Shown: in pieces, positions 1 to 64,000 of the stretch
Layout: the number at the start of each line of letters is the position of its first letter
How positions within the stretch are numbered: position 1 is the stretch's first letter
Assembly (NCBI GenBank): GCA_029259055.1
Contig: JAPDJP010000012.1
Location: forward strand, 59,883 to 123,882
Length of the DNA stretch: 64,000 nucleotides
Direction of reading: 5' to 3'
Source of the DNA: Thermoplasmatota archaeon
GTDB taxonomy: Archaea; Thermoplasmatota; E2; UBA202; JdFR-43
Notes under the pieces: generated by a model
What the model was told of the DNA's origin: nothing
Databases searched by the model: none
What the model saw: the letters and a program-made list of their open reading frames with translations, nothing else
Program-made: the position numbers and the translations under genes

Positions 1-273
1 TTTACTGAAAAAATTTTAGAAAAAGCGCTTCCAAAGGATGAAAAAGATGTTGTTTTGGCAAGGATATATGGAAATGATGTTGAAATGGAATTGATGGATT
101 TTCATGATGGTGAGTTTTCAGCAATGCAAAGAACAACGGGATTTTCAACGGCGATAATTGCTAAAATGATTTATGATATAAAGGAGGGAGCTTATCCTCC
201 AGAATTGGTAATAGATTCGGATAAATTTATTAAAGAACTCCAAAAAAGAAATATAAAGTGGAGGAAAAAATGA
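1..273 (+). CDS. 3' end of a gene that begins upstream of the window. The frame is open from nucleotide 1 (FTEKILEKALPKDEKDVVLARIYGNDVEM...). C-terminal region weakly resembles saccharopine dehydrogenase / carboxy(nor)spermidine dehydrogenase C-terminal domains.
   Basis: Frame 1 is open from position 1 to the stop at 271-273; the track ORF 55..273 is only the part after an internal Met. Motif ...SAMQRTTGFSTAIIAKMI...GAYPPE resembles Sacchrp_dh C-terminal regions (recalled, not computed). Confidence 0.35.
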   Translation, partial: FTEKILEKALPKDEKDVVLARIYGNDVEMELMDFHDGEFSAMQRTTGFSTAIIAKMIYDIKEGAYPPELVIDSDKFIKELQKRNIKWRKK

Positions 274-827
274 GGCGTTATCCAGAGCCCCCATGGACAT
301 ACTCACCAAAAGAAGTAAATGAATGGCTTAACGCTGTATACGGAATGCATAAATGCAGAAAATCTAAAGTTGAAAAGGAAAAGAAATGGCTTAAGAACGT
401 TGAAATAGATGTTGACTTGGATGTTGAAAAAGAAATAAAAGAACCAGCAAATCTTATAGTAAAAATTCTTTATGAATTAACAGGAAGGGAAAAAATTGAG
501 GAACATTTTGAATTGTTACCAACCATTGAAATAGTATTAAGAGCTCTGTTTAAAGCAGGATATAAAAAAGCGGGAATAAAAATAGATGGAAAAGAAATAA
601 AAGCGGAAAAAATAAAAAATGCTATAAAAGATTTAGCAAAAATTAAGGGAATAAAAGAAGCAAAAATAATTGCAATAAACGATGGGAAGGCAATAATAAA
701 AATAAGTAGAATACATCCAAAGAAAAGGCATTCCTTGGAAATAAGAATAGATAAAATAAAAGAAAAAAATTTGCAAAAATTTTTGATTTATATAAGAAAG
801 AGGTTAAAGGGGAAGTATTTTGCTTAG
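258..827 (+). CDS. Hypothetical Lys-rich protein
   Basis: 189-aa ORF with start overlapping the upstream stop. K/E/I-rich, no recognisable motif. Confidence 0.4.
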   Translation: MEEKMRRYPEPPWTYSPKEVNEWLNAVYGMHKCRKSKVEKEKKWLKNVEIDVDLDVEKEIKEPANLIVKILYELTGREKIEEHFELLPTIEIVLRALFKAGYKKAGIKIDGKEIKAEKIKNAIKDLAKIKGIKEAKIIAINDGKAIIKISRIHPKKRHSLEIRIDKIKEKNLQKFLIYIRKRLKGKYFA

Positions 828-2176
828 CCCACAGCTTCTTTTATTGCTTCCTCTACCAAATCCATTGCATTATTTAATTGCTCCTCATTTATACATAATG
901 GAGGTATAAATCTAATTGCGGATTGACCACAGCTCAAAAGTAGTATTCCCTTTCTAAATGCTCTTTCTATAATTTCGTCTCTTAATTTTGGCTCTATCTC
1001 CTTGCTTTTTTTATCCTTAACGATTTCTATTGCTTGCATTAGCCCTATACCCCTTGCATCTCCAACGATTTCATATTTTTCTTTCATCTCTTCTAATCTT
1101 TTCTTCATTATTTCTCCCTGTTTTTCCGCATTTTTTATTAGCCCTTCTTCTTCCAAAACTTCAATTGTTGCTAAAGAAGCTGCGCATGCCAAAGGATTTC
1201 CCCCAAATGTTGTCGAATGCGCTCCTTTCACTTTAAAATCATTTTCTGCTGGATAAATGCATGCGGATATAGGTATTCCCGAAGCCATTGCTTTTGCTGT
1301 TGTTATAACATCTGGAACAACATTAAAATGTTCAATTGCCCACATTTTTCCTGTTCTCCCAAAGCCAGCTTGAATCTCATCGTCAATAAATAAAATTCCA
1401 TGTTCTTCAGCCAATTTTTTCAATTCTCCATGAAAATTTTTTGGTGGAACAATGTACCCTCCTTCTCCCTGTATTGGCTCAACAAAAATCGCAGCCACTT
1501 CATCGCTTGGTAAAAAATGATTGAAAGCATATTCAATATAATTTATGACCGCATTTGTTAATTCATATGGCTCCTCATATCCGTCTATTCCAAAAGGATT
1601 ACGATATGGATTTGGATATGGCATATGAATAACGCCTGGCGTCCATGGGAAAAATTTTTGCTTATGGACTGGCTTGCTCGCTGTCAATGCCAGCGCTCCC
1701 ATTGTTCTTCCATGAAAAGCCCCTATAAATGCGATGAAAAATTTTTTTCCAGTACTCCATCTAGCCATTTTTATTGCTGCTTCTATTGCTTCGGCACCAC
1801 TATTTCCATAATAAACTTTTTTATCAAAATTCCCTGGTGTTATCTGACATAACTTTTCCGCTAAATTCGCCTGTACTTCATAATAAAAATCTGTTCCTGC
1901 AAAATGCAGGAATTTTTCTGCCTGCTCTTTTATTGCTTTTGTTACCTTAGGATGACAATGCCCAACATTTACAACCCCAACTCCAGAAGTAAAATCAAAA
2001 AAGATATTTCCATCAACATCTTCAAAAACAATGCCTTTCGCTTCTTTTACAACAGCTGGAGAAGCTTTTGTTGTTGTTGCAATGAATTTTTCGTCTTTTG
2101 AAATTATTTCCTTTGCTTTATCACCAACAACATTTTTAACTAATGGCTTGCTCTCATTTCCTGTAATCATGTGCAT
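824..2176 (-). CDS. Class III PLP-dependent aminotransferase (4-aminobutyrate/acetylornithine aminotransferase family)
   Basis: 450 aa. Motifs GNSGAEAIEAAIKMAR and FIDDEIQAGFGRTGKMWAIEHF are typical of AT-III family enzymes. Confidence 0.85.
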   Translation of the reverse strand: MHMITGNESKPLVKNVVGDKAKEIISKDEKFIATTTKASPAVVKEAKGIVFEDVDGNIFFDFTSGVGVVNVGHCHPKVTKAIKEQAEKFLHFAGTDFYYEVQANLAEKLCQITPGNFDKKVYYGNSGAEAIEAAIKMARWSTGKKFFIAFIGAFHGRTMGALALTASKPVHKQKFFPWTPGVIHMPYPNPYRNPFGIDGYEEPYELTNAVINYIEYAFNHFLPSDEVAAIFVEPIQGEGGYIVPPKNFHGELKKLAEEHGILFIDDEIQAGFGRTGKMWAIEHFNVVPDVITTAKAMASGIPISACIYPAENDFKVKGAHSTTFGGNPLACAASLATIEVLEEEGLIKNAEKQGEIMKKRLEEMKEKYEIVGDARGIGLMQAIEIVKDKKSKEIEPKLRDEIIERAFRKGILLLSCGQSAIRFIPPLCINEEQLNNAMDLVEEAIKEAVG

Positions 2177-2209
2177 GAAATGTTTGTTTAATTTAAAAAA
2201 TTTCTCTCG

Positions 2210-3067
2210 TCAGAATTTCTTCTTCCATATAATGAACACTATAATACCAATTAAAATTATTATCAGGCCAACAGCTATTGCTCCGCCTCCGCCAGCCTTT
2301 GCCTCGCTAAATAGATTCATTTGATATTCCTCGTAATTCTTTTTCTCTTGGTGCCCAACAGGATAATATGTTAGCTTTATTTTTGCATTTGTTTCTCTGA
2401 TTTCTTCCGCTTTTATAGTTACCAAAACAGATTTTTTGGTTTTTGGAGGGATTGAAAAAATTCTTTTATCAAAAGTAAAAGAAAAGCCAGTTGCATTTTC
2501 TGTAGATAATTCAACATTGATATTTGCGTTGCAATTATTCGTTATATTAAGCATAATCGTTTCCTCATCTCCTTTATAAAGATGAACAGCAGATGGAGCT
2601 TCTATAGTTAAACCATTATCTACAAAATCTTCCATAACACTAATTTCTTTTCTCTTTTCACATCCTTTTATAAGAAAGCTTCCATTTGTATATACATGCA
2701 AACTAAAAGAATAAATGCTATAGGCTGTTGTTTCTTTATTCGCTTTGAGCATCATTTTAACTGTTTTGCTAACCTCTCCCCCCATTAATTTTGCTGGAGT
2801 TATGGTGAATTCGGAAGGAGAAAATCTTACAGATAACCATTCTGGCACATTTTCAGCTTCAACATATATTTTTACTGGTAATGGAATAATTGCTCCAAAT
2901 CCCCATGTAAAAGTAACATTTACTTCTGCTGTTATTTCCTTACCTAATGGAATTGGAGAAATTTCTTCAACATTTATTTCTATATCTGAAAAAATGAAAT
3001 GGGCGCTTGAATTATATGGAATAATAAAAATAAGAAATAAGGATATTGCCATAATTTTTACTTTCAT
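2210..3067 (-). CDS. Secreted/surface protein with N-terminal signal peptide and C-terminal Gly-rich linker plus TM anchor
   Basis: N-terminus MKVKIMAISLFLIFIIPYNSSA. C-terminus ...AKAGGGGAIAVGLIIILIGIIVFIIWKKKF (hydrophobic helix then KKK). Confidence 0.5.
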   Translation of the reverse strand: MKVKIMAISLFLIFIIPYNSSAHFIFSDIEINVEEISPIPLGKEITAEVNVTFTWGFGAIIPLPVKIYVEAENVPEWLSVRFSPSEFTITPAKLMGGEVSKTVKMMLKANKETTAYSIYSFSLHVYTNGSFLIKGCEKRKEISVMEDFVDNGLTIEAPSAVHLYKGDEETIMLNITNNCNANINVELSTENATGFSFTFDKRIFSIPPKTKKSVLVTIKAEEIRETNAKIKLTYYPVGHQEKKNYEEYQMNLFSEAKAGGGGAIAVGLIIILIGIIVFIIWKKKF

Positions 3068-3235
3068 AATGGTATATCTGGAAATAATATAAGTTTATTG
3101 CTTTGATATATTTTATAGCATTTGTAAAATTTTTGCAATTTTGGAAAAAAATTTTGAAAAAAATTTTACCAAAATACAGTAATGAATGCAAAAATATGCA
3201 AAAATTAATATATGAATCTTTTATTTTGAAACAAA

Positions 3236-4261
3236 ATGAGATATGTAAAGATTTATAATGAAAAAATGCAGGAATTCTTGGAAAGATTGAAAAATTATGG
3301 TAAGTTATATGCTCCAGTTAAAATATCAGATAAATTTTATGATAGAAAGGAAATTGATGATGTTAAAAAAATTTCTTTTGATTGTCTCCGCACAATAATG
3401 CCAGCAAAAAAATTTTTTATTCCTCCATATGAAGAGTTATTTGAAATTGATATCGAAAATGCTGATTATAAAGAAAAAATTGAGGAAACCGAGCCTTTTG
3501 TTTTATTTGGTTTGCATGCATGTGAAATTGTTGCACTACGTATATTAGATGGAGTATACTTAGATGAATTTCCTGATATATATTATGCAAATAGAAGAAA
3601 AGCGGGTATAATAATTGGATTGAGTTGTTTACCAGATGAATATTGTTTTTGCAATCTGACAAGAACTGACTTCGTTGACATAGGTTTTGAACTTTTCTTA
3701 CACGAATTACCAGATGGCTATTTAATTAGAGTAGGAAGTCCAAAAGGGCATAAAATAGTTGATGAAAATCCAGATTTATTTTCGGAAGTTAAAAAGGAAG
3801 ATATAGATGCTTTTAAAATGTTTGAAGAGAAGAGGCAAAAATTGTTCAAATATTATGGAAGCTTTGATAATATCAGGTATATCTTGGAATTAACAATGAA
3901 GGATAAAATATGGGATGAGGAAGCAGAAAAATGCTTAGGATGCGGAAATTGCACAATGACTTGCCCAACTTGTAGGTGCTATGATGTGCAAGATATTCCA
4001 GATATAGATGGAAAGCATGCAAAAAGAATAAGATTCTGGGACTCATGCCAGTTTAGGAGCCACGGGTTGGTGGCGGGAGGACACAATTTTAGGCCGACAA
4101 AAAAAGATAGGTTCCTAAACAGATATATATGCAAAAACGCGTATTTCTATCCTTTAGGAACTTCCTATTGTGTTGGATGCGGAAACTGTACTTATTTCTG
4201 TCCAGCAAATATTAATTTTCTGGAGAATTTAATCGAAATAAGGAGGGGAATAAATGCATGA
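3236..4261 (+). CDS. hydB: Sulfhydrogenase-type hydrogenase beta subunit (Fe-S subunit, HydB/AsrA-like)
   Basis: 341 aa with two ferredoxin-like clusters, [16 protein letters not shown] and [12 protein letters not shown]. First gene of a four-gene operon; its stop overlaps the next start. Confidence 0.75.
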
Positions 4262-5111
4262 AAATAAAGGGAATGTTTATTCCTTATATAAATGTAGAGT
4301 GCTAAGGGTTTATGATTTAACAGATGATGTAAAATTATTCCTATTTAGATTTGAAGACCCAGATATAGCGGAAAAATGGACATTTATACCGGGACAATTT
4401 GTTCAACTTTCCCTTCCAGGATATGGGGAAGTACCAATTTCTATTTGCTCTTCCCCTATGAGAAGGGGTTTTTTTGAATTATGCATAAAAAAAGCTGGAA
4501 GAGTTACAAGTAAAATTTTTGAATTAAAACCTGGAGATTTTGTTGGAGTGAGAGGACCGTATGGAAATGGTTTTCCAATGCAAGAATTTGAGGGAAATGA
4601 TATGCTATTAATTGCATGCGGAATAGGTATGGCTCCTTTACGTTCAGTTTTTATGTATGCATTAGATAATAGATGGAAATTTGGAAATATTACAGTAATA
4701 AATAGTGCAAAATATGGAAAAAATTTGCTATTTAAAAAGGAGTTAGAAGCCATGCGAGATGTTGCTGAAGCGGAAAACATAAGAATAATACAGACCGTAA
4801 CTCGCGACCCCGATTGGCCTGGAAGAATTGGAAGGGCGCAGGAACATATAAGATATGCGAATACTAGACCGGATAAATCTTATGTTTGTCTTTGTGGCCC
4901 TCCTCAAGCATATCATGATATATTTACGAAGCTTATTGAACATGGATACAATCCAAAAAGAATATATGTTACTTTGGAGAGAAGGATGAAATGCGGTGTC
5001 GGCAAATGCGGGCATTGTATAGCTGGGACATCAACATTCTTAAAGTACATATGTATAGATGGTCCTGTATTTGGGTATTATGATATAATTTCAACACCAG
5101 GGTTAATATGA
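4254..5111 (+). CDS. hydG: Sulfhydrogenase gamma subunit (FAD/NAD(P)H-binding, PyrK/AsrB-like, C-terminal 2Fe-2S)
   Basis: 285 aa. Ferredoxin-reductase-like fold with C-terminal CGVGKCGHC motif. 8-nt overlap with hydB, 4-nt overlap with hydD. Confidence 0.8.
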
Positions 5112-5869
5112 AGAAGCTAAAAATTGGTGTACATGGTCTAACTTCCTGTTATGGCTGTCAGCTAAAAATGGCTAGTCTTAAGCTTGCGGAGAATATTGAA
5201 ATAGTGTATTGGAATATGCTATCAAGTAAGGGAGAAATAGGTAAAGTAGATGTTGCTTTTGTAGAAGGAAGCGTAAGTACGGGAGAAGATGAAGAAGAAT
5301 TAAAAAAGATAAGAGAAAATGCAGACATACTGGTGGCTATGGGAACTTGTGCAACACATGGTGGTGTGCAGGGAGTAATTTTTGGGGAGGATTATAAAAA
5401 ATGTTTTAAAGAAATATATGGGGATAACAATATAGAGTTTGATGGAAGAATAGGAGAACCAATAAAAAAATATGTTAAGGTTGATTATAATTTGCCGGGT
5501 TGTCCTCCAGAAGAGGATGAAATTCTTTATTATTTAGCCACCTTCGCATTGGGGAGCTACCCGGAAGAAAAGGATTATCCAGTTTGTGCTGAATGTAGAA
5601 GGAATGGCTATCCATGTATATTAATAGAAAAAAATAAGCCCTGTTTAGGCCCGTTAACAGTTGCTGGATGTAAAGCAAGATGTTTAAAGTATGGGATAGA
5701 ATGTACAGGATGTAGAGGACCATTGCCACACAATATTGCATGGTTTGATTCTTTAGCCAGAACATTTAAGGAAAGAGGTATGAGCAAAGAATTTATTAAA
5801 TCAAAAATGGAAATATTTGGTAAGCAATATGAAAACATGGAAGAGCTAATAAATAAGGTGTTTGAATGA
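5108..5869 (+). CDS. hydD: [NiFe] hydrogenase small (delta) subunit
   Basis: N-terminus KIGVHGLTSCYGCQL and GTCATHGG, characteristic of group-3 NiFe small subunits / NuoB-like proteins. Distal Cys cluster CAECRRNGYPC...CLGP...GCKARC. Confidence 0.85.
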   Translation: MKKLKIGVHGLTSCYGCQLKMASLKLAENIEIVYWNMLSSKGEIGKVDVAFVEGSVSTGEDEEELKKIRENADILVAMGTCATHGGVQGVIFGEDYKKCFKEIYGDNNIEFDGRIGEPIKKYVKVDYNLPGCPPEEDEILYYLATFALGSYPEEKDYPVCAECRRNGYPCILIEKNKPCLGPLTVAGCKARCLKYGIECTGCRGPLPHNIAWFDSLARTFKERGMSKEFIKSKMEIFGKQYENMEELINKVFE

Positions 5870-7134
5870 AGATTTATAGAGAGATAAAGATTGACCATCT
5901 GGCTAGAATAGAAGGAAAGGCAGGGATAGTTGTGGAAATTGGGGAGGAAGTAAAAGCAAGAGTAAATGTTACAGAAGGACCAAGATTTTTTGAATTGATT
6001 ACGAGAGGAAAAAATTATAATGATGCTGCTTCCATTTGTTCCAGAATTTGCAGTTTTTGTTCCATTCCCCATAAACTAACACCTATTGAAGCAATAGAAA
6101 AAGCTTTGGACATTGAAGTTACAGAGCAAACCAAAATTTTGAGAAAAATCCTCTATTTTGCGAATATAATCGAGAGTCACTCCTTACATCTTTTTCTTTT
6201 TGCTATGCCAGACTATCTCGGTTATCCTGATGCATTTTCTATGGCAAAAAAATATCCAAAGTTAATGAAAACCGGCTTGGAATTGAAAAATTTTGGAGCG
6301 GAGGTTCAAAAAATAATTGGGAGTAGAGAAATTCATCCAGAAAATGCAATTGTTGGTGGATTCGGGAAATTGCCATCTCAAAAGGATATGGAAAAAATAA
6401 GAAAAATGGCAAAAGAAAATTTAGAAAGAGCAATAGCAACTGTAGATTTTTTTGCAGAATATGAATACCCCTCATATACAAAAATGGAAAGAAAGCATTT
6501 ATCAATAGATGGTTATGAAGCCTACGGAAATAAGATAAAAGCAACTGATGGAAACGAATTTTCTATAGAAGCATATAAAGAGAATATTGAGGAAGAGGTT
6601 GTTTCTTATTCATTTGCAAAAAGAGGAAAATATAAAGGGGAGCCTTTTATGACAGGAGCTATCTCAAGAATTGTCAACAATATGGAATTTTTGGAAGGAG
6701 AAGCAAAAGAATTGGTCAAAAAATATGAAGATTTTATTGATTCTAAGAATTGCTTTGCAAATAATTTCGCTCAAGCTATAGAACTTGTTTATTTTACGCA
6801 AAAAATAGGAGAGCTATCTAATATAAAAATAAAAGAAGAAAGAAATGTTGACATTGAAAAGAAAAATGGCAGAGGAATTGCTGTTACTGAAGCTCCTAGA
6901 GGATTGCTTATTTATGAAGTTGAAGTTGAAAATGAGAAAATTAAATATATGAATGTTATAACACCTACCGCTATGTTGCTTCCGATGATGGAAATAGATG
7001 CTATAAACATGGCCAAAGGATTATGGGAAGATGGTTATAAAGATATAGATTTAATAGGAAAAAAGATAGAAATGGTTGTAAGGGCATATGACCCTTGTAT
7101 ATCATGTAGTGTGCATGTAATTAATAAAAAATGA
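5866..7134 (+). CDS. hydA: [NiFe] hydrogenase large (alpha) subunit
   Basis: 422 aa. N-terminal RICSFCSIPH (RxCxxCxxxH-type Ni ligand motif) and C-terminal DPCISCSVHV (DPCxxCxxH), the two NiFe-site motifs. Confidence 0.9.
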   Translation: MKIYREIKIDHLARIEGKAGIVVEIGEEVKARVNVTEGPRFFELITRGKNYNDAASICSRICSFCSIPHKLTPIEAIEKALDIEVTEQTKILRKILYFANIIESHSLHLFLFAMPDYLGYPDAFSMAKKYPKLMKTGLELKNFGAEVQKIIGSREIHPENAIVGGFGKLPSQKDMEKIRKMAKENLERAIATVDFFAEYEYPSYTKMERKHLSIDGYEAYGNKIKATDGNEFSIEAYKENIEEEVVSYSFAKRGKYKGEPFMTGAISRIVNNMEFLEGEAKELVKKYEDFIDSKNCFANNFAQAIELVYFTQKIGELSNIKIKEERNVDIEKKNGRGIAVTEAPRGLLIYEVEVENEKIKYMNVITPTAMLLPMMEIDAINMAKGLWEDGYKDIDLIGKKIEMVVRAYDPCISCSVHVINKK

Positions 7135-7547
7135 AAACACTGGTTGTCTTCTTAGGAAATGAGATTGCTGGAGATGATTCGATAGGTTATGAAATTTATA
7201 GGAAAATAAAAATAAGCAATAAAGTATTCCTTTCCACAGACTTCTTTAAATTGTATGGAATATACAAAAATCAGGAAAGGCTCATTATTGTTGATGCTGT
7301 TTATGGAATAAATGAAATTATTCATTTAAAAAATGAAGAAATATTTGAAATTGATGACAAAAGCATAGGAAATCATTTTATTTCCGCTATAGAATCTTTA
7401 AAAATATTGAAAATTGTAATGAAAAATTTTCCTAAGGAAATTCATTTAATAGGACTACCTGCAAAGGACTTTAATAAAATTACATATAATGATGAAATAA
7501 TTGAAAAAGCAATAAGAAAAATAGAAGAAATAATGAAAAAGTCATAG
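7131..7547 (+). CDS. hycI: Hydrogenase maturation endopeptidase (HycI/HybD family)
   Basis: 138 aa. N-terminus LVVFLGNEIAGDDSIGYEI matches the GNxxxxDDGxG signature. Translationally coupled to hydA. Confidence 0.8.
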   Translation: MKTLVVFLGNEIAGDDSIGYEIYRKIKISNKVFLSTDFFKLYGIYKNQERLIIVDAVYGINEIIHLKNEEIFEIDDKSIGNHFISAIESLKILKIVMKNFPKEIHLIGLPAKDFNKITYNDEIIEKAIRKIEEIMKKS

Positions 7548-8219
7548 TCTTACTGGTATTTCCTTTCCAAAATAAACATTTTTCCCATCAAATTTTATTC
7601 TGCATGCCATTATTTTAACTCCTCTTTCATGCGCCATCTTCAAAGTTTGTGAAAATTTTTCATCTATTTCCCAATTTGGGGAGAAATATCTTGCTTCCCT
7701 CATAACTAAAAATAGAATGGCTACCTTATAATTATTAATGGCATTTATTAATTCCACTACGTGCCTCCTCCCCCTCTCTGTTGGCGCATCTGGAAACATC
7801 GCTATACCATTCTTTTCATAAGTACACCCTTTAACCTCTAACAAACATTTTTTTGAATTTTTTAATAAAAAGTCTATTCTGCTTTTTCCATATTTATATT
7901 CCTTTTTCTCAATCTTATAATTAAAATTTTTTAATAAACCATTTTCTAAGATTTTCTCCGCAAATATTGAATGATAACCAGAATGTATAAAAACCCATTC
8001 CTTTAATTTTATAGCTATTACATCATATTTTGTTTTTCTTTTTCTTCCTTCCTTTTTACAAAGCAAAACTTTTCTTCCTCTCTTTAAGAGTTGATGCAAT
8101 CTTCCTGGGTCGTGCAGATGGCATTTTATTTTCCCTTTCAAATCTACTTCTACTAAAAATTTATTTAATCTTCTAATGAATGTAGCTTCTGTTAATTCAT
8201 CGAAACTATAGATAATCAA
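7542..8219 (-). CDS. sfsA: SfsA-family (sugar fermentation stimulation protein-like, PD-(D/E)XK nuclease fold) protein
   Basis: 225 aa. N-terminus ...ATFIRRLNKFLVEVDLKGKIKCHLHDPGRL resembles the SfsA N-terminal signature. Confidence 0.65.
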   Translation of the reverse strand: MIIYSFDELTEATFIRRLNKFLVEVDLKGKIKCHLHDPGRLHQLLKRGRKVLLCKKEGRKRKTKYDVIAIKLKEWVFIHSGYHSIFAEKILENGLLKNFNYKIEKKEYKYGKSRIDFLLKNSKKCLLEVKGCTYEKNGIAMFPDAPTERGRRHVVELINAINNYKVAILFLVMREARYFSPNWEIDEKFSQTLKMAHERGVKIMACRIKFDGKNVYFGKEIPVRL

Positions 8220-8220
8220 G

Positions 8221-8436
8221 CTAGCAAGAACTATGCTCTATGGCATTATTTGGACATGACTCAACGCAAGCACAACACTCTATGCAATCATCAACATTAT
8301 TAGCTACTGCCTTACCCTCTTTTAATTCATATATATCAACAGGACAAATTTCAACGCATTTGGCGGCGCCCTCGCATTTATCATAATCAATTTTTATCAC
8401 AATATCTCCTGAAGATGATTTAAATTCCATTATCAT
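8221..8436 (-). CDS. 2x[4Fe-4S] ferredoxin
   Basis: 71 aa with two cluster motifs, CEGAAKCVEICP and CIECCACVESCP. Confidence 0.8.
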   Translation of the reverse strand: MIMEFKSSSGDIVIKIDYDKCEGAAKCVEICPVDIYELKEGKAVANNVDDCIECCACVESCPNNAIEHSSC

Positions 8437-8478
8437 GATATGATAAGAAAATTTGCTTTATAAAATTAATGTTATTAT

Positions 8479-10128
8479 TTATAAAATTAAGGAGGCCATG
8501 TATAAACCAATGCAAATCAAGAAAATACCTATTATCAATTTTATATAGGCATAACTTTTTTTCTGCATTTCTCCTATTTCTTTAGCTGAATAGCCATAAT
8601 AAAACAGGGAAAGAATGATTAACAATGGGAGTATAAACATAAAATTATATACCATTAAGTAAAGGAGAGCGGTTAGCTTTAAGGAACTTGTTCCTTGTAT
8701 TACTGCTGTGAGAGTAGGAATATAAACCTGTCCAGTACAAACAAGTTCAATAGCGGAAATTATCGCTCCAGCTGAAAAAGAAATTATCGCCAAAACAATT
8801 ATTTTTTTATCTTCGGTGATTCTCCTTATTATTCTCCCTCTTCTCTTCTTGATAAATGAAGGAAGTTGGAGAATGATTCTCTTTCCTTTTTTCGCAATAA
8901 AAAAATCAATTATACTAATAGAACCAATTATTATTGCAGCTATTCCTATCGTGGTATAAAGGTAGAGAGATGCAATTTCCCTTATCGCATCTAAAAAATG
9001 TAGTAAACCAAGCCCTATCAAAAAATAAGATATATAAACTCCCACAGCAAATGCTAAACCAACAGGAAGAATTGCTTTTTTCCTTTTAACTCTTTCCAAA
9101 TAAGCAATGAAAAATATTAGAGTTGCAAAAGCACAAGGATTTATTCCATCCAAAAGACCGCCAACTATTACTGTAAGTAAAGTCCATTCTTTAAATTCTT
9201 CTTCAATGTTTTCCTTTCCTAATTCTGGACAGCATAATCCAGTGCCAAGCCATTTCCTTATTTCGTTTTCGATTTCTTTAGCTTGGCTTACAGAATAAAA
9301 GAATTTATCTCCTATAAAAATATTAGCTGCTCTCATTCTCGTTATGTTGTATTTTTTATATAAGTAATTCAGCATTTCTGCATTTTCTGGTATTGTCTTA
9401 ACATATTTTCTTATTTCAAGAGGATATTTTTTGCTTAATGAATACAAAAAATCTTTAACTTTTTGGCATGATGGGCAACCCGGTGTATAGAAAAATAATA
9501 TGCATATTTTTTTCTCTTCATAAAAAGATGGGAAAGAAATACCAACTTTTTCATATTTCTTTGCCTCCTTTATTATAGATGAAATATTATTTACATAATA
9601 CAAATTTTCTCCAATAAAAACTGCGGGAGTCTTATCAACTCTTTTCTTTATTTCTTCATTTTCATTGATATTTACTCTATCTATTCTTATATAGCTTATA
9701 TTTTCTTCCAATGAATCCATTAATTTGCTTACATTTTCCTTATCATATACAATAAGGATACAAACTGGTTTAGGATAAATTATTTCTCCATCTTTTATAG
9801 GGATTTCAACATTAAAATTTTTAAATTCTTCCAAATCTTTCAACAATCTCTCTCCTTCGTTTTCTTCTCCTAAATAATACCATTCATTTCCAACAAAAAT
9901 GCTCGGTAAATTTTCTTCTGCATCATATGCTTTTATTAAAGATTTAAATAAGGATTCATTTCCCTCATATTTATACTTATGTATATTGACAAATGTTAAA
10001 TTTTGGAGTTTTTCCATAAAGGATGGAGAGCATTCCTTATTTTCTGAATAAAAATAGACCATATTTACTTCTGCTGCGCTAAGTTTCGCAAATAGGATTA
10101 ACAACATTACAATCAATATTTTTTTCAT
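8479..10128 (-). CDS. Thiol:disulfide interchange membrane protein: N-terminal thioredoxin/glutaredoxin-like domain(s) fused to a DsbD/CcdA-like transmembrane core
   Basis: Probable true start is MKKILIVMLLILFAKLSA (signal peptide) just after the thiC stop. CPSC redox motif, then GINPCAFATLIFFIAYL (CcdA/DsbD TM Cys) and multiple TM helices. Confidence 0.6.
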   Translation of the reverse strand: MKKILIVMLLILFAKLSAAEVNMVYFYSENKECSPSFMEKLQNLTFVNIHKYKYEGNESLFKSLIKAYDAEENLPSIFVGNEWYYLGEENEGERLLKDLEEFKNFNVEIPIKDGEIIYPKPVCILIVYDKENVSKLMDSLEENISYIRIDRVNINENEEIKKRVDKTPAVFIGENLYYVNNISSIIKEAKKYEKVGISFPSFYEEKKICILFFYTPGCPSCQKVKDFLYSLSKKYPLEIRKYVKTIPENAEMLNYLYKKYNITRMRAANIFIGDKFFYSVSQAKEIENEIRKWLGTGLCCPELGKENIEEEFKEWTLLTVIVGGLLDGINPCAFATLIFFIAYLERVKRKKAILPVGLAFAVGVYISYFLIGLGLLHFLDAIREIASLYLYTTIGIAAIIIGSISIIDFFIAKKGKRIILQLPSFIKKRRGRIIRRITEDKKIIVLAIISFSAGAIISAIELVCTGQVYIPTLTAVIQGTSSLKLTALLYLMVYNFMFILPLLIILSLFYYGYSAKEIGEMQKKSYAYIKLIIGIFLICIGLYMASLIL

Positions 10129-11399
10129 TTTCCTTCCAGATATTTTCTGACAATTTCTATTGCACACAACTCACCACACATTGAACATGTTGAGGATTGT
10201 GTCGGTCTTCTTTTTCTATATTCAATAGCTTTTTTGGCATCAATAGCAAGTTCAAACATTTTCTTCCAGTTAAGATTTGCTCTCGCTTCTGAAAATTCTT
10301 TGTCTAATTCCAAATCAATGCCTCTCGCAATGTTTGCAGCATGGGCAGCTATTTTTGTAACAATTACTCCTTCCCTTACATCTTCAACATTTGGTAATGC
10401 AAGATGTTCTGCAGGAGTTACATAGCAAAGAAAATCAGCTCCATAATAACCAGCTAAAGCCCCTCCAATCCCCCCAACAATATGATCATAACCAGGAGCT
10501 ATATCTGTCACAAGGGGACCTAATACAAAATAAGGAGCTTCTCTCGTAACTTTTTTCATTATTCGAATGTTAGCCTCTATATCATTTAATGGCATATGCC
10601 CCGGCCCCTCCACCATGGTTTGGACTCCTTTTTCTCTCGCTTTTTCAACCAACTCCCCAACAATCAATAATTCTTGGAATTTTGCTCGGTCATTTGAATC
10701 ATTTATCGCTCCGCTCCTCATACCATCTCCCAAACTTAAAGTTAAATCATATTCTTTTGCTATCTCCAATAAATAATCAAAGTCTTTGTATAAAGGATTT
10801 TCTTCCTCATGATAAAGAATCCAAGCAATATGGAAAGCCCCTCCTCTCGAAACCATTGGTATAAGCCTTTTTTGTTTTTTTAATCTTTCAACGCTTGTTT
10901 TTGTCACTCCAACGTGAGCAACGGCGAAATCGACACCTTGTTTAGCTTGCTTTTCAAAGGAATTAAACATATCATCGGCGGTCATTTCTACAATTGCGCC
11001 TTTTTTTCTCATTGCTTCTATACCAGCTTGATAAATTGGGACTGTTCCAAAAGGAACATTTACAACTTTTAACAATTCAAGTCTTATTTTATCTAAATCT
11101 CCCCCAGTTGATAAGTCCATAACCGCATCAGCCCCTGCTTCTATTGCTGCCTTTGCTTTTTCAACTTCCTCCTCAATATTGCAGTAATCCATAGAAGTGC
11201 CAATATTTGCATTTACTTTTACTCTTAATCCTTTTCCTATTCCTAAAGGAGAAGGAGAATGGATCGGATTATATGGTATAATTATTTTTCCTTCTGCAAC
11301 CCTTCTCCTAATAATTTCCGCATCAATTTTTTCAGCTTCTGCAACTTTTTTAATCTCTTCTGTTATTATTCCTCTTTTTGCCTCTTCCATTAAAGTCAT
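10125..11399 (-). CDS. thiC: Phosphomethylpyrimidine synthase ThiC
   Basis: 424 aa with strong ThiC family similarity across the protein. C-terminal CSMCGELCAIE Fe-S motif. Confidence 0.9.
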   Translation of the reverse strand: MTLMEEAKRGIITEEIKKVAEAEKIDAEIIRRRVAEGKIIIPYNPIHSPSPLGIGKGLRVKVNANIGTSMDYCNIEEEVEKAKAAIEAGADAVMDLSTGGDLDKIRLELLKVVNVPFGTVPIYQAGIEAMRKKGAIVEMTADDMFNSFEKQAKQGVDFAVAHVGVTKTSVERLKKQKRLIPMVSRGGAFHIAWILYHEEENPLYKDFDYLLEIAKEYDLTLSLGDGMRSGAINDSNDRAKFQELLIVGELVEKAREKGVQTMVEGPGHMPLNDIEANIRIMKKVTREAPYFVLGPLVTDIAPGYDHIVGGIGGALAGYYGADFLCYVTPAEHLALPNVEDVREGVIVTKIAAHAANIARGIDLELDKEFSEARANLNWKKMFELAIDAKKAIEYRKRRPTQSSTCSMCGELCAIEIVRKYLEGK

Positions 11400-11417
11400 T
11401 GTTCGTGATAAGGATAA

Positions 11418-12281
11418 TCACATATTAAATTTTCTAAGCCTATACGCCATTAATAAATAAACAACAATATCTCTCTTATACTTTCCAAATTTTTTAACAA
11501 ATTCTTTTATTACTGTTGGAGGTTGTAACTCATCAAAATAAAAATATGAAATAGCTTTTCTTACTCCTAAATCATCAGTAGGGATTATATTTAGGCCTAT
11601 TGAAGCAGCCATTACAAGCTCTGCAGTCCATTTTCCTATTCCTTTAAATGAGGTTAGTTCATTGAATATTTCTTCTGGTTTTTTATTCCTCAATTTTTCG
11701 GGATCGAAACCATTCAATACTTCTTGCGAAAAATTCTTTATATATTCTGCCTTTCTATAACTCAATCCGCACTTTCTTAATTCTTCTATTTTTGCGCTTG
11801 CAAGTTTATGTGGCAATGGAAAATCATAAACAAGTTCGTTCATATATTTTGTTTTCATTCCATACTTTTTTACAATATTGGATATGATATGGTTTGCAAT
11901 TTTAAGAGATATTTGTTGTTGTACTATAGCCTTTATTATTCCTTCATAAACACTAATAGACATTAAACCTGCTCTTCCAAATCCATGTAATTCTCTTTTT
12001 ATTTTTCTTAATATGCTATCTTTTTCCATAAAATCATATAAATTTTTGGGATTTTTTATTCCGTGATATTTAAAAACCAAATTTTCTATCTCTTTTGTTT
12101 TCTTAGGGGAATAAAAATATAGTAAATTATCTTTCCCCTCAACAATTACTGGGATTCCATTTAACATTCTCATCCATTTATTTCCTTTGATTATACATGG
12201 AGTTGGCTGATTAGGCAAAATAGAAAATTTTAGTTTAAGTTGCCATTTAAAAGGAAAATTCAATTTAATTTTCCATTTCAT
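11418..12281 (-). CDS. HhH-GPD DNA glycosylase (AlkA/Ogg-like: 3-methyladenine or 8-oxoG glycosylase)
   Basis: 287 aa. Helix-hairpin-helix GPD region ...FKGIGKWTAELVMAASIGLNIIPTDDLGVRKA. Confidence 0.65.
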   Translation of the reverse strand: MKWKIKLNFPFKWQLKLKFSILPNQPTPCIIKGNKWMRMLNGIPVIVEGKDNLLYFYSPKKTKEIENLVFKYHGIKNPKNLYDFMEKDSILRKIKRELHGFGRAGLMSISVYEGIIKAIVQQQISLKIANHIISNIVKKYGMKTKYMNELVYDFPLPHKLASAKIEELRKCGLSYRKAEYIKNFSQEVLNGFDPEKLRNKKPEEIFNELTSFKGIGKWTAELVMAASIGLNIIPTDDLGVRKAISYFYFDELQPPTVIKEFVKKFGKYKRDIVVYLLMAYRLRKFNM

Positions 12282-13158
12282 TTTTTCTTTTAGTAGCTAA
12301 AATATGCGCCTGTCTTATTGGTTCAGGAGTGCTATATTTCATAAAATTTTTTGTTATTTGATAAGCTGTTTCAATGCTAATTTTATTTCCAGGGGAAACA
12401 AAAATTTTTCCCAATTTCCTTCCTACTTTTCTTCCATTTATATAAACATATCCATCTCTTATTTTTCCATACAATAATTTTTTGGCTATCCCAATTGTTA
12501 CCATATCATTAATTACTCCAAAATGACAAGCGATTCCAAAAAAACGAGGATGTAACAATCCGTTTCCATCTATCATAACTATACTTGGATTTTCATTTCT
12601 TATAAGTTCATTCAAAATGGGCAACTCTCTATATGCTAAATAAGTTGGAATATATGGAAATTCAATTTTTTTCTCAATAATTTTTTGTTTAATTATATCT
12701 CCTTTTAAATTAAATTCAACATATGCACCATATGCTACATTTTTACCATAAGCAACATCCATACCAGCAATACTATTCAATTCAAAATCATCATTTAATG
12801 AGATTTTCTTTTTTAGATTTTCTTGCTCTTTTCTCAGTTTTTTTAAAGGATAATCCGTGATAAAATCATTAAATAAAAATTTTTTTAAATCAATTTTACC
12901 CTTTATTATTTCAACTCCGTCTCTTTTTAGTAATTCTATTTTCTTTTCTACACCATGAGCATATCCTCCTATACTGCCATCACTTTTCACAACCCTATAA
13001 CATGGAACATCCTTATATGGATTCTCATTTAGCATTTTTCCAACTGCTCTCGAAGCTATTATATCTCCCAAAGCCAATGCTATATGTCCATAAGTAGATA
13101 CTTTTCCTTTTGGAATTTGCTTCACCAACTCGTAGGTTTTTTTGTATAGGTTTATCAT
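12265..13158 (-). CDS. Fusion protein: N-terminal O6-alkylguanine-DNA alkyltransferase (MGMT/Ogt) domain plus C-terminal endonuclease V (Nfi) domain
   Basis: The track ORF begins at TTG (13185); the first ATG gives MINLYKK... at 13158. The N-terminal ~90 aa carry the PCYRVV motif (PCHRVV-type alkyl-acceptor Cys). The remainder (DVAYGK...YIPTYLAYRE...IVMIDGNGLLHPRFFGIACHFG...) matches EndoV. Confidence 0.75.
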   Translation of the reverse strand: MINLYKKTYELVKQIPKGKVSTYGHIALALGDIIASRAVGKMLNENPYKDVPCYRVVKSDGSIGGYAHGVEKKIELLKRDGVEIIKGKIDLKKFLFNDFITDYPLKKLRKEQENLKKKISLNDDFELNSIAGMDVAYGKNVAYGAYVEFNLKGDIIKQKIIEKKIEFPYIPTYLAYRELPILNELIRNENPSIVMIDGNGLLHPRFFGIACHFGVINDMVTIGIAKKLLYGKIRDGYVYINGRKVGRKLGKIFVSPGNKISIETAYQITKNFMKYSTPEPIRQAHILATKRKNEMEN

Positions 13159-13170
13159 GTTGCTCTTGTG

Positions 13171-13222
13171 CCTCCGCCTCGTCAAGGCGATTCATTATTC
13201 CTCGCCTCTCCGCAGGCGGAGG
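13171..13222. promoter_or_regulatory. GC-rich nested inverted repeat (9-bp perfect stem CCTCCGCCT / AGGCGGAGG, inner AGGCGA / TCGCCT) in a divergent promoter region
   Basis: Direct reading shows cctccgcct at 13171-13179 and aggcggagg at 13214-13222. It is an isolated GC island in AT-rich intergenic DNA between the ogt-nfi operon start and dnaG. Confidence 0.4.
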
Positions 13223-13331
13223 CTAATTTTTAAATACAAACTCAAATATAATTTTTCTTTTATGATGAATATAACCGTGATAATGATTACAAAAAGTTTT
13301 AATAATAGTTGGCATTAAAGCTTGTCAGGAG

Positions 13332-14483
<1,152 letters not shown>

Positions 14484-14484
14484 A

Positions 14485-15015
14485 ATGTATTCAAAAAAAG
14501 TTATGGAACATTTCTTAAACCCTCGCAATAAAGGTAAATTAGAAAATGCAGATGCTGTAGGCAGGGTGGGTAATCCAATTTGTGGAGATGTAATGTATAT
14601 TTATATTAAAGTTGAGGATAATAAAATAGTTGATATAGGTTGGGAAACAATGGGATGTGCAGCGGCGATAGCAACTTCTTCAATGGTGAGCGAGCTGGCG
14701 AAAGGGAAGAGTTTAGAAGATGCAATGAAAATAGAGAAAAAAGATATTGCCGATGCTTTAGAAGGATTGCCACCAATAAAAATGCACTGTAGTAATTTGG
14801 CATCGGAAGGATTGCATAAAGCTATTAAAAATTATTTAAATAGGGAAAAAATAATAGAAAAATTTAAGGAAGTTGTTGGGGAGGAAGATGCTAAAGCATT
14901 ATATATGCTTGGCATATCCGATTTAAAAGAGCTAAAAGATGTGACTCTTGAGGAAATTGCTAATATAATAAGCAAAGAAGGCTTGGAAAAATTGAGAAAA
15001 TATTTCAAAAAATGA
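14485..15015 (+). CDS. NifU/IscU-type Fe-S cluster scaffold protein
   Basis: 176 aa. GNPICGDVM, GCAAAIATSS and KMHCSNLASE are the three conserved IscU Cys sites. Confidence 0.8.
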   Translation: MYSKKVMEHFLNPRNKGKLENADAVGRVGNPICGDVMYIYIKVEDNKIVDIGWETMGCAAAIATSSMVSELAKGKSLEDAMKIEKKDIADALEGLPPIKMHCSNLASEGLHKAIKNYLNREKIIEKFKEVVGEEDAKALYMLGISDLKELKDVTLEEIANIISKEGLEKLRKYFKK

Positions 15016-15503
15016 TATTGGTTTTTACGGGAGATGGAAAAGGAAAAACAACATCCGCTTTTGGAATGGCTATAAGGGCAATAGGTCATCAAAAAAAAGT
15101 TATTATCATCCAGTTCTTAAAAAAGGGGAAATACGGAGAAACAAAACTTTTTGAAAAATTAGGAATAGAGATTTATCAATTTGGGAGGAAAGATTTTGTT
15201 CTTGAAGCAACAAAGGAAGACTATGAAATGGCTCAAAAAGCGTTAAAAAAAGCCTATGAAAAACTAAAAGAAAAGCCTTTCCTTCTAATTCTTGATGAAG
15301 TAAATGTCGCCATTGATATGGGATTAATTAAATTAAAGGATGTTATTGATTTACTGAAAAAGGCAGAAGAAACGCATATTATATTAACAGGGAGAAATGC
15401 ACCTCAAGAATTAATAAAATATGCTGATTTAGTTACAGAAATGAAAAAGATTAAGCATTACTATGATATGGGCATAAAAGCTATTGAGGGGCTGGAATAT
15501 TAA
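15012..15503 (+). CDS. ATP:cob(I)alamin adenosyltransferase (CobA/BtuR/CobO family, P-loop)
   Basis: 163 aa. N-terminus ILVFTGDGKGKTTSAFGMAIRA is the P-loop signature of CobA/BtuR. Confidence 0.7.
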   Translation: MILVFTGDGKGKTTSAFGMAIRAIGHQKKVIIIQFLKKGKYGETKLFEKLGIEIYQFGRKDFVLEATKEDYEMAQKALKKAYEKLKEKPFLLILDEVNVAIDMGLIKLKDVIDLLKKAEETHIILTGRNAPQELIKYADLVTEMKKIKHYYDMGIKAIEGLEY

Positions 15504-15508
15504 AATGA

Positions 15509-16366
15509 TTAGCATTTTTTCCTTAACTTACAAAACTTACATATTTTTCCATATGAAGCATAACCGCATTTAATGCATTTATTCAAATTCACTTCTTCTC
15601 TTATTTTTTCTTCGATTCTCCAAAAACTTCTCGCCATATTAAGTAGCATGCCCGGCATTTCCGTCTCCATCTCATGAAGCCATCTTTTTAGTCGCAACGT
15701 TGGAGCATTTTCTGCATGAGGACATTCTTCTTCTGCATACGGCAATTCATTTATCATTGCGTATAGCATGCATTCCTTATCCTTTAAATAATAAATTGGC
15801 TTAACTTTCGCCACCAGCTTATATTCCAAATTTTCTTCCAAAAATGGCTTATTTCCTCTGAAATTTAAAATGTTCCCAGTAATAACATTATTCATTGCAA
15901 AAGTAACTACATCGCTTAAATTATGACCGGTAGCAACATATTTACAATTATTTTCATATGCAAATTTGTTCATTAAGTATCTTTTTGCTGTTCCACAAAT
16001 ACTGCAAGGCTTTTCATATTTTTCTAAATCTATTCCATACTCCTCAAGATAAATAACTTCTAAATCATATCCCAATAAATTGCAAAGTTTCTCAGCCTCT
16101 ACTTGACATTTATTTGAATAATATTTTATTCCCAAATTTATATGAAATGGGAGTAAATCAAATTTAAATTTATTTAATGCGTGAAAGCAAGCGGAAGAAT
16201 CTTTTCCTCCAGATAATGCAACTGCAATTTTTCCTCTTATATTAAACTTATCTATTACACTTCTCACCTTTCCTAAAAAATATTTAATGAAATGTTCTTC
16301 ACAATATGCTTTTCCATATGCTTCTTCTATAGCTTCTTTATTGCAATAGTAGCACTTCATTTCCAA
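15509..16366 (-). CDS. PP-loop tRNA thiolation enzyme (TtuA/Ncs6/TtcA family) with N- and C-terminal zinc fingers
   Basis: 285 aa. SGGKDS PP-loop motif. CxxC...C at the N-terminus and CIKCGY...CKFCK at the C-terminus. Confidence 0.75.
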
Positions 16367-16407
16367 AGATTTATCTATTAGTTATACATTTCTTTTTTGG
16401 TGCTAAA

Positions 16408-16791
16408 ATGAAGGAGATGGCGGAGGTTAGAGAGCTAAAAGCGAATCGATATATAATTATTGATGATGAACCATGTAAAATATTGAGCATAACTACTTCA
16501 AAGCCAGGTAAACATGGAGAAGCGAAAGCAAGGATAGAGGCAATAGGTGTTTTTGATAATCAAAAAAGAAGCGTCATATATCCAGTACGTCATAAAGTAG
16601 CTGTCCCAATCATTGATAAAAGAACTGCTCAAGTAATATCAGTTATGGGAGACAAAGCTCAATTGATGGATTTAGAAACCTATGATACATTTGAAATAGA
16701 AATACCAGAGGAGTTAAAGGATAAAATAGCAGAAGGGAAAGAAGTTGAATATATACAGGCATTGGGCAAAAGAAAAATAACAAGAGCATGA
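16408..16791 (+). CDS. Translation initiation factor 5A (aIF-5A, hypusine-containing)
   Basis: 127 aa. [12 protein letters not shown] hypusination loop. Confidence 0.9.
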
Positions 16792-17585
16792 AATTTGCAG
16801 ATGCCGAGCAGGGTTACGAGGAATCCCATTTTATTATTTTTGGCATACCATATGAAGATGAAGAAATGTCATTTCGTAATGGCACAAAAGAGGCACCAGA
16901 TTTTATAAGATATGTAAGCTGGGACTATGAAAGCTACAATATAACAAACGGCATCGATTTACAAGAAATACCAATACATGATGCAGGAAATCTTGGTATA
17001 GAAGAAGCTACACGATTCATAAGAAGGGTAATAAAGGATGGAAAAATACCAATTGCTATAGGAGGAGCGCATTCCATCACTCCTTTTCTAATTTCTTCTT
17101 TAAAAAATACAATAGATTTTGGCGTCGTCATTTTAGATGCCCATTTAGATTTTAGGGATGAGTATATGGGTGATAAAAAAAGCCATGCTTGCACAGCAAG
17201 AAGAATTTATGAGTTGGTTGGAAAAGAAAAAATTATTTCTTTAGGAGTAAGGTCCGCCTCTAAAGAGGAAATAGAGGATGCAAAAAAGCTTGGATTTATT
17301 TATTATTCCTCATTGAACAGCGATATAAATTTTGATAAAATTTATTTAAGTATCGATATAGATGTATTCGACCCATGTTATGCGCCAGGCGTAAGCAATC
17401 CGGAGCCTATGGGCTTAGGATATGAAGTATTGGATTTTATTAAAAATTTAGCTGGGAAAGTAATTGCATTGGATGTGGTAGAGGTTTGTCCTCCATATGA
17501 TGATGAAAGAGCTTCTTTATTGGCGGCAAAGCTTATAAGAGATTTTATAACATGGAAAGTTAGTTATAAGAAATTTGGAAAGTAA
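16788..17585 (+). CDS. speB: Agmatinase (arginase/ureohydrolase family)
   Basis: 265 aa with arginase-fold Mn-binding segments GGAHSIT, DAHLDF and SIDIDVFDP. Conserved archaeal neighbour of aIF5A. Confidence 0.85.
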
Positions 17586-17946
17586 TGGTTTTTATTGTTT
17601 CGTTATTTCCAGCATTATCTATACTGTAATATTGAAGTATATGCGAACCTTCTTCTGAAATAACTAATTGATTTGTATATTCATTCCAACCCTCATTATC
17701 TAAGTTATATAGAGTTACATTTACACCCGAGTGTTCATCATAAGATTCCAGCGAAATGTAAACGGTTTTTCTATATATCCCTCCTATACCAATCCCACTT
17801 ATTATAACGTTTGTTTGCGGAGACAAGGTATCAACTTTTATTTGGATGGATTTAGTTATTTCTTTATTTCCTGCCCAGTCAATGCTATAAAAATAAATTT
17901 CGTGTATCTCATCTTCTGATAAATAGAAAGGTCCATTATATGTCAT
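17560..17946 (-). pseudogene. Apparently frameshifted 3' portion of the upstream gene, carrying Ig-like YSxDxAGNxE repeat domains. Together with 17993..20410 it would form a single ~930-aa gene.
   Basis: Its reading frame stays open upstream of its ATG to 18015 (..FHFTATDDLTTPTTYYKIDNGQWMTYNGPFY..), overlapping the end of the 805-aa frame. Two copies of the YxSIDxAGNxE motif. The T4 and A4 homopolymer runs lie in the 20-nt overlap. Confidence 0.5.
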
Positions 17947-17992
17947 CCACTGGCCATTATCTATTTTATAGTAGGTGGTAGGAGTTGTTAAA

Positions 17993-20410
17993 TCATCGGT
18001 TGCAGTAAAATGAAATTAAAACATCACTTATATACCATCCGTTATTTCCCATAATACCACCTATATTACATAATGTAGTAGGTGGTGTTGTATCTTCAAC
18101 GAGTGGTAAATAATCTCCTCCATTCATATTTCCATTACAATTGTAAGGAATAAGGGTGTCCCCTATTCCGTCATTATTTGTATCTATACCCATATAATCT
18201 GACCAATAGTTTCCACCTAAATATGGTCCCCCCACTATATTCTTACCGGCTATTTTAGCAATATTCCATATATTTGTTCCACTGGTGCATTCGCAAGCAT
18301 TTATTGTGTTATTGAAATAATTGTTGTATATTAGATTATCTATAGAGGAGGGTAAGCTTATTCCTACATTGTTCTCAAATATGTAATTGCTAATTATTTT
18401 ATTCATACAGCACTGCATTAATAAAATACCCTGGCCATTACAATATATTCTGTTACCAATTATTCTAATATTTGTACAATCTTCTACTAAAATACCAACA
18501 CTATTGTTATATATGGAATTATTTTTGATTAGTGGGAATAAAATACTATTACTCATCCAGCAACTATCCTTTATGTATATACCTTTGTCGTTATTATAGA
18601 TGTTACAATTCTTAACAATTAATCTATGATGTCCTCTTATAAAAATGCCATATAATCCATTTTTAATTGTTAAATTCTTTATTATTGCATCTGCCGAAAT
18701 ATTAAATACTGGTTTTGTGGTGTTTCCGATAATGATGGCATTTTTACTATTCCCGATAATATTTATCTCCTTATTTATTTTGATACTTTCGTTATAGATA
18801 CCACTAAATACGTAAACTGTTCCACCTTCTGCAACTGCATCTATTGCATCCTGTATTTTATCAAAATGATTATATTGCCATCCAGGAGTATAGTAATTGA
18901 AATCATCATCTACGTATACGGTTGTTGGAGGAGAAAAATGCTTTGTTTCAAGACTTAAGGAAGGATCTCCATAGAGAATATAATCGTATAAATTTCTAAG
19001 GCGTTTTATCATTGTTTTATTACTTTCTTGGCTAAAATTATTTTGGGAACAATATCTCAAAGTATAATTATACTTTGCATCATATAATGCCTCTCCCACA
19101 CTTTTACCATCAATTAGTTCTTCGAAGAAATAACATACTAAATCTTGCAAACCGTCTCCTTTCTTTTCCCACCATGGTGTGAAATGGCTGGGACGTGTGG
19201 CTCCAATATATGCAACAGCTCCATTACGGAGAAGACGGACACCTAATGAGCTTATATTTGGAGTTGCGGTCCAGCAAGCAAAAGCAAAAACAATGCTATC
19301 ATTATTTAACATAGAAGTTGAGGCAGTATCAATGAATGGTATATCTTCTAATTCGAAAGATTGTGGTACATGATCTCCACAATAAATAATGGAATATGGG
19401 GGTATTATTTGAGCATGGGGAGTATCATATTTCCAGATATGACGGTATGCTGCCCGCTTGCCGCCATGCGATTGCCAAAAGACAATTCCATAGCCTTTAT
19501 TCCACTCATTAATTACATTTGTATAGTTTAAAGAATAATCGCCTATATAAGTAGAAGGATCTACGCCTTCGGTTTCATACATTGTTGTGACGCTATAATT
19601 TTGTAGGATATTATCTTTCAGATATTCACATAAAGTAGCGCCATCGGTTTTGCAATTAAATATTTTTCCACCTCTATTTTCATTTTTATAAACTAGAATA
19701 GCTCCAAGTAGCAACGCTTTTTTCTTCCATTCTCCGTCATCTTGTTCAAACTTTATGGTTCTATTCAGTATAGATCGTAAGATATCTAACGGATTATTAT
19801 TGGTATTGTTATTGATATTATTGATATTATTATTTATATTACCTATGTTATTAATATTTATCTCAACATTATTTGAATTAATGTGAATGGGTATCCTACC
19901 TACATAAACATCCGGCTTAGGCTCAAAACCAAAATTAACAAAATTTTCGTATGCACCTGGTGGATCTCCCCAATCTATTGTTAAATTTACATAATAATAG
20001 TCAGTTGGTATGTCCCGATAATTTTTTTGGGTTTCATTTGGGTCTACACGGAAAGTTTTCATTGGAATGGTATCGTTATCACCGATTATCAAAACATATT
20101 TTATGCCCCATGGTTGGGAATAATTTTTTAGGAAATTCCTTATCTTCTCCTGCAGATTATCACCAGTAAAGGCATTGTCAATCCAAGAAATATTCACTAT
20201 TTTAACTGAGTGACCAGTTCCCCATTTCCAGACAGAGAAATTTATTATTGCTGGAACGAGTTTATCCACAGTTATTATAACATAATCATATTTTGGAAAA
20301 TTTATGCATGTGCTTATATGTATGGATGGGCTCGTAAAACCTTTGCTAATTGGAGGGATACCTATTAATAGCATACAACAGACTACCACCATCCATTTCT
20401 GCCCTTTCAT
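17993..20410 (-). CDS. Large secreted protein: signal peptide, peptidase C25 (gingipain)-like domain, Asn-rich low-complexity linker, parallel beta-helix repeats. The C-terminal part continues in ORF 17560..17946 after an apparent frameshift.
   Basis: 805 aa. Signal peptide MKGQKWMVVVCCMLLIGIPP. C25-like motifs KYVLIIGDNDTIP, WQSHGG and FAFACWT. Repeated beta-helix-like segments (NCNIYNNDKGIYI..., NNSIYNNSVGILV..., GNRIYCNGQGILL...). Confidence 0.55.
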   Translation of the reverse strand: MKGQKWMVVVCCMLLIGIPPISKGFTSPSIHISTCINFPKYDYVIITVDKLVPAIINFSVWKWGTGHSVKIVNISWIDNAFTGDNLQEKIRNFLKNYSQPWGIKYVLIIGDNDTIPMKTFRVDPNETQKNYRDIPTDYYYVNLTIDWGDPPGAYENFVNFGFEPKPDVYVGRIPIHINSNNVEININNIGNINNNINNINNNTNNNPLDILRSILNRTIKFEQDDGEWKKKALLLGAILVYKNENRGGKIFNCKTDGATLCEYLKDNILQNYSVTTMYETEGVDPSTYIGDYSLNYTNVINEWNKGYGIVFWQSHGGKRAAYRHIWKYDTPHAQIIPPYSIIYCGDHVPQSFELEDIPFIDTASTSMLNNDSIVFAFACWTATPNISSLGVRLLRNGAVAYIGATRPSHFTPWWEKKGDGLQDLVCYFFEELIDGKSVGEALYDAKYNYTLRYCSQNNFSQESNKTMIKRLRNLYDYILYGDPSLSLETKHFSPPTTVYVDDDFNYYTPGWQYNHFDKIQDAIDAVAEGGTVYVFSGIYNESIKINKEINIIGNSKNAIIIGNTTKPVFNISADAIIKNLTIKNGLYGIFIRGHHRLIVKNCNIYNNDKGIYIKDSCWMSNSILFPLIKNNSIYNNSVGILVEDCTNIRIIGNRIYCNGQGILLMQCCMNKIISNYIFENNVGISLPSSIDNLIYNNYFNNTINACECTSGTNIWNIAKIAGKNIVGGPYLGGNYWSDYMGIDTNNDGIGDTLIPYNCNGNMNGGDYLPLVEDTTPPTTLCNIGGIMGNNGWYISDVLISFYCNR

Positions 20411-20628
20411 AAACGGAATTTTTTAAAAAATTTAAAAATTTATTGCATCAATACATCCTATAAAAAATGGCATAAAAAAGTATAGTTAGGAATATAAACA
20501 AAATTATTGAATATTCTATGGCAAATTTTATATTGTAAATAATAAAGGTTGTACATATCGCAAGAGATGTTAAAAATGATAGGAAAAGAGGCATCACTAT
20601 CCTAAATTTTTTTATTAGCATTTTTATA

Positions 20629-21801
20629 TTACATTAGATATTTCTTCGCTAAAACTAATAGAGAAGGTTTCTTTATCAATTTTTTTATGAAAAAGTTAAG
20701 TTTTGCCTGTGTCAAGGCATATATATCTTCTCCCTGTAAAATCTCCGCCAATAATTCAAAATCTTTATCTTCCAACTTTTCCAAAAAAGCTCTAAGTTTC
20801 ATTAACTTCTTCGTTTTTTCTCCGTATTCTTCCTCCCATTTCTTTTCGTATTCCTTTAATCTTTCTTTTGATAAGTCATTTTCTTTTAAAGCTTTATTCG
20901 CGACCTCAGCAGCCATTAATGAGGAATGAATAGCTCTGTAAATACCCCCACCATGGATTGGATTCACAAGTTGAGCAGCGTCCCCAACAAGCATTACACC
21001 ATCTGTAACCATTTCCGTAAAATGGGCAACTGGTACTCCACCCGCATTTATTTCAATTGGCTGTGCATTTCTAAAGATTTCTTCGTGCTCTTCTATAAAT
21101 TTTTTAAGATAGTCATATGCCCTCATTTTTGCTTGTTTTACCAATATTCCAAGGCCAACATTAAAAGAAAAAGCTTTTGGAAAAATCCATGCATAGCCCA
21201 GAGGAGCAACTTCTCTTCCAAAAAATATGTGAATATATTTATTTTCTATGTTCAAACCAGCCATTTCAAATTGTATGCCCGAATGATAATCTGTAATTTT
21301 ATTTGTAGTATTCAAACCAGCCCATCTTCCGACCTTGCTTTCTACCCCATCTGCTCCAACAACAAGTTTTGCTTCAATTTCTTTTATACCTTCTATTGTT
21401 TTAACTTTTAATAGCCAGTTACCATTTTTTCTTTCCATATCTATTGCTTGAGCTTTAACCATATATCTTGCTCCTTCTTTTATTGCCTCTGCTGCCAACC
21501 ATTTTTCAAATATTTTTCTTTCCAATACATATCCTTCCATTTCCTCTCCTTCCATGAGCACTTTTTTGCCAGATGGAGAATAAAGTATTGCTCCCTTTAT
21601 TCTACCAAAAATACATAAAGGATGAATCTTCATTTCTAGCTTATCTAAGCCATGCTTTGTAACTCCTTCAGCACATCTTTTTGGGCAACCAATCTCCTGT
21701 TTTTTCTCAACCACCAAGACATCATAACCATAAGAAGCCATTTCTTTAGCCATTACACTCCCAGCTGGACCAGCTCCAACTATTAAACAATCTACCTTCA
21801 T
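20629..21801 (-). CDS. Geranylgeranyl reductase (digeranylgeranylglycerophospholipid reductase, FAD-dependent)
   Basis: 390 aa. N-terminal dinucleotide-binding motif DCLIVGAGPAGS and the conserved CPKRCAEG-type Cys motif. Length and architecture are typical of archaeal GGR. Confidence 0.85.
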   Translation of the reverse strand: MKVDCLIVGAGPAGSVMAKEMASYGYDVLVVEKKQEIGCPKRCAEGVTKHGLDKLEMKIHPLCIFGRIKGAILYSPSGKKVLMEGEEMEGYVLERKIFEKWLAAEAIKEGARYMVKAQAIDMERKNGNWLLKVKTIEGIKEIEAKLVVGADGVESKVGRWAGLNTTNKITDYHSGIQFEMAGLNIENKYIHIFFGREVAPLGYAWIFPKAFSFNVGLGILVKQAKMRAYDYLKKFIEEHEEIFRNAQPIEINAGGVPVAHFTEMVTDGVMLVGDAAQLVNPIHGGGIYRAIHSSLMAAEVANKALKENDLSKERLKEYEKKWEEEYGEKTKKLMKLRAFLEKLEDKDFELLAEILQGEDIYALTQAKLNFFIKKLIKKPSLLVLAKKYLM

Positions 21802-21802
21802 T

Positions 21803-21967
21803 TTATCCCTCTAATGCTCCAACGGGGCAAAATTCGACACAGGTTCCACAATCAACGCATTTTTCATTTATTTCGATTCTAATCTCATGCAGTGTAATTG
21901 CATCTACTGGACATACGCCAACGCATCCTCCACAATATAGACAGGCATCATAATTTATCTTTACCAT
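21803..21967 (-). CDS. Small 2x[4Fe-4S] ferredoxin immediately upstream of (and co-oriented with) GGR; not in the ORF track
   Basis: Manual translation of the minus strand gives [54 protein letters not shown]. Its stop is 1 nt before the GGR ATG. Confidence 0.75.
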
Positions 21968-22021
21968 CGTTCAAAAAATACAGAAAGTTTTTATATTTTC
22001 CTATCTTCAAAAACTTTATTT

Positions 22022-22798
22022 ATGCATCACCCATATAATCATATGTTGCTTGAAATAGCTATTCTAATTATATTTTTGCTTATAATAATTCTTGCATCAG
22101 CAATAAAAATTGTAAGAGAATATGAAAGAGGTGTAATATTTAGGCTTGGGCGCCTTGTTGGGGCAAAGGGGCCCGGATTATTTTTCATTATACCAATTTT
22201 TGATAAAATGGTGAAGGTCGATCTGAGAGAGCATGTAATGGATGTTCCAGTGCAAGAAGCAATTACTTCAGACAATGTTCCAGTTAGAGTAAATGCTGTT
22301 GTTTATTTCAGAGTAATGAATCCAGAAGATGCTGTAGTAAAAATACAAAATTACATGATAGCAACAAGTCAAATGGCTCAAACAACTTTAAGGAGCATAA
22401 TTGGGCAAGTAGAATTGGATGATTTGCTTAAGGAAAGGGAAAAAATTAATCAACGCTTACAAGCCATACTGGATGAAGCAACAGACGCATGGGGAGTAAA
22501 AGTTACAGCTGTGGAGATAAAAGATGTTGAAATTCCAGAAGGTATGCAACGTGCCATGGCAAGGGCGGCGGAAGCTGAGAGAGAAAGGCGGAGCAGAATA
22601 ATAGCAGCAGAAGGTGAGTTGCAAGCAGCAGAAAAATTAACACAAGCAGCAAAAATTATAGCAAGCGAGCCTGCTGCTATTCAACTTAGAACATTACAAA
22701 CTTTGGCTGAGATATCTGCGGAAGGCACAACAAAGATTTTCTTCCCGTTTCCATTGGAATTAATAAAGCCTTTCTTACAAGAAAAGGAGAAGAAGTAG
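22022..22798 (+). CDS. SPFH/band-7 (stomatin/prohibitin-like) membrane protein
   Basis: N-terminal TM helix, then a PHB domain (...[42 protein letters not shown]...) and a C-terminal coiled-coil with [10 protein letters not shown]. The true start is probably the internal Met (MLLEIAIL..). Confidence 0.85.
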
Positions 22799-22824
22799 GC
22801 TAAAGATTCATAGATTCTAAAGAT

Positions 22825-24936
22825 TCATAGATTTATAATGAATACTTCCCTCTCATCCCACTCACTTTTTCCATTTGTTGCATATGCAACAACCTTTATT
22901 TTATATTCTCCTCTTGCTTTTTCATCCCATTTCCACTCAAAAGGCTCGTTCGAAACAGTTACCTTTAGCTCATCATTTATATAGAAATTAACTTTTTCTA
23001 ATTTTCCTGGTGGATCTGTTTCAACATTTACTTTAATTGTTATGCCACCAAGTATTATTGTCTTATTGATAAAACTGAAAAATGGGCCCCTATCTATTAC
23101 ATACAAACCATTTAATGGTTTAGTGATTTCTAAGCTTATGTTTATTTTTTCTTCAGGTTCTTTTATAGCTACTTGAGGGTCTCCAAATAAGTTTGTTTGA
23201 TAATACGTCCATCTCATTCCATTTTCATTTATTCTCCACACGTTATCTTCCTTAGAAAAATGATTTGCCCTTCCTACTTCTTTTATATCCTCTTCAAATA
23301 ATCCTTTGAAGAAGGATAAATCATATCTCTGGCCAGGAGAATCCGTACTATTTTCTCTTCCTAATCCATAACGAGAATTCATAATACAAGCAAAAGCTCC
23401 GTATTCATCACATGTTAAATGCTCTGCAAAACAGTCATCTTCATAATATCTATCTTCAGGATACCAGTTATCGAAAGAGCCAGCTAAGCAGGTTTGCGAA
23501 TATAAAAAGAAATATTTAGTGTTATGTAAAAGCTTCAAATCACTATTATGAAGTTTCAATGCATAAGTGGTCCATCCGTGCCCATCATGATTTATGATGT
23601 GTACTCCATTATTTATAACATCTGCCAAATTATATTTATCCCAATACATGAGTTTATCATACATTCTAGTTATATTGTATACGGGAGGAATCAATTTCAT
23701 AACTTCATCTTTATGATTTCCTCCCCATTCCGCCTCCCCGCCAAATCCTAAATATTCTCCAAGTAAAAGAACCTGTATTATGTAATTATCAGTAGTTTCT
23801 TCATACGAAATTGTTTTTTGAATAAAATTATTTACCTCCTTTATGTTATCAACGCAAGCTCTCCCGACCCATACTTCTGCGAATAAATCCGCTTCATCGC
23901 CATTTCCTTTGCTATTTTCAGTTGCATTTTCTCCCCATCTTGTATCATGGTCATTATTAAAGCTTCCATCTAAACAGGCATAGTATACATCAGATGGAAT
24001 ATACGCTTCTAAAACATCTTGATTATCTAAAGGCAAACCAACGGATGTTGCATATAAATAGCGGGGTGGTATTATATTACTGCTCTCATTTTTAATATCT
24101 CCATCCCCTCCTAACAAAACATAATCTATTCCCCAATTTAGATAGGCATATCTGATGAAATTTCTTATTTTTGCCTGAGTATCATTAAACATTCTCGTCT
24201 TATTCCAAAAATCTTTATTGTTAACGATTTCTTCAACACTTACAATTTTTGTTTTTATCCCTTTACTTTCTTTATACTCTGCAAGTTGCTGAAAAGCTTC
24301 TTTAAAATCATTAGCTGTTATTATCAAATATTCGTATTCTTCTAAAGCATCTTTAGTTGGGTATGTATCAATTATCCATGGATTATAAACAAATTTTCTA
24401 ATCCATTCTTTATCTTTCTTTAATCCCCTATACAATGGATTTACTTTTCCCTCCTTAAGCTCTATCTCCACTTTTATTTTATCTCTATAAAAAATTTTTC
24501 CATTATCATATGAAATTGGAAATATATTCATAACCAGTATATTATAACCTCTCAGCCCATATATGCCCACTTTTTCGTATAATTTTTCTATTTTGTTTCC
24601 ATGCTTTATTTCTATTTTTCTTCCTTTTATTATGATGGGTTTTTCCTTCTCTAAATTATAATTTCCTATAAATTTCTCTTCACCTTTTACAACTATCTTT
24701 TTTACATCTTTTTTAAAAGGTAATAAAATATAAACCGGCTTAACTGGTATCAACAAACCTTTATAATTATATGGATAACAACCTTCCAATTCTATTCTAT
24801 ATTCATTTCCTATCCGTTTTATTGTTGGTTTATCAAATTTAAATTCTAAAAGTATTTTTTCTTCCTTGGCAAAAGATGGAATAATTGTTGCTAAAAGCAT
24901 TATCATAACCATAAAACAAATTAACTTTTTTGTCAT
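22825..24936 (-). CDS. Secreted peptidase C25 (gingipain)-like protein with C-terminal Ig-like/beta-sandwich domain
   Basis: 703 aa. Signal peptide MTKKLICFMVMIMLLATIIPSFA. C25-like motifs DYVLLGGDGD...IPP, HIINHDGHGW (His) and SQTCLAGSFDNW (Cys). Confidence 0.55.
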   Translation of the reverse strand: MTKKLICFMVMIMLLATIIPSFAKEEKILLEFKFDKPTIKRIGNEYRIELEGCYPYNYKGLLIPVKPVYILLPFKKDVKKIVVKGEEKFIGNYNLEKEKPIIIKGRKIEIKHGNKIEKLYEKVGIYGLRGYNILVMNIFPISYDNGKIFYRDKIKVEIELKEGKVNPLYRGLKKDKEWIRKFVYNPWIIDTYPTKDALEEYEYLIITANDFKEAFQQLAEYKESKGIKTKIVSVEEIVNNKDFWNKTRMFNDTQAKIRNFIRYAYLNWGIDYVLLGGDGDIKNESSNIIPPRYLYATSVGLPLDNQDVLEAYIPSDVYYACLDGSFNNDHDTRWGENATENSKGNGDEADLFAEVWVGRACVDNIKEVNNFIQKTISYEETTDNYIIQVLLLGEYLGFGGEAEWGGNHKDEVMKLIPPVYNITRMYDKLMYWDKYNLADVINNGVHIINHDGHGWTTYALKLHNSDLKLLHNTKYFFLYSQTCLAGSFDNWYPEDRYYEDDCFAEHLTCDEYGAFACIMNSRYGLGRENSTDSPGQRYDLSFFKGLFEEDIKEVGRANHFSKEDNVWRINENGMRWTYYQTNLFGDPQVAIKEPEEKINISLEITKPLNGLYVIDRGPFFSFINKTIILGGITIKVNVETDPPGKLEKVNFYINDELKVTVSNEPFEWKWDEKARGEYKIKVVAYATNGKSEWDEREVFIINL

Positions 24937-25028
24937 GATTTCTTAAATTTTTATGAATATATAAAATTAAGCATCAAATTGATAGCAAGCATACAAAAAT
25001 TTAATTAAGAATTATTTTATCCAAAAAC

Positions 25029-26324
25029 ATGATAATTGACCCATGGGGAAGCCAGAAATATGAATACGAGAAATTATTCGAAAATTTTGGAATAGAAAGA
25101 TTTGAAGAAAGATTATGGAAAGACCTGCCAAATCCTCCTTTTTTCTTTAGGAGGAAAATAGTTTTTGGGCATAGAGGATTTGATATTATAAAAAATGCCA
25201 TTAAAAAGAGGCTACCCTGGACTATTTTAACTGGATTAATGCCATCTGGAAAAATGCATTTTGGACATAAGATAGTAATTGACCAGGTCATTTATTATCA
25301 AAGTATTGGAGCAGATATACATATTGCTGTAGCGGATATAGAAGCCTTTGCAACAAGAGGATATTCATTAAAAGATGCAAAAAAAATTGCAATTGATGAA
25401 TATATTTTGAATTATATTGCATTAGGTTTAAAGCCATGCAGGATATATTTTCAATCTAAAAATGAAGATGTGAAAGATTTGGCATATATAATGGCAAAAA
25501 AATCTAACTTATCTCAAGTATTTGCAATTTATGGATTTAAAGGCTCAACAAATATGGCTCATGTTTTCGCTCCATTTATTCAAGCTGGAGACATCTTGCA
25601 CGTACAAATGGATAAATATGGGGGCCTCCGCCCTACGCTTGTGCCAGTTGGCGTCGACCAAGACCCACATATAAGATTTTGTAGGGACTTGGCAGATGCC
25701 CATCGCCTTTATAGTATTGTTCCACAAAATGAGCGTATTGGTATTTTTGTTAAAGGAGATGAAAATGTTAAGGAATTGCTGGATAATGCGGAAGAAATCG
25801 TTAATAAATATGGAGAGTTAATAGAAAGAAAAGATGATTACAAAGCAATATATGCAAAAATTAACAATTTATTTATTATAGATTATGAACTAGCAAAAAT
25901 TGAAAGAAAATTTGATGGTTTTGGCTTTCTTCTACCATCTTCAACCTATCATCGCTTCATTTCTGGATTGGACGGAAACAAAATGTCTAGTAGTAGACCA
26001 CAGTATGCTATATTTTTAACTGATGAAAATGAGGAAATAAAAAGGAAAATATGGGCGGCAAAAACAGGAGGAGCAGTATCTGCTGAGGAACAAAGGAAAT
26101 ATGGGGGGAAACCTGAAGATTGTATCATATATGAAATTTTTACGTATGGCATAATAGAAGATGACAAAGAGCTTAGCGAGATATATAATGATTGTAAAAG
26201 CGGGAAATTATTGTGCGGGCAATGTAAAAAGCTTGCTTATGAGCTTATTTCCAATTTTGTGCAGGAATTGAAAGAAGGGAGAGAGGAAGCTAAAGAAAAA
26301 ATTAAGGAATATGTAGAATACTAA
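25029..26324 (+). CDS. trpS: Tryptophan--tRNA ligase (archaeal/eukaryotic type)
   Basis: 431 aa. N-terminus DPWG...YEKLFENFGIE...FFFRRKIVFGHRGFD; class I HIGH-like GKMHFGH; KMSSS motif; GGKPEDCIIYEI. This matches euk/archaeal TrpRS patterns. Confidence 0.8.
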   Translation: MIIDPWGSQKYEYEKLFENFGIERFEERLWKDLPNPPFFFRRKIVFGHRGFDIIKNAIKKRLPWTILTGLMPSGKMHFGHKIVIDQVIYYQSIGADIHIAVADIEAFATRGYSLKDAKKIAIDEYILNYIALGLKPCRIYFQSKNEDVKDLAYIMAKKSNLSQVFAIYGFKGSTNMAHVFAPFIQAGDILHVQMDKYGGLRPTLVPVGVDQDPHIRFCRDLADAHRLYSIVPQNERIGIFVKGDENVKELLDNAEEIVNKYGELIERKDDYKAIYAKINNLFIIDYELAKIERKFDGFGFLLPSSTYHRFISGLDGNKMSSSRPQYAIFLTDENEEIKRKIWAAKTGGAVSAEEQRKYGGKPEDCIIYEIFTYGIIEDDKELSEIYNDCKSGKLLCGQCKKLAYELISNFVQELKEGREEAKEKIKEYVEY

Positions 26325-26704
26325 TATTTTTCTGCCTCAATATCCAATATACCATTTCTAAATGTTTTCTTTATTTTTTTCTTAATTTTGTATGGTAATT
26401 CTATTTCTTTTGTTCCCTCAGGAGTTTTTATTTCTATAACATTTTCTTTAACCTTTATCTTAAGGTCTTTTTCGTTTTTAATTTGTGGGAGTTCAACTGT
26501 AACATATAATTTATTTCCATCTACAATTATATCTTCCTCATCAAAATTTTCTACACTTAAGGAAAAACCTTTGACAAATGGTTGCATATTAAAAGCACTT
26601 CTAAATGCTTCTTCTATTATTTTTTCCATTTCCCTAACTATTTTTTCAAATTCTTCCATTTCTTTTTTTCTTCTTTTCTTATCCTTATCATCGTCAAATA
26701 TCAT
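26321..26704 (-). CDS. Small heat-shock protein (Hsp20/alpha-crystallin family), Lys-rich N-terminus
   Basis: 127 aa. C-terminus ...KKTFRNGILDIEAEKY resembles the Hsp20 C-terminal strand. Confidence 0.5.
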   Translation of the reverse strand: MIFDDDKDKKRRKKEMEEFEKIVREMEKIIEEAFRSAFNMQPFVKGFSLSVENFDEEDIIVDGNKLYVTVELPQIKNEKDLKIKVKENVIEIKTPEGTKEIELPYKIKKKIKKTFRNGILDIEAEKY

Positions 26705-26786
26705 TTTAAAAATAAAAGAGAGGCATTATTAAAATATTTTGTTAAATTCGGAAGTAAAATTTACAATGACAGCTTCATAAAAGGAA

Positions 26787-26815
26787 AAAAACAAAAAAAC
26801 AAAAAAAACAGGAAA
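26787..26815 (-). terminator. Oligo-T run (minus strand) immediately 3' of the 1222-aa surface-protein gene; archaeal-type terminator
   Basis: The plus strand reads aaaaaaacaaaaaaacaaaaaaaaca, giving T7-8 runs on the coding (minus) strand directly after the stop. Confidence 0.45.
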
Positions 26816-26828
26816 AGGGAGGATGGGA

Positions 26829-29800
26829 CTATTTATGTTTTCTCCTTACCAAAAATATTGCTAAAGCCATTGCTATTGCAATAGCCAGTAATTCAAATCC
26901 TGGTGTTTCTGGAGCTGATTGCACATCTATTGTCTTTCTTGCTGAATAATACCCTTCTTTTTCTGCTGTTATAGTAATTGTGCCCTCCTTTTCAGGTGTA
27001 TATTTTATCTCTCCATTTGAATCTGTTGTTCCTATTGCCGCTCCATCTACTTTTACAAGAACACCATCAACAGGCTTACCTCCTCTGGTTGTAACTAGTA
27101 TTACTGCTTCCTTTCCTTTAACAAGCTTCTCTACAACGATTTGTAAACCGATCATTACATCTATTTCTCCAACTGCCTCTCCTTCTACTAATATCTTTAT
27201 TTTACCAGTTTGTAATGGTATTATACCAAATATTGCCTTTCCATTTTCGTCTGTTTCTCCTACCTTTATAGCATTTCCTCCACTTGTTGGAGTTATTATT
27301 TCGACATCAAGGCCAGCGCATCCTTCATTTGTTAATGGGTGTGTCACAACAATTGTTATCAGATTTTCTACACCTAAAAATGCTACTTTTTCTTTTGGTT
27401 CTTCAATTGTAACAGCTGGTGTAGTTACCTTTAGCACACCATACGCCTCTGCATATTCTCCTCCATCGGGCTTGAATTCGAAAGTAATATTTCCTACGTT
27501 AACTGCTGTAACATTTGTAATATTTCCTTTTCCATTTACTATATCGATGGTAATATTCTTACCAGCAACATATGCTTCATAACTTGCAACTTCCATTATT
27601 CCATATGCTTTCAGTGTACCATTAACTGGCTCATTCTCCCATGTTACTGTAAATGTTAATGTGATTTCCTTGTCAACATTTTTAACCAATAACCTTGGCT
27701 CAACACTTACACTTGCTTTTGTAACTTCAAATGATGGTTCCTTTCCAGTTTCAATATCATGTTTCCTATCTTTTGTACATACATATAGATAGTATTTTCC
27801 TGGCTCAGTTATTATATAATTTTTGAGTGTATAGTTTCCTTTACTTACCCTCGCAACAAGATCTGTTACATTGATTCCAACATCCTCAACATTTTTGCCT
27901 TCATGGAATTTTGTTAAAGCAGTTTCATTTAATATGTAGAAGTAGAAGTTTCCATCATAGCTCTTATTATCTTTAGTTATATTAATTTCATAATCTTGCT
28001 TGCTTCCAACTAATACTTTATCTGGAGAAAGAATAACTTCCAAATCATGAGCAGCCTCAGACGCAATGCATGCATAAGCGTATTGGACATCTGGCGCTCT
28101 AAATACTGCCATCGCAACAATATTAACTCCTGCTTTATCTGGTGTTATATTGGTAAATACAAATTCTCCTTGAGCATTGTATTCATTTTCTTTTTCTTTA
28201 ATCTTTTCCCATCCCACGGTACTTTCATAATAAGGAGGTATTTCATAGTATAAAATCAGATAATCAACTAAATTGATGGCATTACCTTCTGCTGTTTTTA
28301 CTATTGCTGAAATGTTATAAGTGTTGTCAACAATAACTTCTGTTGGACTAACTGTTAAATCTCCTCCCTTTACAATATTAACTACTTTTCCATCTTCTCC
28401 TTTATCAGGCCATGTAACATTTACATAAATCTTTCCATTTCCTTTTGTTGGAAATACTTTTATTTCCCAAGTACCTGTTGAATTATTAAATTCATATGCT
28501 CCTGGCGGTGGCGAATACAATATATCTCCTTCTATTTTGATAATGTCTGTAATATCTGCCCAATTTGTTAAATTAAAGGCATCTGGTGAACCAATTTCAT
28601 CAATTGACTCTCCATATATTTTAACATATAACACCCAAGTATTATTTGCTAAGTCTCTAACAGAAATATTCTCTGGTGTTACATATACATTGACTTTTGG
28701 AGGAGCAACAACTTCAAATGTTGTTTCTCCCACATACTCATATGTTTCATTGTCAACCATACTATTTCCTTCATAATTCTGTTTAATTCTTAATGTCCAT
28801 GTTCCTTTTTCTGGCCATTTCGCCTCAATTGCTAATTTGTAAGTATCTGTCAAAGATATGTTAAATACTTCTCCCATAACAGTTATTGAAACCGGCCCTT
28901 GTGTCAAATCAACATCTCCTGTGCTGTTTGATTCCTCTCCAAATGCTATTGTAATATTCGTTGGTTTTGACCAATCTATTGATACATTTGTATCATTATA
29001 TTTAACAATAAAGATTTTCTTACTTGGGAATCCCTGTCTTGCTTCGTCAGTAGAAACATCGGAGAATATTAACGTATTTGGCAATATCTTTGCCCATGCA
29101 TATCCTCCAAGCTCTGGAGTTGCATCTCCAGTAGTGTTTTTACTTGCAGTAATATTAAATATACCCACGCCCGGCAATCCCATAACATTTATTGTAAAGT
29201 TTGCTCCTGTTTGGTCTATAATGAGTTGGTCAGCTACGTTGTTATTGCCATTTTCATCAATCCAATATGTTACAATTTGGGCACCTTCTACATATTTTCC
29301 ATCCTTATCTTTAATTGTTACATCAAAATTATATCCCTCTGTTTGGCTCTTCTTTTGTTCAAATATGTAATGGGTTGGTGAAATTTCTATTGTTAGAGGT
29401 GATGGATTAACTTTAAAGAATATCTCCCATCCTTGTCCAACATCCTTTATTATCCAATTTCCTACGGTATCTAACAAAATATTCTCAAAAGTTGCCCTTC
29501 CTTCACTATCCGCTCTTCTTTGGGCAACTCTTTCCGTTTCTCCCGGCTTCCACAACTCTATTGTATCTCCAGGTGTCGCATTATAAATTTCCATAGTTAC
29601 TGTTTCTGTATAGTTAGCGGAAGAAGGTCTAACCTCAAAATTAGGAATAATCGTAAAGTTAAATTCTGCCGATTTATTGGTATTGCCATACATATCTTCT
29701 GCCCATATGTAATAGGTATATAAACCAGTAGTGTTATAAGAAGCATTGTAATAATAGCTTCCCTGATTCATTGTCTTATTTACATGGAATCCCTCTGGTC

Positions 29801-30497
29801 CGCTAATATCAACTTTTACAACCGTAACAGCAGTATTATCAGTTACATTGCAAGTTATATTTACATATTTTGTCGCTTTTTGTTGTTGTGGAGTTGCTTT
29901 TACCTCAGTTATTACTGGCGGGATAATATCCCATACGCTGTTTAACGCTCCTGGTGTTCCTCCTTCTACCAGGCTTTGCTTCCATTCATTATCAACTGTT
30001 CTTTCTGCGCTATAATTTTCAGCATAATTACCTGGATAATGTACAGAGTCCACTAACTCTCCTATTGAATTAGATAAATTTACCCAACCTCCAGTATCTG
30101 CTAATGATGTCCAATTTCCTTGTAAAATAGGGCAAGTAATATCTGGATAGCGACTCTGGAAGGCTGTTATGTTTTTTGCTACTATTAAATATTCGTTTCC
30201 GTCCAATATTCCGCTTAATACTGTATTTCCTCCAATTGTTCCATTTATAACCCATCCTGTTATATTTACTTCCTCTGTTCCGAGATTATAAATTTCTATC
30301 CATTCATAATCATCTGAACCTGCTGGATTATACATTATTTCATTAATTACAACATTTGTAGCTAATGCAACTGTTGCTCTATTTGCTGGAAATATTGCGA
30401 ATGCGCTTGCTATTATAGCTGCTATAATTACCAAACTTCCAACCTTTTTAATTAGCCTTTTTCCATACATTTTATTCCCCCTTCTATAAGTTGGCAT
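26829..30497 (-). CDS. Giant cell-surface protein: N-terminal signal/TM, lamin-tail domain (LTD), multiple Ig-like / carboxypeptidase-regulatory-like domains, C-terminal PGF-CTERM archaeosortase sorting signal
   Basis: 1222 aa. LTD signature VINEIMYNPAGSDDYEWIEIYN. C-terminus ...SAPETPGFELLAIAIAMALAIFLVRRKHK (PGF plus TM helix plus basic tail). CarboxypepD_reg-like ITAEKEGYYSARKTIDV. Confidence 0.75.
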   Translation of the reverse strand: MPTYRRGNKMYGKRLIKKVGSLVIIAAIIASAFAIFPANRATVALATNVVINEIMYNPAGSDDYEWIEIYNLGTEEVNITGWVINGTIGGNTVLSGILDGNEYLIVAKNITAFQSRYPDITCPILQGNWTSLADTGGWVNLSNSIGELVDSVHYPGNYAENYSAERTVDNEWKQSLVEGGTPGALNSVWDIIPPVITEVKATPQQQKATKYVNITCNVTDNTAVTVVKVDISGPEGFHVNKTMNQGSYYYNASYNTTGLYTYYIWAEDMYGNTNKSAEFNFTIIPNFEVRPSSANYTETVTMEIYNATPGDTIELWKPGETERVAQRRADSEGRATFENILLDTVGNWIIKDVGQGWEIFFKVNPSPLTIEISPTHYIFEQKKSQTEGYNFDVTIKDKDGKYVEGAQIVTYWIDENGNNNVADQLIIDQTGANFTINVMGLPGVGIFNITASKNTTGDATPELGGYAWAKILPNTLIFSDVSTDEARQGFPSKKIFIVKYNDTNVSIDWSKPTNITIAFGEESNSTGDVDLTQGPVSITVMGEVFNISLTDTYKLAIEAKWPEKGTWTLRIKQNYEGNSMVDNETYEYVGETTFEVVAPPKVNVYVTPENISVRDLANNTWVLYVKIYGESIDEIGSPDAFNLTNWADITDIIKIEGDILYSPPPGAYEFNNSTGTWEIKVFPTKGNGKIYVNVTWPDKGEDGKVVNIVKGGDLTVSPTEVIVDNTYNISAIVKTAEGNAINLVDYLILYYEIPPYYESTVGWEKIKEKENEYNAQGEFVFTNITPDKAGVNIVAMAVFRAPDVQYAYACIASEAAHDLEVILSPDKVLVGSKQDYEINITKDNKSYDGNFYFYILNETALTKFHEGKNVEDVGINVTDLVARVSKGNYTLKNYIITEPGKYYLYVCTKDRKHDIETGKEPSFEVTKASVSVEPRLLVKNVDKEITLTFTVTWENEPVNGTLKAYGIMEVASYEAYVAGKNITIDIVNGKGNITNVTAVNVGNITFEFKPDGGEYAEAYGVLKVTTPAVTIEEPKEKVAFLGVENLITIVVTHPLTNEGCAGLDVEIITPTSGGNAIKVGETDENGKAIFGIIPLQTGKIKILVEGEAVGEIDVMIGLQIVVEKLVKGKEAVILVTTRGGKPVDGVLVKVDGAAIGTTDSNGEIKYTPEKEGTITITAEKEGYYSARKTIDVQSAPETPGFELLAIAIAMALAIFLVRRKHK

Positions 30498-30674
30498 CTA
30501 AAATACTTATCCTTTTTTAATCTTTTCTTTTTTATTCTCATTTTCGGAACAGATTAGAATTCTATCCCTTTTTATAAACATTTTGTTTTTTTCTGATTTA
30601 TTTTAAGATGCCTTTATAAATAGTTGATTAAAGATAAATAATTAAAATTATATACCAAAAACTGAATCAGCATC

Positions 30675-31097
30675 ATGAAATATGATTATGATGAATTGCT
30701 TAAAAGAGCATTGGATGCATTACCTAAAGATATTGTCGTAAGGGAACGCTTTCAGATGCCAAAGGGAGTAATCTTTCATGAAGGAAATACAACCATCTTA
30801 AAAAATTTGGGGGAAATTGCGGACAAATTGAATAGAGATATAGAGCAAATTTTTTCTTACTTATTAAAGGAGTTGGGAACTGCTGGGGAGATAGATGGGG
30901 AAAGAGCCATTTTTCAAGGTAAAATACCAGAAAATAGATTGCAAGAAAGAATAGAAAAATATGTAAAAAGATATGTTTTGTGCAGGGAATGTGGCAGACC
31001 CGACACTAAATTAATAAGAAGAAATAGGACTTTGATGTTGAAATGCGAGGCTTGCGGAGCTATTCATCCGGTTGGGGGAAAAATAAGGAAGGAATGA
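30675..31097 (+). CDS. Translation initiation factor 2 beta subunit (aIF-2beta)
   Basis: 140 aa. C-terminal C2-C2 zinc ribbon CRECGRPDT...CEACGA. Overall aIF2-beta family pattern. Confidence 0.9.
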   Translation: MKYDYDELLKRALDALPKDIVVRERFQMPKGVIFHEGNTTILKNLGEIADKLNRDIEQIFSYLLKELGTAGEIDGERAIFQGKIPENRLQERIEKYVKRYVLCRECGRPDTKLIRRNRTLMLKCEACGAIHPVGGKIRKE

Positions 31098-31099
31098 CT

Positions 31100-32110
31100 T
31101 TATTCATACCAAGTCCATAAATTATGGGCAAAAAAATTCCATATAAAAGCTACTGATATTCCTACAATATTTGCTTTTAATGGATGTATGCCAATTTTTA
31201 CAAGCATAAGGAGAATGATAACATTTAGGGATAAGCCTACTAAACAGGCGAAATTAAATTTTCCTAGTCTTTTTAAATATTCTTTAAGTTTTTTCTGTCC
31301 CCTGTCTTTGAAAGTCCATAATTCATTCAATAAAAACGTCCACAAAATCGAAGTTTCAACGCTTATAAGACTTGCTAATATAAGAAAAAAATTGTATTTT
31401 AATAATAACCATAAAAGAAACTCATTTAGCAAAACCCCACTGCCTCCAACTATTCCAAATTTAAAAAACCGATGAATCTCCCCTTCTTTCCATGCAATCT
31501 TTAATAGATGGCGAGAATATTTTGAATAACTTTCTTTTGTTTTTATAGCATTTTTTAAATGAATAGGTATTTCTTTTACGTTTTCATATTTTCCTTTATG
31601 AAGGATTTCAAGAAGGATTTTTGAACCTAAGGGACGAATCTTTATATCTTTTATTACCTCTCTTCTAAACATAAAAATTTCTGAAAGAGGGTCATCAACG
31701 ATTCTGCTTTTTGGAAATAGCAAATTAACAAAAATTTTTGCTATCGAAGATTTATTCTTCCTTTTACCTATAACTAAATCGGCTCCATTTTCTATTATTT
31801 CTTTCATTTCTGCTACACATTTTTCAAAATTCTTCAATTCATCATTTAATAAAGCAATATAATCTCCGTTACTTATTTCAAAGCATTTTATAATAGATGA
31901 CGCCAGATCATTTTCCTTAATAAATTTAACATTTCTTATATTATTTTTAATTGACTCATCCACTTTAAATGGTTTACCTATAATAAAAATTTCATGAGCA
32001 TGTTCAGCAACTTTATCAATAATATTGCATAAAATGTTAGGATTTTTTCCATGTAAAATTATTGTAATTTTTTTTACTTCCTTATTTTTATTTATTTCCC
32101 TCGCTCTCAA
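31100..32110 (-). CDS. Glycosyltransferase family-2-like domain fused to a GtrA-like transmembrane domain (dolichyl-phosphate sugar synthase-like architecture)
   Basis: 336 aa. C-terminus FKFGIVGGSGVLLNEFLLWLLLKYN...LWTFKDR is GtrA-like. N-terminal Rossmann-like region with a weak, non-canonical DXD region. Confidence 0.5.
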   Translation of the reverse strand: MRAREINKNKEVKKITIILHGKNPNILCNIIDKVAEHAHEIFIIGKPFKVDESIKNNIRNVKFIKENDLASSIIKCFEISNGDYIALLNDELKNFEKCVAEMKEIIENGADLVIGKRKNKSSIAKIFVNLLFPKSRIVDDPLSEIFMFRREVIKDIKIRPLGSKILLEILHKGKYENVKEIPIHLKNAIKTKESYSKYSRHLLKIAWKEGEIHRFFKFGIVGGSGVLLNEFLLWLLLKYNFFLILASLISVETSILWTFLLNELWTFKDRGQKKLKEYLKRLGKFNFACLVGLSLNVIILLMLVKIGIHPLKANIVGISVAFIWNFFAHNLWTWYE

Positions 32111-33392
32111 CCCTCCTCACCTTTAAAACGAGTCTATTTTGTCCAACCACAATGATTTCCTCCCCTTTGTTTATTTCTTCCTCCGCCTCAGCCTGCCAAA
32201 TTTCTCCTTTTACCTTTACTTGCCCTTTTCTTTTTATATCTGTTATTGCTATTCCTTTTTCTCCAACCAAATCTCCTTCCCCGATTTTCGGTTTCACTTT
32301 TCTTGCTTTTATTGCTTTTGCTAAAGCATAGGAAAAGAAAATCGTTAGAAATATTGCTATAACTAAACTTGCTATTCTGAAAGTTGTAAACCAACTTAAA
32401 GGCATTTCGTGCATTGCTTCCCCAGCTGGAATTAGCATTATTCCAAATATAAGGGTAATGATTGCTGCGGTTGTCCAAAAGCCGAAAGTCGGGGTTAGAG
32501 CTTCTATTATGAAAAAAATGATTGCTAATGAAATCAATAAAATACCAGTAACGTTTATTCCAATATATGATAAACCATATAAAGATAAAATAATGCAAAT
32601 TGCTCCTATTGTTTCAGGTAAATGAAAACCAGGCGTCATAAATCCAAATATCAAGCCAAACAATCCTATTATTAAAAGTAAAGATGCGATTTGTGGGTCT
32701 GATAAATAATTTATGAATTTATCTCTTATTCCCCATTTTATATATTCAATTTTTACATTTTTTATTATAATTTTATTGGAATTGATATATGTCCCATTTA
32801 TTTTTTTAATTAACTCTTCAACATCATTTGCAATATACTCAATTACATTTGCTTCTAAAGCTTCCTTTTCATTTAAAGCTGTATTATTTCTTACAAATTT
32901 TTCAGCCATTGTTGCATTTCTTCCATGAGCTAAAGCTAAAGATTTAATTAAGGCAGCATATGCATTTATTTCCTTTTCATCTGCTTTTTCGGGCAAACCA
33001 GTTGCGGGATTTATTAAACGAGGTTGACAAGCTCCGATAACTGTTGCGTTTGCCATCGCTGCAATATCAGATGCCATTAATATGAAAGTGCCGGCGGAAA
33101 AGGCGTTGGCGCCTGAGGGGGCGACATATATTATAACTGGTACTTTCGCATTTTCAATCTTTTTTATAATGTTTTCCATTGAATTTGCCAATCCTCCATT
33201 TGTATCTAGCATTATAATTAAAGCAATGCCATCTTTTTCGGCGGTGTTTATTGCTTTTTCAAATTGATTTTCTGTTCCTCTACCAATCATTCCCTCTATC
33301 TTCGCTACATATATTTTTTGTGAATTCACAGCATTTACTAAAGTATTTATCGAAAGGAATAAAATCATAAATATTATGAATTTCTTCATCAT
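32088..33392 (-). CDS. NfeD-like membrane-bound ClpP-class serine protease (stomatin operon partner protein family)
   Basis: 434 aa. Signal peptide, ClpP-like domain (...IIMLDTNGGLANSM...APSGANAFSAGTFILMASD...), 4-5 TM helices, C-terminal OB-fold (GEIWQAEAEE...). Confidence 0.75.
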   Translation of the reverse strand: MMKKFIIFMILFLSINTLVNAVNSQKIYVAKIEGMIGRGTENQFEKAINTAEKDGIALIIMLDTNGGLANSMENIIKKIENAKVPVIIYVAPSGANAFSAGTFILMASDIAAMANATVIGACQPRLINPATGLPEKADEKEINAYAALIKSLALAHGRNATMAEKFVRNNTALNEKEALEANVIEYIANDVEELIKKINGTYINSNKIIIKNVKIEYIKWGIRDKFINYLSDPQIASLLLIIGLFGLIFGFMTPGFHLPETIGAICIILSLYGLSYIGINVTGILLISLAIIFFIIEALTPTFGFWTTAAIITLIFGIMLIPAGEAMHEMPLSWFTTFRIASLVIAIFLTIFFSYALAKAIKARKVKPKIGEGDLVGEKGIAITDIKRKGQVKVKGEIWQAEAEEEINKGEEIIVVGQNRLVLKVRRVESEGNK

Positions 33393-33796
33393 GTAATCAT
33401 GTTACTTACTACTCCTAAACAGCTATTAAAGATGATATCAATTTTATCTTTGTATTTTTCAATTATATCTAAGTTTTCTGACCCAGGTTGAAACCATATA
33501 ACTTTTGCCTTTATTTCAATGGCATCTTTTATTATTGGTTCAACATATTCAGGATTTCTAAAAACATCTACAATATCTATTTTTTCTTTTATTTCTTTTA
33601 AGGATGAATAAACATTTTTATTAAGAATTTTTTCTCCAGCATATTTTGGATTGACCAAAAATAAATTATATTTATCTCTTATTTGTTCTGCAATTTTGTA
33701 GCTGGCTCTCTCCGTATTTTTAGAAATACCTACTATAGCAACATTTTTTGCATTGCTTGCTATTTTAATTATTTCCTCTGGTTTGGTAATGAGCAT
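33389..33796 (-). CDS. CoA-binding domain protein (YccU/YneT-like)
   Basis: 135 aa. KNVAIVGISKNTERASYKIA is the typical CoA-binding Rossmann N-terminus. Confidence 0.7.
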   Translation of the reverse strand: MLITKPEEIIKIASNAKNVAIVGISKNTERASYKIAEQIRDKYNLFLVNPKYAGEKILNKNVYSSLKEIKEKIDIVDVFRNPEYVEPIIKDAIEIKAKVIWFQPGSENLDIIEKYKDKIDIIFNSCLGVVSNMIT

Positions 33797-33898
33797 GGTA
33801 TTATATAGTCAATTTATAAGATTTTTTTGATTAGCTAAATATTTTAGCTTTAAAATTTAAAAACAACTTGCCTATTACTTTTAAGCGAGGTGGTATGA

Positions 33899-34480
33899 AT
33901 GAGTAGAATAAGGGTTTTATTTATGATAATTTTATTAATGTCCCTTTCTTTTGCGCCATTAATTGAAAAAGAAAGCTCCGCAAAAAATGACTTAGCATCG
34001 GAAGAAAAAGAACTAAATATAAAAGAATTTTTAAATAAACCACTTGCAAAACCCATTGTATCCTCCTTTCTTCTAGCTCCTATGTGCAGAATAAAAGCCA
34101 TTTTTATAGGAGGAGGCAATTTTAGAGTCGGCTTCCCTATATTTGGGTTATTTAAATTATTAAGTTGGAAGGGCTTTTCTGCAGATATTATAAACGCATG
34201 CTGGGGCGTTTTTGGTATTGTTGAAACGGATGGAACGGTAAGACAACATATTTTGTTTGCGGTACCTTGTTTCATGAGCATAATAGGGTTTGTAGGCACC
34301 CATATAAGAATACCTATGGTATTAGACTATTATGATGGATACGCAGCCCTAACATTTGCTTTAGGATTAGGTTTTCATAGCATTAGTCTTAGCCCTCCAA
34401 CAATGATTTTGCTTGGTCTATTAGGAGGTATAATACTTGGAATAGTATTAGCAACTTTATTTACAGGTGAGCAAACATAA
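33899..34480 (+). CDS. Hypothetical membrane protein
   Basis: 193 aa with a signal-like N-terminus and several hydrophobic helices. Preferred over the overlapping antisense ORF 33850..34299. Confidence 0.35.
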   Translation: MSRIRVLFMIILLMSLSFAPLIEKESSAKNDLASEEKELNIKEFLNKPLAKPIVSSFLLAPMCRIKAIFIGGGNFRVGFPIFGLFKLLSWKGFSADIINACWGVFGIVETDGTVRQHILFAVPCFMSIIGFVGTHIRIPMVLDYYDGYAALTFALGLGFHSISLSPPTMILLGLLGGIILGIVLATLFTGEQT

Positions 34481-34536
34481 AATAGTAACATAAAACAAAT
34501 TCGATACCAATTTAAAGATAATTAATTTACCAATTA

Positions 34537-35724
34537 ATGGATTACGAGATACTGTGGGAAAGAGAATATAAAAATGGATATGCAAATTGTAGGGTAGCGG
34601 TTGATTCAAAGGATAATATATTGGTTTGTGGTATTGATCGAAACTATAGAGGAATGGTTTTAAAATATGATAAAAATGGCAATTTATTATGGGTGGATCA
34701 CACCTTGCCCAGAATATATAAAAAGGATTTATTTAATCATAAAAACTTGAAAAGCTGTATAGCAGGAGAAATAGAAAGTAGTTTTGGAGGATTTTTAGAT
34801 ATAGATATTAATGAAAATGACGAAATAGCAGTCGTTGGCTCGTTTTATAAATCAAGTGGAGAAAAATGCATCGTTTATATAAAAAAATATGATTCCAATG
34901 GAAAAAAATTATGGGATAAGAGATTTTCTTTATTCCAATATAATCAATCAACAGGAATAAAATTTGATAATAGAGGAAACATTTTCATTGTCGGATATGG
35001 TGGCAATTTAAGGCCACCAATTTTAAGAGGATTTATTGCAAAATTTTCTCCTGACGGAAAAATATTATGGTGGAATAAACTGGGAAAAATTGGGAGAATT
35101 TTTACTGGTTATACAACTTTAGATATAGGTAATTATATATACGTTGCTGGAATAACCGCTGGAATAAAAGAATATAATTTAATTTTAGCAAAATTTAGGG
35201 AAAGATGGAAAATAAAAGATAAAATAATAAGTGGGAGAGTTCTTCCTGGAAAATTAATAATGGATAAAGAGGGAAATTTAATTGTTGTTGGTCAAAAGGA
35301 AAATGGAGGATACAGACATTATATTGCAAAATTTAGCCCACAATTTGACATTATATGGGAAAAGGAGGGAATTGACGGCGGATTGTATGATGCATGTATG
35401 ATAAAATATGGAACAGCTACTACTGGTAAAATAATGGAAAATAAATATTATGCTGCCATTTATGGTAATAGAGGGGAAAAATTGCTTGATATTTTTTTAG
35501 GAAATTTAATCAGTAACGGGAAGGATGTAAATGATTGGATGAGAGGAATAGCTGTTGATAGCATGAACAATGTAATTGTTGCGGGAGGTGCGCCTGTGCC
35601 CAAACTTTTTAAGGTTATGATAAAAGAGCATATGGAATATCCTGAGAGGAGGAAAATCGTAAAAAAGCATACTAAATCCTTTTTTGATTTTATTATTAGG
35701 TTTTTAAGGAGGTTATTTGGTTAG
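34537..35724 (+). CDS. Beta-propeller repeat protein (SBBP/PQQ-like repeats), no signal peptide
   Basis: 395 aa with ~6-7 repeats of the pattern D..GN..VVG........I.KY...G..LW. Confidence 0.5.
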   Translation: MDYEILWEREYKNGYANCRVAVDSKDNILVCGIDRNYRGMVLKYDKNGNLLWVDHTLPRIYKKDLFNHKNLKSCIAGEIESSFGGFLDIDINENDEIAVVGSFYKSSGEKCIVYIKKYDSNGKKLWDKRFSLFQYNQSTGIKFDNRGNIFIVGYGGNLRPPILRGFIAKFSPDGKILWWNKLGKIGRIFTGYTTLDIGNYIYVAGITAGIKEYNLILAKFRERWKIKDKIISGRVLPGKLIMDKEGNLIVVGQKENGGYRHYIAKFSPQFDIIWEKEGIDGGLYDACMIKYGTATTGKIMENKYYAAIYGNRGEKLLDIFLGNLISNGKDVNDWMRGIAVDSMNNVIVAGGAPVPKLFKVMIKEHMEYPERRKIVKKHTKSFFDFIIRFLRRLFG

Positions 35725-36764
35725 TTTACATAAATTTTAAGTTTCGGGATTTCTACTCCCTTTCCCTTTTTTACCATACCAACAATTTTTGCTTCTACAT
35801 ATTTATTTAATATATCCAAAGCGGTGTCAACATCTTCTCTTGATAAAATGATTGCCATTCCCATTCCCATATTAAATGTTTGATACATTTCTTTATCACT
35901 TATTTTGCCTAATTTTTGTATTATTTTAAAAATCGGCTGAGGTTGCATTGGCTCCTCTATACAAAAACAAACTTCTTGGTTCACTCTTTTTAATTTTCTT
36001 AATCCTCCTCCAGTTATATGTGCTATTCCTTTTATATCAATTTCATTCCACAAATGCAAAATCTCTTTTACATAGATTCTGGTTGGCTTTAATAACTCAT
36101 TTCCAATTACTCCAATTTCTTCAATTTCGTCTTGAAAAGAATAACCATTTTCCTTAAACACTTTTCTTGCTAAGGTATATCCATTAGAATGTAAGCCATT
36201 ACTTTTTAATCCTATTATAATATCTCCTTCTTTTATCTCATTAAATTTCTTTTCTATGATTCCTAAACAAGTACCAGCTAAATCAAATCCTCTTATTATT
36301 TCTGGCAGGGTGGCTGTTTCTCCTCCTATTATTTCTATTCCTGATTCTTCCGCACCTTTTTTTAATCCTTTTGCAATTTCTTTTGCTTTCTCAACGTCCA
36401 TTTTTTCCATCGCTAGATAATCAACAAAAGCTAAAGGTCTGGCTCCAAGAACAAGACAATCGTTAACATTCATTGCAATGCAGTCTATGCCTATTGTATC
36501 CCATTTTTTCATTTCATTTGCAACTATTACTTTTGAGCCAACGCCATCTGTGCAGAGAACAAATTTCATCCCATTTACTTCTATTCGATTTTTCCTTCCT
36601 AGTATATCCAACACATTTTTAACTACATCTTCTTCTTTATCAATATCAACACCCGCTTTTGCATAAGTAAATTCCATAAATGGTTTAATGCTGGAATTAT
36701 TTTTATATATTACTTTTGTATTGGGTTGCAATGACAACAGCGTATGATGTTCCAGCTGAGCCAT
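35721..36764 (-). CDS. purM: Phosphoribosylformylglycinamidine cyclo-ligase (AIR synthetase) PurM
   Basis: FTYAKAGVDIDKEED matches the PurM N-terminal signature (S/TYKDAGVDID). PurM/AIRS N- and C-domain pattern. The true start is likely MEFTYAKAG (~36677). Confidence 0.85.
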   Translation of the reverse strand: MAQLEHHTLLSLQPNTKVIYKNNSSIKPFMEFTYAKAGVDIDKEEDVVKNVLDILGRKNRIEVNGMKFVLCTDGVGSKVIVANEMKKWDTIGIDCIAMNVNDCLVLGARPLAFVDYLAMEKMDVEKAKEIAKGLKKGAEESGIEIIGGETATLPEIIRGFDLAGTCLGIIEKKFNEIKEGDIIIGLKSNGLHSNGYTLARKVFKENGYSFQDEIEEIGVIGNELLKPTRIYVKEILHLWNEIDIKGIAHITGGGLRKLKRVNQEVCFCIEEPMQPQPIFKIIQKLGKISDKEMYQTFNMGMGMAIILSREDVDTALDILNKYVEAKIVGMVKKGKGVEIPKLKIYVN

Positions 36765-37165
36765 TAATAAGAAAATTAGCAGATAAGTTAAAAAATGAAT
36801 TTAAAATCCAGCCCCCGGAATGGGCTAAATGGGTGAAGACGGGAGCGCATAAAGAGCGCCCTCCGGAGGATCCGGATTGGTGGTATGTGAGGGTTGCATC
36901 GGTTTTGAGGAAGGTGTATATGAGAGGACCAATAGGAGTATCGAGGCTAAGAGGGATGTATGGAGGGAAAAGAGATAGGAGAGTTAAACCTTATAAGCAC
37001 GTTAAAGGGAGTGGTTCAATAGCAAGAAAAGCTTTGCAACAGTTAGAAGAGCTCGGTCTTGTGGAAAAAGTTGAGGGTAAGGGAAGAAGAATTACGCCAA
37101 AAGGTCAATCATTGGTTGATAATACAGCCCATGAGGTAGCTCAGGAAATAGGAAGTTTTATATAG
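36716..37165 (+). CDS. rps19e: 30S ribosomal protein S19e
   Basis: Strong S19e pattern (PEWAKWVKTGAHKERPPEDPDWWYVRVASVLRKVYM...). The true start is probably MTTAYDVP. Confidence 0.9.
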   Translation: MYWVAMTTAYDVPAEPLIRKLADKLKNEFKIQPPEWAKWVKTGAHKERPPEDPDWWYVRVASVLRKVYMRGPIGVSRLRGMYGGKRDRRVKPYKHVKGSGSIARKALQQLEELGLVEKVEGKGRRITPKGQSLVDNTAHEVAQEIGSFI

Positions 37166-37178
37166 TTTAAAAAGTGAT

Positions 37179-37508
37179 ATGAATATGAATGAAGCTGAAG
37201 AAATAAAAAGAAGAATGCTGGAACAAATGCAAAGGCAGATTGAGGAAGAGCAGAGAAAACAAGCTGAAAAGGAGATAATTGAAGCTCAAAAAAGAGCTAT
37301 TTTGCGTGTTATTTTAGATTCAGAAGCTAGAAGTAGATTAGAAAGAATAAGAATGGCTAAGCCAGATGAAGCTGAATTTATTGAAAATCAGTTAATAAGG
37401 CTTTATCAATCTGGAAAAATAAGAAATAAAATAACTGATGAAGCATTAAAGATTTTAATAAAAAATTTATTACCTCAAAAAAGAGATATAAAAATAAGGA
37501 GGATATAA
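37179..37508 (+). CDS. DNA-binding protein, PDCD5/TFAR19 homolog (COG2118)
   Basis: 109 aa. ...[38 protein letters not shown] matches the archaeal PDCD5-like family. Confidence 0.8.
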
Positions 37509-37509
37509 A

Positions 37510-37665
37510 ATGGCGAGGAATAAGCATTTGGCTAGGAAAAAAAGATTATTAAAAGCTATGAAAAGTAACAGGAGAGTACCAGCTTGGATAATTATGAGAA
37601 CTAATAGAAGATTCCTTCAGCATCCTAAAAGGAGGCACTGGAGGAGGAGTAAATTAAAGAGGTGA
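37510..37665 (+). CDS. rpl39e: 50S ribosomal protein L39e (51 aa); not in the ORF track
   Basis: Manual translation gives [57 protein letters not shown]...RRHWRR is the L39e signature. Confidence 0.85.
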
Positions 37666-37669
37666 TTTT

Positions 37670-38125
37670 ATGGAGGAGAGGATATATACTATACCATTAA
37701 TTAAAGCAAAATCAGTTCCGAGAATAAAAAGAGCTAAAAGGGCGATTAAAGAAATAAAAGAATTTTTGGCTAAGCATATGAAGGTTGAAGAAGTTAAAAT
37801 AGATAGTAGCTTGAACGAGCTTGTATGGGAAAGAGGGATCAAAAAAATACCTAGTAAGGTAAGAGTAAAAGCGGTAAAAATGGAAGATGTTGTATGGGCA
37901 TATACTCCGGAGGCTGAAGTTAAATTACCAGAAGAAAAGAAGAAAAAGGTAAAGAAAGAAAAGAAGAAAGAGGAGGAGAAAAAAGAGGAAGAAAAAGAAA
38001 TAAAAGAGGAAAGGGAAGAAATAAAGGAAGAAGAAGGGGAAGAAGAAAAGGAGGAAAAAGAAGAAGAGAAGGAAAAGGAATTAAAAGAGGGGGAAGAAGA
38101 AATAAAGGAGGAAGAGAAAGAATAG
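37670..38125 (+). CDS. rpl31e: 50S ribosomal protein L31e with an unusual ~65-aa K/E-rich C-terminal extension
   Basis: The N-terminal ~85 aa match L31e (IYTIPL...[10 protein letters not shown]). The C-terminus is [28 protein letters not shown]...EEEKE. Confidence 0.85.
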
Positions 38126-38132
38126 TGTTAAT

Positions 38133-38801
38133 ATGCTAAAAAGGTTGGATTTCAATGGAAATCCGCATGTTGGTGTTTATTGTAAAGCTAATAATGAAAT
38201 AGCCTTTGTTGAACCTTCTCTTCCGCAGAAAGATTTGAAGGAAATTGAGAAAGCATTAAAAGTTAAGGTAATAGAATTAACAATAGGAGGAAGTACAATA
38301 GTTGGTTCCTTACTTGCTATAAATTCAAACGGAATTGTTGTTACTGATTTTATTAATGATGAAGAACTTCACATAATTGAGAAAAATTTTAAAGGAGAAA
38401 TTTTAATTATTGATGACAAATTTAATGCAGCTGGAAATAACATATTAGCAAATGATTATGGTGCTATAATCCATCCATCAATTAAAGATGATACAATGAA
38501 AAAAATAAAGGAAACCCTAGGAGTAAATGTAAAAAAGGGAACAATTGCTGAATTAAATACTGTTGGAATGCTAGCCATCGCTACTAATAAAGGCATACTT
38601 TGTCATCCAAAAATTAAGGAAGAGGAAAGGAAATTGTTAGAAGAGGTATTGGGTGTTGAAGCAAAGATTGGTACGGTTAATCACGGAATGCCTTATGTAG
38701 GGGCTGGGGTTGTGGCAAATGAATATGGTGCGATAACGAGTACAAATACCACTGGTATAGAGTTAAGTAGGATAGAAGATGCTCTGGATTTGATAGGGTG
38801 A
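38133..38801 (+). CDS. eif6: Translation initiation factor 6 (aIF-6)
   Basis: 222 aa with the pentameric-repeat eIF6 pattern (LDFNGNPHVGVYCKANNEIAFV...). Confidence 0.9.
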   Translation: MLKRLDFNGNPHVGVYCKANNEIAFVEPSLPQKDLKEIEKALKVKVIELTIGGSTIVGSLLAINSNGIVVTDFINDEELHIIEKNFKGEILIIDDKFNAAGNNILANDYGAIIHPSIKDDTMKKIKETLGVNVKKGTIAELNTVGMLAIATNKGILCHPKIKEEERKLLEEVLGVEAKIGTVNHGMPYVGAGVVANEYGAITSTNTTGIELSRIEDALDLIG

Positions 38802-38805
38802 TAAA

Positions 38806-39036
38806 ATGAAGGCGTATAGGATAGAGGGGAAATTCTTAATGAAGGATGTTTGGCAGCCTTTTAGGAAAGAAATAATTGGAGAAAATGAGGAGGATGCGAA
38901 AGAAAGAATTTTATCAATAATAGGGAGCAGACATAAAGTAAAAAGGAGAATGATTAAAATAGATAATATAGTAGAATTAAAAGAGGAAGAGGTGCAAGAC
39001 CCTCTTGTTAAATATATATTGGAGAAGAGAAAATGA
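38806..39036 (+). CDS. rplX: 50S ribosomal protein LX (L18Ae/L20A family)
   Basis: 76 aa. MKAYRIEGKF...MKDVWQPFRKEI matches the LX family. Confidence 0.8.
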   Translation: MKAYRIEGKFLMKDVWQPFRKEIIGENEEDAKERILSIIGSRHKVKRRMIKIDNIVELKEEEVQDPLVKYILEKRK

Positions 39037-39455
39037 ATGAAAAGGAGAAAATAAAAGAGGAAGAATATAAAAGGCAAATATATCTGCTACAACTATATAG
39101 AGAGCAAATTGAAGAAATATACGCTCAGATGGAACTAATAGAAAGATTTATAGGAGAATACAGTAGAGCCATCGAAACTCTTCAGGAATTGGCGGGAATA
39201 GAGGAGAAAGACGCATTAATGCCTCTGGGCGGTAATTCCTTTGCACATGTTGAAATAAAAGATTTGAAAAAAGTTTTAGTAAATGTTGGAAGAGGAATTT
39301 TTATTGAAAAAACTTTGAATGGAGCTATTGATTTTATGAATAAAAAAATAGAAGATTTAAAAAAGAGTGAGCAAAACCTTGCTAAAACTGCCGAAGAAAT
39401 AAGATTAAAAATGGAAGAATTATCTAGTAAATTAGAAAATGTTCAAGTTTCTTAG
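39033..39455 (+). CDS. pfdA: Prefoldin alpha subunit
   Basis: 140 aa. Coiled coil, beta-hairpin, coiled coil (...[32 protein letters not shown]...). Confidence 0.8.
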
Positions 39456-40356
39456 AAGAAAGCTTAAAGAAATAAAAGAAGCAGAAAAGGAGGAAGAGAA
39501 AGAAGAAGAGATAAAGAAAAGTAGATTTGGAATTAGTGAAAAGAAATTAGAAGAATTGTTATGGAAGCTTGAAATAGACTTGATAGAGGCAAACGTCGCA
39601 TATGAAGTAATAGAAGAGATAAAAAGAGAGATAAAAAGAAAATTAGTCGGTATTTCAAGGAAAGAAGCAAGAGATGCTGTGGAAAAAGCAATTAAAGATG
39701 CAATTTATAATATACTTAAGAAGAGTGAAGGAGATTTTTTTAAAGAAATAGAAAAAATAGAAAAGCCAATCATAGTTTTGTTTGTTGGAGTGAATGGTTC
39801 TGGAAAAACAACAGCCATTGCAAAACTTGCCTATCATTTGAAAAATAAGGGGTATAGTTGTGTTATAGCTGCATGTGATACTTTCAGAGCGGGAGCAATA
39901 GAACAACTTGAAAAACATGCCAACAATTTAGGAATAAAAATGATAAAGCACGATTTTGGCGCCGACCCCGCCGCTGTTGCCTATGATGCGATAGAACATG
40001 CAAAAGCAAAGCATAAGGATTTTGTCCTAATTGATACAGCCGGTAGAATGCAAACAAACATAAATCTAATGGAAGAAATGAAGAAAATAAAAAGAGTTGC
40101 CAAGCCACATCTAACAATATTTGTTGGAGATGCTTTAACAGGTAATGATGCTATTGAACAAGCTAGAAGATTCAATGAATATGTTGGTATTGATGGGATA
40201 ATTTTAACTAAAGTTGATGCTGATGCAAAAGGAGGAGCTTCCATATCTATAGCGTATGCAATAAAGAAACCACTATATTTTATTGGAATAGGACAAGGAT
40301 ATGAAGACCAAATTCCTTTTAAGGCGGAATGGATGATGGAAAAAATATTTGGATAA
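39439..40356 (+). CDS. ftsY: Signal recognition particle receptor FtsY
   Basis: SRP-GTPase NG domain with [21 protein letters not shown] and TKVD motifs. Confidence 0.9.
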
Positions 40357-40914
40357 TTAGATTTCCTCATCTAAATATCTTCTATATAAACTGTGGTTTA
40401 TGTTCAATTGCTCCAAAATTTTCCCAACAATATAATTTACTAAATCTTCAATTTTAATTGGCTTATAATAAAAAGCGGGCATTGCTGGCAACACAATAGC
40501 GCCTGCTCTTTTCAACCTAACCATATTTTCTAAGCTCATTAAATCTAACGGAGTTTCTCTGGGAACAACAATTAACTTTCTTCCTTCCTTCAGACAGCAT
40601 ATTGCTGCCCTAGTTATCAAATTTAAAGCAATTCCATTTGCAATACATGCCATTGTTTTTAAGCTACAAGGACAAATTATCATCGCATCATGAATAAATG
40701 AACCTGATGCAAGTTTGCTATCTATTTCATCTTCTCTATAAAATTCTTTTGCAAATGCTTTCAAATCATTTAAAGAATAATTTGTTTCATATTCAATTAT
40801 TTTCTCCGCATTTTTACTTATTATCAGATAAACTTCCTCATTTTTTATTTCTTCAAGAAGCCTAATTCCGTATATTACTCCAGATGCTCCTGTTATTGCA
40901 AGGATAATTTTCAT
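40357..40914 (-). CDS. ubiX: Flavin prenyltransferase UbiX/Pad1 family
   Basis: 185 aa. N-terminus KIILAITGASGVIYGIRLLE, with a flavoprotein fold pattern throughout. Confidence 0.85.
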   Translation of the reverse strand: MKIILAITGASGVIYGIRLLEEIKNEEVYLIISKNAEKIIEYETNYSLNDLKAFAKEFYREDEIDSKLASGSFIHDAMIICPCSLKTMACIANGIALNLITRAAICCLKEGRKLIVVPRETPLDLMSLENMVRLKRAGAIVLPAMPAFYYKPIKIEDLVNYIVGKILEQLNINHSLYRRYLDEEI

Positions 40915-40944
40915 AGCAGAAAATTATTTGGTAAATTAAAAACA

Positions 40945-41421
40945 TTAGGTTTTCCTTATTCTTTTTAATTTTCCTCCACATATAGGGCATTCTTCATAAT
41001 ATTTATCAAAATCCTTCCCACAAAATTTACATCTAAATTTCCAATAAATTTTTTCCTTTATTCCTTCTTCAACAATGCTTTTAAATTTAATTCCCATCTC
41101 CTTAGCAACATTCTGCATTGAATAATCGTCTGTCAACAAAATAGCATTAAGATAAAAAGCTAGGGCAATAATTTCAATATCAACTTCAGATAGGTTTGCA
41201 TAATCTCCTGTTTTAATCGCGACTTTTTTAACCATTTCAACGACTTCTTTTGGAGGCTCAATTAATTCCATCCCCTTACTTCTCATAAACTCAAACATTC
41301 TCCATGAATGACCTTTCGGTTTTATTTCTTTTAAAACCTTAGGAGATGTTACACTCTTTTTTTCAAAAATTTTTCCTGATAGAATAGCGGATGTATCTAA
41401 AACGTATATATCATTATTCAT
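40945..41421 (-). CDS. nob1: Nob1-type endonuclease (PIN domain plus C-terminal zinc ribbon), 16S rRNA 3'-end maturation
   Basis: 158 aa. PIN N-terminus (YVLDTSAIL...LTDDYSMQN). C-terminal CKFCGK...CPICGG zinc ribbon. Confidence 0.7.
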   Translation of the reverse strand: MNNDIYVLDTSAILSGKIFEKKSVTSPKVLKEIKPKGHSWRMFEFMRSKGMELIEPPKEVVEMVKKVAIKTGDYANLSEVDIEIIALAFYLNAILLTDDYSMQNVAKEMGIKFKSIVEEGIKEKIYWKFRCKFCGKDFDKYYEECPICGGKLKRIRKT

Positions 41422-41481
41422 TTTTACAAAATTATGAAAAATTATTATAAAATATTTTATACTGATGCAACATAAAAATTT

Positions 41482-41964
41482 GTGAAGATAAAAATAGATG
41501 GATGGAAAAGCAACCTGACATTTTCATGCGCCCATTTTTTGCCAGATTATTCAAAATGTTCACGTCTTCATGGCCATACATATGCCATACATGTTTATCT
41601 TGAAGGAGAACCAAAACAAGATATACTTTTTGATTTTAGAGAGATAAAGAAAATTTTGATAGAAATAATAAATGAAATAGACCATAAAGTATTGATTCCC
41701 ACTGAGGGAAAATTACAAATTAAGGAAAATATGGAGGAAATTGAAGTTATACATGAAGATAAAAGATATGTTTTTCCAAAGGATGATTGTGCTTTACTTC
41801 CGATATATTCATCATCTGCGGAAAATTTGGCATCCTTTATATTAAAAAGAGTTGTTGAAAAAATTATTAATTCAGATGATAGAATAAAGGTTATTGAAGT
41901 AGGAGTGGATGAAGGTTATGGACAAGGGGCGTGGGCGAAATGGGAAAAAAAGCGGTATGTTTAA
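41482..41964 (+). CDS. queD: 6-carboxy-5,6,7,8-tetrahydropterin synthase (QueD/PTPS family)
   Basis: 160 aa. FSCAHFLPDYSKCSRLHGHTY carries the CxxxHGH Zn/catalytic motif. Confidence 0.8.
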   Translation: MKIKIDGWKSNLTFSCAHFLPDYSKCSRLHGHTYAIHVYLEGEPKQDILFDFREIKKILIEIINEIDHKVLIPTEGKLQIKENMEEIEVIHEDKRYVFPKDDCALLPIYSSSAENLASFILKRVVEKIINSDDRIKVIEVGVDEGYGQGAWAKWEKKRYV

Positions 41965-42599
41965 TATCTGGAGGAATGGATTCTGCTGTCTCAGCAGCTA
42001 TTGCAAGGGAAGAAGGAAACGAAATATATGCTATTACTTTTGATTATGGGCAGAGAAATAAAAGAGAAGTGGAATCAGCAAAGGAAATTGCTAAGTGGCT
42101 AAATGCAAAGCATAAAATAATAAAAGTTGACCTCCGCCAGATAGGGGGCTCCGCCCTAACGGATAATATTGAAGTGCCGGAAGAAGCTCATGGTATTCCA
42201 GCTACTTATGTGCCAGCAAGAAACACCATTTTCTTATCTTTTGCTTTGGCATATGCAGAAGTTGTAGATGCGGATTACATTTTTATAGGGGTTAATGCTG
42301 TTGACTATTCCGGGTATCCAGATTGTAGGCCTCAATATATCAAGGCTTTCAGAAATTTAGCCAATCTTGCAACAAAAAGGAGCGTGGAAGGAAGGCCAAT
42401 AGAAATAAAAACTCCTCTCTTATATTTAACAAAAGCAGAAATTGTCAAAAAAGGCTATGAACTTGGAGTTCCCTTTGAAAAAACATGGAGTTGTTATAGG
42501 GAGAGAGAAAAACATTGTGGAAGATGTCCCTCTTGCAAATTAAGAAAAAAAGCATTTAAAGAGGCAGGAATAGAAGATCCGACAGAATATGAAAATTAA
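41931..42599 (+). CDS. queC: 7-cyano-7-deazaguanine synthase QueC
   Basis: 222 aa. PP-loop LISGGMDSAV. C-terminal Zn site CGRCPSCKLR. Confidence 0.9.
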   Translation: MGEMGKKAVCLISGGMDSAVSAAIAREEGNEIYAITFDYGQRNKREVESAKEIAKWLNAKHKIIKVDLRQIGGSALTDNIEVPEEAHGIPATYVPARNTIFLSFALAYAEVVDADYIFIGVNAVDYSGYPDCRPQYIKAFRNLANLATKRSVEGRPIEIKTPLLYLTKAEIVKKGYELGVPFEKTWSCYREREKHCGRCPSCKLRKKAFKEAGIEDPTEYEN

Positions 42600-44034
42600 A
42601 TTGATATTTATCATAATAATGGTTGTTCTTATCGTTGGATGTATTGAAAAGAAGGAAGGAAAACCATCATATTTTAAAACCGGAGAATTTAGAATTGGAG
42701 ATAAATTTGAATACGAATTATGGGGAAAAATGATTTATAGGAGAGATGTGGGATACTATACAAAATTTTATACCTACAGTAGTATTGGAAAAGCAACAAT
42801 AGAGATTAAAGAAGCTAAAATTGAAGACGGTTTTGGAAATGAAATTAACGTAATAGATTTTCATATGACTTCTTATGAAACTCCTTACAATAGGACAGGG
42901 GGGGAAGAGAAGGAGGATTTGACGGTTGATTTAGAAAAACATATATATAGAATATATGAAGGGAATGTAATTGGGGGCATAATTAAAAGCATAACAATAC
43001 ATCATGCATGGAATAGAGATAGGCACATTGAAATAAATTGTTATCCAATAAATGATTTCATTGATTTCTTTTTACAAAAAGAATTCAAGGAAGGAATGAA
43101 TGGAAGTTATATATATGAAGGAAAGGAATTTACATGGAAAACAGAGTATGATAAAGATTTGAAAGCATTAAGAATTAACATAAAAAATGAAAATAATATA
43201 ACTTCTATATGGATTAAAAATGGCTATCCATTACCATATAAAATAGTTTATAAAATGGATAATGAAGTTAGAAATAATACTTATTCTTTTATTTTAAAGG
43301 AATATAAGAAGGGTAAGGGAAAAAATTTCAAAATAGGTAGCAATGGTTATAATTCTTCAAGAAATGCATACTATGAAAAATGGAAAAATTTCATGAGCCC
43401 TTTACAAGGCAACAACAGCAGGATGAAAATGAGTTTAAGAGATGCTGTTGCAAAAGCATTGAGCTATGAAGGCCTAAAGGAATTTATGAGAGAAAATGAC
43501 AATGTATATTTAGTGTATGCGGAATATTGGGAAAAAAAGAATGAAGCAGGGTGGATTTTACATTTTGGAAATGAATATTTAAGGAAAGATTATGTGCTAA
43601 ATGTATCAAATGCTAACAAAGAGCCAATACCCTCTTATGAATTATCTCCATATTTAGCTTATAAAGATATACCAAAGAATTTTGAAGAATTAAATGATAA
43701 GTTGATGGTAATATCAGATGCTGAGAGCATCTTCGAAGATTTTATAAATTATGATTTTAAAAATTTCTCTTTTAGACTCTCATATATTGAAATATATTAT
43801 CCTGATACTTTATTTGATATATGGGAAGGAAATAGCAAAGATAAAGAAATAATAGGCGCTGATATTGAGCCGCAACCGAGAAGCGCTTGCTTAATAGACG
43901 GGTTTTATAAATTAACAAGAGATTATGCCTTTGGATATAGACTGGTGGGTTTTTCTCCTCCATTCATCATATTCGATGGCAAATTAAACGGGATGAATGG
44001 TATGGTTACCTATATTTATTATGAGGAATTATAA
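42589..44034 (+). CDS. Hypothetical secreted/lipoprotein-like protein inserted between queC and queE
   Basis: 481 aa. N-terminus MKIKLIFIIIMVVLIVGCIEKKEG (signal peptide with lipobox-like VGC). No recognisable catalytic motif. Confidence 0.45.
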   Translation: MKIKLIFIIIMVVLIVGCIEKKEGKPSYFKTGEFRIGDKFEYELWGKMIYRRDVGYYTKFYTYSSIGKATIEIKEAKIEDGFGNEINVIDFHMTSYETPYNRTGGEEKEDLTVDLEKHIYRIYEGNVIGGIIKSITIHHAWNRDRHIEINCYPINDFIDFFLQKEFKEGMNGSYIYEGKEFTWKTEYDKDLKALRINIKNENNITSIWIKNGYPLPYKIVYKMDNEVRNNTYSFILKEYKKGKGKNFKIGSNGYNSSRNAYYEKWKNFMSPLQGNNSRMKMSLRDAVAKALSYEGLKEFMRENDNVYLVYAEYWEKKNEAGWILHFGNEYLRKDYVLNVSNANKEPIPSYELSPYLAYKDIPKNFEELNDKLMVISDAESIFEDFINYDFKNFSFRLSYIEIYYPDTLFDIWEGNSKDKEIIGADIEPQPRSACLIDGFYKLTRDYAFGYRLVGFSPPFIIFDGKLNGMNGMVTYIYYEEL

Positions 44035-44056
44035 ATAACGATTTTATTTATTTAAT

Positions 44057-44686
44057 ATGCAAATAAATGAAATATTTTATTCAATACAGGGAGAAGGAAC
44101 AGATATGGGACTTCCTACAATTTTTATCCGATTTACCGGTTGTAATTTAAGATGTAAATATTGTGATACCAAATACGCATTTTATGAAGGGAAAAAAATG
44201 AGTATAAAAAATATTTATGAAATAATTAGTAAATGGAGGTGTAATAGAATTTGCATAACAGGAGGAGAACCTTTATTGCAGGATGAAGTATATGATTTAA
44301 TCGATTTTCTTTTGAAAAAAGATTATAAAGTTAGCGTTGAAACAAATGGTTCTATCGATATATCTAATCTTGCAAAAAAAGATGTAATTATTAAAATGGA
44401 CATTAAGCTACCTTCTTCTGGAATGCATGAAAAAATGAAGCTGGAAAATATTTATATGCTAGGAGATAAAGATGAACTAAAATTTGTTATAGGCAGCAAG
44501 GAAGATTACAAATATGCAAAAAAAATAATTGAAGAATATAAACCGAGATGCAACATAATTTTTCAACCTGTATGGAAAAAATTGGATGCAAAAAACCTTG
44601 CGGAATGGATTTTGGAAGATATGCTAAATGTTCGTCTTTCTATCCAGCTTCATAAAATTTTATGGGGGGAGGAAAGAGGAAAATAA
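44057..44686 (+). CDS. queE: 7-carboxy-7-deazaguanine synthase QueE (radical SAM)
   Basis: 209 aa. FIRFTGCNLRCKYCDT is the QueE-type CxxxCxxC motif. Confidence 0.85.
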   Translation: MQINEIFYSIQGEGTDMGLPTIFIRFTGCNLRCKYCDTKYAFYEGKKMSIKNIYEIISKWRCNRICITGGEPLLQDEVYDLIDFLLKKDYKVSVETNGSIDISNLAKKDVIIKMDIKLPSSGMHEKMKLENIYMLGDKDELKFVIGSKEDYKYAKKIIEEYKPRCNIIFQPVWKKLDAKNLAEWILEDMLNVRLSIQLHKILWGEERGK

Positions 44687-44724
44687 TTTAGATAAATTTA
44701 TAAATGATTGCAAATTATTAGCAT

Positions 44725-44844
44725 ATGAGGGGATGGGAGTATATAGATAACTTTGGAGAAAGTTTAAAAATATATGGAAAAGGAAATTTGAGACGGCTAA
44801 TAGATGCCAAAGGAAGAATAGTTATTGAATATAAGGTAAAATAA
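44725..44844 (+). CDS. Small conserved ORF (39 aa), paralog of 60710..60826; not in the ORF track
   Basis: MRGWEYIDNFGESLKIYGKGNLRRLIDAKGRIVIEYKVK. About 50% identical to the second copy, with shared motif LKI..(K/R)GN.RRL...KG..VIEY.V. Confidence 0.4.
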   Translation: MRGWEYIDNFGESLKIYGKGNLRRLIDAKGRIVIEYKVK

Positions 44845-44858
44845 AAAAATAAAAAAAT

Positions 44859-46079
44859 TTATTTCAATATTATTTCGTCTCCATTTTCCGGGATGTATAC
44901 ATTTACGTCTATTTCCTCTGCAATAGCTTCTGGATTATCAGAATGGAAAATAACAACGTTTTCGGGAGAACAATCCTTTATAAATTTGATGAGTTGGCTG
45001 TGGCCTGCGTGGGCGGAAAAATCGTAAAATTTTACTTGGCAATTCACTTTTGTTCTTACCCCATATAAATCTATTTCTCTGTTTTCTAAAAGCATTCTGC
45101 CATTCGTCCCTTCTACTTGATAACCAGTTATTATGACTGCAGATTTTGGGTCATCTTTTATTTTATCCACATACCATAGCACAGGCCCCCCATTCATCAT
45201 TCCACTGGTTGTCAAAACAACGCCTGCTTTTAATGCAAGTTTTTTTCCATGCTCTGAATAAACAATTTTTAATTCCCTAATAGCTTTCTTTAATTTTTCT
45301 GCAGATTTAATGTAATTTCCATGTTTCAAAATAATATCGGATATTTTGTATCCCATTCCATCAAGCCATACTTCGTGCCCGCTTTTATACAAAATCATAG
45401 CAAGTTCTTGCGTTCTTCCAACCGCAAATGCTGGTATTATTACCTTTCCACCTCTATTAACAATATCTTCTATTTCATCTAAAAATTCTTTCTCAAGTTC
45501 TTTTCTATCAGGATGTTCAACTCCTGCATAAGTTCCCTCTATAAACAAATTTTTGCATTTTATTGGCTTTGCTCCTTTTAATAAATGCGTCTCAATAGTA
45601 TTTATATCACAGGCAAAAACCGTTTCAAATTCTTTTATTTCAATTATCACTGAGCCCGGTATGTGACCCGCAGGATGAAACTCAACTTCTAAATCATTTA
45701 TTATATATTTTTTCTTATCATTTATATAAACAAATTTATCTAAACTATTTTCAAGCTCTTCTTCTCCATATGGAAATGGATGACCTTTTGTATCAGCAAT
45801 TTTTAAAGTATCTCTATATAATATTTCAGATATTTCTTTAGTTAAAGCTGTTGTATAAACTTTTGTATTGTATCTATTACAAATCCACGGAATCATGCCA
45901 GAATGATCCAAATGAGCATGACTTAAAATTGCGTAATCAACTGGGGGAGATTCCATAGGATAAATCGGGGGTTCTTCCGGTGTTAAACCATAATCAATAA
46001 GGAGTTTCTTACCATTAAAATTACTTAAAATGCCAACTCTGCCTACTTCTCTCGCTCCGCCGAGGAATTTTGCAATCAT
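44859..46079 (-). CDS. Metallo-beta-lactamase / beta-CASP family ribonuclease (aCPSF2/RNase J-like, COG1236)
   Basis: 406 aa. HAHLDHSG motif II and downstream beta-CASP motifs (...HPAGHIPGS...SAHAG...). Confidence 0.75.
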   Translation of the reverse strand: MIAKFLGGAREVGRVGILSNFNGKKLLIDYGLTPEEPPIYPMESPPVDYAILSHAHLDHSGMIPWICNRYNTKVYTTALTKEISEILYRDTLKIADTKGHPFPYGEEELENSLDKFVYINDKKKYIINDLEVEFHPAGHIPGSVIIEIKEFETVFACDINTIETHLLKGAKPIKCKNLFIEGTYAGVEHPDRKELEKEFLDEIEDIVNRGGKVIIPAFAVGRTQELAMILYKSGHEVWLDGMGYKISDIILKHGNYIKSAEKLKKAIRELKIVYSEHGKKLALKAGVVLTTSGMMNGGPVLWYVDKIKDDPKSAVIITGYQVEGTNGRMLLENREIDLYGVRTKVNCQVKFYDFSAHAGHSQLIKFIKDCSPENVVIFHSDNPEAIAEEIDVNVYIPENGDEIILK

Positions 46080-46116
46080 TTTTAATGTAAAAAATTTTTT
46101 ATATTAATATTTTTGC

Positions 46117-46617
46117 TCACTGCTGTTCATACCTCTCTATTTTCATTCCTCTATATTCAAGTTTCTCTGAACGCTTTACAATACATCTCATTTGAACAGG
46201 AGATAAAGATAACTCTCTTTCAATTTCCCTACTTAATTCTCCTTCCTCACCTACTCTTTCATAAATTTTTTCTTCTATTTCCTTAAATTTTTCATCGTCC
46301 ATTAAAACAATTGAAAAAACATCTCTTATTACATCAATAGATGTCATTACATTTATATGAAAAGCTGTATAAAATGCATGATATTCTTTTTTTGCTTTTC
46401 CATTTTCTGACATTATCCATCTTGTTTCAACCATTTTTACTTTTTCAAAAAACTTCAAAGCTTTTTTCCCATCTTCTCCATATTTTTCTTCTATTTCTTC
46501 CATTGTTTTCCAATCTTTAGAAACTTCATTAAAAACCTGTCTTTTTATATCTGTATCAAAAGCTTTTGATAGCCATGATAAATCTGTAATATCATTTATT
46601 AATTTAGCTTGCATCAT
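46117..46617 (-). CDS. Hypothetical protein (possible winged-helix regulator)
   Basis: 166 aa. Charged, with no clear motif. Confidence 0.35.
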   Translation of the reverse strand: MMQAKLINDITDLSWLSKAFDTDIKRQVFNEVSKDWKTMEEIEEKYGEDGKKALKFFEKVKMVETRWIMSENGKAKKEYHAFYTAFHINVMTSIDVIRDVFSIVLMDDEKFKEIEEKIYERVGEEGELSREIERELSLSPVQMRCIVKRSEKLEYRGMKIERYEQQ

Positions 46618-46660
46618 AAAAATATATGCAATTTTAGCTTAAATTTCTATGCTTTTTGTT

Positions 46661-47503
46661 TTATTCTTTTTGGGCAATCGCTATACCAACTAAGACAACA
46701 AATCCAGCCAAAATCGTTAACAATTTCATTTCTTCTCTTAATAAAATATGAGAAAATATTATTGAAAATATTGGTATTAAATATACAAAAAAAGACAATT
46801 TTGATATTTCCATTTTTTCCATTGCAGAATACCACAATATGTATGCGATAAATGTTGGAAAAACAGCAAGAAATATTATATATTTTAATGCTGTTATTTC
46901 AACCAAAATTTTTTCAGTAAAAATGAAGGGAAAAATAAAGAAAGTTCCTAAAACGGATGAATATGCTATTACTTGTATTGGCTTATAACCTTCATTTAAT
47001 AAATCCTTAGCTATTATCCCTCCAATTGAATAGCATATTGCAGAAAGTAAGATTAAAATATTACCAATTAAATCCCCTCCGCCTGTCGGGCTTGCTATTA
47101 AATATGTTCCAGAAAAAGCCAAGAATATTCCTATAATTTTATTTTTTGTTATTTTTTCATTTAAGAAAATATATGCAAGGATTATTACATAAATTGGCCC
47201 AGTGCTTTGCAAAAATCCAGAAATATATGCTGAAGTATATTTTAATCCAATATTTTGCAATATAACAGGAGAACTTACTCCTATAAATGCTAGTAAGGCA
47301 ATTTTTTTTAATTTTTTTGGCGTTTTAAATATTCTTCTTTCTAAAATTAAAATTAAAAAAAGAAATAAAATAGATGCCAATAAATACCTAAGAAAGGCAA
47401 ATAGAATGGGAGATATGCTACTTAATGCTAACCTTACAACTGGAAAAGAAGAACCCCATATGGAAGCAGATATACATGCAAACGCAATCTCTTTTAATTT
47501 CAT
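46661..47503 (-). CDS. EamA/DMT-family transporter (two EamA repeats, 10 TM)
   Basis: 280 aa with the hydrophobic pattern of two EamA domains. Confidence 0.8.
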   Translation of the reverse strand: MKLKEIAFACISASIWGSSFPVVRLALSSISPILFAFLRYLLASILFLFLILILERRIFKTPKKLKKIALLAFIGVSSPVILQNIGLKYTSAYISGFLQSTGPIYVIILAYIFLNEKITKNKIIGIFLAFSGTYLIASPTGGGDLIGNILILLSAICYSIGGIIAKDLLNEGYKPIQVIAYSSVLGTFFIFPFIFTEKILVEITALKYIIFLAVFPTFIAYILWYSAMEKMEISKLSFFVYLIPIFSIIFSHILLREEMKLLTILAGFVVLVGIAIAQKE

Positions 47504-47958
47504 TATATTATCTGAGAAGAAATATCTTCTGGCTCTCTATCACAATAAAAGCATTTTATCTTTAGTGGATTTCTACTTTTTACTATAAATTTTGGCTGTA
47601 TTGGTTCATTTGTATTTGATATGCAATTTGGATTAGCGCATTTAACAATTCCAATAATCTCATCTGGAATGGTGACTTTCCTTTTTTCAACTACTTCATA
47701 ATTCCTTATTATATTAATTGTGGCATTTGGGGCAATTAATGCGATTTTATTTACTTCTTCTGGATCTAGCTCCCTGTTTTCAATTTTAACAATATCTTTT
47801 TTTCCTCTTTTACCAACAACATTCATTGCTATACTTATTATTGAATCTGGTTGTTTTTCAAGCAATCCTAAAATTTTCAAAACTTTTAATGCATTTCCTG
47901 GTGTAATGTGGTCGATAACTGTTCCGTCTTTAATTGGCTGGACTTTTAATTCCTTCAT
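47503..47958 (-). CDS. pyrI: Aspartate carbamoyltransferase regulatory subunit PyrI
   Basis: 151 aa. N-terminus [16 protein letters not shown]-terminal Zn domain CANPNCISN...CFYCD. Confidence 0.9.
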
Positions 47959-47970
47959 CTATTCACCTCC

Positions 47971-48903
<933 letters not shown>

Positions 48904-48911
48904 TTAAATTC

Positions 48912-50567
48912 TTATACATTATATATTTCTTTGTATATTGGAGAATTTACGATTTCTTCTTTTCTTTCTCTAAATCTTTCCACTCTCTCTTTTGCTTCTA
49001 TAGATTTCTTCATAAGAATTTCTGCTCTTTTGCCAACAACTTTATTTTTCTCTAAAAATTTGTCTCTGTGGATATGAGGAAATACATTATAAGTGCAGAA
49101 AGGGATTAAATGAGGAGGAGCTAAATAATGTATGCTACATCTTTTAGTTCTATTTACATCATAATTGTAATAATCTTGGAAATGCATCATTCCTAAAAAT
49201 AAAAATCTATGATGGAATTTTCCTAAAGCCCTATAGTCTCCTTTTTCTATTACTTCATTTAATATCTCTGATAATTTTTCTCCATTTGGTAACTCATCTT
49301 CTATAATATATTCTGCTAATTTCTTTGCTAAAGCTTTTCTTAAACTTCCATATTTTATTGCGGTTGGCAATAATTTTGCTCCAAAAATTGCTTTTTTAAT
49401 AGCGCTTTTTTGCAATTCGGACACATCTTTTATGAAGCGGTCAACGTCTATGAAATGGGTAATTGGGAGTAATTTCTCACCATCTACATAAGCATATGTT
49501 GCCATACCACATTTCTCACTATTATAAAAATGAACATGTGGTTCTTTTCCTATTATATCTGCAAGAGAGGCAACAGTTGGAACGGGATACCATGCTTCTA
49601 TTCCAAAATTAAAGACTTTTTTCATTTCATAAATAATATCTGATTGAACAACCCTAAGCTTTTCTCTATCTCCTTTTTTAATATGTCCAACTAAGGAAAT
49701 TGGCTGGAAATTTACTCCTCTTATTCCTCTGCTTATATTTCTCATCGCAAATTTAACTATAAATGGCGTTTCCTTTAAATTTAATTGACTCACTGTAGGA
49801 ACAAGAACTATGCTTTTTAATCCTCCCTTTATATATGCTTCTAAAGCAAAAGGAGCTTCGTAATGATTTTTTGGATTGCTATTTTGCTTGGGAGATATTC
49901 CATCAAATGATGTATATACCGTTTTTAAACCAGCCTTAACCCATGAAGCCACTCTTCTTATTGCTTTTTCTGGTTCTTCAAAATATTCTATTCCAATTGA
50001 AACTGAATCAGTATTTAGTTGAACATGCGGGGAGCCCATTTCCCTCATCATTTTTATCATTTCTGCTAAATCGTCTCTTAAAGTTGGCTCTCCTCCAGTG
50101 ATTTGAATTGGTGGCATGTATCCATTGAATTCTTTTGCAATTTCTAATCCTTTTTTAATTTCCTCTAATGTGGGCTCATAAATAAAGCCAGCTTTTTCTT
50201 CATAAAAAAAACAATACCAGCATCTTAAGTCGCATCTATTAGTAGCGACAACATTTAATAAAGCTGTAGTATTTTTATGTTGATTGCATAATCCACAACT
50301 AACTAAATCTTCCTTATGTGTTATATTTGTGTTTATTTTGGCGATTTGGCTTGGTTTATATTTGATTATTTTGTCCCAATATTCTTTTGTTCCTATTCTT
50401 TCTATTGTTCCGTTCTCTTTAACTAAATATACATTATTATTTTTTTCAACATAGGCAGCATTTATTATTTTAATGGCATTTTCCTTTTGCAAAAAAATTT
50501 CATCGATACTTTTTGTTAATTCTAATATTGTAAAACCATTCTGCTTGGCATATTCTTCTATAAGCAT
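48912..50567 (-). CDS. Large radical-SAM protein (551 aa) of unassigned function, adjacent to a GGR-family flavoprotein
   Basis: NRCDLRCWYCFF CxxxCxxC motif after a ~110-aa N-terminal extension containing CGLC. ...QITGGEPTLRDD. Confidence 0.7.
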   Translation of the reverse strand: MLIEEYAKQNGFTILELTKSIDEIFLQKENAIKIINAAYVEKNNNVYLVKENGTIERIGTKEYWDKIIKYKPSQIAKINTNITHKEDLVSCGLCNQHKNTTALLNVVATNRCDLRCWYCFFYEEKAGFIYEPTLEEIKKGLEIAKEFNGYMPPIQITGGEPTLRDDLAEMIKMMREMGSPHVQLNTDSVSIGIEYFEEPEKAIRRVASWVKAGLKTVYTSFDGISPKQNSNPKNHYEAPFALEAYIKGGLKSIVLVPTVSQLNLKETPFIVKFAMRNISRGIRGVNFQPISLVGHIKKGDREKLRVVQSDIIYEMKKVFNFGIEAWYPVPTVASLADIIGKEPHVHFYNSEKCGMATYAYVDGEKLLPITHFIDVDRFIKDVSELQKSAIKKAIFGAKLLPTAIKYGSLRKALAKKLAEYIIEDELPNGEKLSEILNEVIEKGDYRALGKFHHRFLFLGMMHFQDYYNYDVNRTKRCSIHYLAPPHLIPFCTYNVFPHIHRDKFLEKNKVVGKRAEILMKKSIEAKERVERFRERKEEIVNSPIYKEIYNV

Positions 50568-50663
50568 TGGCTATCTATTTCTTTTTTATATATTAAATTT
50601 TCTTTTAGTTTCTTTAAATTTTAAATAAAAATTAAAAAAAATTAAAAAATTAAAATTAATAAA

Positions 50664-51716
50664 TTACCATCCCCATTTTAATGAATGACAAAATGCCTTA
50701 TAAATTTTGTACATTTTAAGAAGCGTAGAGGGATGCCATAATAAATGGAATAAATCCCAAAATTTTATTTCTTTTAATTCTTTACCGTTAATCTTCTTAT
50801 AAAACATTTCCATTTCTTTTTCTTCGGTTTTAAATATTGTTTCCATACCTTTAATTAGCACTGGATTAAGAATAGGATGCTTTTTAATTTCTTTTTCATA
50901 CTTTTCCAAATCATTTATGTTTCGGGCAAGTATTTCAGCAGCATATATTATTGGGGAAAGACCGCCAAGTGAGAAAGGATTTGTTAAGCAAGCTGCATCT
51001 CCAATAAGAGCTACTTTTTTATCTGCTATTCTTTGAACACTACCAACTGGAATGGCTCCGCCGGTTTTTTTAATGATTTTTCCTTTTATATTTTTATATC
51101 TTAAAAATTTATCAAGCATTGAAAATTTCCCAATTAGCCCAACATTTATACTTTTTTCTTTTGGGAAAATCCAAGCATAGTAATGGGAAAATTTTCTATC
51201 TGTATAGAACTCTAAATAATCCATATTTTCTGTATCATATTCTATTTCATATTGGCACCCTATCATATAATTGTATGTATTACCAAAATATTCTTTTATA
51301 ACTGAAAAAGGACCATCTGCCCCTATACATATTTCATATTTCTCTTTTTCTCCATTTATATAAATATATTTGTTATCAATTTTTTCCACTTTTTTTGAAA
51401 ATTCAATTTCTCCCCCTCTTTTTAAAAATTCATGAGCCATTTTTTCTAACCATTTTTGCCTATTTAATACCATGCCATCAACATCTACATAAAAAAACCA
51501 TTTTCCAAAGAACATTTTTATTCCTTTAACTTTTTTTGCTATTGCTTCCTCATAATCAAAAGGCAGTTTTTTTAAAGATTTTTCATCACAACCTTCTCCG
51601 CAAGCTGTGCTTCTTATTTCTCTATTTTTTTCAAAAATTTTCACATCATAACCTCTATCAATCAAAAATAAACCAGTTATTAAACCAGCGGGGCCTGCCC
51701 CAACAATATATATCAC
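50664..51716 (-). CDS. Geranylgeranyl-reductase-family FAD-dependent oxidoreductase (second GGR-like paralog)
   Basis: 350 aa. IYIVGAGPAGL dinucleotide-binding N-terminus and a CGEGC motif. GGR/FixC-like. Confidence 0.7.
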   Translation of the reverse strand: MIYIVGAGPAGLITGLFLIDRGYDVKIFEKNREIRSTACGEGCDEKSLKKLPFDYEEAIAKKVKGIKMFFGKWFFYVDVDGMVLNRQKWLEKMAHEFLKRGGEIEFSKKVEKIDNKYIYINGEKEKYEICIGADGPFSVIKEYFGNTYNYMIGCQYEIEYDTENMDYLEFYTDRKFSHYYAWIFPKEKSINVGLIGKFSMLDKFLRYKNIKGKIIKKTGGAIPVGSVQRIADKKVALIGDAACLTNPFSLGGLSPIIYAAEILARNINDLEKYEKEIKKHPILNPVLIKGMETIFKTEEKEMEMFYKKINGKELKEIKFWDLFHLLWHPSTLLKMYKIYKAFCHSLKWGW

Positions 51717-51759
51717 GATTTTATTATTGCTTTATATATATATTTTTCATTAGGTTCAT

Positions 51760-52962
51760 ATGGATATTATCTGCGGTAGAATTTATATTGGAGAATTAAT
51801 CAATGCATGCATTGGCATAGAAAATGGAAAAATAGTTAAGATTAAAAAAAATTTGGAAGGAAGAAAAATAGATTATGGTAATTTAGTCATTTTCCCAGCT
51901 GGTATAGACGTACATGTTCATTTTAGAGAGCCTGGCTATGAATATAAAGAAGATTTTTTTACTGGAAGTAGAGCGGCTGCGCTGGCGGGCATAACTTGTG
52001 TTCTTGATATGCCCAATAATATGCCGCCAATCATAAATAAGGAAAGATTCAATGAGAAAGTTAAAAAAATTAAAAATAAGGCATGCATAGATTATGGATT
52101 ATATGGCGGGGTAAGAAAAGATGGAAAAATGGAAGATATGGATTGTATTGGATACAAAATTTATTTAACTGAAGTTTCTTGTCCTATTGAAAACGTTTTA
52201 AAGGAGCTAAAGAGGTTTAATAAACCTGTTGCTGTCCATGCAGAATATAATATTAATGAAGACAAAATAAAAAATTTGGAGGAGCATGAAAGAAATAGAG
52301 GGAAAGAATGCGAGCTAACAGCTTTGAAAAGATTAATTGAAGCAAATGAAAAAATAGGTGTAAAGATGCACATATGTCATATTACAACTAGCGATTCGAT
52401 TGATATAATAAAAAATAGAACAAGCTATGGAGTTACTCTTCATCATTTATTGTTTTCTTACGAAAGAAAATTTAAAGTAGAAGCAATGGGAAAAGTCAAT
52501 CCACCTTTGAGGAGCGAGGAAGAAAGAAAAAAACTATATGAAAGATTTATAAAAGGAGATATACCTATTTTAGAATCAGACCATGCTCCTCATTCGTTTG
52601 AAGAAAAGATGAAAATTTGGGATGCCCCATCTGGTATGCCCGGCGTTGATGCCTTATTGCCGATAATGCTTTATAAAGTAAAGAGGGGGCTTAACATTGA
52701 TTTATTATATAAAATGGTGTGTAAGAATCCATCCGATTTTTTTGGTATAAATAAGGGTAGTATTCAAGTTGGGAAGGATGCTGATTTTATAATCATTGAT
52801 TTTAAAAAGGAGAGTAAAATAAAGGCATTATCAAAATGTGGGTGGAGTTGTTATGAAGGAATGAAATGTATATATCCAAAACATGTTTATCTAAGGGGAA
52901 ATAAAATTGTTGAAAATGGTGAATTTGTTGGAGACAAGGGAAAAGGAAAGATGATAAAATGA
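51760..52962 (+). CDS. pyrC: Dihydroorotase PyrC (cyclic amidohydrolase family)
   Basis: 400 aa. DVHVHFREPG metal-binding HxH motif. Adjacent to the pyrBI region. Confidence 0.8.
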   Translation: MDIICGRIYIGELINACIGIENGKIVKIKKNLEGRKIDYGNLVIFPAGIDVHVHFREPGYEYKEDFFTGSRAAALAGITCVLDMPNNMPPIINKERFNEKVKKIKNKACIDYGLYGGVRKDGKMEDMDCIGYKIYLTEVSCPIENVLKELKRFNKPVAVHAEYNINEDKIKNLEEHERNRGKECELTALKRLIEANEKIGVKMHICHITTSDSIDIIKNRTSYGVTLHHLLFSYERKFKVEAMGKVNPPLRSEEERKKLYERFIKGDIPILESDHAPHSFEEKMKIWDAPSGMPGVDALLPIMLYKVKRGLNIDLLYKMVCKNPSDFFGINKGSIQVGKDADFIIIDFKKESKIKALSKCGWSCYEGMKCIYPKHVYLRGNKIVENGEFVGDKGKGKMIK

Positions 52963-53420
52963 ATTTAATAGATTTTTTGTTGATTATTTTATTATCGATG
53001 CTTCCTTTTTGGGAAGCAAGATATACCATCCCGTTTATAATAGCAAAATATAAGGTTAATATTTTTTTGATATCTATAGCAATTTTAGCTAATTTTGTTC
53101 CTGTTCCTTTTATTTTAAAATTTTTAGAACCCATTGAAAAATGGTTAAGGAAATGGAGATTTTGGGATAATTTGCTTAATAAAATTTTTGAACATACTAG
53201 GAAAAAAACAAAAAGAAGTATAGAAAAATGGGAAAGTCTCGCTTTAATCGTTTTTGTTGCTATTCCATTACCTGTAACAGGTGCATGGACTGGGAGTTTG
53301 GCGGCTTACCTTTTTGGATTGGATTTTAAAAAATCTTTGATTTGCATTTTTATTGGCATATGCATTGCCTCAATAATCATATCAATTGCTTCTATTACGG
53401 GGATAAGACTGCTTAAATAA
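52959..53420 (+). CDS. Small multi-TM membrane protein (COG2426-like putative small exporter)
   Basis: 153 aa, four hydrophobic helices. Confidence 0.4.
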   Translation: MNLIDFLLIILLSMLPFWEARYTIPFIIAKYKVNIFLISIAILANFVPVPFILKFLEPIEKWLRKWRFWDNLLNKIFEHTRKKTKRSIEKWESLALIVFVAIPLPVTGAWTGSLAAYLFGLDFKKSLICIFIGICIASIIISIASITGIRLLK

Positions 53421-53490
53421 TTGGCTGAATATATGGAGATATAGAAACCCTTAAATACTGTAAAACCTTTAACCTAAACCATGCGGTTTT

Positions 53491-54552
53491 TTGAAAGTGA
53501 ATAAAATGAAAATAGAAGAAATAATAAATGATAAGGGAGTAATTAGTAAGCTATCTAAAGATGGCATTATTGAAGCAACAAAAGTACAAGAAAAAGCTAT
53601 ACCTATTATAACTAAAGGGAAGGATTCTATTATACAATCCGAAACTGGTTCAGGTAAAACGCTTGTTTTTGTCCTATCTATTGTTGAAAATATTGATAGG
53701 AAGGGACTAAGAGCACTTATTGTTGTGCCAACAAGAGAATTAGCAAAACAGATAACGCATGTATTCCTCAAATATACAAATCTTAAAACAGTAAGTATAT
53801 ATGGTGGTGTCCCAACAAATATGCAAAAATTGGAAGAAGCAAATGTCGCAGTTGGCACCCCCGGAAGATTAATTGATTTGCTAAACAAAGGAAAATTGGT
53901 TCTTAACAACATACAGTTTTTTATTCTTGATGAAGCGGACAGAATGCTTGATATGGGCTTCATTACAGATATAGAAAAAATCATAGAGGCATGCAATAAG
54001 GAAAGGCAGACAGTATTTTTTTCTGCTACTGTATCAAAGGAAGTTTTAAGGATAGGTAATAAATATATGAAGCAACCCGAGAAAGTTTTTATTGAAAGAA
54101 GTATAACAAAAGCAAAACACAAGTATTATGTTGTTTCAGCAAACGAGAAGTTTTCTCTTTTACTTAATCTCCTAAAAAGCAATAATTCTCATTCATTGGT
54201 GTTTTGCGCAACAAAAAAGACAGTTAAAAATGTTGCAAAACAACTCAGAAAAAATGATATAAAAGCTGGTGCAATTCATGGCGATTTAAACCAAAGACAA
54301 AGAGAAAATGTTTTGAATAAATTTAGAAAAAAATGGATAAATGTTCTTGTTGCAACAGATGTAGCGGCCAGGGGTTTAGATATAAAAGGAATAACGCACA
54401 TATATAATTTCGATATACCAAATGGAGTGGATATGTATATTCATAGAGCTGGAAGAACAGCAAGAATGGGAAGCGAAGGAAAAATAATCTCTTTTGTTCG
54501 CCAAAAAGAATATTTAAAGTATATGGAAATTATTCATTCAGTCAGTAAATAA
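53491..54552 (+). CDS. DEAD-box ATP-dependent RNA helicase
   Basis: Motifs SETGSGKT (I), PTRELA (Ia), DEAD, SAT, HRAGRTAR (VI). Confidence 0.9.
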   Translation: MKVNKMKIEEIINDKGVISKLSKDGIIEATKVQEKAIPIITKGKDSIIQSETGSGKTLVFVLSIVENIDRKGLRALIVVPTRELAKQITHVFLKYTNLKTVSIYGGVPTNMQKLEEANVAVGTPGRLIDLLNKGKLVLNNIQFFILDEADRMLDMGFITDIEKIIEACNKERQTVFFSATVSKEVLRIGNKYMKQPEKVFIERSITKAKHKYYVVSANEKFSLLLNLLKSNNSHSLVFCATKKTVKNVAKQLRKNDIKAGAIHGDLNQRQRENVLNKFRKKWINVLVATDVAARGLDIKGITHIYNFDIPNGVDMYIHRAGRTARMGSEGKIISFVRQKEYLKYMEIIHSVSK

Positions 54553-54578
54553 TTTATAATATAACTCCTTATCTCATC

Positions 54579-54794
54579 GTGTGTTTAGCTATACCAGGAA
54601 AAATTATTGAAATAAGGGGAAAGAAAGCAAAAGTGGATTATGGAGGAATATTAAGAGATGTTGATATTTCATTGGTTGATGCAAAAGAAGGAGATTATGT
54701 TATAGTGCATGCTGGCTTTGCGATACAAGTTTTAGATGAAAAGAATGCAATCGAAACATTAAAAATATTTGAAGAAATAGCAAAAAATGCATGA
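54579..54794 (+). CDS. hypC: Hydrogenase maturation factor HypC
   Basis: 71 aa. MCLAIPGKIIEI N-terminus. Confidence 0.8.
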   Translation: MCLAIPGKIIEIRGKKAKVDYGGILRDVDISLVDAKEGDYVIVHAGFAIQVLDEKNAIETLKIFEEIAKNA

Positions 54795-55191
54795 ATTTTC
54801 TACTATGCAACAAATTATTAATACTGTTTTAGAAGAAGCTAAAAAATACAATGCCAAAAAAATTTATAAAATTGTTTTGGAAATAGGAGAACTCACTTTT
54901 CTTGGAGAGGAGCAATTAAAGTTTGCTTTCGATATTTTGAAAGAGGGAACAATTGCTGAGGAGGCGGAGCTTGTAATTAAAAAAATAAAGGCAAGAATAA
55001 AATGTAAATGTGGATATGAAGGATATGTTGAATATGGTATAAAAGATGATTTTCATCTTGTTTTCCCTATAATAAAATGTCCAATTTGCAATAATGAAGT
55101 AGAAATTGTTAGGGGAAGGGAATGCCTAATAAAAAAAATGGAAATGGAGGTTGAAAATGGAAAAAAAGAAAATCGCGGAAAAGATTGTTGA
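54787..55191 (+). CDS. hypA: Hydrogenase nickel-insertion protein HypA
   Basis: N-terminus MHEFS. Zn site CKCGY...CPICN. Confidence 0.8.
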   Translation: MHEFSTMQQIINTVLEEAKKYNAKKIYKIVLEIGELTFLGEEQLKFAFDILKEGTIAEEAELVIKKIKARIKCKCGYEGYVEYGIKDDFHLVFPIIKCPICNNEVEIVRGRECLIKKMEMEVENGKKENRGKDC

Positions 55192-56245
55192 GGGAATTAG
55201 GCAATTAAACTTGAATCTTAAAATAATGCATGTATGCGGGACACATCAAGATACTATAGTGAGGTATGGATTGGGTGATTTATTAAGAAAATGCGGAATA
55301 GAAGTTATTCAAGGACCTGGCTGTCCAGTTTGCGTAACTACCCCATTAGAAATAGAAAAAGGGATTAGATTAGCTGAAAAGGGGATTACTCTCGCAACTT
55401 TTGGGGACATGATAAGGGTTCCTTCTAGAAATAGAACACTTGAAAAAATAAGAGCAAAAGGAGGAAAAGTAAAGATTGTTTATAGTATAAGTGATGCATT
55501 AAAAATTGCTGAAAAAGAAGAAGTAGTTTTCTTTGCTGTTGGTTTTGAAACAACAGCTCCATCAACTGCCGTTACAATATTGAATGAGCCAAAAAATTTT
55601 TATGTACTCAGCTGTCATCGTTACATTCCTCCCGCTTTGGATGCCTTGCTTGGGCTTGGGGAAGTAAGAATAGATGGTATAATTTGTCCGGGACATGTTT
55701 CAACTATAATTGGGATGAAGCCCTATATTCCGATTGCAAAAAAATATAAGATTCCTCATGTAATAGCTGGTTTTGAACCCCTTGATGTGTTATTAGCTGT
55801 GTATATGATCGCTAAGCAGGTTGATGAAGGAAGATATGATGTTGAAAATGAATATATAAGATGTGTTAGATACGATGGAAATGAAAAAGCAAAGAAAATA
55901 TTGAATGAGGTTTTTGAGCCCGTATCAGCAAAATGGAGAGGATTTCCAGAAATAGAAAAATCAAAAATGGAAATTAAAAAAGAATTCGAAGAATATGATG
56001 CAGAGAAAATATATGAGGACCTTTTAGAAGATATTGAGGAGCCGGAAGAGCCGAAAGGCTGTAGATGTGGGGATGTTTTAAGAGGGGTTATTTATCCTCA
56101 GCAATGTCCTTTATTTGGCAAAATATGCAATCCTTCTAATCCTGTAGGGCCATGCATGGTGAGTATTGAAGGAGCATGTAACATTGAATATAAATATGGT
56201 AAAATGTATTTGAATAATGATAGAAATAAAAACTGGAACAATTGA
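55151..56245 (+). CDS. hypD: Hydrogenase maturation factor HypD
   Basis: 364 aa. CGTHQD, GPGCPVC and CPGH motifs, with a C-terminal CxxH...C cluster. Confidence 0.9.
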   Translation: MKMEKKKIAEKIVEGIRQLNLNLKIMHVCGTHQDTIVRYGLGDLLRKCGIEVIQGPGCPVCVTTPLEIEKGIRLAEKGITLATFGDMIRVPSRNRTLEKIRAKGGKVKIVYSISDALKIAEKEEVVFFAVGFETTAPSTAVTILNEPKNFYVLSCHRYIPPALDALLGLGEVRIDGIICPGHVSTIIGMKPYIPIAKKYKIPHVIAGFEPLDVLLAVYMIAKQVDEGRYDVENEYIRCVRYDGNEKAKKILNEVFEPVSAKWRGFPEIEKSKMEIKKEFEEYDAEKIYEDLLEDIEEPEEPKGCRCGDVLRGVIYPQQCPLFGKICNPSNPVGPCMVSIEGACNIEYKYGKMYLNNDRNKNWNN

Positions 56246-56537
56246 AGAAAGGATAATAAAAACTTTGCAAAATAAATATCCAATTACATTAAAGGAATTG
56301 AGCAAGGAATTGGGAATATCTGAAAGTAAATTAAAAGCTGAATTGTTAAAGCTTCAGTCAAAAAATATTTTAATTCTAGAGCCTCTACCAGATAAAATTT
56401 TTATTAGATTAATAAGATTTGATTTCGTTTTTGTTGGTAGAAGAAGGCAGTATAAATTTATAAAGAAAAAGAAAATAAAGGGAGAGGAAGGAGAAAAAGA
56501 GGAAGAAGAAGGAAAAGATGATTTTATGTATGTTTAG
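56217..56537 (+). CDS. Hypothetical small protein with K/E-rich tail
   Basis: 106 aa with a possible wHTH N-terminus. Overlaps the hypD stop. Confidence 0.35.
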   Translation: MIEIKTGTIEERIIKTLQNKYPITLKELSKELGISESKLKAELLKLQSKNILILEPLPDKIFIRLIRFDFVFVGRRRQYKFIKKKKIKGEEGEKEEEEGKDDFMYV

Positions 56538-57262
56538 TCCCTTAACAAATCTAAGGGTTCAATTATCCCCATATATTCATTATTTTTGCAAACAACCGCA
56601 AATCCTTGTTCCTCCATAATATCAATTAATTCTTCTTTTTCGTAGGGGGAGCAAACTTTAACCCCTCTTTCCATAAATCCCTTAATAGGGGCTTCAAGTA
56701 ATGATGTTTTTTCTTGATGATAATCTGTTATTTTTTCATGGGTTGTGATAACTTTTAAAATATCTCTAACACATACTATGCCCAAAAATTTATTTCCATC
56801 TAAAACGGGCAAAAATCTTTCATTCCTCTTTTTCATTAAATTAATTACTTCTCCTATTTCATCATCCTCCCCCACGCCATCTACATACCTCATAAGCATT
56901 TCTGCATTCTTATCTATACCAATTTTCTTGGCAATATCCAAAGCTGTTACATATCCGAGTAATTCTTTATTTGATGTAACAATTATTACATCTACCCCAC
57001 TTTTCACCATTTTCTCTTTTGCTTTTCTAATAGAATAGCTTGCATCAAGCTTTGGAACTCCAACAACAAATCCCTTTACTTTTTCTCTTCCAGATAACTT
57101 TGTTTTTATTAATCTTCTCTCATCTATTATCCCCCACGGTTTTTTTCCATCCATAATAATCGGGAAATCTTTTTCTTCATATAAATACCCGAAAATTTTA
57201 CTCACTTCTTCATTCTTGTCAATTTCCTTAAAATCTTTTCTAACAATATCTCCAAGCATCAA
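56534..57262 (-). CDS. CBS-domain protein (two CBS pairs)
   Basis: 242 aa with repeated CBS-like segments. Confidence 0.7.
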   Translation of the reverse strand: MMLGDIVRKDFKEIDKNEEVSKIFGYLYEEKDFPIIMDGKKPWGIIDERRLIKTKLSGREKVKGFVVGVPKLDASYSIRKAKEKMVKSGVDVIIVTSNKELLGYVTALDIAKKIGIDKNAEMLMRYVDGVGEDDEIGEVINLMKKRNERFLPVLDGNKFLGIVCVRDILKVITTHEKITDYHQEKTSLLEAPIKGFMERGVKVCSPYEKEELIDIMEEQGFAVVCKNNEYMGIIEPLDLLRD

Positions 57263-57293
57263 AATATAAGTAAAAATTTTATAATAAATCTTT

Positions 57294-57830
57294 TTATTCT
57301 AGGGTAGCATGCCTTCTTTTCATACTTTCCTCGCTTTCTCCTTTTTTAGCCATTAATTCTGCTATTAAGCCATCTAAAAAAATCCAAGCAGATGCTTCAA
57401 ATAATGTTCCTAAAGGAGCTAAATCAGCTTTTTTATCTCTTGGCTTTAAAATAACAACCAAATCTGCAAATCTTGCAATGTGGGAATCTGGATTTGCTGT
57501 TATTGATATTATCTTTGCTCCTAATCGACGGGCAATTTCTGCCGTCATTGCAACAGGTATTGTTTCTCCTGAGCCTGAAATTAAAACAACCAGATCTCCT
57601 TTTCTTACTGGCTTTGTTATTGTTTCACCAATAACAAAAGTGGGAAAACCTAAATGAACCAATCTTATTGCAAAAGCTTTTCCAACTAATCCGCTTCTAC
57701 CAGCTCCATAAACAAATATATTTTTTGCTTTGAAAAAATAATCTACAATTTCTTCTATCTTCTCTTTTTCAATTTGGAGAATCTGTTTGATTTCTTTCCA
57801 TATATAATCAATAGCTTCTTCAAACTTCAT
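57294..57830 (-). CDS. SIS-domain sugar-phosphate isomerase (6-phospho-3-hexuloisomerase-like)
   Basis: 178 aa. FVYGAGRSGLVGKAFAIRL...LISGSGET is the SIS signature. Confidence 0.65.
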   Translation of the reverse strand: MKFEEAIDYIWKEIKQILQIEKEKIEEIVDYFFKAKNIFVYGAGRSGLVGKAFAIRLVHLGFPTFVIGETITKPVRKGDLVVLISGSGETIPVAMTAEIARRLGAKIISITANPDSHIARFADLVVILKPRDKKADLAPLGTLFEASAWIFLDGLIAELMAKKGESEESMKRRHATLE

Positions 57831-58648
57831 TTCATCATTTCCATTGCTCTATCAAGCAATATTTGTGCATATACAGCATCATGCTCAACAACTGGTGACT
57901 CGGATATTATTGTAACATCATAGTCATTTTCGAGTATGCATTCCATCAATTTTATGACAGGTATATCTCCTTTTTTTATTGGAACGTGATATAATTCTCC
58001 GCTACTATCATATTTTACTCCTGTCAAATGAATTAAATAATGATTCAGATTTAAATCTTTTAAGGCATCAAAAATTTTTTGAAAATCTTCCTTTTCCTTT
58101 AAACATCCATTACATCTCGCATGTATATGTCCAATATCTATAACTGGGACAGTTCCTCTCACTCTTTTGCATACTTCAATAATTTCTTCCAAGCTACCAA
58201 AGACTTCTTTTTTTCCCATGGTTTCTAAGCCAATAGGAACTTCGATTCCCCTTTTTTTAACTCTATCTCTAATAGCCCTCAAGTTTTTGACAATTCTTTT
58301 CATTGTTTCTTTCTTTGATAAATTGCCATAAAATCCTAAATGCGTTGTCATTATACGAGCTCCCATTAGATGAGCAAGATATAGGGATTTTTCTATTTTT
58401 TCTCTACTCATTTTAACATTTCTTTTATCTCCTGCCAAATTTATATAATAGGGAGCATGAACATATATTGCTATATCACACTTTTTTGCAACTCTTTTTA
58501 TTTCCTTAGCTTCTTCATTACTTATAAAACCTCTAGCAAATCTTATTTCCATTGCAGATAGACCCAAACATCTCGTATATATGATTCCATCTATATTTGT
58601 TCTTTCTTTGCATGATAATGGTATGCCTGCGGGCCCAATTCTTATCAC
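57827..58648 (-). CDS. nfo: Endonuclease IV (Nfo, AP endonuclease family 2 TIM barrel)
   Basis: 273 aa. YVHAPYYINLAG, IDIGHIHARCNG and IHL...GDIP segments parallel the Nfo metal-binding regions. Confidence 0.7.
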   Translation of the reverse strand: MIRIGPAGIPLSCKERTNIDGIIYTRCLGLSAMEIRFARGFISNEEAKEIKRVAKKCDIAIYVHAPYYINLAGDKRNVKMSREKIEKSLYLAHLMGARIMTTHLGFYGNLSKKETMKRIVKNLRAIRDRVKKRGIEVPIGLETMGKKEVFGSLEEIIEVCKRVRGTVPVIDIGHIHARCNGCLKEKEDFQKIFDALKDLNLNHYLIHLTGVKYDSSGELYHVPIKKGDIPVIKLMECILENDYDVTIISESPVVEHDAVYAQILLDRAMEMMK

Positions 58649-58671
58649 AGAATTTTTGAAATAGTTTTGAG

Positions 58672-59310
58672 TTAATATAAATTTCCATTTCTAATGATTT
58701 TTTTTGCCCATTCTAATTTTCTCTTTTTGATTTTCAAATCTTTTCCTTCTTTTTTTCTGGGCTCTTCAAAATTAAAACCGACTAGCTTTATTTTTTTCGC
58801 ATTAAAATGTTTTGCAATGCAATAAGCTCTATCTCCATCCGTAAATCCTCCAAAATTGTGCAATTTGTCAAAAGGTTTGGATTGTGTAGTCAATAAAAAA
58901 TTTTTAAATAATGAGATATGTTTTAAAGATTGTATGTTATCTCCATGAACATGTATAATCAAAATGCTACCTTTTTTATTTGCTTCCAATAAATCCTCAA
59001 TATTTCCATCTAAATCTGTTGTTATAATATGCGGTACAATATTATTCTTTAATAGAATAGATGTGGCCTCATCTGCAGAAATAATTGTTCCTTCTATATT
59101 TTTGAGTTCTTTTTCAAGATTTTTTCCAGCTCCACATATGCTAACGATTCTATTTTCTATAAATTTTTTTAAAACATTCGCTTCTATCTGCTTTTTTGCA
59201 TATTTAAGGGCTAATTTTGAGGCTTCTTTATCTTTTTCTTCATCATATCCAAAATCCTGCAGAATTTTTTTATAAATTGGCTCCCATTCTTCCCATTCCA
59301 TTATTCCCAC
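58672..59310 (-). CDS. MptE-like 6-hydroxymethyl-7,8-dihydropterin pyrophosphokinase (DUF115 family)
   Basis: 212 aa. Recalled family features SICGAGKNL and HVHGDN. Assignment is tentative. Confidence 0.45.
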
Positions 59311-60242
59311 TCTATAGTTGCTGGTGGCTTATTCGAAATATCATATACAACCCTATTTACTTCTCTTATTTCATTTGTTATTCTAGTTGCTATTCTTTCT
59401 AATAAATCATGTGGCAACCTTGAAAAATTGGCTGTCATCGCATCGACGCTATCAACACATCTTACTGCTATAGTATAACCATATGCTCTAACATCCCCTC
59501 TCACTCCAACGCTTTTAACCGGCAGTAAAACAGCAAAATATTGCCATGGCAAATCAATCAGTTTTTCTTTATGCGCCTTTTCAATTTCTTCCTCAACTAT
59601 ACTACAAGCTTCCCTAACAATTCTTAATCTTTCTTCCGTAACTTCGCCAATTATTCTAACAGCCAAGCCCGGCCCCGGAAAAGGTTGCCTCTCCGCCACC
59701 TCCAAGCCAAGAAAACGGGCAACTTTTCTAACCTCGTCTTTATATAAATGTCTGAGTGGCTCAACAATTTTTATTTTCATATCTTTGGGCAAACCACCAA
59801 CATTATGATGGCTTTTGATTGTATCCCTCAACCCCCCTCCACTTTCTATCCAATCGGGTGCTATTGTTCCCTGTATTAAATATTCTGCTTTCTCTTCTCT
59901 TGCTATTCTTTCAAAAATTCTAATAAATTTTTCTCCAATTATTTTTCTTTTCTCTTCTGGATCAACGATTCCTTTTAAAGCTTCTAAAAATTCTTTTTTC
60001 GCATCAACAAATACAAATTTTAAATTCATTTTTCCATATAGATTTTTAACAAAATCGCTTTCTCCTTTTCTCATTAAGCCTGTATCAACATAAACAGCGG
60101 TTAGATTTTTTCCTAAAGCCATGCTTCCCAATTTTGCAGCTACGCTTGAATCAACTCCTCCAGATACAGCTATAATTGCTTTTCCTTTTAGTTTTTTTAG
60201 TTCTTCAATGGCTTCTTTAACGAACTTTTCCACATCAAACAT
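59301..60242 (-). CDS. guaA: GMP synthase subunit B (ATP pyrophosphatase domain; archaeal split GuaA)
   Basis: 313 aa. PP-loop [11 protein letters not shown]-terminus ...PPATIEWE. Confidence 0.9.
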
Positions 60243-60717
60243 CTTTATACCCTTCTCTCATTTTTTTTCTATATTCATCAAGTTTTTGAAATAATTTTTC
60301 ATCTTTTAAAGCCAACATCTGTATAGCAAGTAAGGCAGCATTATCTCCTCTATCCAAACCAACAGCAGCAACTGGTATACCAGGAGGCATTTGAACAATA
60401 GAAAGAATTGCATCTAAATTGAGTTTTCCAGAAACGGGAACCCCTATAACAGGTTTGTTTGTATAGGCTGCTATACTACCAGGCAAGGCTGCCGATAGGC
60501 CAGCTATTGCTATAAAAATGTCTGCATCACTTTGTGCAATTTCCTTTATCTTTTCTGGTGTCCTGTGTGCGGATGCAAATTTAACTTCATATTCAATATC
60601 AAATTTTTCAAGAATATCAATAGCTTTTTTTCCAACATTCTCGTCACTTTTAGATGCCATCACAACCATTACTTTCATAAGCTTAAAATAGAGAAAATTA
60701 AAAAGATTTCTATTCAA
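60235..60717 (-). CDS. purE: N5-carboxyaminoimidazole ribonucleotide mutase PurE
   Basis: VVMASKSD..., [14 protein letters not shown] and QMPPGIPVA match the PurE pattern. The true start is probably MKVMVVM. Confidence 0.9.
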
Positions 60718-60826
60718 CAGTATATTCTATTACAACTTCTCCTTTTTCATTGACTAATCTTCTTTTATTTCCTCTTGCTATTATCTTCAAATTCGCATAT
60801 CTTCCTTTTTCTTCCCATTCATCCAT
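60710..60826 (-). CDS. Small conserved ORF (38 aa), paralog of 44725..44844; not in the ORF track
   Basis: [38 protein letters not shown]. Lies immediately 5' of purE on the same strand. Confidence 0.4.
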
Positions 60827-60925
60827 TGGGTAATAATCTTTTACCCCTTTAAAAATTTTGTCCTTACAAAGCAATTTTGTTTTTATAGAACAACAAAAAT
60901 TTTATAATATGCTATAAATCAAATT

Positions 60926-61975
60926 GTGAAAAAACTCGAAAAGAATTCATTTTACGTTGGAAAGTTAGCAGAAGGCTGTAAAATATGCAGAAAGGGTGCA
61001 AAACTTGTTTTACTTGTAACTGGATTATGTAATGCAAATTGCTTTTATTGTCCATTATCAGAAAAAAAGAAGGGGAAGGATGTCATATATGCAGATGAAA
61101 TGATTGTAAGAAAAAAAGAAGACATTATTGAAGAAGCAGAATTAATAGAAGCGGAAGGAACAGGAATTACTGGAGGGGACCCTCTTATTGTATTGGACAG
61201 GACAATAGAATTTATAAAACTTTTAAAGAATTATTTTGGGGAGGAGCATCATATCCATTTATATACTGCTACTCTTGATTATAAAAAAGCAGAAAAATTA
61301 GGGAAAGCAGGATTAGATGAAATAAGGTTTCATCCAATGCCTACTTTATGGAAAAAAATAGAGAAAACAAAATTTAGAGAAATAGTAAAGAAACTGGAAA
61401 TTGATAAAGGGATGGAAATTCCCTTAGTTCCGCATATGAAAAAGGAAACTTTTCATTTATTAAAAGTAGTGGATGATTATAATTTAGATTTCATTAATTT
61501 AAATGAACTTGAATTTTCAATAACTAATCTTGAAGCATTAGATAAATATGGATATGTTGCAAAAAGCGATGAATCATCTGCTGTTAAAGGTAGTGAAGAA
61601 ATGGCATATGAAATTTTAGATTTAGGATTATCTACTCCTATACATTATTGCTCCTCTTCTTTTAAAGATGCTGTTCAATTAAGAAAAAGAATAGAAAGGA
61701 GAGCAAGGAATGTTGCAAAAATTTATGAAATCATAACAGAAGATGGAACTTTATTGAAAGGCGTTATAATGGCTGATAAAGAAAAAATAAAAGAAATTAT
61801 GGAAGAATTTGAAATAGATGAAAACATGATTTCATGGGATGAAAAAAAGAAAAGGATAGAAACTTCTCCTTTTATTATTGAAGAAATTGCCCAGTATTTA
61901 CCATATAAATGCTATATTATTGAGGAATATCCTACTGCAGATAGGCTTGAGGTTGAAATAACTCCTTTAAACTAA
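60926..61975 (+). CDS. Radical-SAM protein of unknown function (PFL-activase-related, COG2108-like)
   Basis: 349 aa. TGLCNANCFYCP CxxxCxxC motif and GGDPL. Confidence 0.65.
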   Translation: MKKLEKNSFYVGKLAEGCKICRKGAKLVLLVTGLCNANCFYCPLSEKKKGKDVIYADEMIVRKKEDIIEEAELIEAEGTGITGGDPLIVLDRTIEFIKLLKNYFGEEHHIHLYTATLDYKKAEKLGKAGLDEIRFHPMPTLWKKIEKTKFREIVKKLEIDKGMEIPLVPHMKKETFHLLKVVDDYNLDFINLNELEFSITNLEALDKYGYVAKSDESSAVKGSEEMAYEILDLGLSTPIHYCSSSFKDAVQLRKRIERRARNVAKIYEIITEDGTLLKGVIMADKEKIKEIMEEFEIDENMISWDEKKKRIETSPFIIEEIAQYLPYKCYIIEEYPTADRLEVEITPLN

Positions 61976-62003
61976 AGTTTTAAATTAAAAATTCTATAAT
62001 ATT

Positions 62004-64000
62004 ATGAAATGGTTGGCTGTATTTGTTCTTCTATTTCTTGTTGTACCATCGTATAGCATAAACTTTAGTTTTAACAGTGCTTATATTGGGAAATTCGAAA
62101 AAAAGGTTTTAATAAAGGCGGGTGATGATTTCTATATTCATTTTAGTAGCAATGGTATAGAATTTAAAAAACAAATTTTTAATATATCTTACAAGGAAGA
62201 AAAAGCTTTAGCTAAATCTCCTGAATGGATAAGAATAAGATTGGCAAGACAATTTGAATCCTTAGATGATGAATATGCAGATTTGATATTGAACGCAGAG
62301 GATAAATACGTGGATGAAATAGCTTTTTGTATAGCTACCTGTCCAATAAATGGGATGCCTTCTCCTTCTTTACTATATGATAATGCATATTTTATATACA
62401 AGAATGATGAATATTTAGACTATGTGGATGTGATTGATTTTGAAAACGGTTCTTCCACTGTCAAATATAAAATGCCTGATAAAGAAATAATTTGTCCAAT
62501 GCAAATTTATTACTGGTATGTAGTTCATCCTCGCATTACTTTTGAAGATGCAGAATATGTTTATGGGAAATTCTGGAGAGAATATCTATTTTATCATAAT
62601 GATATTGGTTACCCTTTACTTATGGAAAAATTACATGGAATAAAATATTTATGGGACTATCAATCATATCATCCCCCCAGCCACAGAACATGGAACTGGA
62701 GCATGGAAAATCATCCCACAGCTATAGAAGCTATAAATTATTGGATAGGAAAAACAGTAAATCAGCTTGCCATAGGAGATAGACCTGGACAACCAAATGT
62801 TATTGCTCATGAACACAATGGATTTTGCGGAGAATTGCAACAGATAGCTGTAGCTGCTCAAAGGGCTGCTTTGATTCCAAGTGTTGGAATAAATAATCTA
62901 GGAGAAGACCATGTGTGGCGGGAATTTTGGTGCAATGGATGGCATCAGTGCGATAATTGGTGGGCAGATGGTGGAGGGAGCGTTGATAACTATGATGAAT
63001 ATAGGTATAGATGGGGGAAAATTGTTTCCTCCTTTTTTGCGTGGAAAGGAGATAGTAGCATATATGATGTTACTTCTAAATATATTAAGCAAAAAGATAG
63101 AGCAAGGGTAATTGTCGAAGTGAAGGATAGTCTTGGAAATGCTGTAGATGGAGTAAGAGTAATGGTTTTTGGCACATGGAAAGCGAATAATTTTAAAAAT
63201 AAATTATGGAATAAATATGTAGATAGGCTATGGCAAAAATTACCAGAAAAACTTAGAGAAAGATGGGAAAATTTTTATGAAAAATTAGAAAAGTTTTATA
63301 AGGAAAGGGTTCCTGGTCTTATTCCATGGATTATACCAAGCATATGGAATTATACAAATATAGACGGGAAATGTGGATTTGATTTGGGATTAGGGCATAG
63401 CTATTTATTCGTTTTACAAAAAGATGAATTTTTCTATTTTGGACCATATAGCATAGGAAAAAGTAATGCAATTCATTATTGTTTAGCATTAAAAGCTAAT
63501 TCGACAAAAGAAATTAAAATAAGATTTATTTTGCCAGATATAAAGGAGAAAATAAGAAAAAATATAATTCCTAATAAAGGTGATAACTTTACATTCAAGC
63601 TAAATTTCAGATGCAAAGGATATCAATCACAAAGGAATCCCTGGGACTGGAAATATGCATATCATGAAACAGATGCAAAAATAGACTTTTTTGTAGTTGA
63701 TAAAGAAAATTTTGAGAAATATAGAAGAGGAGAAGTTTTTAATTGTTATGAATATTTATATTCAAATAATGGTAGTATTGAATTAAAAGGTAATGAGCTT
63801 TTCTTTGTTTTTAAAAATAGGGCAAAAAGAACAGACATTATACTAAATTTTGAATTAGAAATATATTCCAATAAAAAATCAGATTTTATTCATATAACTA
63901 ATGAGGAAATAAATGGAAAAATTATAGCAAATGCTGGACCCATCAAAATAGAGGGATATTCTACTGGAGAAGGAGAATTAGAGATAGGGAATCAAAAATG
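62004..64000 (+). CDS. Large secreted transglutaminase-like (papain-fold Cys-His-Asp) protein, 5' part; open to the end of the window and not in the ORF track
   Basis: Manual translation from ATG 62004 runs with no stop to 64000 (more than 665 aa). Signal peptide MKWLAVFVLLFLVVPSYS. TGase-core-like GFCGELQQIAVAAQRAALIP (Cys) and EDHVWREFW (His). Confidence 0.6.
   Translation, partial: MKWLAVFVLLFLVVPSYSINFSFNSAYIGKFEKKVLIKAGDDFYIHFSSNGIEFKKQIFNISYKEEKALAKSPEWIRIRLARQFESLDDEYADLILNAEDKYVDEIAFCIATCPINGMPSPSLLYDNAYFIYKNDEYLDYVDVIDFENGSSTVKYKMPDKEIICPMQIYYWYVVHPRITFEDAEYVYGKFWREYLFYHNDIGYPLLMEKLHGIKYLWDYQSYHPPSHRTWNWSMENHPTAIEAINYWIGKTVNQLAIGDRPGQPNVIAHEHNGFCGELQQIAVAAQRAALIPSVGINNLGEDHVWREFWCNGWHQCDNWWADGGGSVDNYDEYRYRWGKIVSSFFAWKGDSSIYDVTSKYIKQKDRARVIVEVKDSLGNAVDGVRVMVFGTWKANNFKNKLWNKYVDRLWQKLPEKLRERWENFYEKLEKFYKERVPGLIPWIIPSIWNYTNIDGKCGFDLGLGHSYLFVLQKDEFFYFGPYSIGKSNAIHYCLALKANSTKEIKIRFILPDIKEKIRKNIIPNKGDNFTFKLNFRCKGYQSQRNPWDWKYAYHETDAKIDFFVVDKENFEKYRRGEVFNCYEYLYSNNGSIELKGNELFFVFKNRAKRTDIILNFELEIYSNKKSDFIHITNEEINGKIIANAGPIKIEGYSTGEGELEIGNQK

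Follow-up and report, generated by a model that had tools for sequence, protein, structure and literature searches.

A conserved single-unit relative of WG-repeat proteins encoded beside purE in a Thermoplasmatota archaeon

A short open reading frame, termed ORF B, lies upstream of purE in a 64,000-nucleotide stretch of DNA from a Thermoplasmatota archaeon (hereafter the window). We find that ORF B is a real, conserved archaeal protein-coding gene. We consider it probable, with a likelihood of roughly 70%, that it is an autonomous mini-gene with its own promoter and a leaderless mRNA, whose single-WG-unit protein functions in trans rather than as a cis-acting leader. In the mechanism that we propose, a near-consensus archaeal TATA box belonging to ORF B would cause transcription to start at or within a few nucleotides of the ATG, and the leaderless mRNA would be translated into a 38-residue single-unit protein that is predicted to form a four-stranded antiparallel beta-meander. 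This protein would act in trans, its sheet most probably either assembling with further copies as a ring or propeller-like oligomer or binding to another protein. Read-through into purE, if it happens, would follow incidentally from a strong promoter and a T-rich spacer.

A conserved gene family related to WG repeats

ORF B is an ATG-initiated frame of 38 codons on the minus strand of the window (60710..60826), with the coding sequence running from 60826 to 60713 and a TAG stop codon at 60712-60710; its product is best described as a microprotein comprising a single WG-type blade. The original prediction had placed this 38-aa frame on the same strand as a purE-guaA-mptE-nfo-SIS operon and considered it the second copy of a small-ORF family, and both statements hold. 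When the whole window is searched with tblastn, the only other significant match to ORF B is ORF A (E=6e-7, 42% identity; the next match has E=2.8). ORF A encodes a 39-aa paralogue (MRGWEYIDNFGESLKIYGKGNLRRLIDAKGRIVIEYKVK; 44725..44844, plus strand), is located after queE, and is a member of the subgroup whose genes are found ahead of nurA-herA in relatives.

Among 5.8 billion proteins, word-indexed searches returned only ORFs A and B of the window. When species genomes and metagenomes were scanned for patterns, relatives came to light in two MAGs, titled Thermoplasmata and Thermoplasmatales archaeon, and a profile made from five members then retrieved 17 clusters from the 5.8-billion-protein database, all with a core of 37-41 aa. 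The relatives are known from uncultured organisms, Thermoplasmata-type archaea, and carry database names no more informative than “hypothetical protein”. Their consensus is M-R-G-W-E-x-[IV]-[GD]-x-F-G-E-S-L-[KR]-I-Y-x-K-G-x-x-R-R-L-[VI]-D-x-x-G-x-[VI]-[VI]-x-E-Y. One of them, P0016 (locus L015), is the ORF B orthologue and is 76% identical. The MAG that carries P0016 also has a copy of the nurA-preceding type (N type), and therefore the two-paralogue state is older than the split of these species.

The protein sequence has been maintained by selection throughout the family. By the Nei-Gojobori method, dN/dS is 0.13 between ORF B and its L015 orthologue and 0.04-0.19 for the other family pairs that give a finite estimate, with values of 0.04-0.12 for ORF A. 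Synonymous sites are saturated between most lineages, and the pair L024 and L025 differs by 10 synonymous and 0 non-synonymous changes. The sole SNP within ORF B inside the species, at 60719, is synonymous and occurs in 3 of 8 contigs; one strain variant carries the conservative change I16V.

Scanned as single sequences, ORF A, ORF B and eight further single-unit relatives gave no Pfam match at E<=1, and ORF A, ORF B and relatives likewise yielded no match to NCBIfam or PHROG models. As judged from these scans, no model in any of the three collections covers the family. A more distant relationship emerges at the profile level. The family profile matched 196 proteins at E<=1e-3 among 1.84 billion representatives. 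About half of these hits, among the best 150 of the 196, are single-unit proteins of 37-110 aa with the signature G-W-x-x-[IV]-G-x-[FY]-[GA]...I...G-x-x-R-R-[LI]-[VI]-D-x-x-G...E-Y. The remaining hits are proteins of 125-1155 aa with 2-9 matching stretches each, reaching E-values as low as 7e-16, and all 10 of those tested belong to Pfam PF14903 (WG_beta_rep). Alignment repeat by repeat equates the small protein with exactly one PF14903 repeat, with R-R-L-V-D placed opposite W-G-F-I-D. Among individual repeats, the best matches the family profile with an i-E of 2.4e-10, and hhalign against independently cut repeats gives a probability of 90% (E 1.8e-6). On these comparisons, the ORF B protein is one unit of the PF14903 “WG” repeat in which WG has been replaced by RR.

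The homology thus extends over the unit of ~35 residues at the profile level, while ORF A, ORF B and the eight relatives stay below the PF14903 gathering threshold of 25.6 bits as individual sequences. The WG dipeptide that is conserved before [FY]-I-D in PF14903 is absent, with RR standing in its place in all Thermoplasmata members; distant single-unit members without exception have the first R, and at least 90% of them also have the second. Otherwise, the small family and WG-repeat proteins have in common the pattern aromatic-[DE]-x-x-x-x-F-x-E-G-L-x-x-[VI] ... [LF]-[IV]-D-x-x-G-x-[VI]-[VI]-[IV]-E. WG-repeat proteins carry 5-10 units per polypeptide and end the unit with E-P, whereas the small chains of 37-41 aa consist of one unit, without tandem repetition, and terminate in E-Y. 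The small proteins also lack signal peptides and fused domains, whereas several WG proteins have an N-terminal hydrophobic segment. In contrast to the large multi-repeat proteins, the small family appears from the recovered sequences to be encoded by archaeal and viral genes. Our literature search on PF14903 found nothing beyond one modelling table.

Two distant members occupy contexts of a different kind. One of 39 aa (L053 4001-4120; also in the related loci L053-L060) has an HK97-gp10-like gene on one side and a tail-tube gene on the other, and is present on four viral contigs of IMG/VR; another of 44 aa (L049 964-1098; L049-L052) resides in an island of tiny ORFs that also contains a tyrosine integrase.

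Predicted fold and possible mode of action

AlphaFold2, given an alignment of 16 sequences, models ORF B with a pLDDT of 93.1 and predicts strands at residues 5-10, 13-18, 21-25 and 31-36. The predicted four-stranded antiparallel beta-meander of about 40 residues matches single beta-propeller blades, and the blade-like sheet resembles the tandem units of WG proteins, which are modelled as a propeller-like array. A PDB sequence search with the family profile and one WG-repeat protein identified no solved relative, and a search of viral folds in BFVD gave no match below E 0.085.

Hydrophobic residues of the modelled protein (W4, I/K7, F/Y10, L14, I16, L25, V26, V32-I34 and Y36) alternate onto both faces of the sheet. 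A lone sheet that is hydrophobic on both faces cannot bury a core by itself, and therefore should self-associate or dock on another protein. Thus, if the model is correct, ORF B most probably works through self-association or docking on a partner, although WW-type mini-sheets demonstrate that a protein of about 38 residues may also exist as a monomer. The W of the WG dipeptide is assumed to pack between repeats in multi-repeat proteins, and a unit in which this W is replaced by R could fail to assemble like a propeller. The presence of RR in place of WG is therefore a reason for caution with regard to canonical propeller assembly. The almost invariant RR pair may also be a functional site, such as one that binds anionic ligands.

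A more specific version of this idea is that free-standing single blades self-assemble into homo-oligomeric rings in both archaea and viruses, that the cellular paralogues are leaderless first cistrons (for example of nurA-herA), and that RR forms a ligand- or nucleic-acid-binding site in the ring. We regard this scheme as possible but on balance doubtful. If it holds, the family would preserve in present-day organisms the “single ancestral blade” that has been postulated as a stage in the evolution of propellers.

Amplification of a single blade is the proposed origin of beta-propellers, and in oligomeric lectin propellers, such as the trimers of two-blade RSL/BambL, several identical short chains close one propeller. 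The RSL/BambL chains have two blades and known sugar-binding activity, whereas the ORF B family has neither a sequence relationship to them nor any sign of sugar binding. To our knowledge, there is hardly any record of natural single-blade proteins that are under selection.

Reconstructed tachylectin-2 motifs of 47 residues form functional pentameric propellers in the laboratory, and single FG-GAP-like ORFs have been noted in Crocosphaera and Frankia, such that natural single-motif ORFs resembling propeller blades are already known (Smock et al. 2016, PMC4735018). Single WD40 blades, on the other hand, are unfolded in vitro (Afanasieva et al. 2019, PMC6805158). As with ORF B, these natural ORFs and engineered blades (PMC4735018, PMC6805158) represent one blade-sized peptide of 41-47 aa that is encoded alone. 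However, the earlier natural examples are isolated, resemble multi-blade genes of the same genome, and come without evidence of selection or expression signals. What appears to be new here is an entire single-unit family with purifying selection, a fixed and apparently leaderless promoter architecture, conserved synteny that includes nurA-herA, and viral relatives, although its assembly is putative. A conserved single WG-type unit with both cellular and viral members would make it practicable to ask, in a natural system, whether oligomerisation allows one blade to fold and function.

Promoter geometry and the start codon

The TATA box of ORF B, TTTTTAAA (60848..60855, minus strand), ends 21 nt before the ATG and lies within a block of ~40 nt (about 60827-60870) that is nearly identical in the alignment with L015. 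ORF A has the box TTTATAAA (44697..44704, plus strand), which sits in the 38-nt gap after the queE stop codon and ends 20 nt before the ATG. In all 15 family promoters examined (14 distinct promoters plus that of locus L046), one of these two exact octamers ends 18-21 nt upstream of the ATG. For comparison, the exact octamers occur in the window at a background of 5.9e-4 per position, and among 64 window genes just one carries an exact box 18-21 nt upstream of its first ATG.

A TATA box at this distance leaves no room for a 5′ UTR, and hence the mRNAs should be leaderless or nearly so. The usual archaeal initiator is Py/Pu, and a pyrimidine is found at −1 in 12 of 14 family promoters (L046 is outside this count). 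In ORF B, CA precedes the ATG, suggesting a leader of 0-1 nt. Archaeal promoters have their TATA box centred about 26 nt upstream of the start site; the TATA-to-ATG spacing observed here is 1-3 nt shorter than the textbook −26/−27 centre, and the exact transcription start of ORF B is therefore uncertain. Nonetheless, the family displays the features of archaeal leaderless transcripts, including the TATA distance, the lack of space for a 5′ UTR or Shine-Dalgarno sequence and, mostly, the pyrimidine at −1. We infer that the ORF B mRNA is leaderless or nearly so, as had been suggested at the outset, with the position of TTTTTAAA and the same geometry in all 15 promoters supporting this view.

The alternative start that had been put forward, a TTG giving a protein of ~64 aa, is not supported by the sequence. 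The frame is indeed open upstream and without ATG, although for 25 codons rather than 26, and the longest TTG-initiated form is 54 aa. This is the form called by public annotation, from the TTG at 60874. We rejected it, as we did a 47-aa call for the orthologue P0016: the former starts upstream of the TATA box and runs through it, and the latter starts inside it. Moreover, all family members align from the same methionine, in the context M-x-x-W. A family of 37-41 aa proteins that gene callers have missed or mis-started can now be defined for annotation, on the basis of sequence signature, start codon and promoter geometry.

Genomic neighbourhoods and competing roles

Members of the family reside in three types of chromosomal context. 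In the N type, the small ORF is found 23-27 nt upstream of nurA-herA in at least five clusters at 90% identity, an arrangement for which a literature search found no description. These spacers contain no T run longer than five. Five of them (L020 4127-4153, L024 3328-3353, L028 4124-4146, L035 1979-2005 and L009 6124-6148) share the motif ATTA[CT] located 6-10 nt before the nurA ATG, and, except for a GGAG in L035, none of the five has a Shine-Dalgarno-like sequence. At L035, the small ORF-nurA-herA unit directly follows genes for eIF-1A, Rio1 kinase and a KH/Pno1-like protein (143-1684).

ORF A can be understood as a remnant of this arrangement. The gene order at L028 is queD-queC-X-queE, small ORF, nurA-herA, and this order is still seen in L028-L030; its ancestral presence accounts for the position of ORF A after queE. 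No nurA or herA gene is present in the 64-kb window; nurA-herA have disappeared from this position in the window genome, and ORF A is instead followed by a convergent beta-CASP (RNase) gene. We had considered a theme of purine- or GTP-derived metabolites (queE, purE and purC being nearby), and discarded it because ancestral gene order explains the adjacency to queE. In the P type, which comprises three clusters, the small ORF is divergent from a PIN_6 gene plus a small HTH gene; the PIN_6 protein is of the PRK12496 family. Taken with the genes that precede the unit at L035, this hints at a possible connection to ribosome biogenesis.

The B type, to which ORF B belongs, is represented in three species, always inside or beside the purE-guaA-mptE neighbourhood. 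In the window, purE (60235..60678, minus strand; 147 aa; AIR carboxylase / N5-CAIR mutase; Pfam AIRC 1.4e-52, TIGR01162 2.7e-52) is followed on the same strand by genes for the guaA C-terminal subunit (GMP synthase; 59301-60242), an MptE-like kinase (mptE-like; 58672-59310), an AP_endonuc_2 TIM barrel (57827-58648) and a SIS protein (57294-57830). The cluster from guaA to SIS (57294..60242) is also present at L015, a locus of the Thermoplasmatales MAG, where P0016 lies upstream of purE-guaA-mptE-TIM-SIS and divergent from a radical SAM/DUF8061 gene. The counterpart of this divergent gene in the window (60926..61975, plus strand) has its intergenic region in common with ORF B. The order purE-guaA-mptE-nfo-SIS given in the original prediction is correct, but the label “nfo” is weak, since the protein reaches 58 bits where the NCBIfam model for deoxyribonuclease IV requires 333; it is an AP_endonuc_2 TIM-barrel protein of uncertain function. 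Its gene adjoins the SIS gene, which makes a sugar-phosphate role as likely.

In the third species (L046/L047), whose PurE and GuaA are each 83% identical to those of the window, the orthologue P0181 is positioned between mptE and the gene that follows, with TTTTTAAA 20 nt before its ATG and T-rich runs after the gene. This relative retains purE-guaA-mptE and has no small ORF upstream of purE. The TIM-barrel gene after P0181 is not orthologous to that of the window (31% identity) and best matches CbiR or epimerase models. A “nuclease neighbour” theme joining NurA, Nfo and PIN was also discarded, given the weak Nfo match and the different TIM-barrel protein at L046. The location of ORF B beside purE thus reflects lineage-specific synteny with the purE-guaA-mptE cluster, and its position relative to purE is not conserved. 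A functional link between B-type copies and this cluster may nevertheless exist, judging from the three species.

Such links raise the question of whether the small proteins are accessory subunits or regulators of the neighbouring enzymes, with N-type copies serving NurA-HerA and B-type copies serving a protein of the purE-guaA-mptE-TIM-SIS cluster. The N-type spacing upstream of nurA-herA is preserved among clusters whose synonymous sites are saturated, and the B type keeps to the same purine/pterin cluster in three species. However, ORF A exists without nurA or herA within 64 kb, P-type copies stand alone opposite the PIN_6 gene, and the B type switches its immediate neighbour, which at L046 is not even an orthologous TIM-barrel gene. 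The distant relatives in viral tail modules and integrase islands likewise fit poorly with dedicated partners of this kind. As the general explanation for the family we therefore judge this role rather unlikely. A partner role, especially with NurA-HerA for the N type, is nonetheless plausible and would be compatible with the preferred reading of an autonomous gene whose product acts in trans. Because the small ORF repeatedly occupies the promoter-proximal place ahead of nurA-herA, it may encode a small component or regulator of this repair machinery that has so far gone unrecognised in Thermoplasmata-type archaea.

The viral and island-borne relatives could instead indicate that the gene, domesticated or parasitic, comes from viruses or mobile elements and that its chromosomal positions merely reflect insertion next to promoters. 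The compact promoter that accompanies each chromosomal copy would also agree with this. We find such an origin improbable, because the chromosomal copies remain in stable housekeeping synteny across species that are saturated at synonymous sites, the gene lists contain neither flanking repeats nor an integrase in the vicinity of ORF A or ORF B, and a scan of viral contigs with the Thermoplasmata alignment detected no relatives.

Bacterial nucleotide operons can have leader peptides and transcription attenuators, such as the pyrBI leader, and the original prediction proposed an analogous regulatory role for ORF B. Translation of ORF B in cis would sense purine or nucleotide status and thereby control read-through into purE-guaA. 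As in the bacterial systems, a short ORF on the same strand precedes a nucleotide operon and is followed by a T-rich tract, which in principle could terminate archaeal RNA polymerase, and the arrangement is kept in a second species (L015). ORF B does not, however, end 1-7 nt before PurE start codons as had been stated. The purE ATG at 60678 is identical in L015 and agrees with public gene calls (147 aa), which places it 31 nt downstream of the ORF B stop; the only in-frame start that abuts or overlaps ORF B is a TTG at 60717 that is not conserved.

The intervening 31-nt spacer (60679..60709, minus strand) is T-rich (T5, T4, T4) and contains a TATA-like element, TTTTTAAT (60704-60697), located 18 nt before the purE ATG and kept in L015 at 19 nt. 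From its composition, the spacer possibly ends ORF B transcripts as an oligo-T terminator, acts as a promoter of leaderless purE, or does both. No RNA structure was detected in it (MFE −12.2 kcal/mol, z=+1.05 relative to shuffled sequences), Rfam gave no match at E<=1 for 60500-61100, and the whole 64-kb window contains no match at Rfam gathering thresholds, including tRNAs, rRNAs and known riboswitches. Archaeal oligo-T termination works without a hairpin, and thus a spacer devoid of structure would by itself leave read-through control possible.

The peptide and its relatives also speak against a leader role. Purifying selection acts on the entire peptide, which is modelled with high confidence as a folded domain. 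It is shared with paralogues ahead of nurA-herA, beside a PIN gene and after queE, which are unrelated contexts. In L046/L047, no ORF precedes the purE operon, and the orthologue is located after mptE, where it has a promoter of its own. The original prediction itself held that absence of the ORF from a close relative retaining the purE operon would speak against it, and such a relative, one in our sample, was found. Also unlike an attenuator, ORF B is not always in the 5′ leader of the operon and no alternative RNA structure or terminator hairpin precedes the first gene, while the conserved TATA-like element implies that purE may be transcribed from its own start. ORF B is not a leader peptide controlling the purine operon, a role to which we assign very little likelihood, and this hypothesis can be dropped in favor of an independent gene with a product that probably acts in trans.

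That ORF B is a chance frame in an AT-rich promoter region, as might be imagined from its short length, its lack of a Shine-Dalgarno sequence and the missing Pfam, NCBIfam and PHROG matches, is refuted by the comparative data, namely significant paralogy and orthology, dN/dS well below 1, a pLDDT of 93 and conserved promoter geometry.

The queD-queC-X-queE operon that precedes ORF A is an archaeosine/queuosine-precursor (7-deazaguanine) operon, and also includes a member without family assignment. This gene (42589-44034, plus strand) encodes 481 aa with no Pfam match at E<=1, and counterparts of 471-482 aa, likewise without Pfam assignment, occupy the same position in L001 and L028.
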